DNA from: an uncultured delta proteobacterium | Lineage (GTDB): Bacteria; Desulfobacterota; Syntrophorhabdia; Syntrophorhabdales; WCHB1-27 | Length of the DNA stretch: 64,000 nucleotides | Assembly: GCA_963810935.1 (NCBI GenBank) | Contig: CAWEPK010000010.1 | Location: 192,001 to 256,000, forward strand | Direction of reading: 5' to 3' | Part shown: piece by piece, positions 1-64,000 of the stretch | Position numbering within the stretch: the first letter of the stretch is position 1 | Layout: every line of letters starts with the position of its first letter | Made by a program: the position numbers and the translations under genes | Notes under the pieces: model-generated | What the model saw: only the letters and a program-made list of their open reading frames with translations | The model's database searches: none | Told to the model about the DNA's origin: nothing

Positions 1-434
1 AATCCGAAGAGGACAACAAAACAATCTTCACGGCGGACGGGTTTTTCAAGACGGGCGATCTGGCCAGGATCGACGAATCGGGGACGATGACGATAACGGG
101 CAGGATCAAGGAGACGATCCTTCGCGGCGGGGAGACGATTAGCGCGGTCGCCATCGAGCATATGATCTGTGCCCATCCGGACGTCGAGGACGCGGCGGTC
201 ATAGGCATGCCTGACCCCACGTTCGGCGAGCGCATCTGCGCATACGTAAGTCTGAAGGAAGGGAAAAGCCTCACCCTTACCGAGCTCGTATCTTTTCTGC
301 GGCGCAACGGCGCTTCAGTCCTCCAACTACCGGAGCGCCTGGAGACGGTGGATACCATCCCGCTCACAAAGGTGGGAAAGGCAGACAAGCTGGCCCTCAA
401 GGGGGACATCAAGAAGAAGCTCGGCCTTACATAG
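1..434 (+). CDS. AMP-binding enzyme / acyl- or aryl-CoA ligase, C-terminal part (5' truncated by window)
   Basis: Frame open from position 3: GFFKTGDLARIDESGTMTITGRIKETILRGGE...IPLTKVGK, the C-terminal motifs of ANL adenylate-forming enzymes. Confidence 0.9.
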   Translation, partial: SEEDNKTIFTADGFFKTGDLARIDESGTMTITGRIKETILRGGETISAVAIEHMICAHPDVEDAAVIGMPDPTFGERICAYVSLKEGKSLTLTELVSFLRRNGASVLQLPERLETVDTIPLTKVGKADKLALKGDIKKKLGLT

Positions 435-467
435 ACCGCGGGAACCAGAAACTGAAGGAGGCGGTAC

Positions 468-2075
468 ATGGACAGGAGCATGATACTCAAGGAGCTTTGC
501 CGGTACAGGATCGACACCTATGCCGATGTGATATACAGAAACGCCCTGCTGCGGCCGGATGACCTGGCGTTTGCGTGCGGAGAAAAGAGGGTCAGCTTCG
601 CGGACTTCAACGGGCGGGTAAACAGCATTGTCTGGGGCTTGCGCTCGCTGGGGCTGAAGAAAGGCGACGGCATCGGCGTCCTTGCCTGGAACTGTCTCGA
701 ATGTACCGATGTTAACGGCGCGGCAATGAAGGGCGGCTTCATCGTATCGCCGTTCAGCCCGAGGCTGCAAGGCCAGGAGCTGGAGTACCTCATCAATTAT
801 TCCGAGGTCAAGGCGCTCTTCGTCGGCCCGGACTTCATCGAAGAGGCGGAGCGGCTGCGGCCGCGCCTCCCCAACGTGCGCCACTATATCTGCCTGGAAG
901 GCGAAGCGGCCGGCATGATTCCGCACAGCCGCCTTCTTGCGGACTTCACGACGGACGAGCCGGATGAAGACGTAAAGGAAGACGACCCGTTCATCATATT
1001 TTTCACTAGCGGGACGACCGGCATCCCCCGGGGGGCCGTCTATTCGCACATCCGCAAGCTTTCGGAGGCCCGGACAAAGGCCCTGCAGGTGGGCTTGAGG
1101 CCCGGATTGAAGCACATTATGATCCTGCCCCTCTTCCATATAGGCGGCTGGTCGCACTTCTGGTCGTTCTTTTATGTCGGGGCAAGCAACGTCATCGTCG
1201 AAAAAGGGGCCTTCGACCCGGCCGGGACGCTTCAGATCGTTCAGGACGAGAAGGCGACGGACATTCATATAGTACCGACGCACCTCGTCTCCTTTCTTCG
1301 CGTCCCCGATGTGGGCCGCTACGACCTGAGTAAATTATTGAGGATGTGGTATGCGTCCTCGCCGATGCCTACCGAATTGCTCCGCAGGGGCATCGATGCT
1401 TTCGGAGAGATTTTCGCGCAGGGCTACGGCCAGTCGGAATCGGGGCCCGACATCTCCATACTGTCGAAAGAATCACACGAGGTCCTCGGAAAAGGTCCCG
1501 AAGAACAGAAAGTGCTGGCGTCCGCCGGGCAGCCCTGCATCGGCGTGCACGCGAGGATCGTTGACGACGACGGCAAGGACGCCCGGCCGGGGGCAGTCGG
1601 AGAGATAGTGCTGCAGAGCAAGGCGATCATGGTCGGCTACTGGAAGAAGCCCGAGGAGACGCAAAGCGCGATGGCGGGCGGCTGGCTGCACACGGGCGAC
1701 ATGGGATATTACGACGACAAGGGCTTTATCTACATCGTCGACCGCAAGAAAGACATGATAATAACGGGCGGGGAAAACGTCTACCCGAGAGAGATCGAAG
1801 AGGTCCTTTACGCCCATCCGGCCGTGCTGGAGGCGTCTGTTTTCGGGGTGCCGGACGAAAGATGGGTCGAGCGGGTCCACGCAGTCATCGTGCTGAAAGA
1901 CGGGCAAACCGAGACCGCGGAAGGGATAATCGCCTTCTGCAAAGAACGGCTCGCACGATACAAGGCGCCGGGTTCGGTAGAGTTCGTCAAGTCCCTGCCG
2001 AAAAATCCGCAGGGGAAGATCCTGAAACGGGACATCCGGCAAAAGTACTGGGAAGGAAAAGACCGGAAGATATAG
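468..2075 (+). CDS. long-chain fatty acid-CoA ligase family (ANL) protein
   Basis: FTSGTTGIPRG P-loop, YGQSE, WLHTGDMG, DRKKDMIITGGENVYP, PKNPQGK; AAGGAGG RBS upstream. Confidence 0.92.
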   Translation: MDRSMILKELCRYRIDTYADVIYRNALLRPDDLAFACGEKRVSFADFNGRVNSIVWGLRSLGLKKGDGIGVLAWNCLECTDVNGAAMKGGFIVSPFSPRLQGQELEYLINYSEVKALFVGPDFIEEAERLRPRLPNVRHYICLEGEAAGMIPHSRLLADFTTDEPDEDVKEDDPFIIFFTSGTTGIPRGAVYSHIRKLSEARTKALQVGLRPGLKHIMILPLFHIGGWSHFWSFFYVGASNVIVEKGAFDPAGTLQIVQDEKATDIHIVPTHLVSFLRVPDVGRYDLSKLLRMWYASSPMPTELLRRGIDAFGEIFAQGYGQSESGPDISILSKESHEVLGKGPEEQKVLASAGQPCIGVHARIVDDDGKDARPGAVGEIVLQSKAIMVGYWKKPEETQSAMAGGWLHTGDMGYYDDKGFIYIVDRKKDMIITGGENVYPREIEEVLYAHPAVLEASVFGVPDERWVERVHAVIVLKDGQTETAEGIIAFCKERLARYKAPGSVEFVKSLPKNPQGKILKRDIRQKYWEGKDRKI

Positions 2076-2102
2076 GGCTTACCGGCTGTCCCCATATATA
2101 GC

Positions 2103-2690
2103 CTAGTGGAAGAACGGAAGGTGGAAGAGCATCGTATATCCGTTGAGCGAGAGCACGGCGCCGAGCACCGCAAAAACCACCGAGAAAATGAAGGCAGGCA
2201 TGGATGCCGATAGGATGGCTATCGAAGCCATGACTACCGATATCTGGAGAAGCGCCTCGGCGAAGTCGAAGTAAGGGTCGCGCTTCTTGTAGATGTCCCG
2301 CTCGTGCTCGGCCTTTTTCGCCTCGCGCTCGATCTCTTTCTTCTCTGACGCGTACCGGGCCTCTTCTTCCGCCATTTTGTTGATCCGGGCCTGGAAATGC
2401 TCGCGCACCTCCGCACGCATGGTCCCCTGCCTCTCGATAAAATTGGCTTCCATGCTCAGCCGCTGCACGCGGTACATGTTTTCCCGCATCGCCTTCGCCT
2501 GGTAATACGCCCATTGGTTAGATGCCTCCTGCTGGAAGAGCAGCATTTCTTTCATGGCGTTGTTGCCGCCGAGCGCCGTTATCGCCAGGGCCACAGCATA
2601 GCATGCCGTAGCAAGGGCCACACGTTTCGTAAACGTCTTGGAACCCGCTTCTTCAAGCTCGTGGACGTTCGGCAGCTCGGTTTCCGCCAT
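2103..2690 (-). CDS. DUF4337-like membrane protein
   Basis: N-terminal TM helix, ASNQWAYYQAK motif, coiled coil, two C-terminal TM helices; ATG at 2690 preceded by GGAGG. Confidence 0.8.
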   Translation of the reverse strand: MAETELPNVHELEEAGSKTFTKRVALATACYAVALAITALGGNNAMKEMLLFQQEASNQWAYYQAKAMRENMYRVQRLSMEANFIERQGTMRAEVREHFQARINKMAEEEARYASEKKEIEREAKKAEHERDIYKKRDPYFDFAEALLQISVVMASIAILSASMPAFIFSVVFAVLGAVLSLNGYTMLFHLPFFH

Positions 2691-2855
2691 GATGACCTCC
2701 TCGCATTTTTTCCCCCCGGCCGCTTTCAAAAGCAGCGGAGACGGGCGTGGGGTCAATTATACTATGGGCGCCATCCGGGGAGCAAGGTCGTCCCCGGAGT
2801 ACCCGCCGGCGGCCTGCACGGGGTACACTTTTTTCCACAAACCCCCATCCGCTGG

Positions 2856-2884
2856 TTGACAAAAGATAGGGGCGTTACCAGATT
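2856..2884 (+). promoter_or_regulatory. putative sigma70 promoter upstream of the polysaccharide operon
   Basis: TTGACA (2856-2861), 17 nt spacer, CAGATT (2879-2884). Confidence 0.4.
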
Positions 2885-3048
2885 TCTCATAGGGGTTAAG
2901 GGGCGCCCCGTAAAAAGTCGCATTCGCCTGCTTCCATTACGGCGCTCCTTTAATTTAACGTACGTCCTGCCAATCTGTGACATTCCCCATAACCATCCGT
3001 GATCGAATCGTGGCCTGTCCATTTCATTCGCCGGCGTCCAGGGCTAAC

Positions 3049-3060
3049 GGCGGTAGCGCA
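3049..3060 (+). promoter_or_regulatory. ops-like (operon polarity suppressor) element
   Basis: GGCGGTAGCGCA vs enterobacterial ops GGCGGTAGCGTG, ~80 nt before the first gene of a long polysaccharide operon. Confidence 0.4.
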
Positions 3061-3139
3061 CCCGGCTTAAGGCCTCGGGCCGCACCGGCCTGGGTCAAAA
3101 TCATGAGGAGCACGTTTCCACGACGTTCCACCCACGGGA

Positions 3140-5054
3140 GTGTTCATGTCTACAATAGCGCATCAGCAATTCTTCCCGAGCATCTTCAACGATTTCAGGC
3201 GCGTGGCAGTGATCGGCTCCGACATCGGATTGATATGCCTTTCGTATATCTCTGCCTTTGCCGTCCGGTTCGAGATGGGCATCCCCCCGGACATCGCCAG
3301 GGTAATGCTCCACACACTGCCGCTCGTCATCCTGGTCCGGTTCGCGACTTTCTGGTATTGCGGGATGTACAGGGGGCTGTGGAGGTTCGCCAGCGTCATC
3401 GACACTTTTCAGATCGTCAAGTCGGTCCTCATAAGCTCCGTGCTCCTGATAGTTACCTTCTATTTGATCAACAAATTTGACGGCTATCCGAGGAGCATAT
3501 TCCTCATAGACGGCCTTTGCCTGTTCGTCCTCGTCGGCGGGTCTCGGTTCATCACCCCCTTCATCAGCGAGATTAAGCGCGTTAAGGACCCCGGCGGGAA
3601 GAGGATATTGATCGTCGGCGCGGGCTCGGCCGGTGAATCGGTCCTCCGCCAGATCATCAAGACGCCTTCTCTCCACTATAAGCCCGTGGGGCTCATCGAC
3701 GACGACCCGAAAAAAGCGGGCCTGTCGATCCACGGCACAAAAGTGCTCGGGGGCGCTTCGAAAATACCGGAGATAGTGAGACAGACTCCGTGCGGAAGAG
3801 ATCATATTCGCCGTCCCGTCGGCAACCGGCAGCCAGATGCGGCGCATAGTCGATATATGCAAAGAGTGCGGAGTGGCCTACAAGACCTTACCCAGCATTG
3901 CGGACATCATGGACGGAAAGGCGAACGTCGGCGCGCTCCGGCAGGTCGATTTCGCGGACCTGATCGGCCGCCCTCCGGTAAGGCTCGATACGAAAGGCAT
4001 CAGGGAGTACCTGGACGGAAGGACGGTACTGGTCACCGGATGCGGGGGCTCGATAGGGTCCGAGCTGTGCCGGCAGATCGTCCGGTTCGGGCCGGGACAG
4101 ATCGTCCTTATGGATTCGTCCGAAGAAAACCTGTTCAAGATCCAGATGCAGTTAAAGCACGAGATGCACTTCCCTGCCATCCTCCCCGTCCTAGGCCGTG
4201 TGCAGAACCGCCCTCTCACCGAGAGTGTCTTCCAAAGATATTCTCCCGAGGTCGTCTTCCACGCGGCAGCGTGCAAGCACGTGCCTATGGCTGAAATCAA
4301 TCCCTGGGAAGCGGTATTCAATAACGTCATGGCGAGCCGGGTGCTTACCGATCTGGCAGTCGACCACGGGGTGCATCGGTGCGTCTTCGTCTCTACCGAC
4401 AAGGCGGTGCAGCCGTCGAACGTGATGGGCGCCACCAAGCGCATTACGGAGCTGCTGATCCATAGCGCCGAAGGCCCCGGATCGCGCTTCATGGCTGTCA
4501 GGTTCGGCAACGTAGTGGGGTCCTCGGGATCGGTCGTCCCCCTGTTCAGGCGGCAGATTGAGTACGGCGGGCCGGTGACCGTGACTGCGCCGGAGGCGAC
4601 CCGCTACTTCATGACCATCCCGGAGGCCGTCCAGTTGATCCTCCAGGCAGCCGCCCTCGGGAGGGGCGGCGAAATCTTCGTCCTCGATATGGGCACCCCC
4701 ATCAAGATAGTCGACCTCGCCCTGGACCTCATCCGGCTTTCCGGAAAGGAGCCGGAGAGGGACATCGAGATCGTGTTCACGGGCTTAAGGGAAGGAGAGA
4801 AGCTTCACGAAAAGCTGGCAACGCCGGACGAATCTTTGCTGCCGACAAGCCACGAAAAGATACTCGTCCTCAAGAACGGCGTACCTCGTAACGGGTTCGC
4901 CTCTAAGACCGACTTCAAGGTTTGGCTCTACGGTAAGCTGGAGGAGCTGAACCGGGCGGCCCTCGCCTTTGACTCGGAGGGGATCAAACAGAAGATGCAG
5001 GAGATCGTGCCCGAATATACGCCCAACGACACGAAAAGCGTATTGAGGAACTGA
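3140..5054 (+). CDS. CapD/WbpM/PglF-type membrane-bound UDP-sugar 4,6-dehydratase; apparent +1 frameshift at ~3782
   Basis: N-terminal TM helices and LIVGAGSAG in ORF 3140; removing C3782 gives ...IVRRLRAEEIIFAVPSA, joining ORF 3837 with VTGCGGSIG, STDKA, MGATK, VRFGNVVGSSGSVVPLF. Confidence 0.9.
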
Positions 5055-5980
5055 TGGCGGAGGAGGCCGGTCTGTTGAACCTTGTCCCTATTGCTGCGGC
5101 TTTTCTGTCGGCCCTCATTCTGACCCCGGTCGGCATTCTCCTGTCCAGGAGGACGCCCCTCGTTGATACGCCCGACGGCACTACCCTTAAGATACACGGC
5201 CGCCCCGTGCCGAACCCCGGAGGGTTGATACTGGCCGCCTCCCTGCTCCCTGTTGTAGTCCTCTTTGCGTGGCACGGCAGGGAGATGCGTGTAATTATAA
5301 TAGGTGCGATGGCCTCTCTTGGCCTGGGACTGATCGATGACCTTAAAGGTTTGAAGCCGTTGACCAGGCTCCTTGCCGAGACGGCCCTTGCCTGCGGCGT
5401 GGCATGGGGAGGACTGACGGCTGCCCTTTTCCACTCGCCCGTCCTTGATTGTGCGCTTGCCGCGCTGATCGTAGTCAGCGCCATAAATGCCGTTAACCTT
5501 CTGGACGGCATGGACGGCCTTGCCTCCGGCGTAGTCGCCATCTGTTGCGCCGCCTTTGCAGTCTTCTCGTACTTTAAGGGCGACCAGCCGGCCTTTCTAC
5601 TTACGTCTGTCGCCCTTGCTGCCTTCGTCGGTTTCCTGCCGTACAATTTTCATCCGGCGTCGATCTTCCTCGGCAACTCGGGCAGCTCGCTATCCGGCTT
5701 TCTCCTTGCCGGATTGATGATCCTCTCATTGCGCGCCGCGCCGACGCCCGCAGGGTTCGCAGGGTCCCTGCTCATCGTCGGCCTTCCGGCCGCAGACACG
5801 GCCTTTGCGATTTTAAGGCGAATAAGGTCCGGAAGACGCATTACGGTGGGCGACCGCGACCATTTCTACGACAAGCTGCTAAGGAAAGGTTTTTCGCAGA
5901 AGCAATCGGCAGTCATCGGATACACCGCCGCCGCGTCATTTGCGGCTTTGGGTCTCGCCCTCCTTCTTGCAGGAGCCTGA
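5054..5980 (+). CDS. MraY/WecA/TagO family undecaprenyl-phosphate sugar-1-phosphate transferase
   Basis: Polytopic membrane protein; GLIDD, NAVNLLDGMDGL, YNFHPASIFLGNSG, DRDH motifs. Confidence 0.9.
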   Translation: MAEEAGLLNLVPIAAAFLSALILTPVGILLSRRTPLVDTPDGTTLKIHGRPVPNPGGLILAASLLPVVVLFAWHGREMRVIIIGAMASLGLGLIDDLKGLKPLTRLLAETALACGVAWGGLTAALFHSPVLDCALAALIVVSAINAVNLLDGMDGLASGVVAICCAAFAVFSYFKGDQPAFLLTSVALAAFVGFLPYNFHPASIFLGNSGSSLSGFLLAGLMILSLRAAPTPAGFAGSLLIVGLPAADTAFAILRRIRSGRRITVGDRDHFYDKLLRKGFSQKQSAVIGYTAAASFAALGLALLLAGA

Positions 5981-5981
5981 T

Positions 5982-7196
5982 ATGTGCGCAAAAACTACCG
6001 AGATACCGCTTTCCGCGCCCGACATCACGCAAGCGGAGATCGCCCTCGTCTGCTCGGTCCTGAAGACGTCTCACCTGAGTCTCGGACCGAAGCTGCCGGA
6101 GTTCGAAGAGGCATTCGCCCGCTACATCGGGACCAAGTTTGCAGTGGCGGTGAATAGCGGGACTTCCGGCCTGCACCTGTGCGTCAGGAGCCTGGGCATA
6201 GGTCCCGGCGACGCGGTGATCACGACGCCTTTCAGCTTCATCGCATCGGCCAACTGCCTCATCTTCGAGCGCGCCGTCCCCGTCTTTATAGACATAGACG
6301 AACGGACGCTCAATATCGACCCTGCGAGGATCGCCGCATACCTCAGGAAAGAATGCCGTAAAGGCCGGACGGGTTTTCCGGTAGATAAGAAATCGGGAAA
6401 GACGGTCCGCGCCATATTGCCCGTGCATGTCTACGGGAACCCCTGCGATATGGACGCCATAAAGGAGATCGCAACGGAGCACCGCCTCGCAGTCATAGAA
6501 GATGCATGTGAGGCCATAGGGGCCGAATTGAACGGCGTCAGAGCGGGCGCCCTCGGAAACGCCGGGGTCTTCGGCTTCTATCCGAACAAGCAGATGACAA
6601 CGGGGGAAGGCGGCATGATAGTCACCGACGATGAGAAGACGGCCCGGCTTTGCAGACAGCTTCGGAACCAGGGACGCGCAACCGGCAACGGATGGCTGGA
6701 ACACGACATGGTCGGTTATAACTACCGGCTGAGCGAGCTGTCGTGCGCCCTGGGGCTTGCACAGCTCGAAAGGATCGATGAGATACTCGCGAAACGGGCG
6801 CGCGTCGCGGCGCTTTATACGGGCCTGCTGGATGCATCGGTCGCTATCCCGTCATTACAGACCGGCGCAAAGAGGAGCTGGTTCGTCTACGTGGTCCTCC
6901 TTTCCGGAGACTATTCCGGCAGCCACAGGGACTCGCTGCTGGCGCAATTGGCCGAGAAGCGGATCGGGTGCAGCAATTATTTCCCGCCCATCCACCTGCA
7001 GCCCTTCTACAAAAAGAGTTTCGGGTACAGGGAGGGCGATTTCCCCATCACGGAAAGCGTCTCGCGCAGGACCGTTGCCCTGCCTTTTCACAACAACCTG
7101 AGCAAGGAGGAGGTGTCCCGCGTCGTTGCAACGTTCGAGGGGCTCCTATCTTGTATGGCCCCCGGCAATGCCGCATCGACGGCAGGCATCGCTTAA
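5982..7196 (+). CDS. DegT/DnrJ/EryC1/StrS family PLP sugar aminotransferase
   Basis: NSGTSGLHL, PVHVYG, IEDACEA, FYPNKQMTTGEGG, GYNYRL; ATG at 5982 after AGGAG. Confidence 0.92.
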   Translation: MCAKTTEIPLSAPDITQAEIALVCSVLKTSHLSLGPKLPEFEEAFARYIGTKFAVAVNSGTSGLHLCVRSLGIGPGDAVITTPFSFIASANCLIFERAVPVFIDIDERTLNIDPARIAAYLRKECRKGRTGFPVDKKSGKTVRAILPVHVYGNPCDMDAIKEIATEHRLAVIEDACEAIGAELNGVRAGALGNAGVFGFYPNKQMTTGEGGMIVTDDEKTARLCRQLRNQGRATGNGWLEHDMVGYNYRLSELSCALGLAQLERIDEILAKRARVAALYTGLLDASVAIPSLQTGAKRSWFVYVVLLSGDYSGSHRDSLLAQLAEKRIGCSNYFPPIHLQPFYKKSFGYREGDFPITESVSRRTVALPFHNNLSKEEVSRVVATFEGLLSCMAPGNAASTAGIA

Positions 7197-7199
7197 CCC

Positions 7200-8426
7200 A
7201 TGCGCACGTTCCATCCCGGAAAATCTATCGTCGCACTGACGCTCTTCCTTGTTGCGGCTGCGCCGGTCTTTGCGTCCCGGGCGCTCCCCGCTTCTTCAGA
7301 GGTGAGAGAACAGGTAATTTTCGATGTCCGCGATGCGAAAACCGAACATCCGATTTCGTATATCGCCTTCCTCGGGGACTATGGCCTGACCAGGAGGCAG
7401 TACGATGCCATGGACGGACAAAGCAGGCATGATCTCAACACCATGCTCGCTTACCTCGGCCGCAAGGGCGATATCATAGTGAACTTCGAGTTCCTGCCGC
7501 CAACGTCCGACATTTTTTCCATCGATTTTCTCCGCGACAACCACGTGACAGGGGCAATCGTATCGAATAATCACGCCTGTGACGGCGGCGCGCCGGCACT
7601 GCAAGACAGCGCAAGGCAATTATCACAGAAGAGGGTCGAGCCTTTCGGCACGCTCGATATGCCCTCCTTAAGCCTTACGCGGAACGGGTCGAAGTACGCC
7701 GTCTATGCGCTCACGGAGGCGCTCGATATCTCCTGCAAGGGCGTCAATACGGCAAAGGCGCGGGACCACAGGTCGGAGATAGGCAGCCTCGCCCGCTCCC
7801 GCACGGTGATAGTCTATGCCCACGACCCCGGCCCGTCTTTTTACGTGACCGACTATGAGGAGAAGACGGCGCGGCGCTACCTGGACATGGGGGCAAGCGT
7901 CGTCGTAATCGACGGCAGCCACAACATGAAGGGCGCCAGGCGGTACGGCAGCGCCATCGGCCTGTTCGGCCTTGGCAATTTCCTTCTGACGTACAGGGAC
8001 CCGGACGATTACCTGAGCGTGGCCGCCATCGTCGGCTTCGACGGGGGAAAGCCCGTCTACCTGGGCATAATCCCGTTCTACGACAAGCGGGGGGCCGTCT
8101 TCCGCCTGCTCCACGGCAAGCAGCTCGATGCGGCCACAAGCCTCTACCGGGAGCGCGGGTTGCCGGCGGGCGGGCGGGCCTACAGCGACACCTCCACGAT
8201 CAAGCTCGTGCGCAGCTCGGTCGTCAGCCTGCTGCACGGCAGGAACATCGAGCGGATCAAGTGGAAGCACATCTCAATCTTCTTGAACTTCCTCTACCAC
8301 AACTACTTCTGGTCCTGTTGCTTACTCGCGGCCTTTCTCACCCTCTCTCTGGTCCAGGGCGGAAGGGTCGTCAGAAAGACGGTTCGAAGACGTTGCGCCG
8401 CCGCATCGACAAAAATTCACCTGTAA
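7200..8426 (+). CDS. CapA-family (metallophosphatase-fold) exported protein with C-terminal TM anchor
   Basis: Signal peptide; degenerate CapA motifs FLGD, VNFE, SNNH, YAH, DGSH, GLGNF; C-terminal hydrophobic helix plus basic tail. Confidence 0.65.
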   Translation: MRTFHPGKSIVALTLFLVAAAPVFASRALPASSEVREQVIFDVRDAKTEHPISYIAFLGDYGLTRRQYDAMDGQSRHDLNTMLAYLGRKGDIIVNFEFLPPTSDIFSIDFLRDNHVTGAIVSNNHACDGGAPALQDSARQLSQKRVEPFGTLDMPSLSLTRNGSKYAVYALTEALDISCKGVNTAKARDHRSEIGSLARSRTVIVYAHDPGPSFYVTDYEEKTARRYLDMGASVVVIDGSHNMKGARRYGSAIGLFGLGNFLLTYRDPDDYLSVAAIVGFDGGKPVYLGIIPFYDKRGAVFRLLHGKQLDAATSLYRERGLPAGGRAYSDTSTIKLVRSSVVSLLHGRNIERIKWKHISIFLNFLYHNYFWSCCLLAAFLTLSLVQGGRVVRKTVRRRCAAASTKIHL

Positions 8427-8444
8427 CCTGTTCCGGGCAACCCG

Positions 8445-10106
8445 ATGAACTATACCTCGATTAACTTCTGGGTCCTTTTTCTGGGCGTGATCTGCGTCTA
8501 CTGGCGACTCTCGCACAGGCAGCAGAACAGGCTGCTTCTGGTCGTCAGCTACGTTTTTTACGGCCTCTGGGACTATCGCTTTCTTTTCCTCATACTTACA
8601 TCTACGCTGATCGACTACATAGGCGGCCTGGGGCTTTTTGGCACAAGGCTGCCCCGGAGAAAACTGCTGGGCCTCGGAGCGCTTTTCATCGGCAGCGCCT
8701 TCCTCCTCTGCAGTCATATAGATTACGGCCTGCTCCGCTCGCTCGTTCTGAAAGGCAATCTACTGACCGGACTGTCGATGTCCCTGCCCCATACTCTCGG
8801 AGACTTCAAGGTCCCTATCGCCGCCGGCTTATCGTGCCTCGGCTATGTCATTGCGCTGCCCAGGCTCTACAGCCTTGGCCCGAAGGCACGCCGCATCGCG
8901 TTTTTGACGATAAGCATGGTGGGCAACCTGGGCATCCTCTGCTTCTTTAAATACCATGATTTCTTCATGGGCAGCCTGAAAGACCTCTTCGTCTCCCTAG
9001 GTCTCGGCGACCCGGGCTTCGTCGTGCTCCGCCTCATCCTCCCTGCGGGGATCAGCTTCTACACGTTCCAGGCGATGAGTTATACCATCGACATCTACAG
9101 GGGTCGCGTCGAGCCGACTAACAACTTTTCCGACTTCGCACTGTTCGTCTGCTTCTTCCCCCACCTGATCGCCGGCCCTATCATGCGCGCCCATACGCTC
9201 CTGCCGCAGGTCACCGGGAAGCGCTCCCCCGCCCCTGGCGCCTTCGTGGAAGGCCTTCAGCTCGTCCTCCTGGGGCTCTTCAAAAAACTCGTCATAGCGG
9301 ACAACATGGCGCCACTCGTGAACGCGGTTTTCCTCCCCTTCCAGGACGGGACGGCGGCGACCGCGAACGGCCTGGAGATCATGATGGGCGTCTACGCCTT
9401 CGCGTTCCAGATATACGGGGACTTTGCAGGGTACTCGGCCGTCGCAAGGGGCATATCGAAATGGCTCGGCTTCGAGTTGGTCGTCAATTTCGACCATCCC
9501 TATCTTTCGACGAGCCCTCGCGAGCTGTGGCGGCGCTGGCATATCAGCCTTTCGAGCTGGCTCCGGGACTACCTCTATATCCCCCTCGGCGGCAACAGGG
9601 GAAGCAGCGCAAGGACGCTCGGGAACCAGATGCTGACGATGGGTCTCGGCGGTTTGTGGCACGGGGCCAATTGGACCTTTATCCTCTGGGGCCTTTACCA
9701 CGGGGCTATCCTGGCGGTCGCGCGCTTCTTCAAGGTGCGGGACCTCAACTTCTCCGGACCGATAAAGGAAAGGCTCGCTTTCATTCTCCGCGTCTTTGTC
9801 ATGTTCAATCTGACCTGCCTGGGATGGCTCTTCTTCAGGGCGGACAGCCTCGCTACGATAGGCAGGATGCTGCGCGCCGCGACGAGCCTCCATGCGAGTG
9901 TCCTGGCCGTGGCAGCGGGCGCAACCATCCTTTTTTACTGCGGCCCGTTGTTCCTTATAGAGGTTTGGACCGGGGGTGAGAAGCGGCTCGGGAGAATATC
10001 AGGGTCCCACTGGGCGTTCCAGAGCGCCCTTTATTGCTACCTTTTATTCATGCTCGTCATCTTCAGGGCGGACCAGATCCACGAGTTCATTTACTTCCAA
10101 TTCTGA
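8445..10106 (+). CDS. MBOAT family O-acyltransferase (AlgI/PatA/DltB-like)
   Basis: LPAGISFYTFQ, FFPHLIAGPI, QIYGDFAGY, WRRWHISLSSWLRDYLYIPLGGNR, GLWHGANW, C-terminal FIYFQF. Confidence 0.95.
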   Translation: MNYTSINFWVLFLGVICVYWRLSHRQQNRLLLVVSYVFYGLWDYRFLFLILTSTLIDYIGGLGLFGTRLPRRKLLGLGALFIGSAFLLCSHIDYGLLRSLVLKGNLLTGLSMSLPHTLGDFKVPIAAGLSCLGYVIALPRLYSLGPKARRIAFLTISMVGNLGILCFFKYHDFFMGSLKDLFVSLGLGDPGFVVLRLILPAGISFYTFQAMSYTIDIYRGRVEPTNNFSDFALFVCFFPHLIAGPIMRAHTLLPQVTGKRSPAPGAFVEGLQLVLLGLFKKLVIADNMAPLVNAVFLPFQDGTAATANGLEIMMGVYAFAFQIYGDFAGYSAVARGISKWLGFELVVNFDHPYLSTSPRELWRRWHISLSSWLRDYLYIPLGGNRGSSARTLGNQMLTMGLGGLWHGANWTFILWGLYHGAILAVARFFKVRDLNFSGPIKERLAFILRVFVMFNLTCLGWLFFRADSLATIGRMLRAATSLHASVLAVAAGATILFYCGPLFLIEVWTGGEKRLGRISGSHWAFQSALYCYLLFMLVIFRADQIHEFIYFQF

Positions 10107-11089
10107 TGCGACCGATCAAACGCAATCTTTTGGTGATTGCCGGCGTATGCGTCTTCTTCGCTATGCTGGAGATTGTCGTCAATTTCGTGCTCATCAGGGC
10201 CTCCAAGGACCTCGGACGTTTCGACGGTTATCCGAAAGAGGTCAGCGCATTTTATGCACGGGGCGGCACAGGCGTCCTTTGCATCGGCAACTCCACTACC
10301 TGGTGCGCCGTAGATCCGAAGCAAATGGAGGACTCGCTGCGCGCACGCGGGGTGCGGGACGCCAGCGTAGCCGTCTTCACCATCGACGCATCGGGCATCA
10401 CAACCTGGTACTACTTCCTTAAGAACTTCCTGGTCGGTAATGGCCGGTCGCCCCGCCTGATCGTCCTTAACTACAATTACACGAACCTAGAAAGCGACAT
10501 AAACCTCCAGGTCGGCCGGCTTGCCCAATACTTCGCCGCCAGGTCTGACTGGCGAGGCGTCTTCGCTGACGAGCTGTCGTCGGGCGGAGACAGGTTCGAG
10601 TTCGCGCTCTCGCTTTTCTGGAAGACCTTCGCCTTCAGATCGAGACTCCGGGGCAGGCTGCTCGACCTTATGGTCTACCATTACCGCGACCTGGAAGAGC
10701 ACCTCTACAGGACGGCCGTCGCCCACGCCGGCCTAAAAGGTACGCCCGCTCAGGCCAACTACTGGCGCCTTGAGCGCTTCCTGAAGCTGGTCAAGCGGTC
10801 AGGCGCGTCCCTGATGGTCGTCGCGTTTCCCATAAGGCCCATAGACGGTAAACCCGGCTTCGATATAGACCCGGACGCGGCCAGGTTAATCGAGTCTTAC
10901 GGCTTCATCTTCAAAGACATGCGGCTTGTGGACGGCCTGCAGCCGGCCATGTACCGCGACGAGCTGCACATGACCGACGACGGCAAGAAAATTTATACGA
11001 AGGTCCTTTCGGACATGGTGCTCAAGGAGATGAAGCATCCGGGCCGGCTCATGTATGCATCGTCGCATCAGAAAAAACTGGAGCAGTGA
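10106..11089 (+). CDS. membrane-anchored SGNH-like protein (AlgJ/DltD-type partner of the MBOAT)
   Basis: ATG overlaps the MBOAT stop (TGATG); N-terminal TM; IGNS block I and DELH (DxxH) block V motifs. Confidence 0.7.
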   Translation: MRPIKRNLLVIAGVCVFFAMLEIVVNFVLIRASKDLGRFDGYPKEVSAFYARGGTGVLCIGNSTTWCAVDPKQMEDSLRARGVRDASVAVFTIDASGITTWYYFLKNFLVGNGRSPRLIVLNYNYTNLESDINLQVGRLAQYFAARSDWRGVFADELSSGGDRFEFALSLFWKTFAFRSRLRGRLLDLMVYHYRDLEEHLYRTAVAHAGLKGTPAQANYWRLERFLKLVKRSGASLMVVAFPIRPIDGKPGFDIDPDAARLIESYGFIFKDMRLVDGLQPAMYRDELHMTDDGKKIYTKVLSDMVLKEMKHPGRLMYASSHQKKLEQ

Positions 11090-11090
11090 T

Positions 11091-12563
11091 ATGTCGATTA
11101 CGCGCTTGGAGGGCTGGATACGGCAAAGGCTTCCGGGCTTGCAGCCGCTTTATGACATCGCCCCGTATCCGGTCAAGAACGTGCTCACCTCGGCAAGGGG
11201 ATGCGTGCTGGCCCGCATGCGATACAGCAGGCCGTTCTGGCAATGCCTGGATGATCTGCTCGAAAGGGAGACATGGCCGGCAGCGGATATAGAAGAGTAC
11301 AGGGACGCCGCCCTGTGCCGCCTCGTCTCTTACGCTTACGACCACGTGCCTTACTACAGGCGCTCCTTTGCCGCAAGCCGCCTCCACCCGTCAGACATAA
11401 AGACGGCAGCGGACCTGCCCCTTCTGCCCGTCCTCGACCGGGAGATCGTCCGTGACTCATGGCGCGACTTCGTCTCCGACACAGCCGGACGGGGCCTTAT
11501 CAGGGTGTTCACGAGCGGTACAACGGGCGCGGGCCTCCCCGTCGTGTACGACCGCGACGCCTACATCAAGAACTGGGCGTTCCGGGCAAGGCAAAAGACA
11601 TGGGCTGGCATAGGCGTGCGCGAATGGCGGATAAGCCTATTCGGCAGCAGGGTCGCGCCCCTCGGCCGGACCTGCCCTCCTTTCTGGGCTTACAACTACC
11701 TCGAAAAACAGATACTCCTGAGCATCTATCACATATCGGCGGGCAGCAGGGAGCACTATGTCGATTTCTTCGCCTCTCACCGGGGCCTTATTCTGGAGGG
11801 CTTTCCGAGCGTCCTTTCGATCCTCGCCGGCTTCATAGAGGAGGACAAGGGTCAAACAGATATGAGGGCGGTCTTCACCGACGGAGAGCCCCTCGAGCAA
11901 GCCGCACGCCGCAGGCTGACATCCGCCTTCTCCTGCCCGGTTTACGATTCTTACGGCATGACGGAGTGGGTGGGATTGATCCAGGAATGCGAAAAAGGCG
12001 GATACCATATGATCTCCGACTACGGCGTCCTTGAAGTCCTCGACGAAGCCGGGAACTCGTTGCCGCCGGGCGTGGAGGGCTACCTCGTCTGGACGGGCTT
12101 CACGAACAGGGCGATGCCGCTGATACGGTACCGCATAGGGGACAAGGGCATGTGGGACAAAGAAGAGCGCTGCGCATGCGGAAGACCCTTCCCCCTCGTG
12201 CATCCGACGATCACGCGGGAGAGCGATTACCTCACGGCGCCTGACGGCAGGATCCTCTCGCCCCGCATCATAAGCCCGCTCGCGAGAGACAAGACATCGT
12301 TCGGGTCGTGCCAGTTTGTGCAGCAGGCGAAAGACAGCGTCGAGATACTCGTAGTGCCGAAAGACGGCCAAGCGGCCGGACAGGCGGAAGACGTGAAATC
12401 AAAGCTCCAGAAGATCATGGGCAGGGAGGCATCGGTCAGCGTCCGGTTCGCGGACAGGCCTGCCCAGCGCGCAAACGGCAAGATACCCCTGATTTTCTCC
12501 TGCCCGCAGTCGGGCGACGCCGGCCGCTGTGCAGGGACTAAAAGCACCGGAGGGTTTCCATGA
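11091..12563 (+). CDS. CapK / phenylacetate-CoA ligase family protein
   Basis: YAYDHVPYYR, TSGTTG, YGMTE, MPLIRYRIGD, NGK; ATG at 11091 directly after the previous stop. Confidence 0.88.
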   Translation: MSITRLEGWIRQRLPGLQPLYDIAPYPVKNVLTSARGCVLARMRYSRPFWQCLDDLLERETWPAADIEEYRDAALCRLVSYAYDHVPYYRRSFAASRLHPSDIKTAADLPLLPVLDREIVRDSWRDFVSDTAGRGLIRVFTSGTTGAGLPVVYDRDAYIKNWAFRARQKTWAGIGVREWRISLFGSRVAPLGRTCPPFWAYNYLEKQILLSIYHISAGSREHYVDFFASHRGLILEGFPSVLSILAGFIEEDKGQTDMRAVFTDGEPLEQAARRRLTSAFSCPVYDSYGMTEWVGLIQECEKGGYHMISDYGVLEVLDEAGNSLPPGVEGYLVWTGFTNRAMPLIRYRIGDKGMWDKEERCACGRPFPLVHPTITRESDYLTAPDGRILSPRIISPLARDKTSFGSCQFVQQAKDSVEILVVPKDGQAAGQAEDVKSKLQKIMGREASVSVRFADRPAQRANGKIPLIFSCPQSGDAGRCAGTKSTGGFP

Positions 12564-13378
12564 ACCTTGAAGAATATTGCCTCTTCCTGACTAACCTCGA
12601 AAAAAGGCTCAAGTGGGTGGGAGATGTTCCCTTCGGCGCTTTCCGCCCCTTCTTTTACGCCTCGCTCCCACGCTTCGCCACTTATGAAGACATAGACCTG
12701 AAAAGGGCGGCGCGCATGTTATGGGAGGGTGCGCTGGGGGTTGCTTACCCGTGCAGGGAAGGCAACCGGGTAGTGACGTTCCTCAAAGCGTACAAGGGCG
12801 AATACGACCTGAAAGACCTTCATTCCAGCAAACGGAACCAGACCCGGCGCGGCATCGAGAACTGCGAGGTAAAAAGGATCGATTGGGAGCAAATGAGGAC
12901 GTGCGGCCTCGATATCAACAGGTCAGCCCTCAAGCGGCAGGGCAGGAAAAGCAGCGGTCTGAACAGCGCAAAATGGTGGGACAGGCAGTGCCGCGTCTCG
13001 TCGAAGTTCCAGGACGTGCTCGCCTGGGGCTGTTTCGTCGAGAATGATCTGACGGGTTATGTCCACGTGATGCTCCACGACGGCATCCCCGAGGACGGCC
13101 AGACCGCAAGGGTCGCCAGCGTCGCACACTTCATGACCGATTCCCGCCACCTGCGAAGCTATCCGAACGAGGCGTTGATCTTTACCGTAACGAAGTCGCT
13201 CCTTGAAGAGCACGGCTGCTCCTGGGTGCTTCTCGGGACGTCGTCGGACGACCCCCAGCTTTCCATGTGGAAGCGACACATGGGGTTCAAGGAGGACAAA
13301 GTGCCTTTCATAATCATGATAAACCCGCTTCTTCGCATGGCGAGGCCATTCTCGTCGAAGCTCCGCGCCTATGTCTGA
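12560..13378 (+). CDS. hypothetical protein, probable GNAT/FemAB-like fold
   Basis: ATGA overlap; SKRNQTRRG, YPNEALIF and WKRHMGF resemble FemAB/GNAT segments. Confidence 0.6.
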   Translation: MNLEEYCLFLTNLEKRLKWVGDVPFGAFRPFFYASLPRFATYEDIDLKRAARMLWEGALGVAYPCREGNRVVTFLKAYKGEYDLKDLHSSKRNQTRRGIENCEVKRIDWEQMRTCGLDINRSALKRQGRKSSGLNSAKWWDRQCRVSSKFQDVLAWGCFVENDLTGYVHVMLHDGIPEDGQTARVASVAHFMTDSRHLRSYPNEALIFTVTKSLLEEHGCSWVLLGTSSDDPQLSMWKRHMGFKEDKVPFIIMINPLLRMARPFSSKLRAYV

Positions 13379-14264
13379 AACACCAAAAGAGACCGCCTGC
13401 CCGGAGCCGCCCAGGCTGATTATCAACGCCGATGGGTTCGGCTTTGCGCCGGGGATCAACCGGGCAATCCGCCTCGTGGCCGGGGCAGGCTCGATTTCGA
13501 GCATAAGCGTGACGCCGAATTTTCCCGCATTCACGGAGCTTATCGATTTTTGCCGCCAGTTCCCCAAGATATCGGTCGGCGTCCATCTCAACCCGGTCGT
13601 CGGACGACCGATGTCCGCCTGCGCCTCCGTGCCGACTCTGGTCAACCGGGACGGTTTCTTCTGGTATAGGGATTTTCCCCGGAGGCTGGTCTGCGGCCTT
13701 ATCGACGAAAAGGAGCTTTTCAACGAGCTGCTCGCGCAGATCGAGGCGGTGCTGGCGATGGGTATCACGGTTACGCACCTCGACAGCCATCAGAACCTGC
13801 ACCTGCTGCCCCGTTTCTTCTCTGTCTTTCTCCGTCTCGCGAAGGAAGTGGGCATCAGGCGCATGAGGTGCCACCGCCACTATATCTGCGTGCAGCGCCC
13901 GCGGACCGGGGCGACCGCCCTCGGCTTTTACACCGCCAGGCCGCGGACCGGCGTCGTCCACCTCTACTCCCGGTTCCTCATGAGCATGGCGGAAAAGAAA
14001 GGCATGAAGATGGCGGACAGGCTTCTCTCGCCAATGCCCGGGAACGGCAAAGACCGTCTCGAGTTCTGGCACGCGGCGTTTTCCAGCCTGCCCGGCGGGA
14101 CGAGCGAAGTATACTGCCACCCCGCCTTCCCCGACGACACGCTGAGACAATGGGCAAAGTATGTCGATCCGCGCCAGACGGAGACGTATCTGCTTTTGTC
14201 GAGCGAGTTCGCCGCCCTCCGGACGCAAAGCAACGCCCTTCTCATAGGCTTCAATGACCTCTAA
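13371..14264 (+). CDS. ChbG/HpnK/YdjC family deacetylase-like protein
   Basis: IINADGFG, VGVHLN, THLDSHQ, EVYCHP motifs. Confidence 0.85.
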   Translation: MSETPKETACPEPPRLIINADGFGFAPGINRAIRLVAGAGSISSISVTPNFPAFTELIDFCRQFPKISVGVHLNPVVGRPMSACASVPTLVNRDGFFWYRDFPRRLVCGLIDEKELFNELLAQIEAVLAMGITVTHLDSHQNLHLLPRFFSVFLRLAKEVGIRRMRCHRHYICVQRPRTGATALGFYTARPRTGVVHLYSRFLMSMAEKKGMKMADRLLSPMPGNGKDRLEFWHAAFSSLPGGTSEVYCHPAFPDDTLRQWAKYVDPRQTETYLLLSSEFAALRTQSNALLIGFNDL

Positions 14265-15420
14265 TCTCTTATCAGGCATCAAGGTGCTTATCGTGACGAG
14301 CAGCCACGAGGCCACCGACCACAGGATACGCGACAAAGAGGCCGCAAGCCTCGCCGCCGCGGGCGCCTCCGTCACGATAATCGGCGCCCATTCGTACGGC
14401 GGGGAGGCAGGCGACGGGATAAAGATCGTCAGAGCGCCGAAGGCGACCGCGCGCCTGGAACGTTTTCTCAGGCAGCCATGGAGATGCGGTGCACTGGCGT
14501 CGACGCTTCCGGCGGACATAATCCACCTGCACGACCCGGAGCTGCTGCAGATCGTCCCCTGGCTTCGGCTGAGGCACCGGGGCGCGCGGATCATTTACGA
14601 CGTCCACGAGGATTTTCCCGAATTGGTCCGCATACGCGATTACCTGCCAGGCTTTTGCCGCGTGTTGATGCCGCGGGCGGTCGACCTGGTCGAAAAGAAC
14701 CTCGCCAGGTCCGTCGACGCAGTAATCGCCGTCACGCCCCATCTTGCGGTCCGCTTCAAGAACCGCTGTCGGGAGGCCCTTTACAATTTTCCGTCCCGCC
14801 GCTTTTACGAACGCGCCTTCAAGTTCGCCGGTCCGCCCTCGGGAAGGCAGTACGATCTGGTCCACCTCGGCACGCTGTCTGCCGCCCGCGCCCGCTTCCT
14901 TGCACAGACGCTCGCCATAGTCCATGCCGAAAGGCCGTCTTTCAAGGCGCTCGTCACCGGCGCTCACGCGCATACCGTAGAACAGTTGAAAGCGCTCGAC
15001 ATCCCGGGCTGCACCATCGAAGGCGTCATACCTTACGACCTTGTGCCCCTGCGGCTCGGGAGCGCGCGGATCGGCCTCGACGTCCATCCGTTCCCGACTG
15101 CCAACCTCCAGGCCGCGCTGCCCGTGAAGGTCTTCGAATACATGGCGTCCGGCTGCGCGGTGGTCACATCGGCAATGCCCGTCCTTTCAGACCTTATGGC
15201 CGGGGACGGCAGGCTCAGCAGAGACGTGGGCGTAATATGCGGCGGCGAGCCGCGTGACTACGCTGCTTCGATACTCGGCCTGATAGAAAGGATCGACCGT
15301 GGAGAGAAAGTAGGCGAGCGGACAAGGGCCGCCGCGAGCGGCGCCTACGTCTGGGAAAACGAGGCGGAAAAGATGATCGGTCTTTACCTGAGGCTACTTT
15401 CATGCAGAAACCCCAACTGA
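14254..15420 (+). CDS. glycosyltransferase family 4
   Basis: DHRI..KEA.SL, IIHLHDPEL, IYDVHEDF, PVKVFEYMASGCAVV, WE motifs. Confidence 0.88.
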   Translation: MTSNLLSGIKVLIVTSSHEATDHRIRDKEAASLAAAGASVTIIGAHSYGGEAGDGIKIVRAPKATARLERFLRQPWRCGALASTLPADIIHLHDPELLQIVPWLRLRHRGARIIYDVHEDFPELVRIRDYLPGFCRVLMPRAVDLVEKNLARSVDAVIAVTPHLAVRFKNRCREALYNFPSRRFYERAFKFAGPPSGRQYDLVHLGTLSAARARFLAQTLAIVHAERPSFKALVTGAHAHTVEQLKALDIPGCTIEGVIPYDLVPLRLGSARIGLDVHPFPTANLQAALPVKVFEYMASGCAVVTSAMPVLSDLMAGDGRLSRDVGVICGGEPRDYAASILGLIERIDRGEKVGERTRAAASGAYVWENEAEKMIGLYLRLLSCRNPN

Positions 15421-16298
15421 TTATAAACGGCGACGGTTACGGCCTCACGGCCGGGACCAACAGGGGGATAGAGGAGTGCGTCCGCTTCGGCACCATCAAA
15501 AGCGTGAGCGTCAACGTCAACTTCCCCCGCGCGGAAGAGCTGGCGGGACTTAAAGAGAAATACCCGTGGCTCGGCATAGGGTGCCACCTCAACCCCGTAG
15601 TGGGACGCCCCGTACTCGCCCCGGAGAAAGTGCGCACGTTGATAAACAAGGACGGCGAATTCTGGTACAGAGAGTTCGACTGGAAGCTCGCTTCCGGCAG
15701 CATCGACCCCGGGGAGTTAAAGGCGGAGCTTTTCGCCCAGATCGACCGCTGCAGGGAGCTTGCGGGTGCAGCCTTCACGCACATTGATTGCCATATGGCG
15801 AAGCACAGGCTGCCCCGTTTCTATCCCGTCTTCCTCGAGGCATGTATGTACAGCGGGGTCGGGCGGGCGCGGGTCCACAGGTACCATTTGATCGACACGC
15901 GCCACGGCCGCCTCATTACCGGCCTGCGCTATTACATGCGCCATCCCCATCGCCTGGGCGTCCGCGCCTGGAACTTCCGGCTTCGAAAGCAGGCACGGAA
16001 GGCGGGCCTGGCACTTGCGGACTGGAGCGTGGCCCTGGCAGGCGCAAACGGAGACAGCATCTCCCCGGCCGTCTGGACGAGCCTGGTTGCCCGGCTGCGG
16101 CCGGGCTTCACCGAGTTCGTCGTTCACCCCGGCTATGGGGATGAAGAATTGTCTCGCATTTCGAGGTACGTGAGCGAGCGCGACGCCGAGCGGAAGATAC
16201 TGACGTCGGAAAGCTTCAAGCGGGCGCTTCTTTCACACGTCCGCCTCGCTTCTTATAACGACATGCCGCGACAGGCAGCAAAAGGGGGAGGAACGTGA
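15402..16298 (+). CDS. ChbG/HpnK/YdjC family deacetylase-like protein (paralog of 13371-14264)
   Basis: IINGDGYG, GCHLNPVVGRP, THIDCH, EFVVHPGY. Confidence 0.85.
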   Translation: MQKPQLIINGDGYGLTAGTNRGIEECVRFGTIKSVSVNVNFPRAEELAGLKEKYPWLGIGCHLNPVVGRPVLAPEKVRTLINKDGEFWYREFDWKLASGSIDPGELKAELFAQIDRCRELAGAAFTHIDCHMAKHRLPRFYPVFLEACMYSGVGRARVHRYHLIDTRHGRLITGLRYYMRHPHRLGVRAWNFRLRKQARKAGLALADWSVALAGANGDSISPAVWTSLVARLRPGFTEFVVHPGYGDEELSRISRYVSERDAERKILTSESFKRALLSHVRLASYNDMPRQAAKGGGT

Positions 16299-17638
16299 GA
16301 ACAATAAAGCACGTCTCATTCGGAGAAACCGCAAAGAATGTAATTGCCGCGCCGCTTCATCACCCTGTCTGGCTTCCCGCCATGGCTTTTTCCGTTCTCC
16401 TCCTATTAATGCAGAGCCTCCTCGGCTCGGGCCTCGACCTCTACGTGCTGATCCTTTTTCCGATAGGCCTGGCGTGTGCCTATCTTCTCCTGAAATATCC
16501 GGAGGTCACCCTCGCCCTCTTTCCCATCGTAGGCGGCATAAAGGCGCACCCGTTCCTCGTTTCCCTCGGGATCCCCGACATGACGCTCGTATTCGCCGGC
16601 CTCGTTGCGCTCTCCTGTCTGCTCGACATGATCGTAAGGAAGGAGCGCTTCTCGTTGCCTGCGGCCTTTGCGCTTTATCTCCCGTTCGTCATAATGATCC
16701 CGATCAGCCTTACCTATACGATCGATTTCGCAGGCGGACTGGATAAGGCGGGCCGCTTCTTCATCTTAGGCGGCCTGGTCATCGTCGCGCCCTTCGTCGC
16801 CCTCAATACGCCGGTAAGGTTTCGCAGGTTCTTTTATGTTTTATTGATAACGGGGTTGCTTGAAGTCGTCAGTGCTATCTTCGACCCCCAGACTGCTGAA
16901 AGGCTCAGCTCGCCGGGCGGTCTTGCCGTCCACCTCGGCTACTACGCCGCAATCGGCATCGCTGTCGTGATCTTCCTCGGCCTGGCTAAGTCATCGCTCA
17001 AGCATCGGCTGCCCTTCTATCTGCTCTTCCCTATCCTGTTTTACGGGCTTATAGGCTCGGGCGTCCGCAGGTCGCTCGTCGGCGTGCTTATCATCGGCGT
17101 GCTCGCCGTTTTCTTTTACCGGCAGCTCGCGTTCGATTTCCTGCTGCTCGGCCTCGGTTCCTTTATCGTCCTGAGCCTGCTGCCTATTCCCGATTTTTCC
17201 CTCGATTACCTGGGCACGCTCATTAACATGTCCCCCAGCATGCTGTACGAGGGCAGGCAGCACCTGCTCAACCTGGGGCTGAACGCAGCCGCGCTCAGCC
17301 CGTTTACCGGCGTGGGCATCGGCGCGTTCCGCTTCTTTACGCCGAATCCGGTCATCTACGACTACCCGCACGTCCTGCTCGTGGAGATATTTTGCGAGCT
17401 TGGTATTTTCGCGGCCGTCTCTGTTATGCTCCTGCAACTTTACACCTTGTACAAGATCCTCCACAGCGCAGTCTACACGCAGACATTAGTGAGGAAAGAA
17501 ATGCTGATGGCGATGGCGTTCCTCGTGCTCGGTCTGGTCGACTCCTCCGTCTCCGGCGATATTAACAACGTACGGCTCATGTGGCTGGCCATGAGCCTGC
17601 CCTTCGTCGTCAGCAGGATGAAAGGGAGCGAGGCGTAG
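16295..17638 (+). CDS. O-antigen ligase/polymerase (Wzy_C) family membrane protein
   Basis: Many TM helices; SGVR, GR, PFTGVGIGAF, YPHVLLVEIFCELG. Confidence 0.8.
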   Translation: MRTIKHVSFGETAKNVIAAPLHHPVWLPAMAFSVLLLLMQSLLGSGLDLYVLILFPIGLACAYLLLKYPEVTLALFPIVGGIKAHPFLVSLGIPDMTLVFAGLVALSCLLDMIVRKERFSLPAAFALYLPFVIMIPISLTYTIDFAGGLDKAGRFFILGGLVIVAPFVALNTPVRFRRFFYVLLITGLLEVVSAIFDPQTAERLSSPGGLAVHLGYYAAIGIAVVIFLGLAKSSLKHRLPFYLLFPILFYGLIGSGVRRSLVGVLIIGVLAVFFYRQLAFDFLLLGLGSFIVLSLLPIPDFSLDYLGTLINMSPSMLYEGRQHLLNLGLNAAALSPFTGVGIGAFRFFTPNPVIYDYPHVLLVEIFCELGIFAAVSVMLLQLYTLYKILHSAVYTQTLVRKEMLMAMAFLVLGLVDSSVSGDINNVRLMWLAMSLPFVVSRMKGSEA

Positions 17639-17640
17639 AA

Positions 17641-19494
17641 ATGTGCGGCATCTGCGGGTTTGCAGGCAACCCGGAAAACGTTGACCGCCTCTCGATGCTC
17701 GCCGCCTTGTCCCACCGGGGACCGGACGATACGGGAGAGCACTGCGAAGAGATACAGTGGGGGAAGCTCTGGCTCGGCCACAAACGCCTTTCTATCCTCG
17801 ACCTCTCACCCGCCGGGCACCAGCCGATGGCTTACGCAGATGGAAGGCTATGGATAACGTTCAACGGCGAAATTTACAATTTCCATGACATAAGACGGGA
17901 GCTGGAAGGGCACGGTTACGCCTTCTCGACCCGTGCAGACACGGAGGTCGTGCTCGCCGCCTGGCACAAATGGGGGCCTGAGTCCGTCGGCCGGTTCGTC
18001 GGGATGTTCGCCTTTGCTATCTGGGACAGAAACGATGCGTGCCTCTGGCTGGCCCGGGACAGGCTCGGGGAAAAGCCGCTTTATTATACTGCGCAGCCGG
18101 GCAGGTTCCTCTTCGCCTCCGAGGTCCGGTCGCTCCTTGCCTCCGGCGTAGTGGAGCGCAGGATCGACGGCGACGGCCTCGATTCGTACCTCTGCTTCGG
18201 GAGCCTTTGCCAGCCTTACACGATGGTCCGCAACGTACGCTCTTTGGAGGCGGGCCGCGTCATGAAGGTGCAAAAAGACCTAAGCGACGTACGGACATAC
18301 TGGTCCCTCGGCGCAATCACGGAAGAACAGGGTAAACCGGAGGAGCGCATCGAAAAGATGCTGGGGCTTCTGAACGATTCGGTGCGGCTCTGTATGGTAT
18401 CCGATGCGCCCGTGGGCCTGCTCCTTTCTGGCGGCGTGGATTCGACGACTACCCTGGCCCTCCTGCGCAGCCAGGGCTTCGACGATCTTTCCACCTTCAC
18501 CGTTGTCTTCGACGAGAACCCGGCTTTCAGTGAAGACCGATGGGCGAAAAAAGCGGCGGAGCATTTCGGCACGAAGCACACGAGGATACCCGTGAGCATG
18601 AAGGACGCCATGGAGCTTCTGCCGGACGCGGTCGAATCGATGGACCAACCCTCGATCGACGGCACGCAGACGTACATCGTATCGAGGGTGATAGCGCGAA
18701 GCGGCCTTAAAGTCGCCCTCTCCGGCCTCGGTTCCGACGAGCTTTTCTTCGGTTACCGTTTTTATCACCACTTCGAACATCTCCTGACGCTGTCGAAGAT
18801 AAGGCCGCTCCATTTGGGCCTCTCCCTCTTTGCAGGCATGATGCGCCTGCCGCCTTTGAAGAACCGCCTCACGTCCGCTGCCGCGAGGGCGCGGAAGCTC
18901 CTCGACCTTTATGCTGCGGGCAGCAGGGAGGCGGCCGCCTACCTGACCTGGCAGTCGGTCTTCAATTACGACGAGATAAACCGGCTGCGCGGCGGCAAGA
19001 CGCTATCCCCTTCGAGGTTCGTGAAGTGCGCGCCCGCGCAGAGCGCCCTGGCCACCCTGTCCAGGCTAGACCTCGATAACTACATGAGAAATACGCTCTT
19101 GTGCGATGCCGACCAGATGAGCATGGCCAACTCCCTGGAATTGCGGGTGCCTTTCCTCGACTACCGTCTGGTCGAGCTTGTCAGCGGGCTTCCGACGTCC
19201 GTCAGGCTCGGCGACGGCAGGTACAAACAGCTCCTGGTTGACGCGGTCAACCACCCGTTGGTCTACGAGACGGCGGCCAGGCCGAAGTCCGGGTTCGAGC
19301 TGCCCCTCGGCGCCTGGCTGCGCAACGGTTTTCGGATGGGTGAGGTCAGACCCGACGTACTCGGGCTTGACGGCAAAGAGGTCGCGGGTGTCGTGGGACG
19401 TTTCCGGTCCGGAGAAAAGTACACGCGGTACTGGTCACTGCTGGTCCTTTCGAACTGGCTGGACAGGATGGGCATGTCCCCCTGCACCGGCTGA
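17641..19494 (+). CDS. asnB: asparagine synthase (glutamine-hydrolysing)-family amidotransferase
   Basis: N-terminal MCGICG, HRGPD, FNGEIYN, LSGGVDS, GLGSDELFFGY, ELRVPFLD. Confidence 0.92.
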   Translation: MCGICGFAGNPENVDRLSMLAALSHRGPDDTGEHCEEIQWGKLWLGHKRLSILDLSPAGHQPMAYADGRLWITFNGEIYNFHDIRRELEGHGYAFSTRADTEVVLAAWHKWGPESVGRFVGMFAFAIWDRNDACLWLARDRLGEKPLYYTAQPGRFLFASEVRSLLASGVVERRIDGDGLDSYLCFGSLCQPYTMVRNVRSLEAGRVMKVQKDLSDVRTYWSLGAITEEQGKPEERIEKMLGLLNDSVRLCMVSDAPVGLLLSGGVDSTTTLALLRSQGFDDLSTFTVVFDENPAFSEDRWAKKAAEHFGTKHTRIPVSMKDAMELLPDAVESMDQPSIDGTQTYIVSRVIARSGLKVALSGLGSDELFFGYRFYHHFEHLLTLSKIRPLHLGLSLFAGMMRLPPLKNRLTSAAARARKLLDLYAAGSREAAAYLTWQSVFNYDEINRLRGGKTLSPSRFVKCAPAQSALATLSRLDLDNYMRNTLLCDADQMSMANSLELRVPFLDYRLVELVSGLPTSVRLGDGRYKQLLVDAVNHPLVYETAARPKSGFELPLGAWLRNGFRMGEVRPDVLGLDGKEVAGVVGRFRSGEKYTRYWSLLVLSNWLDRMGMSPCTG

Positions 19495-19520
19495 TTTAGC
19501 AACTTCATCACAAAACAACC

Positions 19521-21027
19521 ATGGGGCAGGTCGAGACGAAACGGAAATCGGCAGCGCGGAAGACCATCGCGGACTTGCGGTTTTATTTTCCCGTTATCGC
19601 AGCCCAGGGGGTTATGGGCCTGGTCTGCGCGGCGCTGGCCACAAAGCTCTTTCCTCCCGAGGACTACGGTAGGTACGTACTGGCCTTCGCCGTTTATTCG
19701 CAGCTTACCCTGATCACGTCACTATGGCTACAGTTCTCGATCATCCGTTTCGCTCCTTATTACCGGGCGAAAGGCCTGTTCGACGAGTTCGCTTCGACCG
19801 TCTTCTTCACCGAGGTCCTTTTCATATGTTTCCTTGGGCTTGTCCTCCCCTTCGCGGTGCCGGTTGTCTCCGGAAGCTCGGACGGCCGCCTGACTTTCCT
19901 TTTGACCGTCGCGGCCATAGCGGCGCTTATCATCCCCTTCGTCGCGGCAGTGGAACAGTTTTACAGGATCGACGACCGCCCGAAGGCATACTCGTTCATG
20001 GTCCTTTTCAGGATCCTCTGCGGCCCGGCGCTAGGCATTTTTCTTGCCAGGCCCATGCGCCTCGGCATGGCAGGCTTCTTTTCAGGCATCGTCGCGCCCC
20101 AACTTGTGCTCTGCCTGGTCCTGCTTATCGCGAAAAGACGGAGGGTAAAATCACTTTTCGCGCGCCACTCTATCTCGCCGGCCATCCTGAAGGAGCTGCT
20201 CCTCTACAGCGCGCCGGGCGTCGCCCTCGCCACCCTTGCCTCCTCCCTTGTGCTCTCCGACCGCTACCTGCTCGCCTGGTACACGGGCGCGTACGCCCTC
20301 GCAGTTTACAGCATCGCTTACACGATAGGCAATCAAGGGGTGGAGCTCGATCACCACGGTGCTGATAGGGGCGGCCGATCCCATTGCAATGAGGCTGTGG
20401 GAGGAACAGGGGGCGGCAAAAGCGCACCCGTACATAGGCCAGATACTTCGGTATTACTCCATCCTTGCGATACCCGCGGTAGTGGCCCTTGCCGTGCTCG
20501 GCCGGCAGTTGATCCCGATACTTGCGACAGGGGCCTACAAAGAGGGCTGGCCCGTCATAGGATACGTCGCCCTGGGCGTGCTGTTTTGCGGCTACGCCCA
20601 GATACTGAGTAGGCTCTTCTTTTTCGAAAAGCGGACGACGACGCCGCTTTTGCTTTTCGGCATAGCGGCGGCCGCCAATATCCTGATAAACGTCCTTCTT
20701 CTGCCGCACTTCGGCTACATCGCGGCCGCCTGGTCGAAGGTGGCCGGATACCTGCTGCTCCTCGTCATGGTGTCGCTCGCTGCGAGGGCATCGGCTTCCG
20801 TCGGCTTCGGCTTCCGCCCCTACCTGCGCATGGCGGGCAGCGCGCTGTTCATGGGCATACTTATTTACACGATAAGGGACGCCTTCGCCTTCGCCTGGCT
20901 CAACCTGGCGCTCTGCCTGCCGGTCGGCGCCGCATCTTATTTTTCGGGTCTGGTTTTGACGGGCGAGATAAAAATCAAACACGCGGGCGGGACGCTCCAA
21001 AACCTGACATCACTGCTCAAGACTTAA
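19521..21027 (+). CDS. Wzx-type polysaccharide flippase; apparent +1 frameshift at ~20349
   Basis: PEDYG.Y, DRYLL, Y.IAY motifs; removing G20349 fuses ORF 19521 with ORF 20359 (NILINVLLLPHFGYIAAAWS). Confidence 0.85.
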
Positions 21028-21056
21028 CGGCCTAAAGCCACAAGGGGGTGTGCATC

Positions 21057-22037
21057 ATGAAGATAGAGATAGCCTCAATCGGCGAGGCGGATTACGCGTC
21101 CTGGGATAATTTCGTCGCGACGTCGGCAAACGGAACGCTCTTCCACAAGTCGTACTGGCTGAAGGCTTCCGGCAGGCCGTTCGATCTCTGGGGCGCGTAC
21201 AAATCGGGGAACCTGGTGGCCGGTTACGTCGCTTCCCGCAAGAGCCTGCTCGGCCGGCCCATGGTCGCGGCCCCGTACCTTTCGGCCTATGCCGGGCTTA
21301 TCATGAAGAATCCCGAAGGCAGTACCGTGCATCGGATCTCTTTCCAACAGGAGACCGCCTCGGCATTCGCACGGTTTCTGCCGGAGAAATATGCCTGGGG
21401 CATATCCCTCTTTTCACCGGGCATAGATTATATGCTCCCCTTCATCTGGGACAATTTTACCGTCAGGCCCTGGTACACGTACGTCCTCGATATCTCGGAC
21501 CCTGAGAAAGTCTGGGCGGGGATCGACGGCGAATGGCGGCGCGAGATAAAAAAGGCGAAGGCCGCGGGCGTCCACGTGGTTGCCGACGTCCCCTTCGAGA
21601 AAATAGTAGAAGTGGTCAACAAGAGCTACGAAAGGCAGGGCCTGCGCTTCAGGAGCGAAGCCGCCGAGCCTTACTTCAGGGAGCTTATCATGAGGAAGCA
21701 GTGCAAGTCTTTTTTATGCGTCGACGGAAACGGCCACGATCTGTCTGGCGCGTACGCGGTCTGGGACGATAAAAGGGTCTATTCCATCCTCCAGGGTTTT
21801 ACCGACGAGCGCACCTACACGGGCGCTTCGCCTCTTTGCAAATGGGAGATGATGCAGTTCGCATCGGCGGCAGGCATAAAAGAGATGGACCTGGAAGGGA
21901 CGATGCTGCCGAGGCTGGAGGCGTTTCACAGGCGCTTCGGCGGCAAGCTGACCAACCATTACGAGATCAGATGGGGTAAGGCCATAGAAGCGCTGGTCTC
22001 TGTCAACCGCTTTCTCGCCCGCGTGCGCAAATCATGA
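21057..22037 (+). CDS. GNAT/FemAB-like N-acyltransferase
   Basis: WDNFV..S.NGTLFH...W, YTYVLD, RREIKKA, MDLEG, FHRRFGG. Confidence 0.8.
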   Translation: MKIEIASIGEADYASWDNFVATSANGTLFHKSYWLKASGRPFDLWGAYKSGNLVAGYVASRKSLLGRPMVAAPYLSAYAGLIMKNPEGSTVHRISFQQETASAFARFLPEKYAWGISLFSPGIDYMLPFIWDNFTVRPWYTYVLDISDPEKVWAGIDGEWRREIKKAKAAGVHVVADVPFEKIVEVVNKSYERQGLRFRSEAAEPYFRELIMRKQCKSFLCVDGNGHDLSGAYAVWDDKRVYSILQGFTDERTYTGASPLCKWEMMQFASAAGIKEMDLEGTMLPRLEAFHRRFGGKLTNHYEIRWGKAIEALVSVNRFLARVRKS

Positions 22038-23572
22038 CCATGCGCCTCCTTATACATATCGACTCCGACATGTCCGGCCGGGAAATCGCGAGGAGCGCCT
22101 ATAGCTGGTCCCTCATTGCAAGGTCGCTGGGGATAGCCGCGGTTATTACGGACAGGACGGGCGGGCGGGGAGACCGCAGCGGCACGTGGTTTACGGTATG
22201 GTACGCGAGGCAGGCCCCGGCGGGGCGGCAGTACGACCTGTTCATTCCCCGCGTGCCCGTGCGGGGGACTGCTGCATTCAAGCGCCTGGGCGGCATGCAC
22301 CTTTTGTGCGGCATTGACGAGCCTGAGTTCGCAGCAAACGGCAACGAGCTTGGATTCGATATCATCTCGGCCATCTTTCACCTCGCTTCCGGCAGCGAGG
22401 AACACCGGGGGTCCGTCCGCGACGCGCTGGGCAGGCTCGATGAAAAACATTCTTTTCTTTGCTCGCACGGCGTCGCCGGGCTTCCATTGGTCGATCTCTA
22501 TATCCGGCTGCTCAAAGAACGGATAGCCGCGAAAGAGGGCGCGCCCCCGTTGGAGGCAAGCTGGCCGGGCGGGAAGAAGTTCGCCCTGGCCCTCTCCCAC
22601 GATATTGACAGCGTGACCGGTAACAGCTTAACGGCGGTCCGGAACAGCTTTGCGAGGGCCGCAGCAGAGAAATCTGCGGCAGGGAAGATACGCATGTCTG
22701 CCGCAGCGCTCCGAAGGGCGGCTGCGCTGCCCCTTAGGTATGCCCTCGGCCTTCCGCCCTGGCTGACCAGGATGGAACGCGGGCTCGAGGCCGCCTGCCG
22801 CATCGAGGAGCGCTATTCCGTGCGCTCGACGTTTTTCGTCTTCTCCCCGCGCCTGCGGCCGGCCCACCCTCTTGACGACCCATATTCCCCAAAGGATAAG
22901 ATCCGTTACGCGGGGATTTGGACGAACTTCCTCGATGTGCTGAGCACAATCGGCCGCTTCGGGTGGGAGGTCGGCCTCCACGGCAGCTTCAGGAGCCATT
23001 CCGACCCCGTTATGCTCGGCCGCCAGAAGCAGGCGCTGGAATCGGCCGTCGGCCTTCCTGTGCGCTCCGTCCGGCAGCACTACCTTTGCTTCGAGAACGA
23101 CTCGACGTGGATCGCCCAGGAGGCAGCCGGCTTCTACTGCGACTCCACGCACGGGTACAACAGGCTCTCCGGCTTCAGGGGTTCGTGCTGCCTGCCTTTC
23201 CGGCCGTACAGCCTTTCGCAGGGCCGCGAGCTGGGCATGTGGGAGGCCCCGCTCAACGTTCAGGATTGCGCTATCGATATGCATCAAATCGGCGAGGAGA
23301 ACGCATGCATGCGCGCGCTCGACCTGCTGTCAATTGTGGCGGGGGTGGGCGGAGCGGCTACGATCTCGTGGCACCTCGACCGGTTCTCCGACCCTCGTTA
23401 TCGCGGTCTCGGAAGCATGTACGAGCGCATCATCTCATGGGCAGAGGAGAAGGACGCCTTCATCGGCTCGGTGAGACAGGTAATGGATGCATGGGAAAAG
23501 AGATCCGCGGGCGCAAGTGTCGAGCTCGACCTCGAAGGAGGCCGGATGGAGGCAGCCAAGCATGGACATTGA
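22034..23572 (+). CDS. polysaccharide deacetylase-fold protein
   Basis: LSHDID, STFF, EVGLHGS, RQHYL, DST.GY....GFR, ISWH. Confidence 0.8.
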   Translation: MTMRLLIHIDSDMSGREIARSAYSWSLIARSLGIAAVITDRTGGRGDRSGTWFTVWYARQAPAGRQYDLFIPRVPVRGTAAFKRLGGMHLLCGIDEPEFAANGNELGFDIISAIFHLASGSEEHRGSVRDALGRLDEKHSFLCSHGVAGLPLVDLYIRLLKERIAAKEGAPPLEASWPGGKKFALALSHDIDSVTGNSLTAVRNSFARAAAEKSAAGKIRMSAAALRRAAALPLRYALGLPPWLTRMERGLEAACRIEERYSVRSTFFVFSPRLRPAHPLDDPYSPKDKIRYAGIWTNFLDVLSTIGRFGWEVGLHGSFRSHSDPVMLGRQKQALESAVGLPVRSVRQHYLCFENDSTWIAQEAAGFYCDSTHGYNRLSGFRGSCCLPFRPYSLSQGRELGMWEAPLNVQDCAIDMHQIGEENACMRALDLLSIVAGVGGAATISWHLDRFSDPRYRGLGSMYERIISWAEEKDAFIGSVRQVMDAWEKRSAGASVELDLEGGRMEAAKHGH

Positions 23573-24701
23573 TATCTGCAGAAGCGCGCAGGACCTCGAA
23601 CGGATGCGGACAGAGTGGGACAGCCTGCTCGATAGGAGCGAAAACCGTGACGTGCTCCATTCGCATCTCTGGTACGCCTCCTGGGGCGAGGCTTTCACCC
23701 GGCCCGGCGATATGCTGGTCCTCTCCGCAAGAGAAGGGGGAAGGCTGAAGGCGGTGCTGCCATTGATGAAACGGCGCTACCGGAGGGGCGGGCTCGCCAT
23801 AAACGGCCTTGCATCGATGACGAACCGCTGCTCGGCTCTTTTCGACCTCCTCTCGGACGACCCCTCGCCCGGACTGCTGGGCGCCCTTTTCCGCAAGGCC
23901 TTCAAATCGACACACCGAGCCATAATAACCCTCGAAAAGATCAGCGGAGATTCGCTCGTTATGAGACATATAGAGGCAGCGGCTGAGGCAGGCCGTTTTC
24001 TGTACCTCGCCCGGCCGGTCACGGAAAGCTGGACGGTGCACATCGACTCGGCCTTCGAGCCGTTCTTCAACGGCCGGGAGTCGAAGTTCAAAAAGAACAT
24101 GCGTGCGGCAGAGAGAAAGTCGGCAGTCAACGGCCCGCTCAAGCTGTTTCAACCCACCGGGCCTGAGGAGCTCGGCGCCTATCTCGACCGGGGTTTCTTG
24201 CTCCAGTCGAACGGATGGAAGGGCCGCGAGGGCACGGCGATCATGCAGAACGAGCAGGCGCAGAAGTTCTATAAAAGCATTGCTGCGAAAGGCTTCGAGG
24301 CAGGATGGCTCCGCTACATGCTGCTGGCGAGCAACGGCGACGATATGTCTTTCATGTACTGCCTGGGGGCATTCGGCACCATCCACGCGCTTGAGATAGG
24401 CATGGACGAGCGCTTCAGGAACCTGGGAGCGGGGATGGTCGTCACAAAGAAGATGCTGGAGCAGGTCTTCGCCGAAAAGCAGTTCGACGCATGGGACTTC
24501 GGCGAGGGGCGCGACAGGTGGAAAAGGGACTGGTCCAACGGCAGGGAATTGAAGTACAACCTCTTCGTCTTCCCGAAGAACCCCCTGGGTATCTTCCTCC
24601 ACACCTGCGCCCGGTATTACGATAACCGCCACCCATACCACCCGTTCGGCGAGGAAGAGACCGGCGAGGGTGCTAAAGACCCCAAGGAGGAGAGGCAATG
24701 A
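23562..24701 (+). CDS. GNAT family N-acetyltransferase (CelD/BcsL-like)
   Basis: W..L......F....W-like N-terminus, AVLPL, GWKG, WDFGEG....K..W; ATG at 23562 after GGAGG. Confidence 0.8.
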   Translation: MDIDICRSAQDLERMRTEWDSLLDRSENRDVLHSHLWYASWGEAFTRPGDMLVLSAREGGRLKAVLPLMKRRYRRGGLAINGLASMTNRCSALFDLLSDDPSPGLLGALFRKAFKSTHRAIITLEKISGDSLVMRHIEAAAEAGRFLYLARPVTESWTVHIDSAFEPFFNGRESKFKKNMRAAERKSAVNGPLKLFQPTGPEELGAYLDRGFLLQSNGWKGREGTAIMQNEQAQKFYKSIAAKGFEAGWLRYMLLASNGDDMSFMYCLGAFGTIHALEIGMDERFRNLGAGMVVTKKMLEQVFAEKQFDAWDFGEGRDRWKRDWSNGRELKYNLFVFPKNPLGIFLHTCARYYDNRHPYHPFGEEETGEGAKDPKEERQ

Positions 24702-25885
24702 CGCGCCCGGCAGCGCAAGCCTATTGCGAGTGGCGGCCCTCCCGTATGCAGGAGTTGCATGGGAGCGTCCGAAGGGCCGGTTGGGCCGGCTCGTGGTTCC
24801 CCGAAAGCGAGGTCCATTTTACGTACAGAGGCAGGACGGCGCTCCGCCGCCTTTGCGACATCATGGGGCTCGCAGGGTCGGAGGTCCTTGTGCCCGCTTA
24901 CAATTGCGGCGCAGAGACGGAGCCTTACATCGACGGTGGCGCAAAGATAGTCCCCTACCGCGTGGACTACGGGGCGCAGGTAGACATCGAAGACATACGC
25001 AGATGCATATCCGAAAGGACGAAGGCGCTCCACGTGACCTATTATTTCGGCTTCCCCCAGCCGATCGACGAGATCAGGGGCTTGTGCCTCAAGAACGACA
25101 TCTTTCTTATCGAAGACTGCGCGCTTGCCCTTTTCAGCGGCTTCAAGGGAAAGAAACTGGGGAGCTGGGGGGACGCTGCAATCTTCAGCCTGCCGAAAAG
25201 CCTTCCTCTGACGGACGGCGGCGCGCTTGTCATAAACAACCCGCGCCTGCGCACTTCATGGCAGAAGAGGCACGTCCCGCTGATGCGGACTGCGAGGGGA
25301 GCGATCTCACTATCCGCCGCAGCGCTCTTAAGGAGGCTTTCGGTGAGCGACGTCCTGCACGCCATTTTTCTATCGCTCCATAGCCGGCGTGTAGCCAAAG
25401 AGCTGGCATCGATGCCGTCAGTGCCGGAGACGGACGTCCTGCCCGATGTCGCACGGTGGATGCACTATTCCGAGGATTTTAGGGACAGGGCGCTGTCGGG
25501 CCTGTCCGGGCGCCTGCTGAAAGCAGTCGATGAGAAGGAGGTCGTCCGTCTTCGCCGCCGCAATTATACGCTCCTGGCCTCTCTTCTTCCCGACCGGCCG
25601 GACCTCAAGCCTCTCTATGCAGACCTTCCTCCGGATGTATGCCCCCTTGGCCTGCCCGTCCTGTGTAACGACCGGGAACGGCTCTACAAGTCCTTGCTCG
25701 CATCGGGCATATGGAGCGCCATATGGTGGCCCGGCTTCCCGAGGAACATGGACTGGGGCCCCTTTTCAGCAGCGCGCTTCCTGAAAAACCATGTGCTGTT
25801 GCTGCCAGTCCACCAGGGCTTGCGCGGGAAGGATATAGAACAGATTGCCCGCGCCCTGGCGGCAGGGATAGAAGACCTTACGTAG
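24698..25885 (+). CDS. divergent DegT-family PLP-dependent aminotransferase
   Basis: GRTAL, VLVPAYNC, YYFG, IEDCA, FSLPKSLPLTDGG, LLPVHQ. Confidence 0.75.
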   Translation: MTRPAAQAYCEWRPSRMQELHGSVRRAGWAGSWFPESEVHFTYRGRTALRRLCDIMGLAGSEVLVPAYNCGAETEPYIDGGAKIVPYRVDYGAQVDIEDIRRCISERTKALHVTYYFGFPQPIDEIRGLCLKNDIFLIEDCALALFSGFKGKKLGSWGDAAIFSLPKSLPLTDGGALVINNPRLRTSWQKRHVPLMRTARGAISLSAAALLRRLSVSDVLHAIFLSLHSRRVAKELASMPSVPETDVLPDVARWMHYSEDFRDRALSGLSGRLLKAVDEKEVVRLRRRNYTLLASLLPDRPDLKPLYADLPPDVCPLGLPVLCNDRERLYKSLLASGIWSAIWWPGFPRNMDWGPFSAARFLKNHVLLLPVHQGLRGKDIEQIARALAAGIEDLT

Positions 25886-25889
25886 GAAG

Positions 25890-25930
25890 GGGCAGGCACT
25901 GCTCCGGGCAGTCCGAAGCAGTGCCTGCCC
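25890..25930. terminator. strong hairpin between convergent genes, probable bidirectional terminator
   Basis: Perfect 14-bp inverted repeat GGGCAGGCACTGCT (25890-25903) / AGCAGTGCCTGCCC (25917-25930); no clear U-tract. Confidence 0.6.
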
Positions 25931-25948
25931 GCAAACCATCTACACCTC

Positions 25949-27094
25949 TCATTGAAGCGAGAAGTAGAATTCCATATCGTAGCTGTTTCCCACGGCATAC
26001 TCCGGGCTGCCCGCCGAGGCGAGATAACCGTCTATAAATGACGGGATCATGTACTGCGAAGCAACCGAGCCCTTTTGCAAGGCGCGGTTGAGAGTGCCGT
26101 TGACGGTCAGTGTGTAGCTTACGCCGTTCGTCAATGTGATCGGGGAAGGGAAGACATAAGTCCCCCAATTTGCAAGCGGACCTGCACCCATCAAGGCCGA
26201 TGCAATTACCGTGCTGCCTTGCGCAAGGCTAAAGCTGAGTCCCGAACCGCCTACGTTTAAGGCGGTCACGATCTTATCGCCGCCTGACACCGTAAAGGTT
26301 TCTACAGCCGGGGCGGAGATGCCATTGGTATCGCAATACCCAGTGCCCTGTACGTAGCCATCGGCGTACCACACGTTATAGTCAGGAACACCCTGATCCC
26401 CCGGAAGTGACCACGAACCATTCCCACCGTACATCGCAGTCAGGATGTACGAAGGGTCAAAGGGCTGCGCAAAAGTCGTAGAGCTGTGTGCCTCCGTATC
26501 AAGACTCACGTAGTTCACAGTTGGGCTTGGATCGATATTTATAAGAACAATGTGGTAGATCGTTCCGGCAGTCAGCGAAATGGAGGGAAGCGTGAAGGTT
26601 GATATAATGCTGCCCTTAGCCGAATACGCCGCTGTAGTATCCGTACCCGTCCAAACAACACTGTTCATGTTCGGATAATGGTTTGCGCTGCCGTCGTCGT
26701 TACAGAGCTGCCACTGAATTGTGCCACCCGTTCCGCCCATATAACCGGGAGTCACGTTCTCGTACTGGAGCGAAAGACGCACCACGGCTCCGGTGTGTTC
26801 GCACAGGAAACGGGCGTCGACCTGTCCGTTTGGACCAATTTGGAGGTTCTCAAGGAAGCCCATGTAGACCCCGCTGCCGTAATAGGGGTTCCCGGACTGT
26901 GTTATGGCGGTGCCGCCGCCCGATCCGCTGCCTGATGAGCCTCCACTCGTGCTTCCAGTGTCGCCCCTTGAGCCTGAAGCGCCGGTAACCGAAGGCCCCG
27001 TAGCTGTCCCTGTGCCGGGCGACGAGCTGCTGCCCCCGCCGGAACACGCGAAAGAGACTACGAGACAGCAAAGTAGAACTACAAATAGCTTCAT
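25949..27094 (-). CDS. hypothetical surface lipoprotein with Gly/Ser linker and beta-rich domains
   Basis: MKLFVVLLCCLVVSFAC signal ending in a lipobox-like Cys; AGGAGG RBS; G/S/T linker; T/S/G/Y/N-rich mature part. Confidence 0.8.
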   Translation of the reverse strand: MKLFVVLLCCLVVSFACSGGGSSSSPGTGTATGPSVTGASGSRGDTGSTSGGSSGSGSGGGTAITQSGNPYYGSGVYMGFLENLQIGPNGQVDARFLCEHTGAVVRLSLQYENVTPGYMGGTGGTIQWQLCNDDGSANHYPNMNSVVWTGTDTTAAYSAKGSIISTFTLPSISLTAGTIYHIVLINIDPSPTVNYVSLDTEAHSSTTFAQPFDPSYILTAMYGGNGSWSLPGDQGVPDYNVWYADGYVQGTGYCDTNGISAPAVETFTVSGGDKIVTALNVGGSGLSFSLAQGSTVIASALMGAGPLANWGTYVFPSPITLTNGVSYTLTVNGTLNRALQKGSVASQYMIPSFIDGYLASAGSPEYAVGNSYDMEFYFSLQ

Positions 27095-27335
27095 TACTTC
27101 TTCCTCCTATCTACTCGCTTATCTGTTTGGTGGGTAGTAGAGCCGTCCAATTTAACGGGCTCTCCCTCTTTGGAGTCTTCCGAAACCTCCTTTCCTTTTT
27201 TAGCGCCGTTTTCGGACCTTACCACCAGGCGCGAAAGGAGTATAGCCGATTTATAAATCGAAAGTCTACATTAATTTGTACTAAACCTAATATCCACGTA
27301 GGTATGCTTTAGAACGACAACCTTTCCGACGGAGG

Positions 27336-28487
27336 ATGCAATTGATATTACTCGTCGCATTCTGGCTCCTGGCCGGCGTTGTACTATACGTTTACGCAGG
27401 TTATCCCCTCATCGTTCAGTACCTGGGACGGCGCAATACAGGCAGGCGCTTACCGGGCGGAGCCGATTTCTTCCCATTCGTTTCTCTCATCATCACCGCG
27501 TACAACGAAGAGGACAGCATCCGGGAAAAAATCATCAACTCCCTCAGTCTGGCCTACCCGCATGACCGGCTGGAGATCATCGTGGCCTCCGACGGGTCGA
27601 CCGACCGTACCGACGAGATAGTGCGGGAGTTTGCGCACAGAGGCATCCGGCTGGTCAGACTGCCGTCGAACAAGGGAAAGAGCGCGGCCCAGAACGCGGG
27701 CGTCGCACATGCGAGCGGCGAGGTCGTGGTCTTCTGCGACGCGGATGTAGAGCTGGACGAAGACACGCTGGCAGCTATAATAAGGCCCTTTGCCGACAGG
27801 CGGGTGGGCTGCGTCACCGGCAAGATACGCTACGTAAAAAGCGCGGAAACGGGAGTGACGAGGGGCGAGAACCTGTACTGGAGGTATGAGTTCAACCTCA
27901 GGAAACAGGAGAGCGACTTCGGCAACCTGGCGATGGGCAGCGGCCTGCTCGCTATCCGAAAAAAACTATTCAAGCCGCTCGATTCCGACGTCGGCGACGA
28001 TTTCGTCCTTCCCATGAAGACGGCCGTCCAGGGGTACCGGGTCGTCTTCGAGCCGGACGCGCGGGGACGCACAATGCTCTACCAGAGCCACGCGGAAGAC
28101 ATGTTCGCGACGAAGCTCCGGATAATAACAAAGGACCTCCGCGGCCTGTTCTTTTGCAAGGAGATACTCAATCCGTTCGCTCACCCCTTTTATGCGTGGG
28201 GTCTGCTCTCCCACAAGCTCCTGAGATGGCTCGTGCCATACTTTTTGATCGGCCTTTTCGCCGTAAGCCTGGCGCTGCGCCATCTCCCCTTCTACGGCGT
28301 GGCGGTCGTAGCCCAGGCTGTTTTCTATACCCTCGCGCTCGTCAACCTCGCTATGGGGGCACGCGGCAGGGAGCTACGCCTTCTTTACATCCCATCCTGC
28401 TTCTTCCTTATAAACTCGGCTGCATTTCTGGGGGTGATAAGGTTCGTGACGGGCGGCAAGTCGGGCCGCTGGCAGCCGGTGAGGTGA
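27336..28487 (+). CDS. glycosyltransferase family 2
   Basis: ITAYNEE, SDGSTD, GK..A.N, FCDAD, DDF, HKLLRW; GGAGG RBS. Confidence 0.92.
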   Translation: MQLILLVAFWLLAGVVLYVYAGYPLIVQYLGRRNTGRRLPGGADFFPFVSLIITAYNEEDSIREKIINSLSLAYPHDRLEIIVASDGSTDRTDEIVREFAHRGIRLVRLPSNKGKSAAQNAGVAHASGEVVVFCDADVELDEDTLAAIIRPFADRRVGCVTGKIRYVKSAETGVTRGENLYWRYEFNLRKQESDFGNLAMGSGLLAIRKKLFKPLDSDVGDDFVLPMKTAVQGYRVVFEPDARGRTMLYQSHAEDMFATKLRIITKDLRGLFFCKEILNPFAHPFYAWGLLSHKLLRWLVPYFLIGLFAVSLALRHLPFYGVAVVAQAVFYTLALVNLAMGARGRELRLLYIPSCFFLINSAAFLGVIRFVTGGKSGRWQPVR

Positions 28488-28489
28488 TA

Positions 28490-29356
28490 ATGAAGAATAT
28501 TCTGACCATTGACGTCGAAGACTGGTACCAATCCTCGATAGACGTGCTGCGGGCGAAGGGTTACGCAGCACAGGGCCGCCCTGTGCCGACAGCGAGCGTC
28601 GTCGCCAACACCCTGCACCTGCTCGATATACTATCGGAGTTCGGCGCAAAGGCAACCTGCTTCGTTCTGGGCTCGGTGGCAGAGACGTATCCCTTCCTCG
28701 TCCGCCGCATAGCGGACGCAGGACACGAGGTGGCCACCCATGGGTACGGCCACGAGCTCGTCTACGCACTCGACAGGGAAAGGTTCCGCTCGGACGTCGC
28801 CCTCTCCAAGAAATTGCTCGAAGATATTACCGGGCGAGCGGTGGAGGGTTACCGGGCGCCCTACTTCTCGATCACTCCCCGCTCGGCCTGGGCGCTAGAT
28901 GTGCTCGCCGAATCGGGGATCAAGTATGATTCGAGCATTTTCCCCATCCGCAGGGGACTTTACGGCTTCCCCGGCGGCAAGCGCTTCCCACATACGATGG
29001 ACCTGGCGGAAGGCCGGGCGCTCCTCGAGCTGCCCGTCTCTACATTGCGGGTGCTCGGCCAGAACCTTCCCTTCGGCGGCGGGGGCTATTTCCGCCTCGC
29101 GCCGTACTCATTCGTCAAAAACAGCCTCCTGTCCGTAAACAGGGCACGGCAGGTCGGGGTCTTCTATGTGCACCCTTACGAGCTCGATACCGAAGAGCTG
29201 AAATCACCACTGCCTGCCGAGAACCGGCGCACGCGCGTCTTCCGATGGAGCCAGCGGCTTAACCGCGAGAAGACGGAGCCCAAGATAGGCAGGCTGCTCA
29301 CCGACTTCGCATGGACATCGATCCGCGAGTGGGCCAATGGCGAAAACGGCCGTTAA
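28490..29356 (+). CDS. polysaccharide deacetylase (DUF3473 / XrtA-system-like)
   Basis: TIDVEDWY, ATCFVLG, HEVATHGYGH, GYRAP.FS, YDSS, GGGYFRL, YVHPYELD; start at ATG 28490. Confidence 0.88.
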   Translation: MKNILTIDVEDWYQSSIDVLRAKGYAAQGRPVPTASVVANTLHLLDILSEFGAKATCFVLGSVAETYPFLVRRIADAGHEVATHGYGHELVYALDRERFRSDVALSKKLLEDITGRAVEGYRAPYFSITPRSAWALDVLAESGIKYDSSIFPIRRGLYGFPGGKRFPHTMDLAEGRALLELPVSTLRVLGQNLPFGGGGYFRLAPYSFVKNSLLSVNRARQVGVFYVHPYELDTEELKSPLPAENRRTRVFRWSQRLNREKTEPKIGRLLTDFAWTSIREWANGENGR

Positions 29357-30407
29357 GACCAGCGCGTCAGAGTACGGCAGCGAAAGGGACCTCCCTTGCT
29401 CCGAGCTACGATGGGACAGCCAGGCGGATGCACTGAAGGGGCTTTTTGCAGCCGTCTGGGGCGGCCACCGTATAAACGGCATGGAGTACTTCGCGTGGCA
29501 GTTCCTCGAAGGCCCCAAGGGGAGGCCCATCGCTCACTGCGCCCGGCCTGATGACGCTGCGGCCGGCGCGCTCGCCGGGGTCTACCTGGTGACTCCCGGA
29601 ACATTGCTCGCAGGCACGCACAGGCTGGAGTTCAGCACGTCCGTTTACACGGCCACCCATCCGGATTACCAGAGACGGGGCATCTTCGGCCGCCTGGCGG
29701 AGCTGACGTACGATAAATGCAGCAGGGAAGGCATTGCCGGGACAGTCGGGGTCCCGAACAACAACTCCCTGCCCGGCTTCAGGCGCCTCGGCTTCCAGGT
29801 GCTGGGCAGCATGGAAGTGCTCGTGCGGACCGCCTCACCGTTCGACGCACGCAAAACCGACCCGAGGGTGCGGGAATTTGAGTCCCTGCGCGACTTCGAG
29901 CGTATCGACTGCCGGATCGACAGGACCAGGGCGCTTTCCGGCACGGTCCTCTTCGAGCGGCAGCCGGAGTTCCTCGCCTGGCGATATCTTCGCTGTCCCG
30001 GCGTTCGCTATCGTATTTTCGGCTTCATGGGCGAACCCGGCAGGCTGACGGGCCTGATAGTGGTGAGACGTGCAAGACGCAAAGGCGTGCCTATTACCGT
30101 TATTGCAGACTTTCTCGTGGACTGGACGGTCGCTGACGCCGACGCTGCTGCCTGCGCCCTGCTGTCCAGGGCGCACCTTTTCGCAGTAAAGAACCTCACT
30201 CCGGGCGTCATCACCCTGGTCAACCCTTTTTCACGCGAAGCACAGACGTTGGAAAAGAACGGCTTCAGGCGGGTGAGCAAACGGCTTCTGCCCCACGACT
30301 GCAACCTGATCCTGAAGCTGCACATCGACCAGCCTGCGCCGTTGGCTTCCCGTCTCGCCGACTTCAGGAACTGGCATTTCTCTTTCGGAGACTACGATAT
30401 CTTCTGA
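29337..30407 (+). CDS. GNAT family N-acetyltransferase
   Basis: THPDYQRRGIF acetyl-CoA motif, GVPNNNS..GF, R...L.WRY...P, C-terminal GDYD. Confidence 0.8.
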   Translation: MAKTAVKTSASEYGSERDLPCSELRWDSQADALKGLFAAVWGGHRINGMEYFAWQFLEGPKGRPIAHCARPDDAAAGALAGVYLVTPGTLLAGTHRLEFSTSVYTATHPDYQRRGIFGRLAELTYDKCSREGIAGTVGVPNNNSLPGFRRLGFQVLGSMEVLVRTASPFDARKTDPRVREFESLRDFERIDCRIDRTRALSGTVLFERQPEFLAWRYLRCPGVRYRIFGFMGEPGRLTGLIVVRRARRKGVPITVIADFLVDWTVADADAAACALLSRAHLFAVKNLTPGVITLVNPFSREAQTLEKNGFRRVSKRLLPHDCNLILKLHIDQPAPLASRLADFRNWHFSFGDYDIF

Positions 30408-30480
30408 AGACCCCGCCCTTATCGCCCCGGTAAACCCCTCTTTTCCAAAGGCCTGACCTGCGCCGCTCTTCCCGCGTCGC

Positions 30481-31353
30481 TTACACCAGGCTTTCGTCCA
30501 TCCAACCGACTTTGACGATCTGGATCCGGCTCAAGTCGCTCACGCCGAGGTGGTATTTCCGGTCGGCATCTGCGATATGAATGGGCTCAACGTCCAGGGG
30601 CCTGTCTTCGCCGAAGTGGGCAATTCTCTTCAGGCGCAGCAGCTCTGCTCCTACGGCGTCTATTGCGACCGGGTCGGTCCCGACGATGATGCCTTTGTAA
30701 GGCCAGACGAAGCGCTTATCGAAAAAACTGGCGCCCCGGCCGTAGAACTGGGGCGTGAGGGCCACAAGCACGTTTAGTCTCGTCTTGCCTTTCACGACGG
30801 GCAGCGTCCAGATGCGGCCAAGGTCTGCGCAGCCGTTGGGATGATAGTCCGACGGGCTCGGCACAAACTGGATGTAGTTCTTGAGAAGGGTGCCGACGCC
30901 GGACCAATGGTGGCTTCTCACGGGGCGGGTATTTACCAGGGCAGTGGCCTTTAAGAATAACGGGTTTTGAAGGACGCCTCTGTCCCCGACGGCGATGTCA
31001 TCGCTGCGGATGCCGACGTCGAGAAGCCTCTTCCGGATGGCCTCTTCCATTTCCGGGGGCGTAGGCAGGTGGCGCCAGTCGTTGCTCTTGATGCCGACAA
31101 CATCCGATTTCCTGAACAAAGTTTGCCACGCCGCGATGGGCTCTTTCTTTTCCAGGAGCGTGCAAAGGCCCTCGTCGAGCATCTTCTGGAGCACTGCCGC
31201 GCGTATCTCTCCGTTCGGGCCGAGGACGTCCCGGTCCCGTACGAGGACCACCTTTGCGGCTGCTGCGGCCCCGGCTTTTCCGGGCAGGCCCAGGCTCGCG
31301 GCTGCGGCGAGACCTGCCGTCGTTTTAAGGAAATCCCGGCGCGTTATCTTCAT
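30481..31353 (-). CDS. DUF362 domain protein with Tat signal
   Basis: TRRDFLK twin-arginine signal; VGIKSN, RSH...G....LKN, GTDPVAIDA. Confidence 0.8.
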   Translation of the reverse strand: MKITRRDFLKTTAGLAAAASLGLPGKAGAAAAAKVVLVRDRDVLGPNGEIRAAVLQKMLDEGLCTLLEKKEPIAAWQTLFRKSDVVGIKSNDWRHLPTPPEMEEAIRKRLLDVGIRSDDIAVGDRGVLQNPLFLKATALVNTRPVRSHHWSGVGTLLKNYIQFVPSPSDYHPNGCADLGRIWTLPVVKGKTRLNVLVALTPQFYGRGASFFDKRFVWPYKGIIVGTDPVAIDAVGAELLRLKRIAHFGEDRPLDVEPIHIADADRKYHLGVSDLSRIQIVKVGWMDESLV

Positions 31354-32288
31354 GGCACCTCCTTCAGTCTTGTACTTGCCGCGTCTATCAGGCGCACGGC
31401 CTCGCCTTCGTCCGGGACATGGAGCGCGATTATGATGCGCCGGCCTTCAAGCCGGGCGCTGTTCCACGCACCCTCGATCTGGGCCATGCCCGCCCTATTG
31501 AGCTTGTATTCCCTGCCGAACGTGGAATACGCAAATTCCGCATCGCTCTGCGTAGGATAAGCAGCCAGCAGCAGGAATGTCCTTTCTTTGCCGAAATCGT
31601 ACCGGGCAAAAACGACCTCCGTTTCCGATGTCAGGCGGAGTATGTTCTCGCCCGATATGAAGCAGCGTTGATTGAGCAGCACATGGCTGCGCACGAATTT
31701 TGCGGTATCCGGCACCCGGCGGGCCTCCGGCAGCGCCTGCATTATGAGGGGAGGGCCTCCCGCCTCAGCTACCGATGAAGCGAGTTTTTTCCCGATCTCC
31801 AGGACGGCATCCTCCTGCTCCTTCCCCTCGCCTTCCCCGAAAATACTGAAGAAATAGCTGCCCTTCCAGAACCTGAGCATCCCGCCGCCGAATTCCGACT
31901 CCTGGCCTATGTCTGCTTCCGGGTCATGTTTGTCCCATGTGAATACGCCGAAGGCGTCCTGCGGCGACCCCATCTCGTAGGCTTCCGCTACAATTGCCGG
32001 GAGACCTTTCCTCTCGAAGCGCCGGACGGTTAGCTCCTTGTAGTTGTAAGCGATGAAGACTTCACCGGCCCCGTCGATGTAACCGAAAATAGCCTTTCCG
32101 CGGTATCGGACCGGCTCACCCGTTATTTTCCAACCCGCTGCGTCCGCGGGCCACACGATTGTCCCCTGCATAGCTCCCTTCCATTCGGCAAGAGCGGCCG
32201 GCGACGAAAGAAGAAGGGCCGCGATGGCACAGAGGAATACGTTCCTTACTGTCCGACCGATTGTCTGCCGCTTAATTTCTAGGCTCAT
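31350..32288 (-). CDS. exported hypothetical protein (DUF6599-like)
   Basis: Signal peptide; IFGYIDGAGE.F..Y, YEMGS..DAFG, FWKG.Y. Confidence 0.7.
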   Translation of the reverse strand: MSLEIKRQTIGRTVRNVFLCAIAALLLSSPAALAEWKGAMQGTIVWPADAAGWKITGEPVRYRGKAIFGYIDGAGEVFIAYNYKELTVRRFERKGLPAIVAEAYEMGSPQDAFGVFTWDKHDPEADIGQESEFGGGMLRFWKGSYFFSIFGEGEGKEQEDAVLEIGKKLASSVAEAGGPPLIMQALPEARRVPDTAKFVRSHVLLNQRCFISGENILRLTSETEVVFARYDFGKERTFLLLAAYPTQSDAEFAYSTFGREYKLNRAGMAQIEGAWNSARLEGRRIIIALHVPDEGEAVRLIDAASTRLKEVP

Positions 32289-32418
32289 CGCTTACCTTCC
32301 CGGGCGTTCCTGCCCGTATTTCCCGCTCCGGTCGCACATGCAGATTACAAACTTAATTCCTTGATTATAATACGATGGCCGGGTGACGTAAAGGAACAAG
32401 TTCTCGCCCCGTAATAAT

Positions 32419-33226
32419 TCAGACCTCGATGCCCATGTGGCGGGCCATCATGGCGAACTGGCCGAGGGTCATCTCGTACCCCGTCTGGGTGCGGCAACCC
32501 CGCTCCTGCGCACCTCGGAGCCACGGGGTCACATCCGGCTCCGTTACGACGTCGGCCACGAAGGTAGAAGGGCCTATCGTGTCAATAGGGAACGGCGTGC
32601 GTGTATCGCCGTTCATGCCCAGCGGCGTCGCGTTTACGGCCAGGTCGATGCCGGCCAGGGGTGAAAGCCCATCCGAGAGCGCGACGGACGGATAGCGCGA
32701 CGCAATGAGCGCAATCAGGCGGTCCTGCCTCACTCTGTCGACATCGACCACTGTGAGGTTTGCCGCCCCGGCCCCCGCTATCGCGTAAGCCGATAGCGCC
32801 CCCTGCCCCGCCTGCTCCGAAGACCGCGGCGCTCTTACCCCTCGGGTCGAAACCGTGGGTCCTTAGCGCCTCTAAGAAACCGAGGCCATCGACTATATCG
32901 CCTGCCAGACGCCCATGCCCCGTCCTCCTTATGACGTTGACCGCGGCGAGGTCTCGCGCAGTAGGCGAAAGATCGTCCGCCTGCCGGGCCGCTTCCTGTT
33001 TATGCGGTATCGTCACGATGCACCCCGGACAGTTCTGCCAGCCCCGCAGGAGCGCAAAGAAATGGCCCACGTCGGCCGGGTGCACGTCTATCGTCACCAT
33101 TACTGCATCGATCCGCTTTTCCCTGAAATACCTGTTGAAGGTAGCGGGCGATTTCACCTGGGCGACGGGATGGCCGATCATCGGATAGACGAGCGTCCGT
33201 CCCGAAGTGATGAGATCGTCTATCAT
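32419..33226 (-). CDS. aroE: shikimate dehydrogenase family protein; apparent +1 frameshift at ~32791
   Basis: IGHPV.QVKSP, VTIPHK, AVN, DG.GF, GAGGAG; removing one base joins ORF 32582-33226 to 32419-32751 (VNATPLGM). Confidence 0.85.
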
Positions 33227-33238
33227 GGTCCTTCCCTC

Positions 33239-35468
33239 CTATCCCTTCTCCAGGCCGTCCAGGATGGATCGGATATTGATGGGTATCTCCGTACACCGGA
33301 CACCGACGGCGTTGTAGATCGCGTTGGCGATGGCCGGAGCAGGCACGGAGCACGGCGGCTCCCCGACGCCTTTCGCGCCGAAGGGTCCGAAGGGATCTTG
33401 CGGCTCCACGATTACAGGCTCGATGTCCGGAACGTCGAGCATCGACGCTACCTTGAAATCGACCAGATTGGGGTTGAGGCAGATGCCCGTGTTGCCGTCG
33501 ATGTACTGGCGCTCCATGATGCCGTATCCCATGCCCATGATCGTTCCGCCCTCGATCTGGTTCTCGCAGCCGATGCGGTTGATAACCTGTCCGACGTCGT
33601 GGGCTGCGACGATGCGCAGCACATCGACCTTGCCAGTCCGGGTGTCCACCGCAACCTCCGCGAAGTGCGCGCCGAAGCTGTGGAGAAGAACGTTGCGCGG
33701 CGGTTTTCCGGAGCCGCGGCCTATTATGGGACTCGGCGCCTTCGCGAGGATATCCCTGTAGGACAGGGAAAGACCCTCGCCTTTAACGAAGACACGGCCG
33801 TCCCTGATCTCCAGGGCCTCTTTCTTTTTATTCAGCAGCTCGGCGGCGACATCTAAAAGCTGCTCCTTCGCGTCGCGGGCGGCCGCAATAACGGCCAGCC
33901 CTGTACTCGCTGTCCCTCGGCTGCCGCCGGGCGGTCCCGTATCGGTGGTGGCATCCGTATCGCCGGTAGTTACCTGAACGTCTACGTAAGGCACGCCGAG
34001 CGCCTCGGCGGCGATCATCGCCATTGTCGTTTTCTGTCCGCCTCCCGTGTCGTTGAGGCCCGAAAGCAGCTCGACGGACCCGTCAGGGTCGAGCTTTATG
34101 ACTGCCGACATGGGTGGCGTGATGGCGCCGTGCCTGCATGAATGGAAGGCCACGCCGAGCCCTTTCTTCACAGGCCCCGGGCTCGTTCCCGGCGGTCTTC
34201 CAGCGTCCTTCCCAGCCGATCGATGCCGCGCCCTGCCGGGCGCACTCGGCGAGGCCGTTGCTTGCGAAAGGCCATTTCCTATCCTGGTCGCCGTCTTCCT
34301 TGCGCGCGTAGTTCTTGATACGGAAGGCCAGCGGGTCTATGCCGAGTTTTTCGGCAAGGCGGTCCATATGGACTTCCCCCGGGAACGTGCCTGCCGGATG
34401 ACCGACGCAGCGCATGTGGCCGCCTTCGGGCTTATTCGTGAAAACGTTGTAGCCTACGAGCTTTACGTTGGGGCACCGGTAGACGCCCTTGGGCGTCAAA
34501 AGCGACTCAAAGGCGCCGTCGAGATGATAGTAGGCGCCCAGGTCAGCATACAGCCGCACGTCCATCGCGGTAAGCGTGCCGTCTCTTTTTGCCCCATACC
34601 TGAGATACCATGTCGTCGGATAGCGATGGTGGGCACAGAGGAAGTTGTCCTCCCTGCTGTACTCGAGCCTGCACGGCCGGCCCGTCTTTCTTGCGAGGAG
34701 GGCCGTTATGATATGGGTACGCTCTAAAAATGTCTTGTCGCCGAAATCGCCGCCTATGTAATGCGTGTCTATCCTGATCTGGTTCACTTTCAGCTTGAGC
34801 GTCCTCGCAAGGTACGTCCGCAGGTTAAATGGGTGCTTGTGAGAATCCCAGAGGGTTAGCCTGTTTCCGGTCCAGGCGGAGATAGTCACCCTCGGCTCCG
34901 GCGTCACGTGCTGGACGAGTTGTGTCCTGTACTTGTCTTCGAGGATGATGTCAGCCTGCCTGAACCCCTCTTCTACGCTGCCTCGCACTACGGTGTCCGC
35001 CGCCTCCTGCAAGGCGTTGCCTTCCGGATATAACCTCGGAGCGCCCGGCTTAACCGCCTCTTCGGCATCGAGCACAAACGGGAGGACCTCGTAGTCGACG
35101 TTAACAAGCTCTATGGCCTCCTGCGCCGCATCTTCGTCGACTGCCGCGACTGCCATGATTTCATCACCCGCGTAACGCGCAATAGTCGCAAGCGCCGGCA
35201 TCTCATAGAAAGGGGCCGAGTCCCTCTTGTGGATAGAGATGCCCGGCACGTCGGCAGCGGTGATGACCGCTTTTACGCCCGGCAGGGCGGAAGCCTTGCC
35301 CGTGTCGATCTTAACCACCCTCGCGTGAGGATGAGGGCTCCGCAGGACTTTGACATAGAGCATACCGGGGAGGTAGATATCTGACGCAAACCGCGCCTCC
35401 CCTGAAAGGCGCTCCAATGCATCCACCCTCTCAACTTTTGTGCCGATCACCTTGAATGGCCGTGACAT
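33239..35468 (-). CDS. xanthine dehydrogenase family molybdopterin-binding subunit; apparent +1 frameshift at ~34199
   Basis: LRSPHPHA, GGDFGDK, MRCVG, MDRLA..LGIDP; second part HSFGAHFAEV, NQIEGG, GAKGVGEP with the catalytic Glu. Confidence 0.9.
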
Positions 35469-35486
35469 ACAAGCCTCCTGCCGTAT

Positions 35487-36476
35487 CTACGCGATGGACG
35501 CGAGGGCCTGTTGGAGAAGGCCCTGCGCCGCCTTTGCCTTGTAACCGTTGTTTGAAAGCGGCTTCGCCTTCTCGACAGACGCCGCGCACGCCGCCGCCGC
35601 CGCGTCTGCAACTTTTCTGCCCTTTAGCGCAGCCTCGGCGGAAGGAACGCGCAGCGGCCGGGAAGCAAGCCCGCCGAAGGCGATGCGGGCATCCGCTACC
35701 AGGCCGTTTTGCATGGCAAGCACGACAGCGACGCTGACAAGGGCGAAATCGAACGCCTCCCTCTCCGTCAGCTTCATGAATACACCCCTGCCCGCAGCGG
35801 GCTGCAAAGGCGCCTCAACAGCGGTAACCATCTCCGCCGGGCATAGGACCGTCTCCGAGAGCACGTCCGCATCCGGATCGACATAAAACTGCGCGATGGG
35901 GACCGTCCGTTTACCTTTCGGCCCTTCTATCTCAACGCGAGCGCCGAGGGCGGCCAGGGCTACGGCTGTGTCAGATGGGCTGACCATAGCGCAGGCGCCG
36001 GCCGGGAAAATCGCATGGTACTGGTTCTCGCCGTCGAAGGCGTAGCAATTGCCGCCCCCTTTCCGGAGGCAGTCCTTGAAGGTCCTCCCCCGGAAATACC
36101 AGCAGCGCGGCCTCTGGCAGAGGTTGCCGCCGATGGTGCCTACGTTCCTTATCTGCGGGACGGCCACACGCTGCGCAGCCTGGGCGAGTACAGGCAGCCT
36201 GTTCCGGACAAGAGGCGATTCCGCGATATCCGTAAGCGTAGCGGCCGCCCCTATCCTCAGTACATCTTTCTCCTGCCTTATGTGGGCCAGGCCGTCAATG
36301 CCTTTGATATCTATCAAATGGACCGGGCTTTTCAGCTTTGGGCCCTCGACCCTGTCTTTCATCATGGCAAGCATATCGCTGCCGCCCGCAATTAGTGAAG
36401 CCTTGTCCCCGTGTCGCGCGAGGAGGGAGACAGCCTCTTTGACGGTAGCCGGCCTGTAATAGTCGAAGCCTTTCAT
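35487..36476 (-). CDS. xanthine dehydrogenase family FAD subunit (PaoB/YagS-like, Cys-rich insert)
   Basis: IAGGSD, QIRNVGTIGGNLCQRPRCWYFR...C....C, PSD, DFALVSVA. Confidence 0.9.
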   Translation of the reverse strand: MKGFDYYRPATVKEAVSLLARHGDKASLIAGGSDMLAMMKDRVEGPKLKSPVHLIDIKGIDGLAHIRQEKDVLRIGAAATLTDIAESPLVRNRLPVLAQAAQRVAVPQIRNVGTIGGNLCQRPRCWYFRGRTFKDCLRKGGGNCYAFDGENQYHAIFPAGACAMVSPSDTAVALAALGARVEIEGPKGKRTVPIAQFYVDPDADVLSETVLCPAEMVTAVEAPLQPAAGRGVFMKLTEREAFDFALVSVAVVLAMQNGLVADARIAFGGLASRPLRVPSAEAALKGRKVADAAAAACAASVEKAKPLSNNGYKAKAAQGLLQQALASIA

Positions 36477-36491
36477 CGTCTCTCTCCTCCC

Positions 36492-37131
36492 TTAAGCCTT
36501 CGATGCCGCAAGGACCGATTCGACGATCTTCGGATAGGCCCCGCAGCGGCAGATGATTGCCGGACATGGCCGTGCGGACCTCGGCGCGGCTGGGCCTGGG
36601 GTTTTTGTCGAGAAGCGCCTTCGCTGACATCATCTGGCCGGGCGTGCAGTAGCCGCACTGGTAGCCTCCATGCTCCGAGAATGCCTTCTGAATGGGATGG
36701 AGCTTCTCTCCCCGGCTCAGCCCCTCGACAGTGAAGACCTTCTTTCCGTCCATGGCAATTGCAAGAAGCGAGCAGGCGTAAACCGGCCTGCCATCGATTA
36801 TGACCGTGCAGGAGCCGCAGTTACCCCGGTCGCACGCCTTCTTGCTCCCCGTCAGCCCAAGCTCGCGCCTCAGCACGTCGAGGAGCGTCCAGTGCGACTT
36901 GACCTGAACGCGGTACAGCCTGTCGTTGACGTCCAGCCGGATGATCGCCTCTTTCACGCCCCGGGGCAGAGCGGCTGCCTGCTCCTGACTCGAGGAAGGC
37001 CTCGGGAGCGTGCCCATGGCAACAGCAACCCCGCCCGTAGCCATCCCTTTCAGGAACGAGCGGCGTGACATCTTCACCGGGTCCCTGCCGTCCTTTTCTT
37101 TCTTTTCGGCCTTATTTTCCCGGTCGTCCAT
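36492..37131 (-). CDS. (2Fe-2S) subunit with Tat signal (PaoA/YagT-like); apparent +1 frameshift at 36555
   Basis: SRRSFLK; CDRGNCGSC..C; QCGYC; removing one base restores GNICRCGAYPKIV...SKA* ending at 36492. Confidence 0.9.
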
Positions 37132-37249
37132 ATTTATGCCCCCGTGTCTTGGTAACGCACACCTATTATATACCCTCCCGGGCGAGAAGCGGCCGGCCTA
37201 AGCGGCCTTTTTTTTGAGTGGGCATTTATACGGCGGGGGATTTTTTATA

Positions 37250-38650
37250 TTAAGGGCTCGTTTTCGGGGCGGCCTTTGCGGCCGCGCGCACCTTCGAGAA
37301 GACAAAGCCGGCGCCCATCAGCAGAAAGACCAGGGCAGTTACCGGCCAGATTGGATGAACGATCTTATCGAGACCCGTAGCGCAGCCGGCAAACAGAAGG
37401 ACAACAGCGCCGAGGAGGGAGACAAAGGCCCATACAGACGAGACCCTGGCCGTCCAGCCGATAAAGACTATATAGACGACCGCACTCATCAGGACCGCGA
37501 GCCACGCCGTCTCCCTCAGTATCTCTTTTACGAAAAACCCGAGAAGCAATGCAATGAGACCGATGGCAAGGGTCGTCAGCCTCGATGCGAGGAGGAGCCG
37601 GCTGTCCTTCGCAATATGGAGCGCAGGGGCGATGAAGCCTTTGACGGCGAGGGTGGTCGCCCCCATCAGGAACGGAGACCCGGCGCTCATCAGAGGCGCC
37701 CACATTGCAAGGAGAAGGAAGACCCCGATATACGGCGGCACGATGTCGAGCAGCAGAGGAAGGGCTGACAGCGATGATGCGGAAGGGTTGGCGTATCGCG
37801 CGACGATGCCGCACAGGGCGGCCATCGCCACGATCGGTATGGTTATGATGTTGCCGAGGATGATCCCGGCCCTTCCCCCCTTCATGCTGCGGGCGGATGA
37901 AGCTATGTTGATGACCGGCTGCGCGAGGATTCCAAGGGTCACGTTGATATACGCGAGGCTCACTGCCTGGATAGCCCCCATATCCCCGAAGAGCGTGAAA
38001 TAATGAGAGCCCGCTGTATGGACGATGCCTCTGGAGGCTGCAATGGCGTAAGACCCGCCGAGGAAAATGCCGATCGCGGTGACGATGAGGTGGATCACGT
38101 TCGTATAGGCCGTAGCCATAAGCCCGCCCACCATGTTGTAAACCATGAAGACAAGGGCCGTGAGGCACATGCCGGTCGAGAAGCTTACGCTGCCGTTTAA
38201 TATGAAAGAAAGGATGGCTCCCCCGCCGACCACCTGCATCGTCACTATCCATATGGAAAATACGAGCTGGAGAAGACCGGCCAGTCTCGCGGTCCTCTTC
38301 CCGTAAAGGCCGGAGACGATATCGAGTATTGAATAGGTCTTGCCGCTCGTGATTATCCTGGGTAGAAGAAAGGCGGTGCCGAACATGGCTATCCAGATGC
38401 CCACCTGGAACCAGAGGGCGGACATCCCATGCAGATAAGCCCCCTGGGCCATGCCTACAACGGACACGCCGCCGGTCCATGTGCCTGCGATGAGGGCCGA
38501 TACGAGGGGTATCGACAACCCCCTCGAAGCCAGTAGATAGGCGTCCGACGAACCGGCCTTCTTTCCGGCCGCAAAAAAGGAGACGGCCAGCAGCAAGGCT
38601 ATATAGCAGCCGATTACCAGAAGGTATACCGATTTTACGGAGACTGCCAA
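37250..38650 (-). CDS. sodium:solute symporter family protein
   Basis: YLLASR.L, TWTGG, GGL.ATAYT...H, many TM helices; TTG start. Confidence 0.85.
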   Translation of the reverse strand: MAVSVKSVYLLVIGCYIALLLAVSFFAAGKKAGSSDAYLLASRGLSIPLVSALIAGTWTGGVSVVGMAQGAYLHGMSALWFQVGIWIAMFGTAFLLPRIITSGKTYSILDIVSGLYGKRTARLAGLLQLVFSIWIVTMQVVGGGAILSFILNGSVSFSTGMCLTALVFMVYNMVGGLMATAYTNVIHLIVTAIGIFLGGSYAIAASRGIVHTAGSHYFTLFGDMGAIQAVSLAYINVTLGILAQPVINIASSARSMKGGRAGIILGNIITIPIVAMAALCGIVARYANPSASSLSALPLLLDIVPPYIGVFLLLAMWAPLMSAGSPFLMGATTLAVKGFIAPALHIAKDSRLLLASRLTTLAIGLIALLLGFFVKEILRETAWLAVLMSAVVYIVFIGWTARVSSVWAFVSLLGAVVLLFAGCATGLDKIVHPIWPVTALVFLLMGAGFVFSKVRAAAKAAPKTSP

Positions 38651-38811
38651 ACCCTCGCCCCCCTGAACTCTCCCTTATGATGGTACAGACCGGCGTGCTA
38701 ATGCAAGGGAAAAGAACAAAGCGGTAGAACAGACAAAACAGTAAGGATGAGGAAACACCGGAACACAGAAGAGCAGGAACAACTTCGCCTGCCCTGACTT
38801 ATAAATTTAAT

Positions 38812-38854
38812 TTGCGGGGCCAGGACTTGAACTTGGGACCTTCGGGCTATGAGC
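38812..38854 (-). repeat. degenerate copy of the 3' part of tRNA-fMet (att-like direct repeat)
   Basis: TTGCGGGGCCAGGACTTGAACTTGGGACCTTCGGGCTATGAGC matches 54361-54403 at 40/43 positions, same orientation. Confidence 0.85.
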
Positions 38855-38963
38855 GGCGCAAACGGGCTAAAGCAAAGGAAGCCCAAACAGCCGAACTAGG
38901 GCTACCCGTCATAAACAATTATCGTTTGAAACCGACTTTTGAAATCTATTACGCCATCACAGA

Positions 38964-40850
38964 CTATGGCGCCTCCACGCTTATCTCCACTCGTGCCGGG
39001 CGCATCTGCGAAAGCAGCAGCAGCGCGAAGAGTACCGCCCCTGCAAGGAGGAGCCAGAAGGAAGGCGCGACAAGACAGAGGGCGGCGGCTCCCGCGAGGA
39101 GCCTCTCGAAAATATTCAGTTTCCTTTGGAAGTATCCCTCGCAGGCCACGGCCAGGGACCATATGCCTATCATCGCTGCGACCACCGTGACAACCAACTG
39201 GAACCAGGGACCGACCAGGAGGAGCTTGTAGTTATAGGCAAACATGATGGGTATGATAAATGCCACCAGGGCCATCCTGGTAGAAAGCCAGCCGACCCTC
39301 CACCCGTTTGCCTCCGCTATGGCGGCGGCCGTGTAAGCGGCGCTCGCGTCGGGGGGCGTGATAAGGGCGAGGCAGGAATAGTAGAAGGCGTAGAGATGGG
39401 CCGCGAAAGGCGCCAGGCCGAGCGAGATGAGGGCCGGTATCACGGTCGACGCCTGGAGGATGTAGGCAGGTGTGGTGGGCATGCCGAGACCCAGGAGGAA
39501 GGAGATCAAGAGGCCCAGCATCAGGCCCATGAAGAGACTCCCGCCCACGATGGCGCCGAAGGCGCTGCTTATGCGCTGGCCGAAGCCGGTGATGTCGACG
39601 GAGCCTACGATGAGACCGGCGGCAGCCGTGGACGCCATAACGATGAGTATGTTTTTTGCACCGCCTTCGAAGGCGGAGAGAAGACCGGTCAGGCTCAGCC
39701 TCGTGTTCTTCCTGGACTGGCTTATGGCGATTGCCGCAAGTATGCCGTATCCGCCTGCGAACCTGGGTGAGTAGCCGGAGATCAAAAGGGCCAGGAGCAC
39801 CGCGACGGGCACGATCATGTGACCGTAGGTCTTCAGGGTCCCGAGGATCGTAGTCCCGGAGTCCACCCCTTTCAGCCCGAGCTTCTTGGCCTCTATGTGG
39901 ACCGTCGCGAATAGGCTGAAATAGTAAAGGATAGCCGGAAAAAGCGCATAACGGAGGATCGTCGCGTAGGGTATGCCGCTGAAAGCGGCCATCACGAAGG
40001 CGCACGCGCCCATGACGGGAGGCGTCATCTGACCGCCGCAGGAAGCGGCCGCTTCTACGGAGGCGGCGAACTCGGAAGGATACCCCGCCTTCTTCATCAT
40101 GGGTATGGTGATGCTCCCGACGGTAGCCACGTTCGCCGACGTGCTGCCCGTGATGGAGCCGAAAAAGGAGCTTCCGATGATGGCCACCTTCGCGGGGCCG
40201 CCCGTCATGCGGCCCGTGAGAGACGTGGCGATGTCGCTGATGAGCTGCGAGCCCCCGGTCCGCATAAGTATGGAGCCGAATATGATGAAGAGGGCAATGT
40301 CCGTCGCGGAGACGCCGAGGGGTAGGCCGAAGATGCCGCCCAGGGAAAGGTAGAAGAAGTCGAGGAGGTCGCTGATCGTGTGAGGGGTCGTATGGAGCAC
40401 TGACGGCAGGTAGGGACCAATGAATGGATAGATGAGAAAGGCTATGACGCAGTAGAGAAGGCCCGCGCTCACGACTCTTTTGGCCGCTGTCAGGACGACG
40501 AAGATCATCATCGCGCCGAGCACCTTCTCATACCAGAAGAGGGGTGTGACAAAGGCAAACCGCTCGTTAACCACGTACTCGTAGAAAAAGAGGAGATAGC
40601 CTATCCCGGTGAGGGCCATGAGCACGAGTATCCAGCTCCAGAGCGAGGGCTTTGCCTGCCCGCCTTTGTTGGACAGCAGGAAGACGAGGATGAGGCCCAG
40701 GCCCAGGTGAACGCTCCGCTGCATGAGTGCGTCGAAGACACCGAACAGGGCCGTGTAGATGTGGAAGAGGCAAAGAAGCGTTGCCGCGACGAGACATATT
40801 TTCTTGTGTAAGGGACGGGCCGTCCACAAAGTGCTCCAATCGTTGCTCAT
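38964..40850 (-). CDS. TRAP transporter fused 4TM/12TM permease (TAXI type)
   Basis: GIFG.P, GGPAK, GS..ANV, EAAAS.GGQ..PPVMG, GMPT, ITPP. Confidence 0.92.
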   Translation of the reverse strand: MSNDWSTLWTARPLHKKICLVAATLLCLFHIYTALFGVFDALMQRSVHLGLGLILVFLLSNKGGQAKPSLWSWILVLMALTGIGYLLFFYEYVVNERFAFVTPLFWYEKVLGAMMIFVVLTAAKRVVSAGLLYCVIAFLIYPFIGPYLPSVLHTTPHTISDLLDFFYLSLGGIFGLPLGVSATDIALFIIFGSILMRTGGSQLISDIATSLTGRMTGGPAKVAIIGSSFFGSITGSTSANVATVGSITIPMMKKAGYPSEFAASVEAAASCGGQMTPPVMGACAFVMAAFSGIPYATILRYALFPAILYYFSLFATVHIEAKKLGLKGVDSGTTILGTLKTYGHMIVPVAVLLALLISGYSPRFAGGYGILAAIAISQSRKNTRLSLTGLLSAFEGGAKNILIVMASTAAAGLIVGSVDITGFGQRISSAFGAIVGGSLFMGLMLGLLISFLLGLGMPTTPAYILQASTVIPALISLGLAPFAAHLYAFYYSCLALITPPDASAAYTAAAIAEANGWRVGWLSTRMALVAFIIPIMFAYNYKLLLVGPWFQLVVTVVAAMIGIWSLAVACEGYFQRKLNIFERLLAGAAALCLVAPSFWLLLAGAVLFALLLLSQMRPARVEISVEAP

Positions 40851-40867
40851 AACAGCTACTCCTCAGT

Positions 40868-41818
40868 CTACTTAACCCAGCCGCGTTCCTTATAATATTT
40901 GAGGGCGCCGGGGTGAAAGGGGATGCCCGCGTCCTTCGCCATATCCTGCACCTTCGTATACCCCATCGATTTGAGAATGCCGGGGTACCGGCCGAAATTC
41001 TCCGCTATCACCTTGACGATCCTGTAAGCGACCTCGTCCGGCATGTCGCTCCTGCATATGATGTGTGTCCTTGCCGCGACCGTCTTCACGGGCGCATCCA
41101 TGCCCCTGTAGAGACCCGCCGGAAGCGAATATGCCTCAACGCCCCTGAACCGGGTCATGGCCTTCACCTTGTCGTCGGGCAGCGAGAGGAGCTTCAGTTT
41201 TTGCTGGGAGCTGACGTTGAGTATGGAGGGGGCAGGGAAGGCCGTCGTGAAGAGCAGCGCGTCGAGATGACCGTCGACCATGAGCTGCGCCGCGTCCTCG
41301 AAACTACAGAACTGCACTTTCATGTCCCTGTACGAGACGCCGTAAGCTTTCAGGATTCTCTGCGCCTCGACGTCGCTCGAATTGCCCTTGGCCGATGGGC
41401 TTACCCTCTTGCCTCTCAGGTCAGCGGGGCTGTTGATCCCGGAAGCCACCCTCACCGCGAGCTGCATCGCCATGGGATAGATGGTCGCGAGATTCCGTAT
41501 GTTCTTGACGGGCTGTTTGAAGAACCCGACCCCGTCCCATGCCTCGGCGGTCGTGTCGGTGATGCTGAAGCCCACGTTGAACTTGCCGCTGCCCACGCCC
41601 ATGATGTTGGCCGTCGTCGTGCTCGGCAACGTCGAGCCCGTGATCTCAGGGTACGTCTTCTTGACGTCTTCGAGCATGGCGGTCCCTATAAGCTGCCACG
41701 TACCGCCCGCAACTATGGTGCCCCACTGGACCTCGTACTTCGCGGCGAAAGCGCTGCCACTGAAAAGCAGGACCAGTGCCAGAGCCGGTAACGTTCTGTT
41801 CCAGAAAAGATTTCTCAT
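40868..41818 (-). CDS. TAXI family TRAP solute-binding protein
   Basis: Signal peptide; GGTW, DLRGKRVS, DGHLDA, IPFHPGA.KYYKE.G. Confidence 0.92.
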   Translation of the reverse strand: MRNLFWNRTLPALALVLLFSGSAFAAKYEVQWGTIVAGGTWQLIGTAMLEDVKKTYPEITGSTLPSTTTANIMGVGSGKFNVGFSITDTTAEAWDGVGFFKQPVKNIRNLATIYPMAMQLAVRVASGINSPADLRGKRVSPSAKGNSSDVEAQRILKAYGVSYRDMKVQFCSFEDAAQLMVDGHLDALLFTTAFPAPSILNVSSQQKLKLLSLPDDKVKAMTRFRGVEAYSLPAGLYRGMDAPVKTVAARTHIICRSDMPDEVAYRIVKVIAENFGRYPGILKSMGYTKVQDMAKDAGIPFHPGALKYYKERGWVK

Positions 41819-41828
41819 GACTTGTTCC

Positions 41829-43238
41829 TTAAACTTTGCCAAATCCCTTGACGAAGTCCTCGAGTCTCACGGACCCCCATCCCATCGGCCTGCACCGGGT
41901 GAAACGGTTCCGCTCCTCCTTCCGGAAGAGGGACGGCTTCGTCGCATCGATGCCCATCTTCCCGCCCATCCTCTGCCATGTCTGTTCGCCGGGAGGCGAT
42001 ATCTGTGGGCACGAGGGGTCCATCGGGTGTATCCGGTTGCCTTCCGTGCGGATGATGTCTCTTTCAGGATTGACGCGCGTGGAGACCGCCCACCACAGAT
42101 CGGCGGGGTCCTCGATATTGACGTCTTCGTCGACCGCTACCGCGATCTTTGGATGCAGGTAATTGCATGAAAGGGCGGACATCAACGCATCCTTGACCTG
42201 TCCCTCGTAGTGCGCGGTGAGTTTCAGAACCACAAGCCACGCGCTTCCCCAGATGGGTACCATGACATCGTGCACATCGAGGCTTCCGCCGTGCAGACTG
42301 CTGACCCTGCGGTAGATATCGGCCTCGATGGGAAGGCCGATGAGCGACTGGTGTTCCGTGAACTCCGTCGCCTGTATGCTCCGGAAGATAGCGTCGTGGC
42401 GCATGGTGATGGCCGTCACCTCGAAGACGGGGTTTTTGCCCTCACCGGAGAAGAAACACGTAAACTCACCGAAAGGCCCCTCTTCTTCCCTGACGCCCGC
42501 CTTCACGTAGCCTTCGATGACTATCTCAGCGTAAGCTGGAACGTCGAGATCTATCGTCTCGGCCGGAACCAGCTCGGCGGGCTCGCCAAGGAGCCTGCTG
42601 GCAACCTGGAACTCATCCATCTCGTATGGTCCCGACACGTTCGTCGCAATATCCCACGCCGGATGGTGGCCGATTGCGACCGCCATCGGCATGTCGCGGC
42701 CCAGCGCCTCGTACTTGCTGAACTGCACCCATGTGTGGCGGGGCACCATCATGACCCCCATTTTCCTCGGGCCCTTCGCCTGCATCCTCAGGCATGCGAC
42801 GTTCCGGTTGCCCGTCTCCGGGTCCTTAGTGATGTTCATGCCGGAGCCGATGAACCGTCCGGCGTCGATGTTCGACATTTTCGTGATGGGGATATCGAAG
42901 ATGTTTGCCTTCTCCCCGATAAATATGCGTTCTTTCACGGGCCCCGTCGCCACGCGTTTGCACTCGCCGCCCTGTGCCGCGAGGACTTGCGCGAGATAGC
43001 GGGCGACACTTCCGGAGGAGCTGCCCATTGCCAGTGCCTGACTTTTCCGCGTCCGCACCAGGTCATCAACGACCCGCCACGAGTCGTAGCCCTTGATCGT
43101 CTTGAAGATGATGGGGCCCGGCGCCTTGGATGCGAGCTCGGCCAGCTCGTTGACAGGGTCCACCTCCCTCTCGACCGTCAAAAGATCGCTCCCCAGCTCT
43201 TCGATGAAAGTCCTCAGATCTTTGGGCATTTCGCTCAT
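41829..43238 (-). CDS. UbiD-family prFMN-dependent (de)carboxylase
   Basis: DLRTFI, DAGRFI, PRH, AEIVIEG, EEGPFGEF, VDEDVNI, MGIDAT. Confidence 0.92.
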   Translation of the reverse strand: MSEMPKDLRTFIEELGSDLLTVEREVDPVNELAELASKAPGPIIFKTIKGYDSWRVVDDLVRTRKSQALAMGSSSGSVARYLAQVLAAQGGECKRVATGPVKERIFIGEKANIFDIPITKMSNIDAGRFIGSGMNITKDPETGNRNVACLRMQAKGPRKMGVMMVPRHTWVQFSKYEALGRDMPMAVAIGHHPAWDIATNVSGPYEMDEFQVASRLLGEPAELVPAETIDLDVPAYAEIVIEGYVKAGVREEEGPFGEFTCFFSGEGKNPVFEVTAITMRHDAIFRSIQATEFTEHQSLIGLPIEADIYRRVSSLHGGSLDVHDVMVPIWGSAWLVVLKLTAHYEGQVKDALMSALSCNYLHPKIAVAVDEDVNIEDPADLWWAVSTRVNPERDIIRTEGNRIHPMDPSCPQISPPGEQTWQRMGGKMGIDATKPSLFRKEERNRFTRCRPMGWGSVRLEDFVKGFGKV

Positions 43239-43436
43239 CCCTCCTTGTTCTGTGCGTTTCTTATGGCGTCCGGCCCTCTCGACCGGTCCCTGATAGTCGA
43301 TAAGCATTTACTTTGTTCAAACAACAATGAGTTTGTCAAGGGCTTATGCAAACTCGCGCACTGCCCTCCAATCGGCTCGCGCCCGCCCACGCTTCAACCG
43401 TAACGCGTCGGGACAAGCTCCGGGGAAGCGCTGCAA

Positions 43437-43589
43437 ATGAGCGTCAGCGAGATGATAAATCCTTGCAACACGAATGCCAACGGCTTCGATGCGGCCCTCC
43501 TGGGCCTCGTGGTGATAGCCGCCATCTGGGCAGTCGTGGGCTTTCTGATGCCGGAGGTAGGGCAAAGCGCCAAGCGGTCTGAAATGTAG
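43437..43589 (+). CDS. small single-TM protein (50 aa), below the ORF track cutoff
   Basis: MSVSEMINPCNTNANGFDAALLGLVVIAAIWAVVGFLMPEVGQSAKRSEM*; GC-rich third positions in the TM part; downstream terminator. Confidence 0.5.
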   Translation: MSVSEMINPCNTNANGFDAALLGLVVIAAIWAVVGFLMPEVGQSAKRSEM

Positions 43590-43668
43590 TCGCAACCAAT
43601 TGCTGTTCAATAAAGCGATATTATCGGCTGATGTAGCAGCGAGACCGTTTTTTGCAGTTTGCTTGCTG

Positions 43669-43710
43669 CGGCGCTTCCACCGGGACGCATGGAAGCGCCG
43701 TTTCTTTCTC
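43669..43710 (+). terminator. rho-independent terminator
   Basis: 11-bp perfect stem CGGCGCTTCCA / TGGAAGCGCCG followed by TTTCTTTC; lies between convergent genes. Confidence 0.65.
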
Positions 43711-43715
43711 TCCCG

Positions 43716-43979
43716 CTATTTCTTCTTTGGTGGCGGGGCCGGCTTCGCGGTGGCCGCCGTGCCTGAAGCCTTCTGGACCGGCGCCCCTTTCACCGTGGGC
43801 GGAGGCGGGGGAAGATTGACGGGAACCCTGGCCGTGCTTAACTCGTTCCCCTGGCCTGTGGCCGGCCTGCTGTTGTCGAAAACCTGGCCTGCCGTAGAGG
43901 TCTGCTGGGCCAAAAGGCCGCCGGCAGCGAAGAACAGAAATAACAATGCGAGACCTGTGAAACTACCGATACGCTTCAT
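43716..43979 (-). CDS. small secreted Pro/Ala/Thr-rich protein
   Basis: AAAGGAGG RBS; signal peptide ending LLA|QQ; PPPPP tract; KKK tail. Confidence 0.75.
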   Translation of the reverse strand: MKRIGSFTGLALLFLFFAAGGLLAQQTSTAGQVFDNSRPATGQGNELSTARVPVNLPPPPPTVKGAPVQKASGTAATAKPAPPPKKK

Positions 43980-44002
43980 GATTCCTCCTTTGTTTCTGAT
44001 AT

Positions 44003-44416
44003 TCAGACGTAGACCTCCTGAAGCTTTTCAAGGACCTTGAGGATGGTGCCCACGATCTCTTCCGGCCTTCCGTCCATAGGGTCGATTGTGACCATCGGTG
44101 TCAGGCCCGCAGGCGAGAGGATGGCGATATTGTACCGGCTCCCGGCTTGCAGATCCTCCAGGTATTCAGGCATTGAATCGGAGTAGACCATCAGGGCGAT
44201 ATAGTAATCGTGAAGAAGGTTACGGAGCCTTTCATTCAACGGCATGGCTCGCAGCACACCCTGTAAAAAGGGTGCGATAACGGGGTCGGGATTGGCCACG
44301 AACAGAAGGACGGGGCGGTCCCGTTCCTCTATCGTCCCGAGCGTATCGTCATTCCATTCGTGCCAGAGGATGCCGTCTTTCGGAAATTCGGGCCGGGCGT
44401 CGAAGGATGATGTCAT
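44003..44416 (-). CDS. thioredoxin-fold-like protein resembling DUF255/YyaL N-terminal domain, no Cys
   Basis: ILWHEW......E.DRPVLLF, L..LL...YI, ILSP.G pattern; GGGGAG RBS. Confidence 0.55.
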   Translation of the reverse strand: MTSSFDARPEFPKDGILWHEWNDDTLGTIEERDRPVLLFVANPDPVIAPFLQGVLRAMPLNERLRNLLHDYYIALMVYSDSMPEYLEDLQAGSRYNIAILSPAGLTPMVTIDPMDGRPEEIVGTILKVLEKLQEVYV

Positions 44417-44487
44417 TTGATGCTCCCCGTAAAGACGGGCCGGATGCTCACAAAATCATGAAATTCCCGGCCGCGAGAACAGCCCCG

Positions 44488-44823
44488 TCATTTCGCGACA
44501 GGTTCTTTCTCTGCCGTCCCTGTGGCGGACGTCCCCGTAGTTCCCGGCTCGCCGGGGGCGGCGCCCTTTTGACCCGACGGAGGGGCAGGCCGTGGACGCT
44601 GGACCCCGTATTTGACGACCGGCTCGATTTTGTACGGCCGGTCCGGGGCCGGCGTCAATCTATCCGACGGGTACGGGGGCGGCGGCCCGTATTTGACCTT
44701 AAACCCACCGTCAGGCTGCTGCGCGCCGGACTTACCCGACAGCAGCAGCATACCACATAGGAACAGCCAGACGATCTTCCTGAAGCTGAACAGCTTTCTT
44801 GCCAATGCTTCTATAATTCTCAT
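44488..44823 (-). CDS. secreted Pro-rich protein with two VKYG motifs; candidate substrate of the adjacent radical SAM enzyme
   Basis: ATG overlaps the rSAM stop (ATGA), AAGGAG RBS; signal peptide SGA|QQ; FKVKYGPPPP and PVVKYGVQRP. Confidence 0.8.
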   Translation of the reverse strand: MRIIEALARKLFSFRKIVWLFLCGMLLLSGKSGAQQPDGGFKVKYGPPPPYPSDRLTPAPDRPYKIEPVVKYGVQRPRPAPPSGQKGAAPGEPGTTGTSATGTAEKEPVAK

Positions 44824-45918
44824 ACACACTCCTTGCCGTGAAGGCAGTTGAAGTGACAGACGTCCGGTGCGTTCGTGTCGAAATTCCACAGGTGGAGGCT
44901 GTTTCCCTTGCATATCCACCATTGCGCGCAGTCCCGGCAACTCCCCTGCCTCATCCACTGCCGGTCCCTGAACGGCTGGAACTTGTTCTCCCAGCAATCT
45001 GCGAAAGATTCCTTTCGGATGTTGCCCTGGACGAGCCTCCTCGATACGCTGGGGCAGGCCGATATCTCCCCGTGCGCGAGGATGCCGCCTATCTCTATGC
45101 CCGCCCGGCAACTGTAGAAGGCGTCCCTCACTTCCCTTTCGAGCTCGCACCCGAGGAAACCCTCCTCGTCTACCGATACGCGCATAGGCGCGCCTGCTTT
45201 CCTGGCATCTCTCGCGAACTCATAGAGCTTTCTGTAGTCGCCCGGCCGCAAAAGGAGGTCGTAGTTCCCTTTGGCCCTTCCGCCGGGAAACAGCGTGATG
45301 AGACGCCATTCCCGGACCCCCTCTTTTTCGATGAACTCGTGGATGTCCGGCAGCTTGTCTACGGTTCTCCTGGAAACGGTCGTAGCGACTTCGAGGCCCG
45401 AAAGAAACGCACGGTCCCCCAAGGCCCGAATGGCGCCTACCGCCCTGTCGAATGAATCCGCGTTCCGTCTCAGCCAGTTGTGGTCCTCCTTCAGGCCGTC
45501 GAGGCTGACCGTGACCGTGCTCATGCCGGTAGCCCGGCATTTTTCGATCGCCTCTTCCGTCATCGCGAACCCGTTAGTGACCATCCCCCACGGGAAGCCG
45601 AGCGCCGAGATCCTTTCGGTCACCGCGAAGATGTCCTTTCGCAGCAAGGGCTCGCCTCCGGTGATGGCGACCATTATACCTTTCGGGTCGTACCGCCCGG
45701 CGACCGATTCGAAGCCGCCTATGATCTCTTCCGTTGTCAACTCGAGCCGCGTGTCTTTGGCGGACGAGCAATCGCTGCCGCAGTGAAGGCAGTCTGAGGT
45801 TGCAAGCGAGCGTCGCCTCCCAAAAGAGGTACCGCAGGCTGTGCTCCATTGTGGCCAGGCGCAGGTATCGCGACCACGCCCTTAACTGGAGCCGTTTCTT
45901 AAAGTTACCGAGCACCAT
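44820..45918 (-). CDS. radical SAM/SPASM protein (TIGR04133-like); apparent +1 frameshift at 45792
   Basis: Removing one base restores LFWEATLACNLRCLHCGSDC (CX3CX2C); ITGGEPL, VTNG, SLDG; SPASM C.AG...G.ISACPS..QGN..W...F..FRDR.W...C..C.....C.GN..H. Confidence 0.88.
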
Positions 45919-46031
45919 GCAATTACCATGTTAACATAGTGCGCCGTCAATCATCCAGAGGGCCGGAGCGAAAAGATGAAGAAACGCTGCCGATATGGTA
46001 GAAATACATCCAGAGGAGCAGTTAACAGCCA

Positions 46032-46523
46032 ATGAAAAAATCATCAGGAACGATCGTAGCGATAATGGCGGTAGTTATCTTGGCAGGGACTTTTATTACG
46101 GCGAAATGTGCGACGGCAGGGGAGACCGGAAGGGATGGCCGTTTCATTGCCTATGACAACGGGACGGTCCTGGACAACGGGACTAACCTGATGTGGGCGG
46201 CCCATGACAGCGGGTCGAACATCAACCGGGATGATGCCAAGAGTTATTGCGAGCATTATCGGGGAGGCGGATATACGGACTGGCGGATGCCGACGGGGAA
46301 TGAGCTGGCGGCGTTGTATGATACGGGTAAAATTTATATGTCCAACTGTGGGAATCCTGTCTACTTAACGGCGTTGATTCATCTTACATGCAGCTCGATC
46401 TGGGCTTCAGAGGCACGTGATTCCGACGCCGCCACCTTCTATTTCGACTTTGGCAAACTTTATTGGGCTCCACAGTCCCAAACTATCAACTACCGGGCGC
46501 TTCCCGTGCGTTCCGGCAAATAG
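46032..46523 (+). CDS. exported DUF1566 (CLec-like) domain protein
   Basis: Signal peptide; DNGTVLD..TNLMW, A..YC, GGYTDWRMPT..EL, W.S, C-terminal RALPVRSGK. Confidence 0.88.
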   Translation: MKKSSGTIVAIMAVVILAGTFITAKCATAGETGRDGRFIAYDNGTVLDNGTNLMWAAHDSGSNINRDDAKSYCEHYRGGGYTDWRMPTGNELAALYDTGKIYMSNCGNPVYLTALIHLTCSSIWASEARDSDAATFYFDFGKLYWAPQSQTINYRALPVRSGK

Positions 46524-46573
46524 CTTATTTGGCCATTTTCTTTTGGCCGGAGGTGAGGGCTTTTTCATTCAAT

Positions 46574-47233
46574 ATGACACCGAATAATTGCAGGCCAATC
46601 ATTTGCACTGTCGTTTCTGCTGCTATCCTGTTTGCGTTGCTTCCCGCGCAGGCACATGCCGACCCGTGCACTACGGAAATTCCCAAAGCAATACGGCTCC
46701 TGGAAGAAGGCGTCGACGTCAACACCCACGACGAATATAAGAGGACCTCTCTCCACTATGCGGCATTCTGTGGCAAGACCGAATTGGCCGGGCTGCTGAT
46801 CAAGAAAGGCGCGGACGTCAGCGCCCCGGACGAGGGCCAGAGTACCCCTCTGCATACAGCGGCTTGTGGAGGCGTAGGCCATGCCGATGTGGCTGCTCTG
46901 CTGATTGAAAAAGGCGCAGATGTGAACGCCCGGGACAAAGAGCAGGCCACACCCCTCCACATTGCGGCCGGCGGAGACGATCTCTTGTTGGTTGCTTTGC
47001 TGATTAAGAAAGGCGCCGATGTGAACGCCAGGGACAAGGACCGGAGGACTCCGCTGCACGAAGCGGCATTATTAGGAGCAGGCAATATCAAGGTGGCTGC
47101 TCTGCTGATTAAGAAAGGCGCCGATGCAAACGCCCAGGATAAGGAGCACGACACGCCGGCCATGCTTGCGGAGAAGAATGGCTATACCGAACTTGCCGCC
47201 ATGCTGCGTAAGGCCCAGGGTAAAAGAAAATAG
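46574..47233 (+). CDS. exported ankyrin-repeat protein
   Basis: Signal peptide AHA|D; repeated TPLH.AA...LLI.KGADVNA.D units. Confidence 0.92.
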   Translation: MTPNNCRPIICTVVSAAILFALLPAQAHADPCTTEIPKAIRLLEEGVDVNTHDEYKRTSLHYAAFCGKTELAGLLIKKGADVSAPDEGQSTPLHTAACGGVGHADVAALLIEKGADVNARDKEQATPLHIAAGGDDLLLVALLIKKGADVNARDKDRRTPLHEAALLGAGNIKVAALLIKKGADANAQDKEHDTPAMLAEKNGYTELAAMLRKAQGKRK

Positions 47234-47383
47234 GTATGGTGCGTGGTGGCCACCGAGGTCGGGTCCTGTAATTTGCATTGCCGGCTATCAACATTTTTGT
47301 GCCCATATCCCTGCATCTTCCTTTGCACCTCCGCGAGCTGACGGTCTTATCCCAATATAATCCAGGAAAATTTATCTTTGGGC

Positions 47384-47410
47384 TTAAGTTTTTATTAGAG
47401 CTTCCGATAG
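47384..47410 (+). promoter_or_regulatory. sigma28 (FliA/SigD)-type promoter
   Basis: TTAAGTTT-N11-TCCGATAG vs consensus TAAAGTTT-N11-GCCGATAA, 28 nt before ATG 47439. Confidence 0.65.
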
Positions 47411-47438
47411 TAACTACAGTAAAAGGAGAGGAGCGGCC

Positions 47439-47942
47439 ATGTCGAATATCAGTAGCGTCGGTAATTCTGTAACAAGCTCGCTGCTCAGCAGCATACTTTC
47501 GGGCGGCTCGACAACCACCTCGGGCAGCGATTCGTCAAACACTGCCTCCGATATCGTCAGCCTCATGAGTGGTTCGTCGTCGGACTCCTCCAATACCTCT
47601 TCAATCTATAATATCCTCAGCGGCAGCCAGGGATCGGACTCGGCGGGTTCCATGTACAGTGTCCTGCTTTCCGCCGAAAGCGCCAGCATAATGCAGTCTG
47701 ATCCGAGCCTGGCCCAGGACATCCTCTCGGCAAGCCAGACATCGGCCGGCAGCAGCTCCTCTTCCGGCTCTGCGACTTCCACTACAACGGCCACCCAGGA
47801 GCTTCTCCAGGAATTGGAGAACACGAACCTGCTCACCATAAGCCCCGACACTCTTACGTCCTTGTTGGAGAACAAGATGGCCTCAGCATCGCAGGCATCG
47901 TCGAGCACGAGCACCGGTTCTCAGGTGAGCCAGACGGCTTAG
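47439..47942 (+). CDS. Ser/Thr-rich low-complexity hypothetical protein
   Basis: AAGGAGAGGAG RBS; N-terminus MSNISSVGNS; no Sec signal. Confidence 0.8.
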   Translation: MSNISSVGNSVTSSLLSSILSGGSTTTSGSDSSNTASDIVSLMSGSSSDSSNTSSIYNILSGSQGSDSAGSMYSVLLSAESASIMQSDPSLAQDILSASQTSAGSSSSSGSATSTTTATQELLQELENTNLLTISPDTLTSLLENKMASASQASSSTSTGSQVSQTA

Positions 47943-48460
47943 TAATCAGATCTCAGGAGGCTATAAAGCGCGTGATCGGCAAAACGGCTGTATAGCCATT
48001 CTGCCTCCCGGACGATTCCTTCGAGCTTGAACCCCAGGCGCTCAGGTATAGCACGGCTGCGGGTATTCTCGACCGCGCATTGTATCGCTATCCTGTTCAT
48101 TTTCCATACGTTGAAGGCGTGTGAGATGAAGGCACGGCAGGACTCGGTCATGATGCCTTTCCCCTGGTGCGCCTCATCCAGCCAATAGCTTAAGAAGACC
48201 GAGCGGTTCATCCAATCGGGGTTCACGTGGTAAATCATTCCGCAGAGTCGATCCTCGAACCAGATCCCGGCGCAAAACCCTTTCCTGGTCGCAAAATTCA
48301 GGAGCCATGCCGTGATGAACTTCTCCGCGTCGGCAGCCGACCGCATAGTGTCGGGAAGCCATGGGTGCCACCTGCGCCAGTGTTCCCGGTTCGCATTGAC
48401 GAGATCGAGGAACTCCGTTACGTGGTGTAGCTCGATAAGGCGCAGGCTCAGTCTCTTCAT
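47939..48460 (-). CDS. RimJ/RimL-type GNAT N-acetyltransferase
   Basis: NREH...W.PW, YWLDEAHQGKGIMT, EN.RSRAIPERLGFKLEG. Confidence 0.9.
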   Translation of the reverse strand: MKRLSLRLIELHHVTEFLDLVNANREHWRRWHPWLPDTMRSAADAEKFITAWLLNFATRKGFCAGIWFEDRLCGMIYHVNPDWMNRSVFLSYWLDEAHQGKGIMTESCRAFISHAFNVWKMNRIAIQCAVENTRSRAIPERLGFKLEGIVREAEWLYSRFADHALYSLLRSDY

Positions 48461-48523
48461 TGATTTTGCGGCAAAACATTTGTCACTCCAAGCAGAATAA
48501 CTATGTCAGAAAAATCTCGCGCT

Positions 48524-49063
48524 TCACGTCACAATACCCTCATACCGTCTCATCTGGTAGTTCAACAGCTCTTCGAGTCTCGGGAAGACTACATGCCCTG
48601 ACCGGCACATACGCTCCACTTCATAAAAACTATTCTCAGGATGGTGTTGGCGCCTTCCCATGACGCGCACATACTCTGCCAGCGCCGCCATACCTTCCTC
48701 TTTCTTGTCTTCCCTGAAAGCGATGAGGCTCTGGTATGCCTTTATAATGACGAACGCGTGCGTGAAGCTGCGGCTTTTTCCCAGGCCCCCTGCCCGGCCC
48801 AGGTAGCAGGAGGCTCGCTCGTAGTCTCCCATCCGGTAGGCCACCTGCCCTGCCATCGCTAATGGCATGGCCTCGGTAGGCTCAGCCTGACTTGCCTTCA
48901 TAAACTGTTTCAAGGCGGCCTGGTCATCACCTTCCCGGAGGCATCGCGAGCCCTCGAACAGCCCCGTTCTGTAATTCATGTAGCCCGTGCAGCCGGCGAA
49001 CAGGAAGGCTAGCGATACGATCACCAATAGGCATCGAACCGATGCGGTCTTCGTTCGGTCCAT
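48524..49063 (-). CDS. TPR-like lipoprotein
   Basis: Lipobox FAGC; helical A...F..A....P / AG..AY..G.Y..A pattern; AAGGAG RBS. Confidence 0.7.
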   Translation of the reverse strand: MDRTKTASVRCLLVIVSLAFLFAGCTGYMNYRTGLFEGSRCLREGDDQAALKQFMKASQAEPTEAMPLAMAGQVAYRMGDYERASCYLGRAGGLGKSRSFTHAFVIIKAYQSLIAFREDKKEEGMAALAEYVRVMGRRQHHPENSFYEVERMCRSGHVVFPRLEELLNYQMRRYEGIVT

Positions 49064-49510
49064 CAATGGCTCCTTTAACGATCTGAAGTGTCATTAAAAA
49101 CGTGCCTCCATCTCGCATCGGTACGGATGTCCCGGCCAAAGGCGCGGGGTTTATCAGTGTCCGGCAACACCGACCCCTCCATTGCCGGCACCGCAGCGCC
49201 CGTTGCATGGGTTCCTCGCGTGACGAAGAGTTCTTTCTCTATTGGATAAGTCGCCTGTATTTACCGGGAGGTTACAAAAACTGGAAAAACGGTGTGAGTC
49301 CTCGCTGGGTCCTTCCCCACAACAGCATAAGTAGCCCCTGCTTAAGGATTCAGCCGAGCGATTTGAGACACCAACCTGCCACATACGCGAGCCGGAACGC
49401 TGCACTTGCAGGTATACTCCCAATGCAACAGTATCGGTGAATGAAAGTCGTTTGGAACATCCATTGAGGTCTCTGAGTCGTCTACTTAGTTATGGCCCGT
49501 CCCATCGTTC

Positions 49511-50812
49511 CTATTTCATGAGCACCGACGGCAGGTAGAGCGCCAGTTGGGGAAAGACAAACAAGAGCGCCACAACTATAACGAGAGCGATGAGGAACGG
49601 GTAGACGCCGTTGTAAATCGTATTCATCGGCACACCGGTAATGTTCTTTACCACAAAAACGCATATGGCGACGGGCGGTATGACGGAGCCTATGCAGATT
49701 GTCAGGGATATCATGATATTGGCCCAGATGGGGTCGTATCCCAGCTTCGTGATGATAGGGAAAAAGATGGGCGTTGCCATTATCATAAAAGCCAAATCGT
49801 CAATAAAGGAGCCGCCCATGAGATAGACGATAAAGATGATGACCACGATGAAGTGCCGGCTCACTTTCAGGTTAAGTACCCAGTCGCCTATGCTGTTTGG
49901 TATGCCCGTGACCGCGATAAAATGGCTCAGGACGGTCGATAGGGCAATGATGAGGAGGACCATGCACGACGTGCGAAGCGCCTCCCGTATGGATTCCTTC
50001 ACGCCGGCAAAGCCTATGTCTCTTTTGACGAGGCAGAGGACGAGCACGGCGAGGGCGCCGATGCTGCCGGCCTCGGTCGGCGTGAAAAACCCTTGCAGCA
50101 GGCCGCCTATGATGATGATAAAGATTACTACCGGCCAGATGACCGCAGGGACCGTCCTGAAGCGCTCGCCCCATGCGGCCCTTTCGCTGCTCGGCCCAAT
50201 AGAAGGGTTGATCTTGCACCACCCTAAGATAATGACTGCGAAAAGGACTGCGAGGATCAGGCCCGGAATCATACCGGCCATGAAAAGCCTGCCTATGGAC
50301 TGCTCGGTTATAAGACCCAGGATAATAAGCGTCACACTGGGCGGGATAAGAAAACCGAGCGTGCCGACAATGGCCACTATCCCCGTCGATAGCTTCTTAT
50401 CGTAGCGGAACCTGTCCATCTCCGGAATAGCCACGCTCGAAAAAGTCGCCACGGTCGCGATGTTGGAGCCGCATATCGCCTTGAAGACCGTAGCTCCGGC
50501 CACCGTGGCGAGGGCCAGGCCGCCGGGGATATGACCCAGGAACTTGTTGGCGCTGTCGTACAGTTTTCTCGCGATGCCCGCGTGGAATGCGATCTGACCC
50601 ATGAGGACGAAGAGGGGGATAACAGTCAACCCGTACGATTCCAGGGAATCATAGAAGTCGTTGGCCAGGAGGCTCAGCGCCGCGTCGGGGGAGATCAGAT
50701 ATGCGTAGCCCGCAACGCCTACTATAGCCATGGCGAACGCTAGCTCGATGCCTGTAAGGAATAAAGCCAGAAGCACAAATATCGAGACGATCCCTACGGT
50801 GACTTCATTCAT
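49511..50812 (-). CDS. dctM: TRAP transporter large permease
   Basis: IPLFVLMG, PGGL, CGS, GTLG.LIPPS, FTPTEAG, PPV. Confidence 0.92.
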   Translation of the reverse strand: MNEVTVGIVSIFVLLALFLTGIELAFAMAIVGVAGYAYLISPDAALSLLANDFYDSLESYGLTVIPLFVLMGQIAFHAGIARKLYDSANKFLGHIPGGLALATVAGATVFKAICGSNIATVATFSSVAIPEMDRFRYDKKLSTGIVAIVGTLGFLIPPSVTLIILGLITEQSIGRLFMAGMIPGLILAVLFAVIILGWCKINPSIGPSSERAAWGERFRTVPAVIWPVVIFIIIIGGLLQGFFTPTEAGSIGALAVLVLCLVKRDIGFAGVKESIREALRTSCMVLLIIALSTVLSHFIAVTGIPNSIGDWVLNLKVSRHFIVVIIFIVYLMGGSFIDDLAFMIMATPIFFPIITKLGYDPIWANIMISLTICIGSVIPPVAICVFVVKNITGVPMNTIYNGVYPFLIALVIVVALLFVFPQLALYLPSVLMK

Positions 50813-51295
50813 GGTCGGCACCTCTGTAAAATCTCGACACGATCTGGCTGAGCAGCACAAAGCACTCGATGAAGCAGCAGAGGGATAACCCATAGGCGAC
50901 TGGATAGAAGGGGAACTTCAGGGTACTCGTCACGAACCCGTCCCTGTAAAGCACGTTAGCCTTTTGGAAGAGGTACCACGCGATGAGGACAAAAAGGATA
51001 ATGCCCAGCGTCTTCGTAAAGACAAAAAGCACATTCTGCACGGGCCTCGATCGTCCCTCGAACAAAAAGTCGACGGCCACATTGGCATTGTCCCTGGTGG
51101 CTTGAGGCATTGCAAAGGCTATGACAATAGCGCCTGCGAGGGCTATCAGACTCGTACGTGCCCGTGATGGGCCTCCGGAAAAGTCTCATTATGCACGTCC
51201 GCCGCGGTAAGGAGCATCATAAGGATGAGGATGCCGCCGCCGATCACATTCATCCAGGCGCTGACCCTGCCGAGCGCCGCCAAAAGCCCCTTCAT
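50805..51295 (-). CDS. dctQ: TRAP transporter small permease; two apparent +1 frameshifts (~51193, ~51150)
   Basis: ATG 51295 with GGAGG; corrected read MKGLL...DVIMRLFRRPITGTYELIALAG...NVAVDFL, four TM helices. Confidence 0.8.
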
Positions 51296-51358
51296 AAGAA
51301 CCTCCCGGCCCGCGTCGAGAGTGATCCCTCTGTCCGGTCGGGCCTCAATTTCATCCTG

Positions 51359-52060
51359 TCAAGACTGCCGTTCCGGCCCTCCTCCGAGAACAAAGAGCCT
51401 CTGCGTGCCCGACAGCCTCTTCTGCGCCCCGATGAAATGGGCACGGAGAAGGGCCCTCAGTTTTCGGAGGTCCTTCTCCTCGATTGCCGCCAATATTTTA
51501 GTATGCTGCGCGAGGGACTGCCTGGCCCCGCGCGGGGCGCTCAGGGCGATGGAGCGAAGCCACATGAACTTGTCGACAAGAGTGCGGATGGTCTCCAGGA
51601 GGACCTCCGACTTTGCGGCCTTGTACAGGATCTCGTGGAATGCCGATTCGCACCTGATTATGGCATGGATGTCCTCGGCATCGACGTATTTCCTCGCCTC
51701 TCTTATGTTCTCCCGCAGGGTTGCCAGCTCTTCCTCCGTGATCCTCTCGATAACGAGGGACATAACGAATTCCTCTATGACGCTGCGGACGGCAAAGTAT
51801 TCGTCCACTTCGCCCGCCGTGAACTTCCTCACCACATAACCAGTGCTCTCATTGCATTCGACGAGCTTCTCGTTTTCCAGCATTAGTAGCGCTTCCCTCA
51901 CGGGTGTGCGACTTGCGCCCAGGCTATCGGCTATCTCATTCTCCATGATTTTTTCGCCCGGCTTGAGGTCGAGGTACAGGATCTTGTCCTTGATCGCCTT
52001 GTAGGCGGTAAAGCGCAGCGGGTTTTCTCGTGCTCGTCGGGCCATATTACGCTTCGTCAT
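51359..52060 (-). CDS. GntR family (FadR/FCD) transcriptional regulator
   Basis: LKPGEKI.E..IA..LG.SRTPVREAL..L HTH; FH, H..I..AI. Confidence 0.92.
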   Translation of the reverse strand: MTKRNMARRARENPLRFTAYKAIKDKILYLDLKPGEKIMENEIADSLGASRTPVREALLMLENEKLVECNESTGYVVRKFTAGEVDEYFAVRSVIEEFVMSLVIERITEEELATLRENIREARKYVDAEDIHAIIRCESAFHEILYKAAKSEVLLETIRTLVDKFMWLRSIALSAPRGARQSLAQHTKILAAIEEKDLRKLRALLRAHFIGAQKRLSGTQRLFVLGGGPERQS

Positions 52061-52100
52061 CCCCTTCTTGCCCCGGCCTCGCGGGCGGGGCGTCCCCTGC

Positions 52101-53126
52101 TTACTTGTTATAAGTCTTCATCCTCTCGCGGTAGAACTTCACGACCGCCTCTCCGGGCAGGCCCTTTGCTTTCATCTTTTTGACATAGTCATCGATCATC
52201 GGCTGGGCCTTCGCGGCCCATCTCGCGTCCTCTTCCGGCGACAGCTTCACGATCTTGATTCCCCTCTTCAGCGCAAAATCTTTGCCTTCCTTGTCTATGT
52301 CGTCCCACATCCTTCCCTGTTTCTCGATCCATTCCGAATCGATGGCGTCAATCGTCCTCTGGATGTCGGGAGGCAAGCTGTTCCACTTGGCCTTGTTCAT
52401 CCCCACCATCTGGACCCCGCTGTAGGACGACCCCCAGTTCTCGATGGAGTATTTCAGGACTTCGCCCAACTTGAAGCCGTGGAGCGCCTCGTAAGGAGCG
52501 TAAAGACCGTCCACTACCCCCCTGGATATAGCGTCGTAGGAATCGCCCATGGGCATCGCAACGGGCGCTGCGCCCAGGTTGGAGATAAATGCCGTGACCG
52601 GTCCGAAGGTCCTGATCTTGAGGCCCTTCATGTCTTCCAGCCTGGCCACCGGCTTGGTGGTATGTACTACGCCCGGCCCGTTTGCCTGCAGATAGAGCAC
52701 CTTGACTTCGTCGAACTCGGCCGGCTTGAATTTCGCGTAGTATTCGTTAGCCAGCTTTGTCGCCGCATAGCCGCTTTTGATCCCGAGCGGATATGCCAGC
52801 ACGTCCGATATGGGAAATTTTCCCATCGTGTAGCCGAGCACACAGAGCCCTATGTCGGTCACGTCCTTGACAATGCTCTCATAAGTCGTTGGGGGCGTCG
52901 TGAGGGTGCCGCCGGGAAAGTGCTGCACCTTTACCCTGCCGTTCGTCCTCTTCTCCACCTCCTTGCACCATTGCTCGGAGAGCACCGCATGTTTGTGATT
53001 CACGGGGAACATAGTCGAATAGCGCAAGATTATCGGCTTGACCTGCGCGGACGCGTGCGCCGCAAAAAAGCAGACACTCAGTAAAACCACGATCATTGAC
53101 AGGCAGAGCATCTTGTGAACTTTCAT
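52101..53126 (-). CDS. dctP: TRAP transporter solute-binding protein
   Basis: Signal peptide; EKRTNGRVKV..FPGGTL, DMKGLKIR, LGA.PV, MN...WN.LP. Confidence 0.92.
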   Translation of the reverse strand: MKVHKMLCLSMIVVLLSVCFFAAHASAQVKPIILRYSTMFPVNHKHAVLSEQWCKEVEKRTNGRVKVQHFPGGTLTTPPTTYESIVKDVTDIGLCVLGYTMGKFPISDVLAYPLGIKSGYAATKLANEYYAKFKPAEFDEVKVLYLQANGPGVVHTTKPVARLEDMKGLKIRTFGPVTAFISNLGAAPVAMPMGDSYDAISRGVVDGLYAPYEALHGFKLGEVLKYSIENWGSSYSGVQMVGMNKAKWNSLPPDIQRTIDAIDSEWIEKQGRMWDDIDKEGKDFALKRGIKIVKLSPEEDARWAAKAQPMIDDYVKKMKAKGLPGEAVVKFYRERMKTYNK

Positions 53127-53356
53127 GGGCAAGCTCCTTATCTTATAGTCTACCGGCCCTCGGCCGATCGTGTATCTAATATACTTTGCAATATACTGCT
53201 TGGTATACATTATTGCGGAGTACCATGTCAAGCCTTTTTAGAAGCGTTAAAGTATATGCTCTATAAGTAATTATAATTACAGGTAATTATGCAACACAGA
53301 TTACGGCGACGTCGGTTTATGCTTTACAGGGCCACCCAAAATGTCTTTTTTTCTTC

Positions 53357-53384
53357 TTGACTCATTGTCCATTATGGATATAAA
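53357..53384 (+). promoter_or_regulatory. putative sigma70 promoter overlapped by an inverted repeat
   Basis: TTGACT-16nt-TATAAA with TCCAT-T-ATGGA in the spacer. Confidence 0.4.
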
Positions 53385-53448
53385 TATACGAAGTTTTGTG
53401 ATTTGTTCACTATCGGCCGCAACGGCGAGTTGCAGGCAGGAGGTTATA

Positions 53449-54189
53449 ATGGGTCTCGGTTCGGAAGATTTGGCTATCCTTGAAAAATTGAAGCTCGATA
53501 TACGGCCGGTGGGTGTAAAGTACCTTGTCCGCCCCCCTGATTCGGCCGGCAGGCTCGATCAAAGGATCGCTCTTTGTGAGATGCTGAAAAGGGCACAGGA
53601 AGGCGACTGTTTTTATGCAGATGTCGAGAACCATACCTGTGAAGCCGGACCGTACATATTGGGACAAAGGGAAATCGAGCCGCAGTTTGTCAGCGGCCAG
53701 TATGGAGCGGGGCTGGGCGCGTTCAAGGACCCCCGAGCCGCCGCCAGACTGTACCATTATATCCCCAGGATCGCGAAGGGCGTAACGGACTACGTGATTT
53801 TTGCGCCTCTGGACAAACTCTCTTTCGATCCGGACGTCGTAATTTTTCTCTGCAACGTCAGCCAGACGTGGCTCCTGTTGAGGGCCATGAGCTACGAGAG
53901 CGGGGAGGCCTGGACGAGCCGATACTCAGCAGCAGTGGGATGCGCGTGGCTCTTCGTGCATCCTTATTTGAGCGGAGAGGTCAACTTTATCTCTTCCGGC
54001 CTTGGCTTCGGCATGAAGCGGAGGGGGCTCTTCCCCGAGGATCGTCAGTTCGTGTCAATCCCCTTTGACCGGTTGCCCTCAATGCTTAGGGTCTTACGGG
54101 AGATGCCATGGGTCCCCGAGCCTTTCCAGCCAAACGGGCTGGAGTTTGCCAAAGCGTTGAGGGCCAGGCTGGGCCTCGATCAATCATAG
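53449..54189 (+). CDS. DUF169 domain protein
   Basis: PVGVK, CEM...A..G, C..G...LG, PDVVIF, C, GFG...R; AGGAGG RBS. Confidence 0.8.
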   Translation: MGLGSEDLAILEKLKLDIRPVGVKYLVRPPDSAGRLDQRIALCEMLKRAQEGDCFYADVENHTCEAGPYILGQREIEPQFVSGQYGAGLGAFKDPRAAARLYHYIPRIAKGVTDYVIFAPLDKLSFDPDVVIFLCNVSQTWLLLRAMSYESGEAWTSRYSAAVGCAWLFVHPYLSGEVNFISSGLGFGMKRRGLFPEDRQFVSIPFDRLPSMLRVLREMPWVPEPFQPNGLEFAKALRARLGLDQS

Positions 54190-54316
54190 ATGCACGCATA
54201 GAAACTATTACGCACTGTCGAAAATAGCTACCACCCACTGAGTGGTAACAGCTTCTTCTACGGCATCCGATGTTCGGCGTTTAGTAAACGGTTAGAAAAC
54301 CCTGCTTACAGGCAAT

Positions 54317-54345
54317 AAAAAAGGTTCCCAATTTCTCGGAAACCC
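54317..54345 (-). terminator. rho-independent terminator downstream of the tRNA
   Basis: Minus strand GGTTTCCGA-GAAA-TTGGGAACC followed by TTTTTT. Confidence 0.7.
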
Positions 54346-54360
54346 TCTGTATTACTGAAA

Positions 54361-54434
<74 letters not shown>

Positions 54435-54466
54435 GCCTAAAACATAACCTCTATCGACCATTAAAG

Positions 54467-55342
54467 TCAACTCAATCTTTGGAACTGCGCGACCGTATCG
54501 CCCAGTTCTGCAAGGCTTCGCGCGACTATGACCCCCGCTTCCGTAAGGGCCTTTACCTTCGCCTGTGCGCCCCCCTGCCCCCTCGATATGATCGCCCCGG
54601 CGTGGCCCATGCGCCTGTCGGGAGGGGCCGTGAGGCCGGCAATGAGCGCTACCATGGGCTTGGTCATCTTCGACCGGAAGAACTCGGCCGCCTCCTCTTC
54701 CTGGCTGCCGCCGATCTCCCCTATCAGGACAACGGCCTCGGTTTCGCCGTCTTCTTCGAAAAGGCCGAGGACTTCGACGAACGAGAGGCCCACTACCGGG
54801 TCGCCCCCTATGCCTATGCACGTCGATTGCCCGATGCCGAGCGGCGTAAGCTGGTGGACCGCCTCATAGGTGAGCGTGCCGCTGCGGGAGACGATCCCCA
54901 CCGGCCCTTTCCTGTGGATATAGCCCGCCATAACACCTATCTTGCACTCACCCGGCGAGATGACGCCGGGCGTATTCGGTCCTATGAGGCGCACGCCTTT
55001 TTCGTCGAGGTAGCGGACTGCCCTAATCGTGTCAAGGACAGGGATGCCCTCCGCGAGGCAGACGACCAGACGGACGCCTGCATCAGCCGCCTCCATGACA
55101 GCATCTGCCGCGAAAGCAGCGCGCACGAAGACTGCCGAGGCGTTCGCGCCGGTTGCGGCCACAGCTTCACGGACAGTGTTGAATACGGGGATGCCAAGGT
55201 GCACCAAGCCGCCCTTGCCCGGCGTCACGCCCGCGACTACTTTAGTGCCGTATTCCCGCATCTGCGCCGTGTGGAAAGCGCCTTCTGCGCCCGTTATGCC
55301 CTGCACCACCACGCGGGTCTCTTTGCCGACGAGTATGCTCAA
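54467..55342 (-). CDS. sucD: succinyl-CoA synthetase alpha subunit
   Basis: [46 protein letters not shown]. Confidence 0.95.
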
Positions 55343-56517
55343 CCGGAAGCCCCCTTTCCCATCATCTCAACCCGTATGCTTCCGACGGCCTCCTTTAGGC
55401 TCGCGGCCGGAATGAAGCGTATGCCGGAAGCGGCGAGTATTTTCTGTCCCTGCTCTTTGTTCGTCCCCTCCAATCTTACGACTACCGGGACCCGGATGGG
55501 GAATTCCTTCGCCCCGGCCGCGATGCCTTCAGCAAGGGTGTCACACCGCAGGATACCCCCGAATATGTTGACGAACAGCAGCTTGACGTCCGGGTCGGAA
55601 AGGAGGATCCGCAGGCCCTCCTTCACCATTGCGGAGGTCGCTCCACCCCCCACGTCGAGAAAATTGGCCGGCTCGGCGCCCGCGAGCTTGATCAGGTCCA
55701 TCGTCGCCATGGCGAGCCCGGCGCCGTTGACCATGCATCCCACGTTGCCTTTCAGCTTTATGTAGTTCAGACCCGCTTTGCGGCCCTGCGCCTCCAGGCT
55801 GTTCTCGTCATCAACGGCGGCAAGGGCGGCAAGGGCGGGCTGGCGGAAAAGGGCGTTGTCGTCGATTACGACCTTGGCGTCGAGGGCCGATATACGGCCG
55901 GCCTCCGTCACCGCCAGCGGGTTGATCTCAACGATCGAGCAGTCGCACTCCTTGAAAAGCTTATAGAGCGCCAGGGCGCAAGATGCCAAAGCGCCCACGA
56001 GCTTAAGCGGGATGTCCAGCGAGAAAAAGGAGGCCGATGCCTGAAAAGGAAGCAGGCCGAAAGCCGGGTCGATATATTCGACCTTGACCAATTCGTGCGA
56101 TTCCGCAGCCAGCTCCTCTATCTCCACGCCACCGCTCGCGCTCACGATGAGGGCTGGGCACTTTTTCGCCCTGTCGATCGTAAGGCCGACATAAAGCTCC
56201 ATGGCTGCATCCACGGCCTCTTCGATGAGCAGGCAATCGACGGGTTGCCCCTCCGGCCCCGTTTGCGCAGTCACGAGCCTGGCGCCGAGAAGGGCCGATG
56301 CAGCGGCCTCTACCTCTTCGATGCTGTGAGCAATACGTATGCCTCCGGCCTTGCCCCGCCCGCCCGCGTAGGTCTGCGCCTTCACGGCAACCGGGAATGC
56401 GGCGAGCACCTTTGCGGCTGCGGCGGCGTCCTCCACGCTTTTCGCCGTAAACCCCGTCGGAACGGATATGCCGTATCTTCTTAAAAGCTCCTTCGCCTGG
56501 TATTCGTGGATTTTCAC
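55339..56517 (-). CDS. sucC: succinyl-CoA synthetase beta subunit
   Basis: GTG start then [51 protein letters not shown]. Confidence 0.95.
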
Positions 56518-56673
56518 GGTTCTCCCGCCCCTTTCTTTGCCGCGCAACTCGGATTGCGGCACACTGTTATATTCACTTAATATCACCTGCCGGGGCCCGG
56601 ATCAATAGAAATCTCCCGGCGGCCGCCAGTTGCGAAGGGGGGCGGCCATGTGATAGACTTCGTTACCAATTAA

Positions 56674-56769
56674 TACCCTGCTGCAAGCAGGGTAATTAAA
56701 GCAAGCGTAGCGCCGCGCCGAGGGGGGGAGGCTCCATGAGCTTTGCTCATGGAGGGGGCGCTGAGCCCC
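56674..56769. repeat. cluster of three GC-rich hairpins (REP-like element)
   Basis: TACCCTGCT-GCA-AGCAGGGTA; CTCCATGAGC-TTT-GCTCATGGAG; GGGGC-GCTGA-GCCCC. Confidence 0.55.
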
Positions 56770-56799
56770 AATAGTTGAACCATATAGAAAGGCATGCTA

Positions 56800-57936
56800 A
56801 TGAACATCCCTATGATCAACCTGAAAGAGCAGTACAAGAAGATTCGCAAAGGCCTCCTGCCGAAGCTCCACGAGATACTCGAAGAGCAGAGGCTCATAAT
56901 GGGGAGGTACTGCGGAGAGCTGGAAAAGACCATCGCCGACTTCTCGGGCCTGCCCCATGCCGCCGTATGCGCGAACGGCACTGACGCCCTCATCCTGTCC
57001 CTCATGGCGCTTGGCATAAAAGATGGCGACGAGGTCGTCACGACGCCTTACACGTTTTTTGCGACGGCCAGCTCGATCTGCCTTACCGGCGGCCGGCCCG
57101 TTTTCGTCGATATAAAGCCTTCGGACATGAACATCGACCCCGACCTCATCGAACGGGCGATCACAAAGAAAACGCGCGCTATAGCGGTAGTCCATCTTTT
57201 CGGCAAGTTGTGCGACATGGACAGGGTGCTCGCAATCGCCAAAAAGCACAAAGTAGCCGTAATCGAGGACATGGCGCAGTCGCTGGGGGCCAGGCGCGGC
57301 GGCGTCGCATCGGGCGCATTCGGCGACATTGCGGCCATAAGCTTTTATCCGACGAAAAACCTGGGCGGCATCGGCGAGGGCGGCATGGTCCTGAGCAAGC
57401 GGGCCGATGTCTTCGAGCGGGCAAAAAACCTCAGGGTGCACGGCATGGCCGAGCACACTTACTACCATGATATGATAGGCATCAACAGCAGGCTCGATGA
57501 GATTAAGGCGTGCGCCCTGCTCGAAAAATTCCCCCACCTGGAAGAATGGAACCGAAAGCGCATCGAGAACGCCATGTTCTATAATAAATCGCTTCGCGAC
57601 CTGCCCGTAATGCTCCCCGAGAACGATGGCAAGGGCGACCATATCTTCCACCAGTATGTTATGAGGGTGGAGCGAAGAGACGAGATGAAAGATTTTCTTC
57701 TGAAGAAGGGCATACAGACAGGCATCTACTACCCGCTGCCCCTCCACCTCCAGCCGTGTTTTAAGTACCTGGGCTACAAGAAGGGGAACCTCAAGGAGGC
57801 AGAGGCGGCCGCGCTGACGAGCCTTGCCCTGCCCGTCTTTCCCGAGCTTAAAAAAACCGAGAAAGAGCATATAATGGCTTCCATCAGAGAATTTTACGAA
57901 AAAAGCTCCGGTTCGAAAGGAGCGAAGGCGCGATAG
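56800..57936 (+). CDS. DegT/DnrJ/EryC1/StrS family aminotransferase (start 56794 or 56800)
   Basis: NGTDAL, VHLFG, IEDMAQ, SFYPTKNLGGIGEGG, NSRLDE, YYP.PLHLQP. Confidence 0.92.
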   Translation: MNIPMINLKEQYKKIRKGLLPKLHEILEEQRLIMGRYCGELEKTIADFSGLPHAAVCANGTDALILSLMALGIKDGDEVVTTPYTFFATASSICLTGGRPVFVDIKPSDMNIDPDLIERAITKKTRAIAVVHLFGKLCDMDRVLAIAKKHKVAVIEDMAQSLGARRGGVASGAFGDIAAISFYPTKNLGGIGEGGMVLSKRADVFERAKNLRVHGMAEHTYYHDMIGINSRLDEIKACALLEKFPHLEEWNRKRIENAMFYNKSLRDLPVMLPENDGKGDHIFHQYVMRVERRDEMKDFLLKKGIQTGIYYPLPLHLQPCFKYLGYKKGNLKEAEAAALTSLALPVFPELKKTEKEHIMASIREFYEKSSGSKGAKAR

Positions 57937-57946
57937 GGCGAACGAT

Positions 57947-58273
57947 ATGAGGAAGAAGGGCTATCATATCATAAAGCGGCCGGGCTCTTCCGCAGCACCT
58001 CAAAAAACGGTCGAGGAGATCGTAAAAGAGGCAAAACAGGCCACCAAGGGGAACTACCGCGAGCAGTCGCTCGAAATCCATGGTTTGATCTGCGCCAAGT
58101 GCGCACGTGAATTCGAGGAGAAGGACCGGCACCTCCTGACGGTGCACCACCGCGACGGCAACCCCAACAACAACCCCCCGGACGGCTCCAACTGGGAAAA
58201 CCTCTGCGTTTACTGCCATGACGACGAGCACAGCAGGGGCCTGACCGGCGACTACCACGAGCGAGGAAGATGA
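57947..58273 (+). CDS. yajD: YajD-family HNH nuclease
   Basis: YREQSL....IC..C.REF, LTVHH.D....NNPPDGSNWE.LC.YCHD.EH. Confidence 0.85.
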   Translation: MRKKGYHIIKRPGSSAAPQKTVEEIVKEAKQATKGNYREQSLEIHGLICAKCAREFEEKDRHLLTVHHRDGNPNNNPPDGSNWENLCVYCHDDEHSRGLTGDYHERGR

Positions 58274-58321
58274 TCTCCCGGTAACAGGCGCACCATGCGT
58301 ATCGCCGGCCCGGAGAACCCC

Positions 58322-58350
58322 TTTACATCGTAAAAGCGATATTATATAAA
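58322..58350 (+). promoter_or_regulatory. putative sigma70 promoter
   Basis: TTTACA-17nt-TATAAA upstream of the NEW3/ABC operon. Confidence 0.45.
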
Positions 58351-58413
58351 ACATTGCAGCGCCCGGACATCCTGCGCTAATGGGTGCGAAAAAGAACATA
58401 CGGAGGCAACTAT

Positions 58414-59628
58414 ATGCGGATAACCCAGAGGCGGATTTTCTCCTCTATTCTTTGCGCGGCGCTGCTGCTCCTCACGCTCTGCACCCTCGTTGCCGCCCAG
58501 GAGCAGGACAACAAGGCACGTGCAGCGGGGCCTGAGAGGGGCATAGCCGTATTCACCGAGTATTCCGGCGTCACAGTCGGCATCGGCGAGCCGGTGAGAA
58601 TGGACCTGATCCTCCTTAACAAGGGCCGCAGCGACGAAACGATAAACGTGAAGCCCGCCGAGGTCCCTAAAGGCTGGAAAGTCACGCTCAAAGGGGGCAG
58701 CTACGACATATCGGGCCTTTACGTGCCGGCGGGAAAGACGAAGAATGTAACACTGGCCCTGGAGCCGGCCAAGGGCGTGCGCCCCGGCGACTATGTTTTC
58801 GGTTTCGAGGCCGTGACTGCGGACGGCGCGTTCAGTGCGAAGCACAATCTTAAAGTAGTCGTGCTCGCCAAGACGGCCGAAGGCAACGATATACAGTTGA
58901 CTACGTCGTACCCTGTCCTCCGGGGCCCGACGGATTCAAAGTTCGAGTTCTCGCTGGAAGTGCTCAACAAGAGCGATGCGGAAAGAACGCTCAACATAAT
59001 AGCCGCAGGCCCCGAGAAGTGGGAGATCACGACAAAGCCGGCTTATGAAGAGAAGCAGATATCGAGCTTCAGGGTGAAAGGCGGCCAGAGCCAGAACGTG
59101 ACGGTGCAGGTCACCCCGGCGAAAGACGCGCCCGCTGGCGAATACCCGGTTTTTGTCCGCGTCTCCTCGGGTGAGAAGCGCACGGAAGTCAGACTGCTGG
59201 TCGTGCTTACGGGCATTTACAAACTGGATGCCGCAACGCCCAACAACCTCCTTTCCATCGAGGCGGTGCCCGGGCAGGTATCGCGATTCAACTTCTTCGT
59301 CAAGAACACGGGTTCTGCGGTCAATAACCGCATCGCCTTCGATTCTTTCAAGCCTGAGAACTGGACCGTGGAGTTCAAGCCCGACAAGGTCGATGGGCTC
59401 AAGCCAGGTGACGTAAAACAGATCGAAGTCAGCGTAAAGCCGAACGCGCAGGCCCTAGTCGGCGACTACTCGGTAGGCATCGCAATAAATGGCGAAAAGG
59501 CCGACAAGACCCTGGAGATGCGCGTCACCGTGCGCTCGTCCTCGGCATGGGGCTGGATAGGGATAGGCATCATCCTCTTCGTTATCGCAGGGCTTTGCGC
59601 CCTGTTCGTCTGGCTTGGGAGACGGTAA
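58414..59628 (+). CDS. NEW3 (NPCBM-associated) Ig-like repeat membrane protein, ABC-transporter associated
   Basis: Signal peptide; three N.G....P.GW...G.Y Ig-like units; C-terminal TM helix and GRR. Confidence 0.8.
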   Translation: MRITQRRIFSSILCAALLLLTLCTLVAAQEQDNKARAAGPERGIAVFTEYSGVTVGIGEPVRMDLILLNKGRSDETINVKPAEVPKGWKVTLKGGSYDISGLYVPAGKTKNVTLALEPAKGVRPGDYVFGFEAVTADGAFSAKHNLKVVVLAKTAEGNDIQLTTSYPVLRGPTDSKFEFSLEVLNKSDAERTLNIIAAGPEKWEITTKPAYEEKQISSFRVKGGQSQNVTVQVTPAKDAPAGEYPVFVRVSSGEKRTEVRLLVVLTGIYKLDAATPNNLLSIEAVPGQVSRFNFFVKNTGSAVNNRIAFDSFKPENWTVEFKPDKVDGLKPGDVKQIEVSVKPNAQALVGDYSVGIAINGEKADKTLEMRVTVRSSSAWGWIGIGIILFVIAGLCALFVWLGRR

Positions 59629-60380
59629 TGGAGGGAAGGCCCGTTATAGAGACCGTAGGCCTGAAGAAGGTGTACGGCTCTCAGATCGCGGTAGACGGCC
59701 TGACGCTGAGCATCGCGGAAGGTGAGGTGTTCGGGTTCCTCGGGCCTAACGGCGCGGGCAAGACAACGACCCTGCTCATGCTACTCGGTCTCACCCAGCC
59801 GACTGCGGGCCATGCCGTTGTCTGTGGGTTCGACCCGGCCAAAGACCCTATCAGAGTGAAGGAGAAGGTCGGCTACCTGCCCGAGAACGTAGGTTTCTAC
59901 GACGAAATGGACGCGAGGCAGAACCTGCGGTTCGTGGCCAGGCTCAACCGCCTGCCCGACAAAGTGTCCGCACCTAAAATCGATTCGCTGCTCGACGCTG
60001 TGGGTCTCCTCGGCGAAGCCAAAAAGAAGGTTGGGGCTTATTCCAAAGGGATGAGGCAGAGGCTCGGCATCGCGGAGGTCCTGGTCAAATCGCCGAAGGT
60101 GGTCTTCCTCGACGAGCCGACGGTGGGCCTCGACCCGGACGGCACGAACCGCATGCTCGATCTGATCCATTCGCTGAGCAGGGACAAGGGCATTACCGTC
60201 TTTCTCTCTTCCCACCTGCTCGACCAGGTACAGCGCATTTGCGATAAAGTGGGCATCATGATCAAAGGCAAGCTTGTGGCAACAGGCCATATCGACGACC
60301 TTGCCCGCGAGAAGCTCGGGGATGAGACCGGAGCATCGAGTCTCGAAGAAATTTACATGAAGTACTTCAAGGAGGCCTGA
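59628..60380 (+). CDS. ABC transporter ATP-binding protein
   Basis: GPNGAGKTT, YSKGMRQR, FLDEPT, SSH; TAATG overlap. Confidence 0.95.
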   Translation: MEGRPVIETVGLKKVYGSQIAVDGLTLSIAEGEVFGFLGPNGAGKTTTLLMLLGLTQPTAGHAVVCGFDPAKDPIRVKEKVGYLPENVGFYDEMDARQNLRFVARLNRLPDKVSAPKIDSLLDAVGLLGEAKKKVGAYSKGMRQRLGIAEVLVKSPKVVFLDEPTVGLDPDGTNRMLDLIHSLSRDKGITVFLSSHLLDQVQRICDKVGIMIKGKLVATGHIDDLAREKLGDETGASSLEEIYMKYFKEA

Positions 60381-60382
60381 GG

Positions 60383-61345
60383 TTGGGCGGCATCTTCTCT
60401 ATATTCAGGAAGGAAATGGAGGACTACTTCTCCAGCATCCGGTTCGTGCTGATCGCGGCGCTGATAGTAATGGTAGGCATCATTGTCGCCTCGATGGTCG
60501 GCATGACCATCCGCGAAGAGGTCAGGGGCATGGCGAAGCCGACACTCCTTTTCCTCTATCTTTTCACGTCTACGGGCAAGCTTTTCTCGTTCATCCAGTT
60601 CATCGGCTTCTTCGGCCCCCTGATCGGCATTGTGCTCGGCTTCGACGCCATAAACCGTGAGCGGGCATCGAGGACGCTTGCCAAGCTCGTCTCCCAGCCC
60701 ATTTACCGGGATTCGATCGTCAACGGCAAATTCCTGGCAGGCGTAACTACCATCGCCATCATCCTCGTCTCCATCATGCTCATCATATCGGGCATCGGCA
60801 TCAAGATGCTCGGCATCGTGCCCGGCGCCGAGGAGCTGCTCCGCCTTGCCGTCTACCTGGTGGTAAGCCTCCTCTATATCTCATTCTGGCTCGGCATATC
60901 GATCCTCTTTTCAGTCATGTTCAAGAGCACGTCCACCTCGGCGCTGGCGGCCCTGGCGCTGTGGATATTCTCGTCCTTCCTGGTGCCCCTGGGGGCAGGC
61001 TTCATATCCGACGCCGTCGCTCCCGTCGGGCAGACGAGCGGAAGCGAGGTCGAGACCGTACTGAAGCACGCGGAAGTACAGCAGACCATATCTCTGTTTT
61101 CGCCCACGAAGGTTTACGGTGACGCGACTTCGACAGTGCTCGATCCGATGCGCAAGACGACAAACTCCGTGGTGCTCGTCGGCCCCCTCGAAAGGATGTC
61201 GCAGGAGCGCTTTCAGAACCCGCTGCCCATGCGGGAGAGCCTTGCCATTGTGGCGCCGCATTTGGTCTCGCTCTTTGCGCTGACGTTCCTTTGCTTCGGC
61301 ATCTGCTACCTGGTATTCATAAAGCAGGAGATACGGACGGTATAG
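60383..61345 (+). CDS. ABC-2 type transporter permease
   Basis: KE...Y, LGFDAINRER..RTL..L.SQP..R..I..GKF, terminal F.KQE. Confidence 0.9.
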   Translation: MGGIFSIFRKEMEDYFSSIRFVLIAALIVMVGIIVASMVGMTIREEVRGMAKPTLLFLYLFTSTGKLFSFIQFIGFFGPLIGIVLGFDAINRERASRTLAKLVSQPIYRDSIVNGKFLAGVTTIAIILVSIMLIISGIGIKMLGIVPGAEELLRLAVYLVVSLLYISFWLGISILFSVMFKSTSTSALAALALWIFSSFLVPLGAGFISDAVAPVGQTSGSEVETVLKHAEVQQTISLFSPTKVYGDATSTVLDPMRKTTNSVVLVGPLERMSQERFQNPLPMRESLAIVAPHLVSLFALTFLCFGICYLVFIKQEIRTV

Positions 61346-61368
61346 CGGACCGGTTCACGAGAGAGATT

Positions 61369-62318
61369 TCACGTCCTGTTCTTCAGAAACGGGTGGTAGT
61401 CGCCGCGCAGGGGCGCCTGGTTCGCGTTCCTTATCTCGAAGACCGTCTGTATGGCAGGCTTCACGTCGTCGAGGCCGAACCCCTTCCCTTCGATTATGGC
61501 ACGGTAGCTCTCCGTGTGGAGATCGGTGAAACCATCCGAGAATTCGACTCCCGGTTGTCCAGAGTGATCGAACGGTAGGTGGTCTTGCCCGAAGCCACAG
61601 CGGCTTGCGGCAAATCGGCCGCTTCCAGCGACAGGAACCAGCGCACGCGCGCGTGCTCCAGCTCTAGAAAGCCCGCAGCCCGTGTCGGCTGCGACAGGTG
61701 GACGACGTTCCACTGCGTCTTTCCGAATATCCACTGTATCATATCGAAGAAGTGGACGCCGATGTTCGTGGCGATTCCGCCGGACCTCGACACGTCGCCT
61801 TTCCACGAGACAAGGTACCAGTGTCCTCTCGACGTGATGTATGTCAGGTCGATATCGACCTTCTTTTCCGGCGGCGACGCTTCAATCCGCTCCTTGAGCG
61901 CCCTGATGACGCTGTGCAGCCTGAGCTGGAGTATGGCGCTCACCCTGCGGCCCGTGTCGGTCTCGATCTCCTTTAGCGCGTCGACATTCCAGGGATTCAG
62001 GACCATCGGCTTTTCGCAGACGGCATCGGCCCCTACCCGCAGTGCGAAGCGGATATGGGCGTCGTGCAGGTAGTTCGGGGACGCGATGCTCACATAGTCC
62101 ACCCGCTTCTCCGGCCCAAGGCGCTTCAGCTTCTCGATATGCCTGTCGAACCTCTCGAATTCGACAAAGAAATCGGACGCAGGGAAATAGCTGTCCATGA
62201 CGCCGACTGCGTCATGCTTGTCCAGGGACGCGACGAGGTTGTTCCCCGTCTCCCTGATCGCTCTCATGTGGCGGGGCGCAACATAGCCGGCCGCACCGAT
62301 CAATGCAAAATTTTTCAT
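61369..62318 (-). CDS. wbpB: Gfo/Idh/MocA oxidoreductase, WbpB/WlbA-like; apparent 1-nt deletion at ~61547
   Basis: GAAGYVAPRH, SPNYLHDAH, CEKP, LQLRLH, TNIGVHFFD; C-terminus EFSDGFTDLHT..Y...HPF in the shifted frame. Confidence 0.85.
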
Positions 62319-62322
62319 CGGC

Positions 62323-63480
62323 TCACCCCTTTCTCCTGGTGTTATCGGTTTGCATGAAGTCCATGGCGGCCTTTACAACCGCCCCCGCCTGTTCATCGCT
62401 CATAAGCGGCTCCATGGGGAGGCTCAGGACTTCCCGCGCCGCAGCTTCCGCCCGGTCGAGTGGGAAGACCGCCGCTGACGCGGAGAAGAGCCGCATAAGG
62501 TGGAGTGGATAAGGATAATAGACCGCGCTGTCGATCCCGCTTCCCGCAAGGTGCTCCTTCAATGCGTCACGACGGCCGGCTTCGACGCGCACCGTGTACT
62601 GGTGATAAACGTGGCCGTCGTTATCGCCGGGCGCGACTAAACCGTCGAGCCCGGAGAGTCTGCTGCCATAGAAGGCGGCGAGGTGGCGGCGGCGGGCGTT
62701 CAGCTCGTCGATATACGGAAGCTTCGCCAGAAGCACCGCGGCCTGAAGCGTGTCCATCCGGGCGTTGTAACCTACGTGTTCCACGTTGTATTTGTCATTG
62801 CCGCCGTGTTTCAAAAGCATCCGCACAACGTCCGCGAGCTCACTGTCTTTTGTTGAAACAAGCCCCGCGTCGCCGAAGCACCCCAGGTTCTTGGAGGGGA
62901 AGAAGCTGAATGCAGCCGCATCGCCCAGGGACCCGCACTTCTTGCCGCCGTGAGACGCTCCAAAGGCCTGGGCGACGTCCTCCAGGACGAAAAGCCCCCG
63001 GTCCTTCGCTATAGACAGTATCTCCTCCATGGGGCACGGCCTGCCGTATAGGTGCACGGGCAATATGCCCACAGAGTTGAGATGGGTGGAGGAAAGGCAG
63101 GCATTTATCCGTGCCGGATCTATGTTGAAAGTGGCCGGATCGATATCGACAAAAAGAGGGGTCGCGCCTGCGCGCAGGATCGCGTCTCCGGTGGCAGTGA
63201 AGGTAAAGGGCGTAGTGATAACCGCGTCGGTCCTGTCGAAGTATTCCTTTCCTTTAGTTTTAATGGCAAGGGCGCGAAGCGCGAGGACGAGGGCGTCCGT
63301 CCCGGAGGAGGCGCCTATGCAGTGGACAACCCCCAGGTAGCCGGCCGCCGCCTTCTCGAACCGGCCGACCTCCGGCCCGAGTATCCAGTGCTGGTGGTCG
63401 AGGCAGGTGCGTATCGCCGCGTCTATCCCGGCCTTCATGTACTCATATTCGCGGCCGAGGTCGAGCAGCGGCACTGTCAT
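62323..63480 (-). CDS. wbpE: DegT-family aminotransferase, WbpE/WlbC-like
   Basis: SGTDAL, PVHLYG, EDVAQAFG, SFFPSKNLGCFGD, NARMDTLQAA; lies between wbpD- and wbpB-like genes. Confidence 0.8.
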   Translation of the reverse strand: MTVPLLDLGREYEYMKAGIDAAIRTCLDHQHWILGPEVGRFEKAAAGYLGVVHCIGASSGTDALVLALRALAIKTKGKEYFDRTDAVITTPFTFTATGDAILRAGATPLFVDIDPATFNIDPARINACLSSTHLNSVGILPVHLYGRPCPMEEILSIAKDRGLFVLEDVAQAFGASHGGKKCGSLGDAAAFSFFPSKNLGCFGDAGLVSTKDSELADVVRMLLKHGGNDKYNVEHVGYNARMDTLQAAVLLAKLPYIDELNARRRHLAAFYGSRLSGLDGLVAPGDNDGHVYHQYTVRVEAGRRDALKEHLAGSGIDSAVYYPYPLHLMRLFSASAAVFPLDRAEAAAREVLSLPMEPLMSDEQAGAVVKAAMDFMQTDNTRRKG

Positions 63481-64000
63481 GCCTTCCCCGCCTCCTTGAG
63501 CTTAGAATAGTCGTCTCTCTCCTGAAGGGGCTGAAGGAATGCTTTTGTCAAGGAGTATATATTGCCGCAATAGGCACACTCGAACCTGTCGCCGGCCCCT
63601 TTAAGGGTCGTGCCGCACTTGCATGTCCATGCCGTCCGCCGGGCAGGCATGCCCGCAACGACGGCATAGTCGGGGACGTTTTCCCTGACCAAGGCGCCGG
63701 CCGCTACGAGTGCATAGCACCCGATTGTCGCGCCGCAGACTATAGTGGCGTTTGCCCCTATGGTGGCCCCCTTCTTTACGAGCGTCTGCCTGTATTCATG
63801 CTTTCTCTCGATGAACGCCCTCGGGTTGTAGACATTGGTGAATACGCAGGAAGGTCCGCAGAAGACGCCTTCTTCGAGCGTGACGCCTGTATAGATCGAG
63901 ACGTTGTTCTGTATCTTGCAGCCGTCTCCGATGACGGCCCCTCTTTCTATACAGACGTTCTGGCCGATGACGCAGTTTCTCCCTACCCTGGCGCCTGCCA
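63477..64000 (-). CDS. wbpD: hexapeptide-repeat N-acetyltransferase, WbpD/WlbB-like (5' truncated by window)
   Basis: Frame open from 63998: IGQNV..CKIQNNVSIYTGVTLEEGVFCGPSCVFTNV.NPR..GATIGANATIVCG, C-terminal C.CG...C..CG. Confidence 0.85.
   Translation of the reverse strand, partial: AGARVGRNCVIGQNVCIERGAVIGDGCKIQNNVSIYTGVTLEEGVFCGPSCVFTNVYNPRAFIERKHEYRQTLVKKGATIGANATIVCGATIGCYALVAAGALVRENVPDYAVVAGMPARRTAWTCKCGTTLKGAGDRFECAYCGNIYSLTKAFLQPLQERDDYSKLKEAGKA

Follow-up and report, generated by a model that had tools for sequence, protein, structure and literature searches.

The window, the whole 64,000-nucleotide stretch analyzed here from an uncultured member of the Syntrophorhabdales, carries on its minus strand a radical SAM/SPASM enzyme gene resembling NCBIfam family TIGR04133, followed by a small gene for a proline-rich protein (P0002) with a signal-peptide-like start and two Lys-Tyr-Gly (KYG) motifs. 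The gene pair is conserved among relatives, and the Tyr-Gly (YG) dipeptide is the conserved feature of the partner protein. Judging from gene order and motif, P0002 is very probably the substrate of the enzyme. As an explanation of the whole locus we tentatively propose, with somewhat less than even confidence, a two-gene maturase/substrate unit with splicease-type excision.

The gene pair and its close relatives

The features of the locus are as follows.

44820..45918, minus strand: TIGR04133-like radical SAM/SPASM gene, 365 aa after one extra base is skipped, stop codon (44822-44820) included
45792..45794, minus strand: one-base insertion that splits the radical SAM gene in the assembly (frame analysis and contigs of public runs)
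45780..45804, minus strand: CX3CX2C radical SAM cluster motif, CNLRCLHC once corrected
44928..45110, minus strand: SPASM domain for auxiliary iron-sulfur clusters (Pfam PF13186 at E 1.1e-7, spanning P0001 residues 228-288)
44829..44834, minus strand: AAGGAG ribosome-binding site inside the end of the radical SAM gene, 5 nt upstream of the partner ATG
44488..44823, minus strand: 111-aa partner ORF (P0002), the presumed substrate, whose ATG overlaps the radical SAM stop codon (ATGA)
44722..44823, minus strand: signal-peptide-like start formed by partner residues 1-34 (by eye, a basic n-region, then a hydrophobic core and SGA/QQ)
44686..44694, minus strand: first KYG motif, FKVKYGPPPP (K44-Y45-G46)
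44605..44613, minus strand: second KYG motif, EPVVKYGVQRP (K71-Y72-G73)

The minus-strand ORFs 45918..45574 and 45740..44820 are two pieces of a single radical SAM/SPASM gene. The first reads MVLGNF...LACNLR and closes in ...LFWEATLACNLR, with the frame lost after the break; the other frame, from 45791 (44820-45791, minus strand), reads CLHCGSDC... and runs for 323 residues up to the stop codon, SPASM end included. When one base is skipped after the AGA codon, the junction becomes LACNLRCLHCGSDC, the canonical CX3CX2C motif. The TIGR04133 profile matched with its positions 1-37 in one frame and 37-349 in the other, which puts the junction of the two frames precisely at the break. The two ORF pieces, the profile join and the motif agree on the frameshift site and on the corrected enzyme reading that the first-pass annotation had given. 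A four-letter step (AGAC=R) across the break fires again at codon 150, which leaves only the first 149 residues of that reading meaningful; therefore, the in-frame piece and an intact ortholog served as search queries.

The stop codon of the enzyme gene and the ATG of the 111-aa ORF overlap as gtATGa, and in the ORF list this ORF is visible solely as the end of a longer, 220-aa call with a GTG start (44488..45150). This overlap and the hidden ORF, as well as the KYG codons at 44694-44686 and 44613-44605, were found where the first-pass annotation had placed them. When 43500-46300 was scanned for promoters and terminators, no signal exceeded those of shuffled sequence. Pfam assigned no family to the two downstream ORFs (137 and 87 aa) and only Lcl_C upstream; these genes were considered as parts of the system and set aside because they are not kept near the related loci L010, L011, L013 and L014. 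In the neighboring ORFs scanned, Pfam found no PqqD/RRE family, in line with the earlier remark that no separate PlpY/RRE gene is evident.

P0002 begins with a basic n-region and a 14-residue hydrophobic core ending in SGA/QQ, which by eye is a type I-like A-x-A cleavage site, and continues as a proline-rich body. Its tyrosines lie nearly all within KYG motifs. No lipobox surrounds the Cys of LFLCG, a residue replaced by Ala in the related protein P0008 and by Ser in P0021, in keeping with the non-lipidated partner proposed earlier. A family search with P0002 matched no known family, and a search of the genome with P0002 found no second partner copy.

Sixty related genomes from four families of the order were searched. 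The enzyme gene was present in five of them, all in the window's own family (5/21, against 0/2, 0/3 and 0/34 in the other three families). An intact CX3CX2C motif and a small ORF directly downstream, in the same gene order, were found in all five, and the intact orthologs of the enzyme were 361-365 aa long. Four of the five loci have a partner with an open frame; in the fifth, L012 of genome G004, it is frameshifted (intact form P0014). Genome G002 also holds a second, multiply frameshifted copy (L015), which lies in the window's gene context.

In the alignment of five orthologous partners, 18 of the first 36 positions were invariant versus 7 of the remaining 75. E67, P68, V70, K71, Y72 and G73 were invariant in the five, so that the core outside the signal reads E-P-x-V-K-Y-G. 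The second KYG site is common to all orthologs, and the first is present in those of the same genus; the other KYG precedes the conserved site in the window's genus and follows it in other genera. A profile search over 5.8 billion proteins, which was based on homology and not on the motif, found 26 partner clusters, each unnamed or annotated as "hypothetical protein". Gly directly follows Tyr at 55 of their 63 tyrosines, and these 55 YG sites are preceded by Lys (position X) in 49 cases and followed by Pro in 49. Two sites were found in 18 of the 26 clusters, three in 6 and one in 1, with none in the frameshifted form.

The enzyme family and its YG-bearing neighbors

Pfam matches to Radical_SAM (PF04055, E 1.7e-15) and SPASM (PF13186, E 1.1e-7) place the enzyme in the radical SAM/SPASM superfamily. 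In an alignment of 52 homologs, C39, C43 and C46 of the CX3CX2C motif are invariant, as are seven more cysteines, namely C50 and, in the SPASM half, C270, C288, C327, C330, C336 and C354.

TIGR04133 (rSAM_w_lipo, curated cut-off 425 bits) scored 333.6 bits with the post-break piece and 25.6 bits with the pre-break piece. The next NCBIfam matches of the post-break piece were NirJ (111 bits), AhbD (109), mycofactocin maturase (105) and TIGR04053 (104), and it scored 102.3 bits against TIGR04103, the PlpX family, and 87.3 against TIGR03913. The intact ortholog L010, 95% identical, reached 377.2 bits with TIGR04133, which is also below the cut-off, followed by TIGR04103 (136.5), AhbD (133), TIGR04053 (128) and TIGR03913 (114). 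Among more distant homologs, the one from Alistipes (L033) exceeded the cut-off with 594.3 bits, and the one from Anaeromyxobacteraceae (L017) reached 353 bits. By these profile scores the enzyme is TIGR04133-like, though under the family cut-off, and the likeness to TIGR04133 suggested in the first-pass annotation holds, this family being the top match by far (333 vs 111 bits, and 377 vs 136 for the intact ortholog). Membership in the PlpX family (TIGR04103, IPR026482) was rejected at 102-136 bits against a curated cut-off of 725, and membership in the GDL-motif peptide maturases (TIGR03913) at 87-114 bits against 591.75. The AhbD-like gene of the same genome is a separate locus (L002, 433 bits). 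The solved structures nearest by sequence were SkfB (6efn), BlsE, PqqE (6c8v), anSME (4k37), CteB (5wgg) and SuiB (5v1q), and the 16 solved sequences that this search matched included no splicease.

A quick tree of 36 rows was built, with nine outgroup rows from three genomes, several of them long-branched. The spliceases were represented by stand-ins, TIGR04103-like genes of three Myxococcota genomes (189-299 bits) and not characterized spliceases; other radical SAM genes from those genomes and from the window's genome were also included. The 20 TIGR04133-like rows, with the window enzyme inside, formed one clade (SH-aLRT 99). Within this clade, the Syntrophorhabdales rows (support 100) joined L017, L019 and L018 (91-94), thus grouping with the Myxococcota and Armatimonadota versions and apart from a Bacteroidota/Fibrobacter clade (100). 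The TIGR04133-like clade, the TIGR04103-like clade, AhbD and the others formed a polytomy, and the tree neither shows nor rejects a sister grouping of TIGR04133-like enzymes and spliceases.

An enzyme scan of 185,579 species, with a single genome per species, yielded at least 585 relatives. The best 79 of these loci belonged mostly to Bacteroidales and Fibrobacter, and also to Anaeromyxobacteraceae, Armatimonadota, Ktedonobacter, Chloroflexota and others. Gut and rumen Bacteroidales were the source of most of the 79.

These best 79 of at least 585 loci were screened for a same-strand neighbor within 1200 nt that combined a signal-like start with YGxP or YGP. The screen was positive at 67 of the 79, compared with 9 of 526 in a minus-strand control, and the adjacent YG-motif ORF, which the first-pass annotation proposed to look for, is thus kept in homologous loci. 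In seven of the 12 misses the upstream flank was shorter than 500 nt, and L020 (AYGIQPP), L073 (KYGVMPP) and L086 (VVYGPRP) were missed though they bear a motif. Because the screen selects on Pro, the count was redone without this requirement: YG was present in 84 of 123 same-strand signal-like ORFs lying no more than 300 nt from the enzyme, against 59 of 510 on the minus strand, and Pro stood one or two places past Gly in 82 of 148 YG dipeptides (control, 7 of 72). These counts are a description of the pattern and not a test of it, since the sets contain spurious ORFs and the loci are mutually related.

Position X was variable in 128 motif instances from the best 79 loci (Leu 30, Lys 26, Met 24, Glu 24, Cys 6, Ala 4, Ile 3). 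The partner, often present in two to four tandem copies, was upstream of the enzyme in 51 cases of this set, compared with 12 where it was downstream. Bacteroidales and Fibrobacter have small multi-KYG[VP]P lipoproteins that lack a folded domain (L022, L037, L076, L081, L082 and L085), and non-lipidated partners bearing a C-terminal membrane helix were found at L020 and L023. TIGR04134 matched the partners of L027, L036, L041 and L091 at 44-112 bits; with E allowed up to 1, it matched neither P0002 nor the partners at L013 and L014.

The first-pass annotation had named Lys at X and two sites as features of this pair. Both are common in the wider family, where Lys occupies 26 of the 128 X positions and multi-KYG lipoproteins occur in Bacteroidales and Fibrobacter, so neither is special here; a missing lipid anchor also has parallels at other loci. 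On present sequences, the mark of the Syntrophorhabdales version is a combination, namely a partner with a putative Sec signal that lacks both anchor and domain and lies downstream in ATGA coupling.

The proposed reaction and its alternatives

Four observations argue that the partner is the substrate: the start/stop coupling; the fixed gene order in close relatives; the occurrence of an exported YG neighbor across phyla, with partners alike in the motif alone; and the confinement of nearly all partner tyrosines to YG.

Splicing removes C8H9NO (135.07 Da) at XYG with formation of a ketoamide, and is known so far in small cytoplasmic RiPPs. Ketoamides of this kind are electrophilic and block serine and cysteine proteases. 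In the proposed mechanism, the TIGR04133-like enzyme would target tyrosines at K-Y-G-(P) sites while the protein is in the cytoplasm and excise a tyramine equivalent per site, converting Lys-Tyr-Gly to a Lys-derived α-keto-β-amino acid followed by Gly. Modification would precede export, after which the product, soluble, disordered and rich in proline, would leave through Sec. [quoted passage not shown] The Lys-derived ketoamide might be aimed at Lys-specific or trypsin-like proteases. A complex prediction for the intact ortholog of the enzyme (52-row alignment) with P0002 (5-row alignment), run without controls, gave scores of 0.05 and 0.11, under the mark of 0.32.

Published spliceases excise a tyramine equivalent at XYG (PMC11414181, PMC10533398, PMC11626197, PMC9811515), tolerate many residues at X (PMC9811515, PMC11414181), can act at several sites of one precursor (PMC11414181, PMC11626197), and include binary systems that have a leader helix instead of a Y protein (PMC11414181). 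The variable X beside a fixed Y-G in the present family fits a Tyr-Gly-centered, X-tolerant reaction as in spliceases. The natural PlpA-derived splice tag GPIRPLYGLPI also reads x-Y-G-x-P (excerpts of PMC10533398), and a likeness between this family and known splice sites is plausible, with very few published sites underlying it. Given that the partner is the substrate, splicing would be close to an even prospect for the reaction.

The strongest rival retains the same enzyme and substrate and supposes another radical chemistry at the tyrosine, such as a cross-link from Tyr to Pro or to the backbone (cyclophane type), D-Tyr epimerization, β-hydroxylation, or Cα/Cβ cleavage without re-joining. 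The reactions of SPASM peptide maturases are diverse, no splicease is among the solved enzymes nearest by sequence (SkfB, PqqE, anSME, CteB and SuiB), and neither the profile scores nor the tree resolve a kinship to TIGR04103. The Pro after Gly would be a possible cross-link partner; it is conserved at 49 of the 55 sites of the partner family and, in other phyla (best 79 of at least 585 loci), at 82 of 148. Speaking for splicing instead, X is free to vary, which makes a cross-link to X unlikely, and a Gly kept beside Tyr is the hallmark of known splice sites in the excerpts of PMC11414181, PMC10533398 and PMC11626197. We regard another chemistry as a serious possibility, if clearly short of even.

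A separate issue is whether the enzyme gene is truly a pseudogene in this genome, with the pair inactive here, a situation that would be compatible with any family-level reading. The extra base is present in the assembly, and broken copies occur among the relatives, L015 being multiply frameshifted and the L012 partner (P0027) frameshifted. Four public runs from one soil-metagenome study, in which 80-89% of the stretch's sampled words were present, bear on this point. Their contigs (depth about 5; contigs, not raw reads, and possibly from the MAG's own sample) were aligned to 45300-46000, and in all four runs they had one base fewer at the break. The X1 contig lacked the base at 45792 and was otherwise identical over 540 bases; the X2-X4 contigs lacked it at 45794 and carried a strain reading, CNLNCLHC, like that of ortholog L010. 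The removal of one base at 45792, made in the first-pass annotation on the letters alone, was thereby supported, by run contigs rather than reads. Because the contigs of all four runs are without the extra base, the break is very probably an assembly error or a minor variant, and the population probably carries an intact gene. The remaining frame is moreover open and 95% identical to the intact ortholog, and a true pseudogene is improbable. The host is a soil anaerobe.

The weakest rival, in which the enzyme acts on a small molecule or cofactor like AhbD or NirJ and the small exported ORF is an unrelated neighbor, can draw on AhbD, NirJ and TIGR04053 scores that match those on peptide-maturase models but is very improbable against the start/stop overlap, the gene order kept across related loci, the exported YG neighbor in Bacteroidota, Fibrobacterota, Myxococcota, Armatimonadota and Chloroflexota with only the motif in common, and the NCBIfam definition of the TIGR04133/TIGR04134 pair by adjacency.

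Significance and comparison with known systems

If splicing is the reaction, backbone β-amino acids and ketoamide warheads would be routine in exported bacterial proteins, and their reach, with at least 585 enzyme relatives, would extend far past small cytoplasmic RiPPs. A bolder extension, which we consider rather unlikely, is that TIGR04133-like enzymes are spliceases for exported proteins, with the Sec or lipoprotein signal serving as a RiPP-type leader, and that the Syntrophorhabdales polyproline protein is a covalent protease inhibitor. The enzyme would then modify the unfolded chain before export, and a soluble polyproline protein with two or three Lys-derived α-ketoamide warheads would reach the cell envelope, where trypsin-like or Lys-specific proteases would be the targets. 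The Syntrophorhabdales partner is the simplest substrate seen, with no lipid anchor, no folded domain, and two or three near-identical KYGPP sites.

The TIGR04133-like enzyme/exported-protein pair is already catalogued and widespread, and by sequence comparison the present locus is a divergent member of it. What the locus adds is a minimal variant and a resolved frameshift; the pair itself may perhaps be in the literature already. As reported in the excerpts of PMC10849128, Scott et al. (2022) collected 3418 candidates from the rSAM-SPASM proteins of UniProt reference proteomes and PlpX BLAST hits, screened them for YG-rich neighbors, and confirmed 27 pairs, with a set spanning 189 genera. That screen may have caught the TIGR04133-like family. 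Our literature search found no paper naming TIGR04133 or TIGR04134 and no experiment on any TIGR04133-type enzyme, and in the excerpts returned for spliceotides and for YG motifs with radical SAM enzymes a TIGR04133-type pair was not found described.

Among known systems, the heme-modifying SPASM enzymes AhbD and NirJ give scores similar to those on peptide maturase models. They differ in having no adjacent YG protein, and the AhbD-like L002 is a separate gene here. SkfB, PqqE, anSME, CteB and SuiB match in the radical SAM core and SPASM domain (E 9e-21 to 8e-13); they are distant and have other reactions and other substrates.

TIGR04133 and TIGR04134 are NCBIfam hypothetical equivalogs, the former named "TIGR04133 family radical SAM/SPASM protein" and the latter described as a "radical SAM-associated putative lipoprotein", and the pair is defined by adjacency. 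The present locus shares with it the enzyme clade, an adjacent, presumably exported partner, and x-Y-G-x-P just past the signal. It differs in that the enzyme of the intact ortholog scores 377 bits, under the cut-off of 425, and in that the partner is unmatched by TIGR04134, with which it shares only xYG(x)P. In contrast to TIGR04134 partners, P0002 has neither a lipobox nor a beta-rich domain after the motif, and it lies downstream with an ATGA overlap.

The spliceotide systems comprise type I (PlpX/PlpY/PlpA and PcpXYA of Pleurocapsa) and the binary type II (RhaX/RhaA, RcsX and RasX). They differ from the present locus in that its enzyme falls outside TIGR04103 and TIGR03913, its partner carries a putative Sec signal and not a Nif11/NHLP-type leader, and the pair is known from sequence alone. 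As in PlpX-type systems, an XYG-bearing precursor adjoins the enzyme, in P0002 as well as in its orthologs and the 26 clusters. By the excerpts of PMC11414181 and PMC11626197, both have a radical SAM/SPASM enzyme beside an XYG precursor, several sites, and a free X, and by those of PMC11414181 type II has a binary organization without a Y protein, which the locus may share.

Genes flanking the pair in the window

The ORFs below lie near the pair formed by the radical SAM/SPASM gene and its secreted KYG partner in the window.

46032-46523 (+): protein that has a signal peptide and, by its PF07603 match (E 3e-15), an Lcl C-terminal domain
46463-47233 (+): ORF after the Lcl protein gene
44003-44416 (-): 137-aa ORF, downstream of the partner gene at a distance of 72 nt
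43716-43979 (-): 87-aa ORF whose signal-like start ends in LLAQQ and whose body is proline-rich
41829-43307 (-): 492-aa ORF

Both plus-strand ORFs are transcribed divergently from the radical SAM gene, and, judging by eye, the product of the second resembles an exported protein with ankyrin repeats. Searches of Pfam and NCBIfam returned no match for either the 137-aa or the 87-aa ORF. The former was absent beside the pair in four related loci (L010, L011, L013 and L014), and the latter, which contains no YG, was kept only in locus L015 of the related genome G002. On visual inspection, the 492-aa ORF looks like a UbiD-type decarboxylase.

Broken copies and a variable neighbour in relatives

L015 (G002, contig C13) duplicates the entire pair within the same gene context as in the window, with the Lcl_C gene upstream and the 137-aa and 87-aa ORFs downstream. 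Both genes of this second copy contain several frameshifts, and G002 also has an intact copy of the pair at another place (L010). In the related genome G004, the partner gene (L012:2469-2791) has a frameshift after the signal peptide and before the KYG body (P0027), as compared with the intact 108-aa form of the protein (P0014) present in the protein collection.

A zinc-ribbon-like protein (CxCG...CxxC, with YDxxExPxDxEKL) adjoins the pair in two relatives, on opposite sides, and is absent from the window.

L011:1807-2259: zinc-ribbon-like protein
L014:3293-2724 (-): zinc-ribbon-like protein

TIGR04103-like enzymes running into YG repeats

Two Anaeromyxobacteraceae genomes carry ORFs resembling TIGR04103, the PlpX splicease family.

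L095:1438-3180 (G061): TIGR04103-like radical SAM/SPASM ORF (profile scores, TIGR04103 299 bits and TIGR03913 279 bits)
L096:1435-3324 (G062): TIGR04103-like radical SAM/SPASM ORF (TIGR04103 281 bits and TIGR03913 275 bits)

Neither enzyme ORF has a stop before an in-frame lipoprotein-signal-like segment (...AAAAAGIAFVMGGATAC), after which 4-5 Cys-rich repeats follow, each with [DE]YG[IVTE][IP]P. Judged from this sequence arrangement, both look like fusions of an enzyme with an exported YG-repeat substrate, or like read-through from the one into the other.
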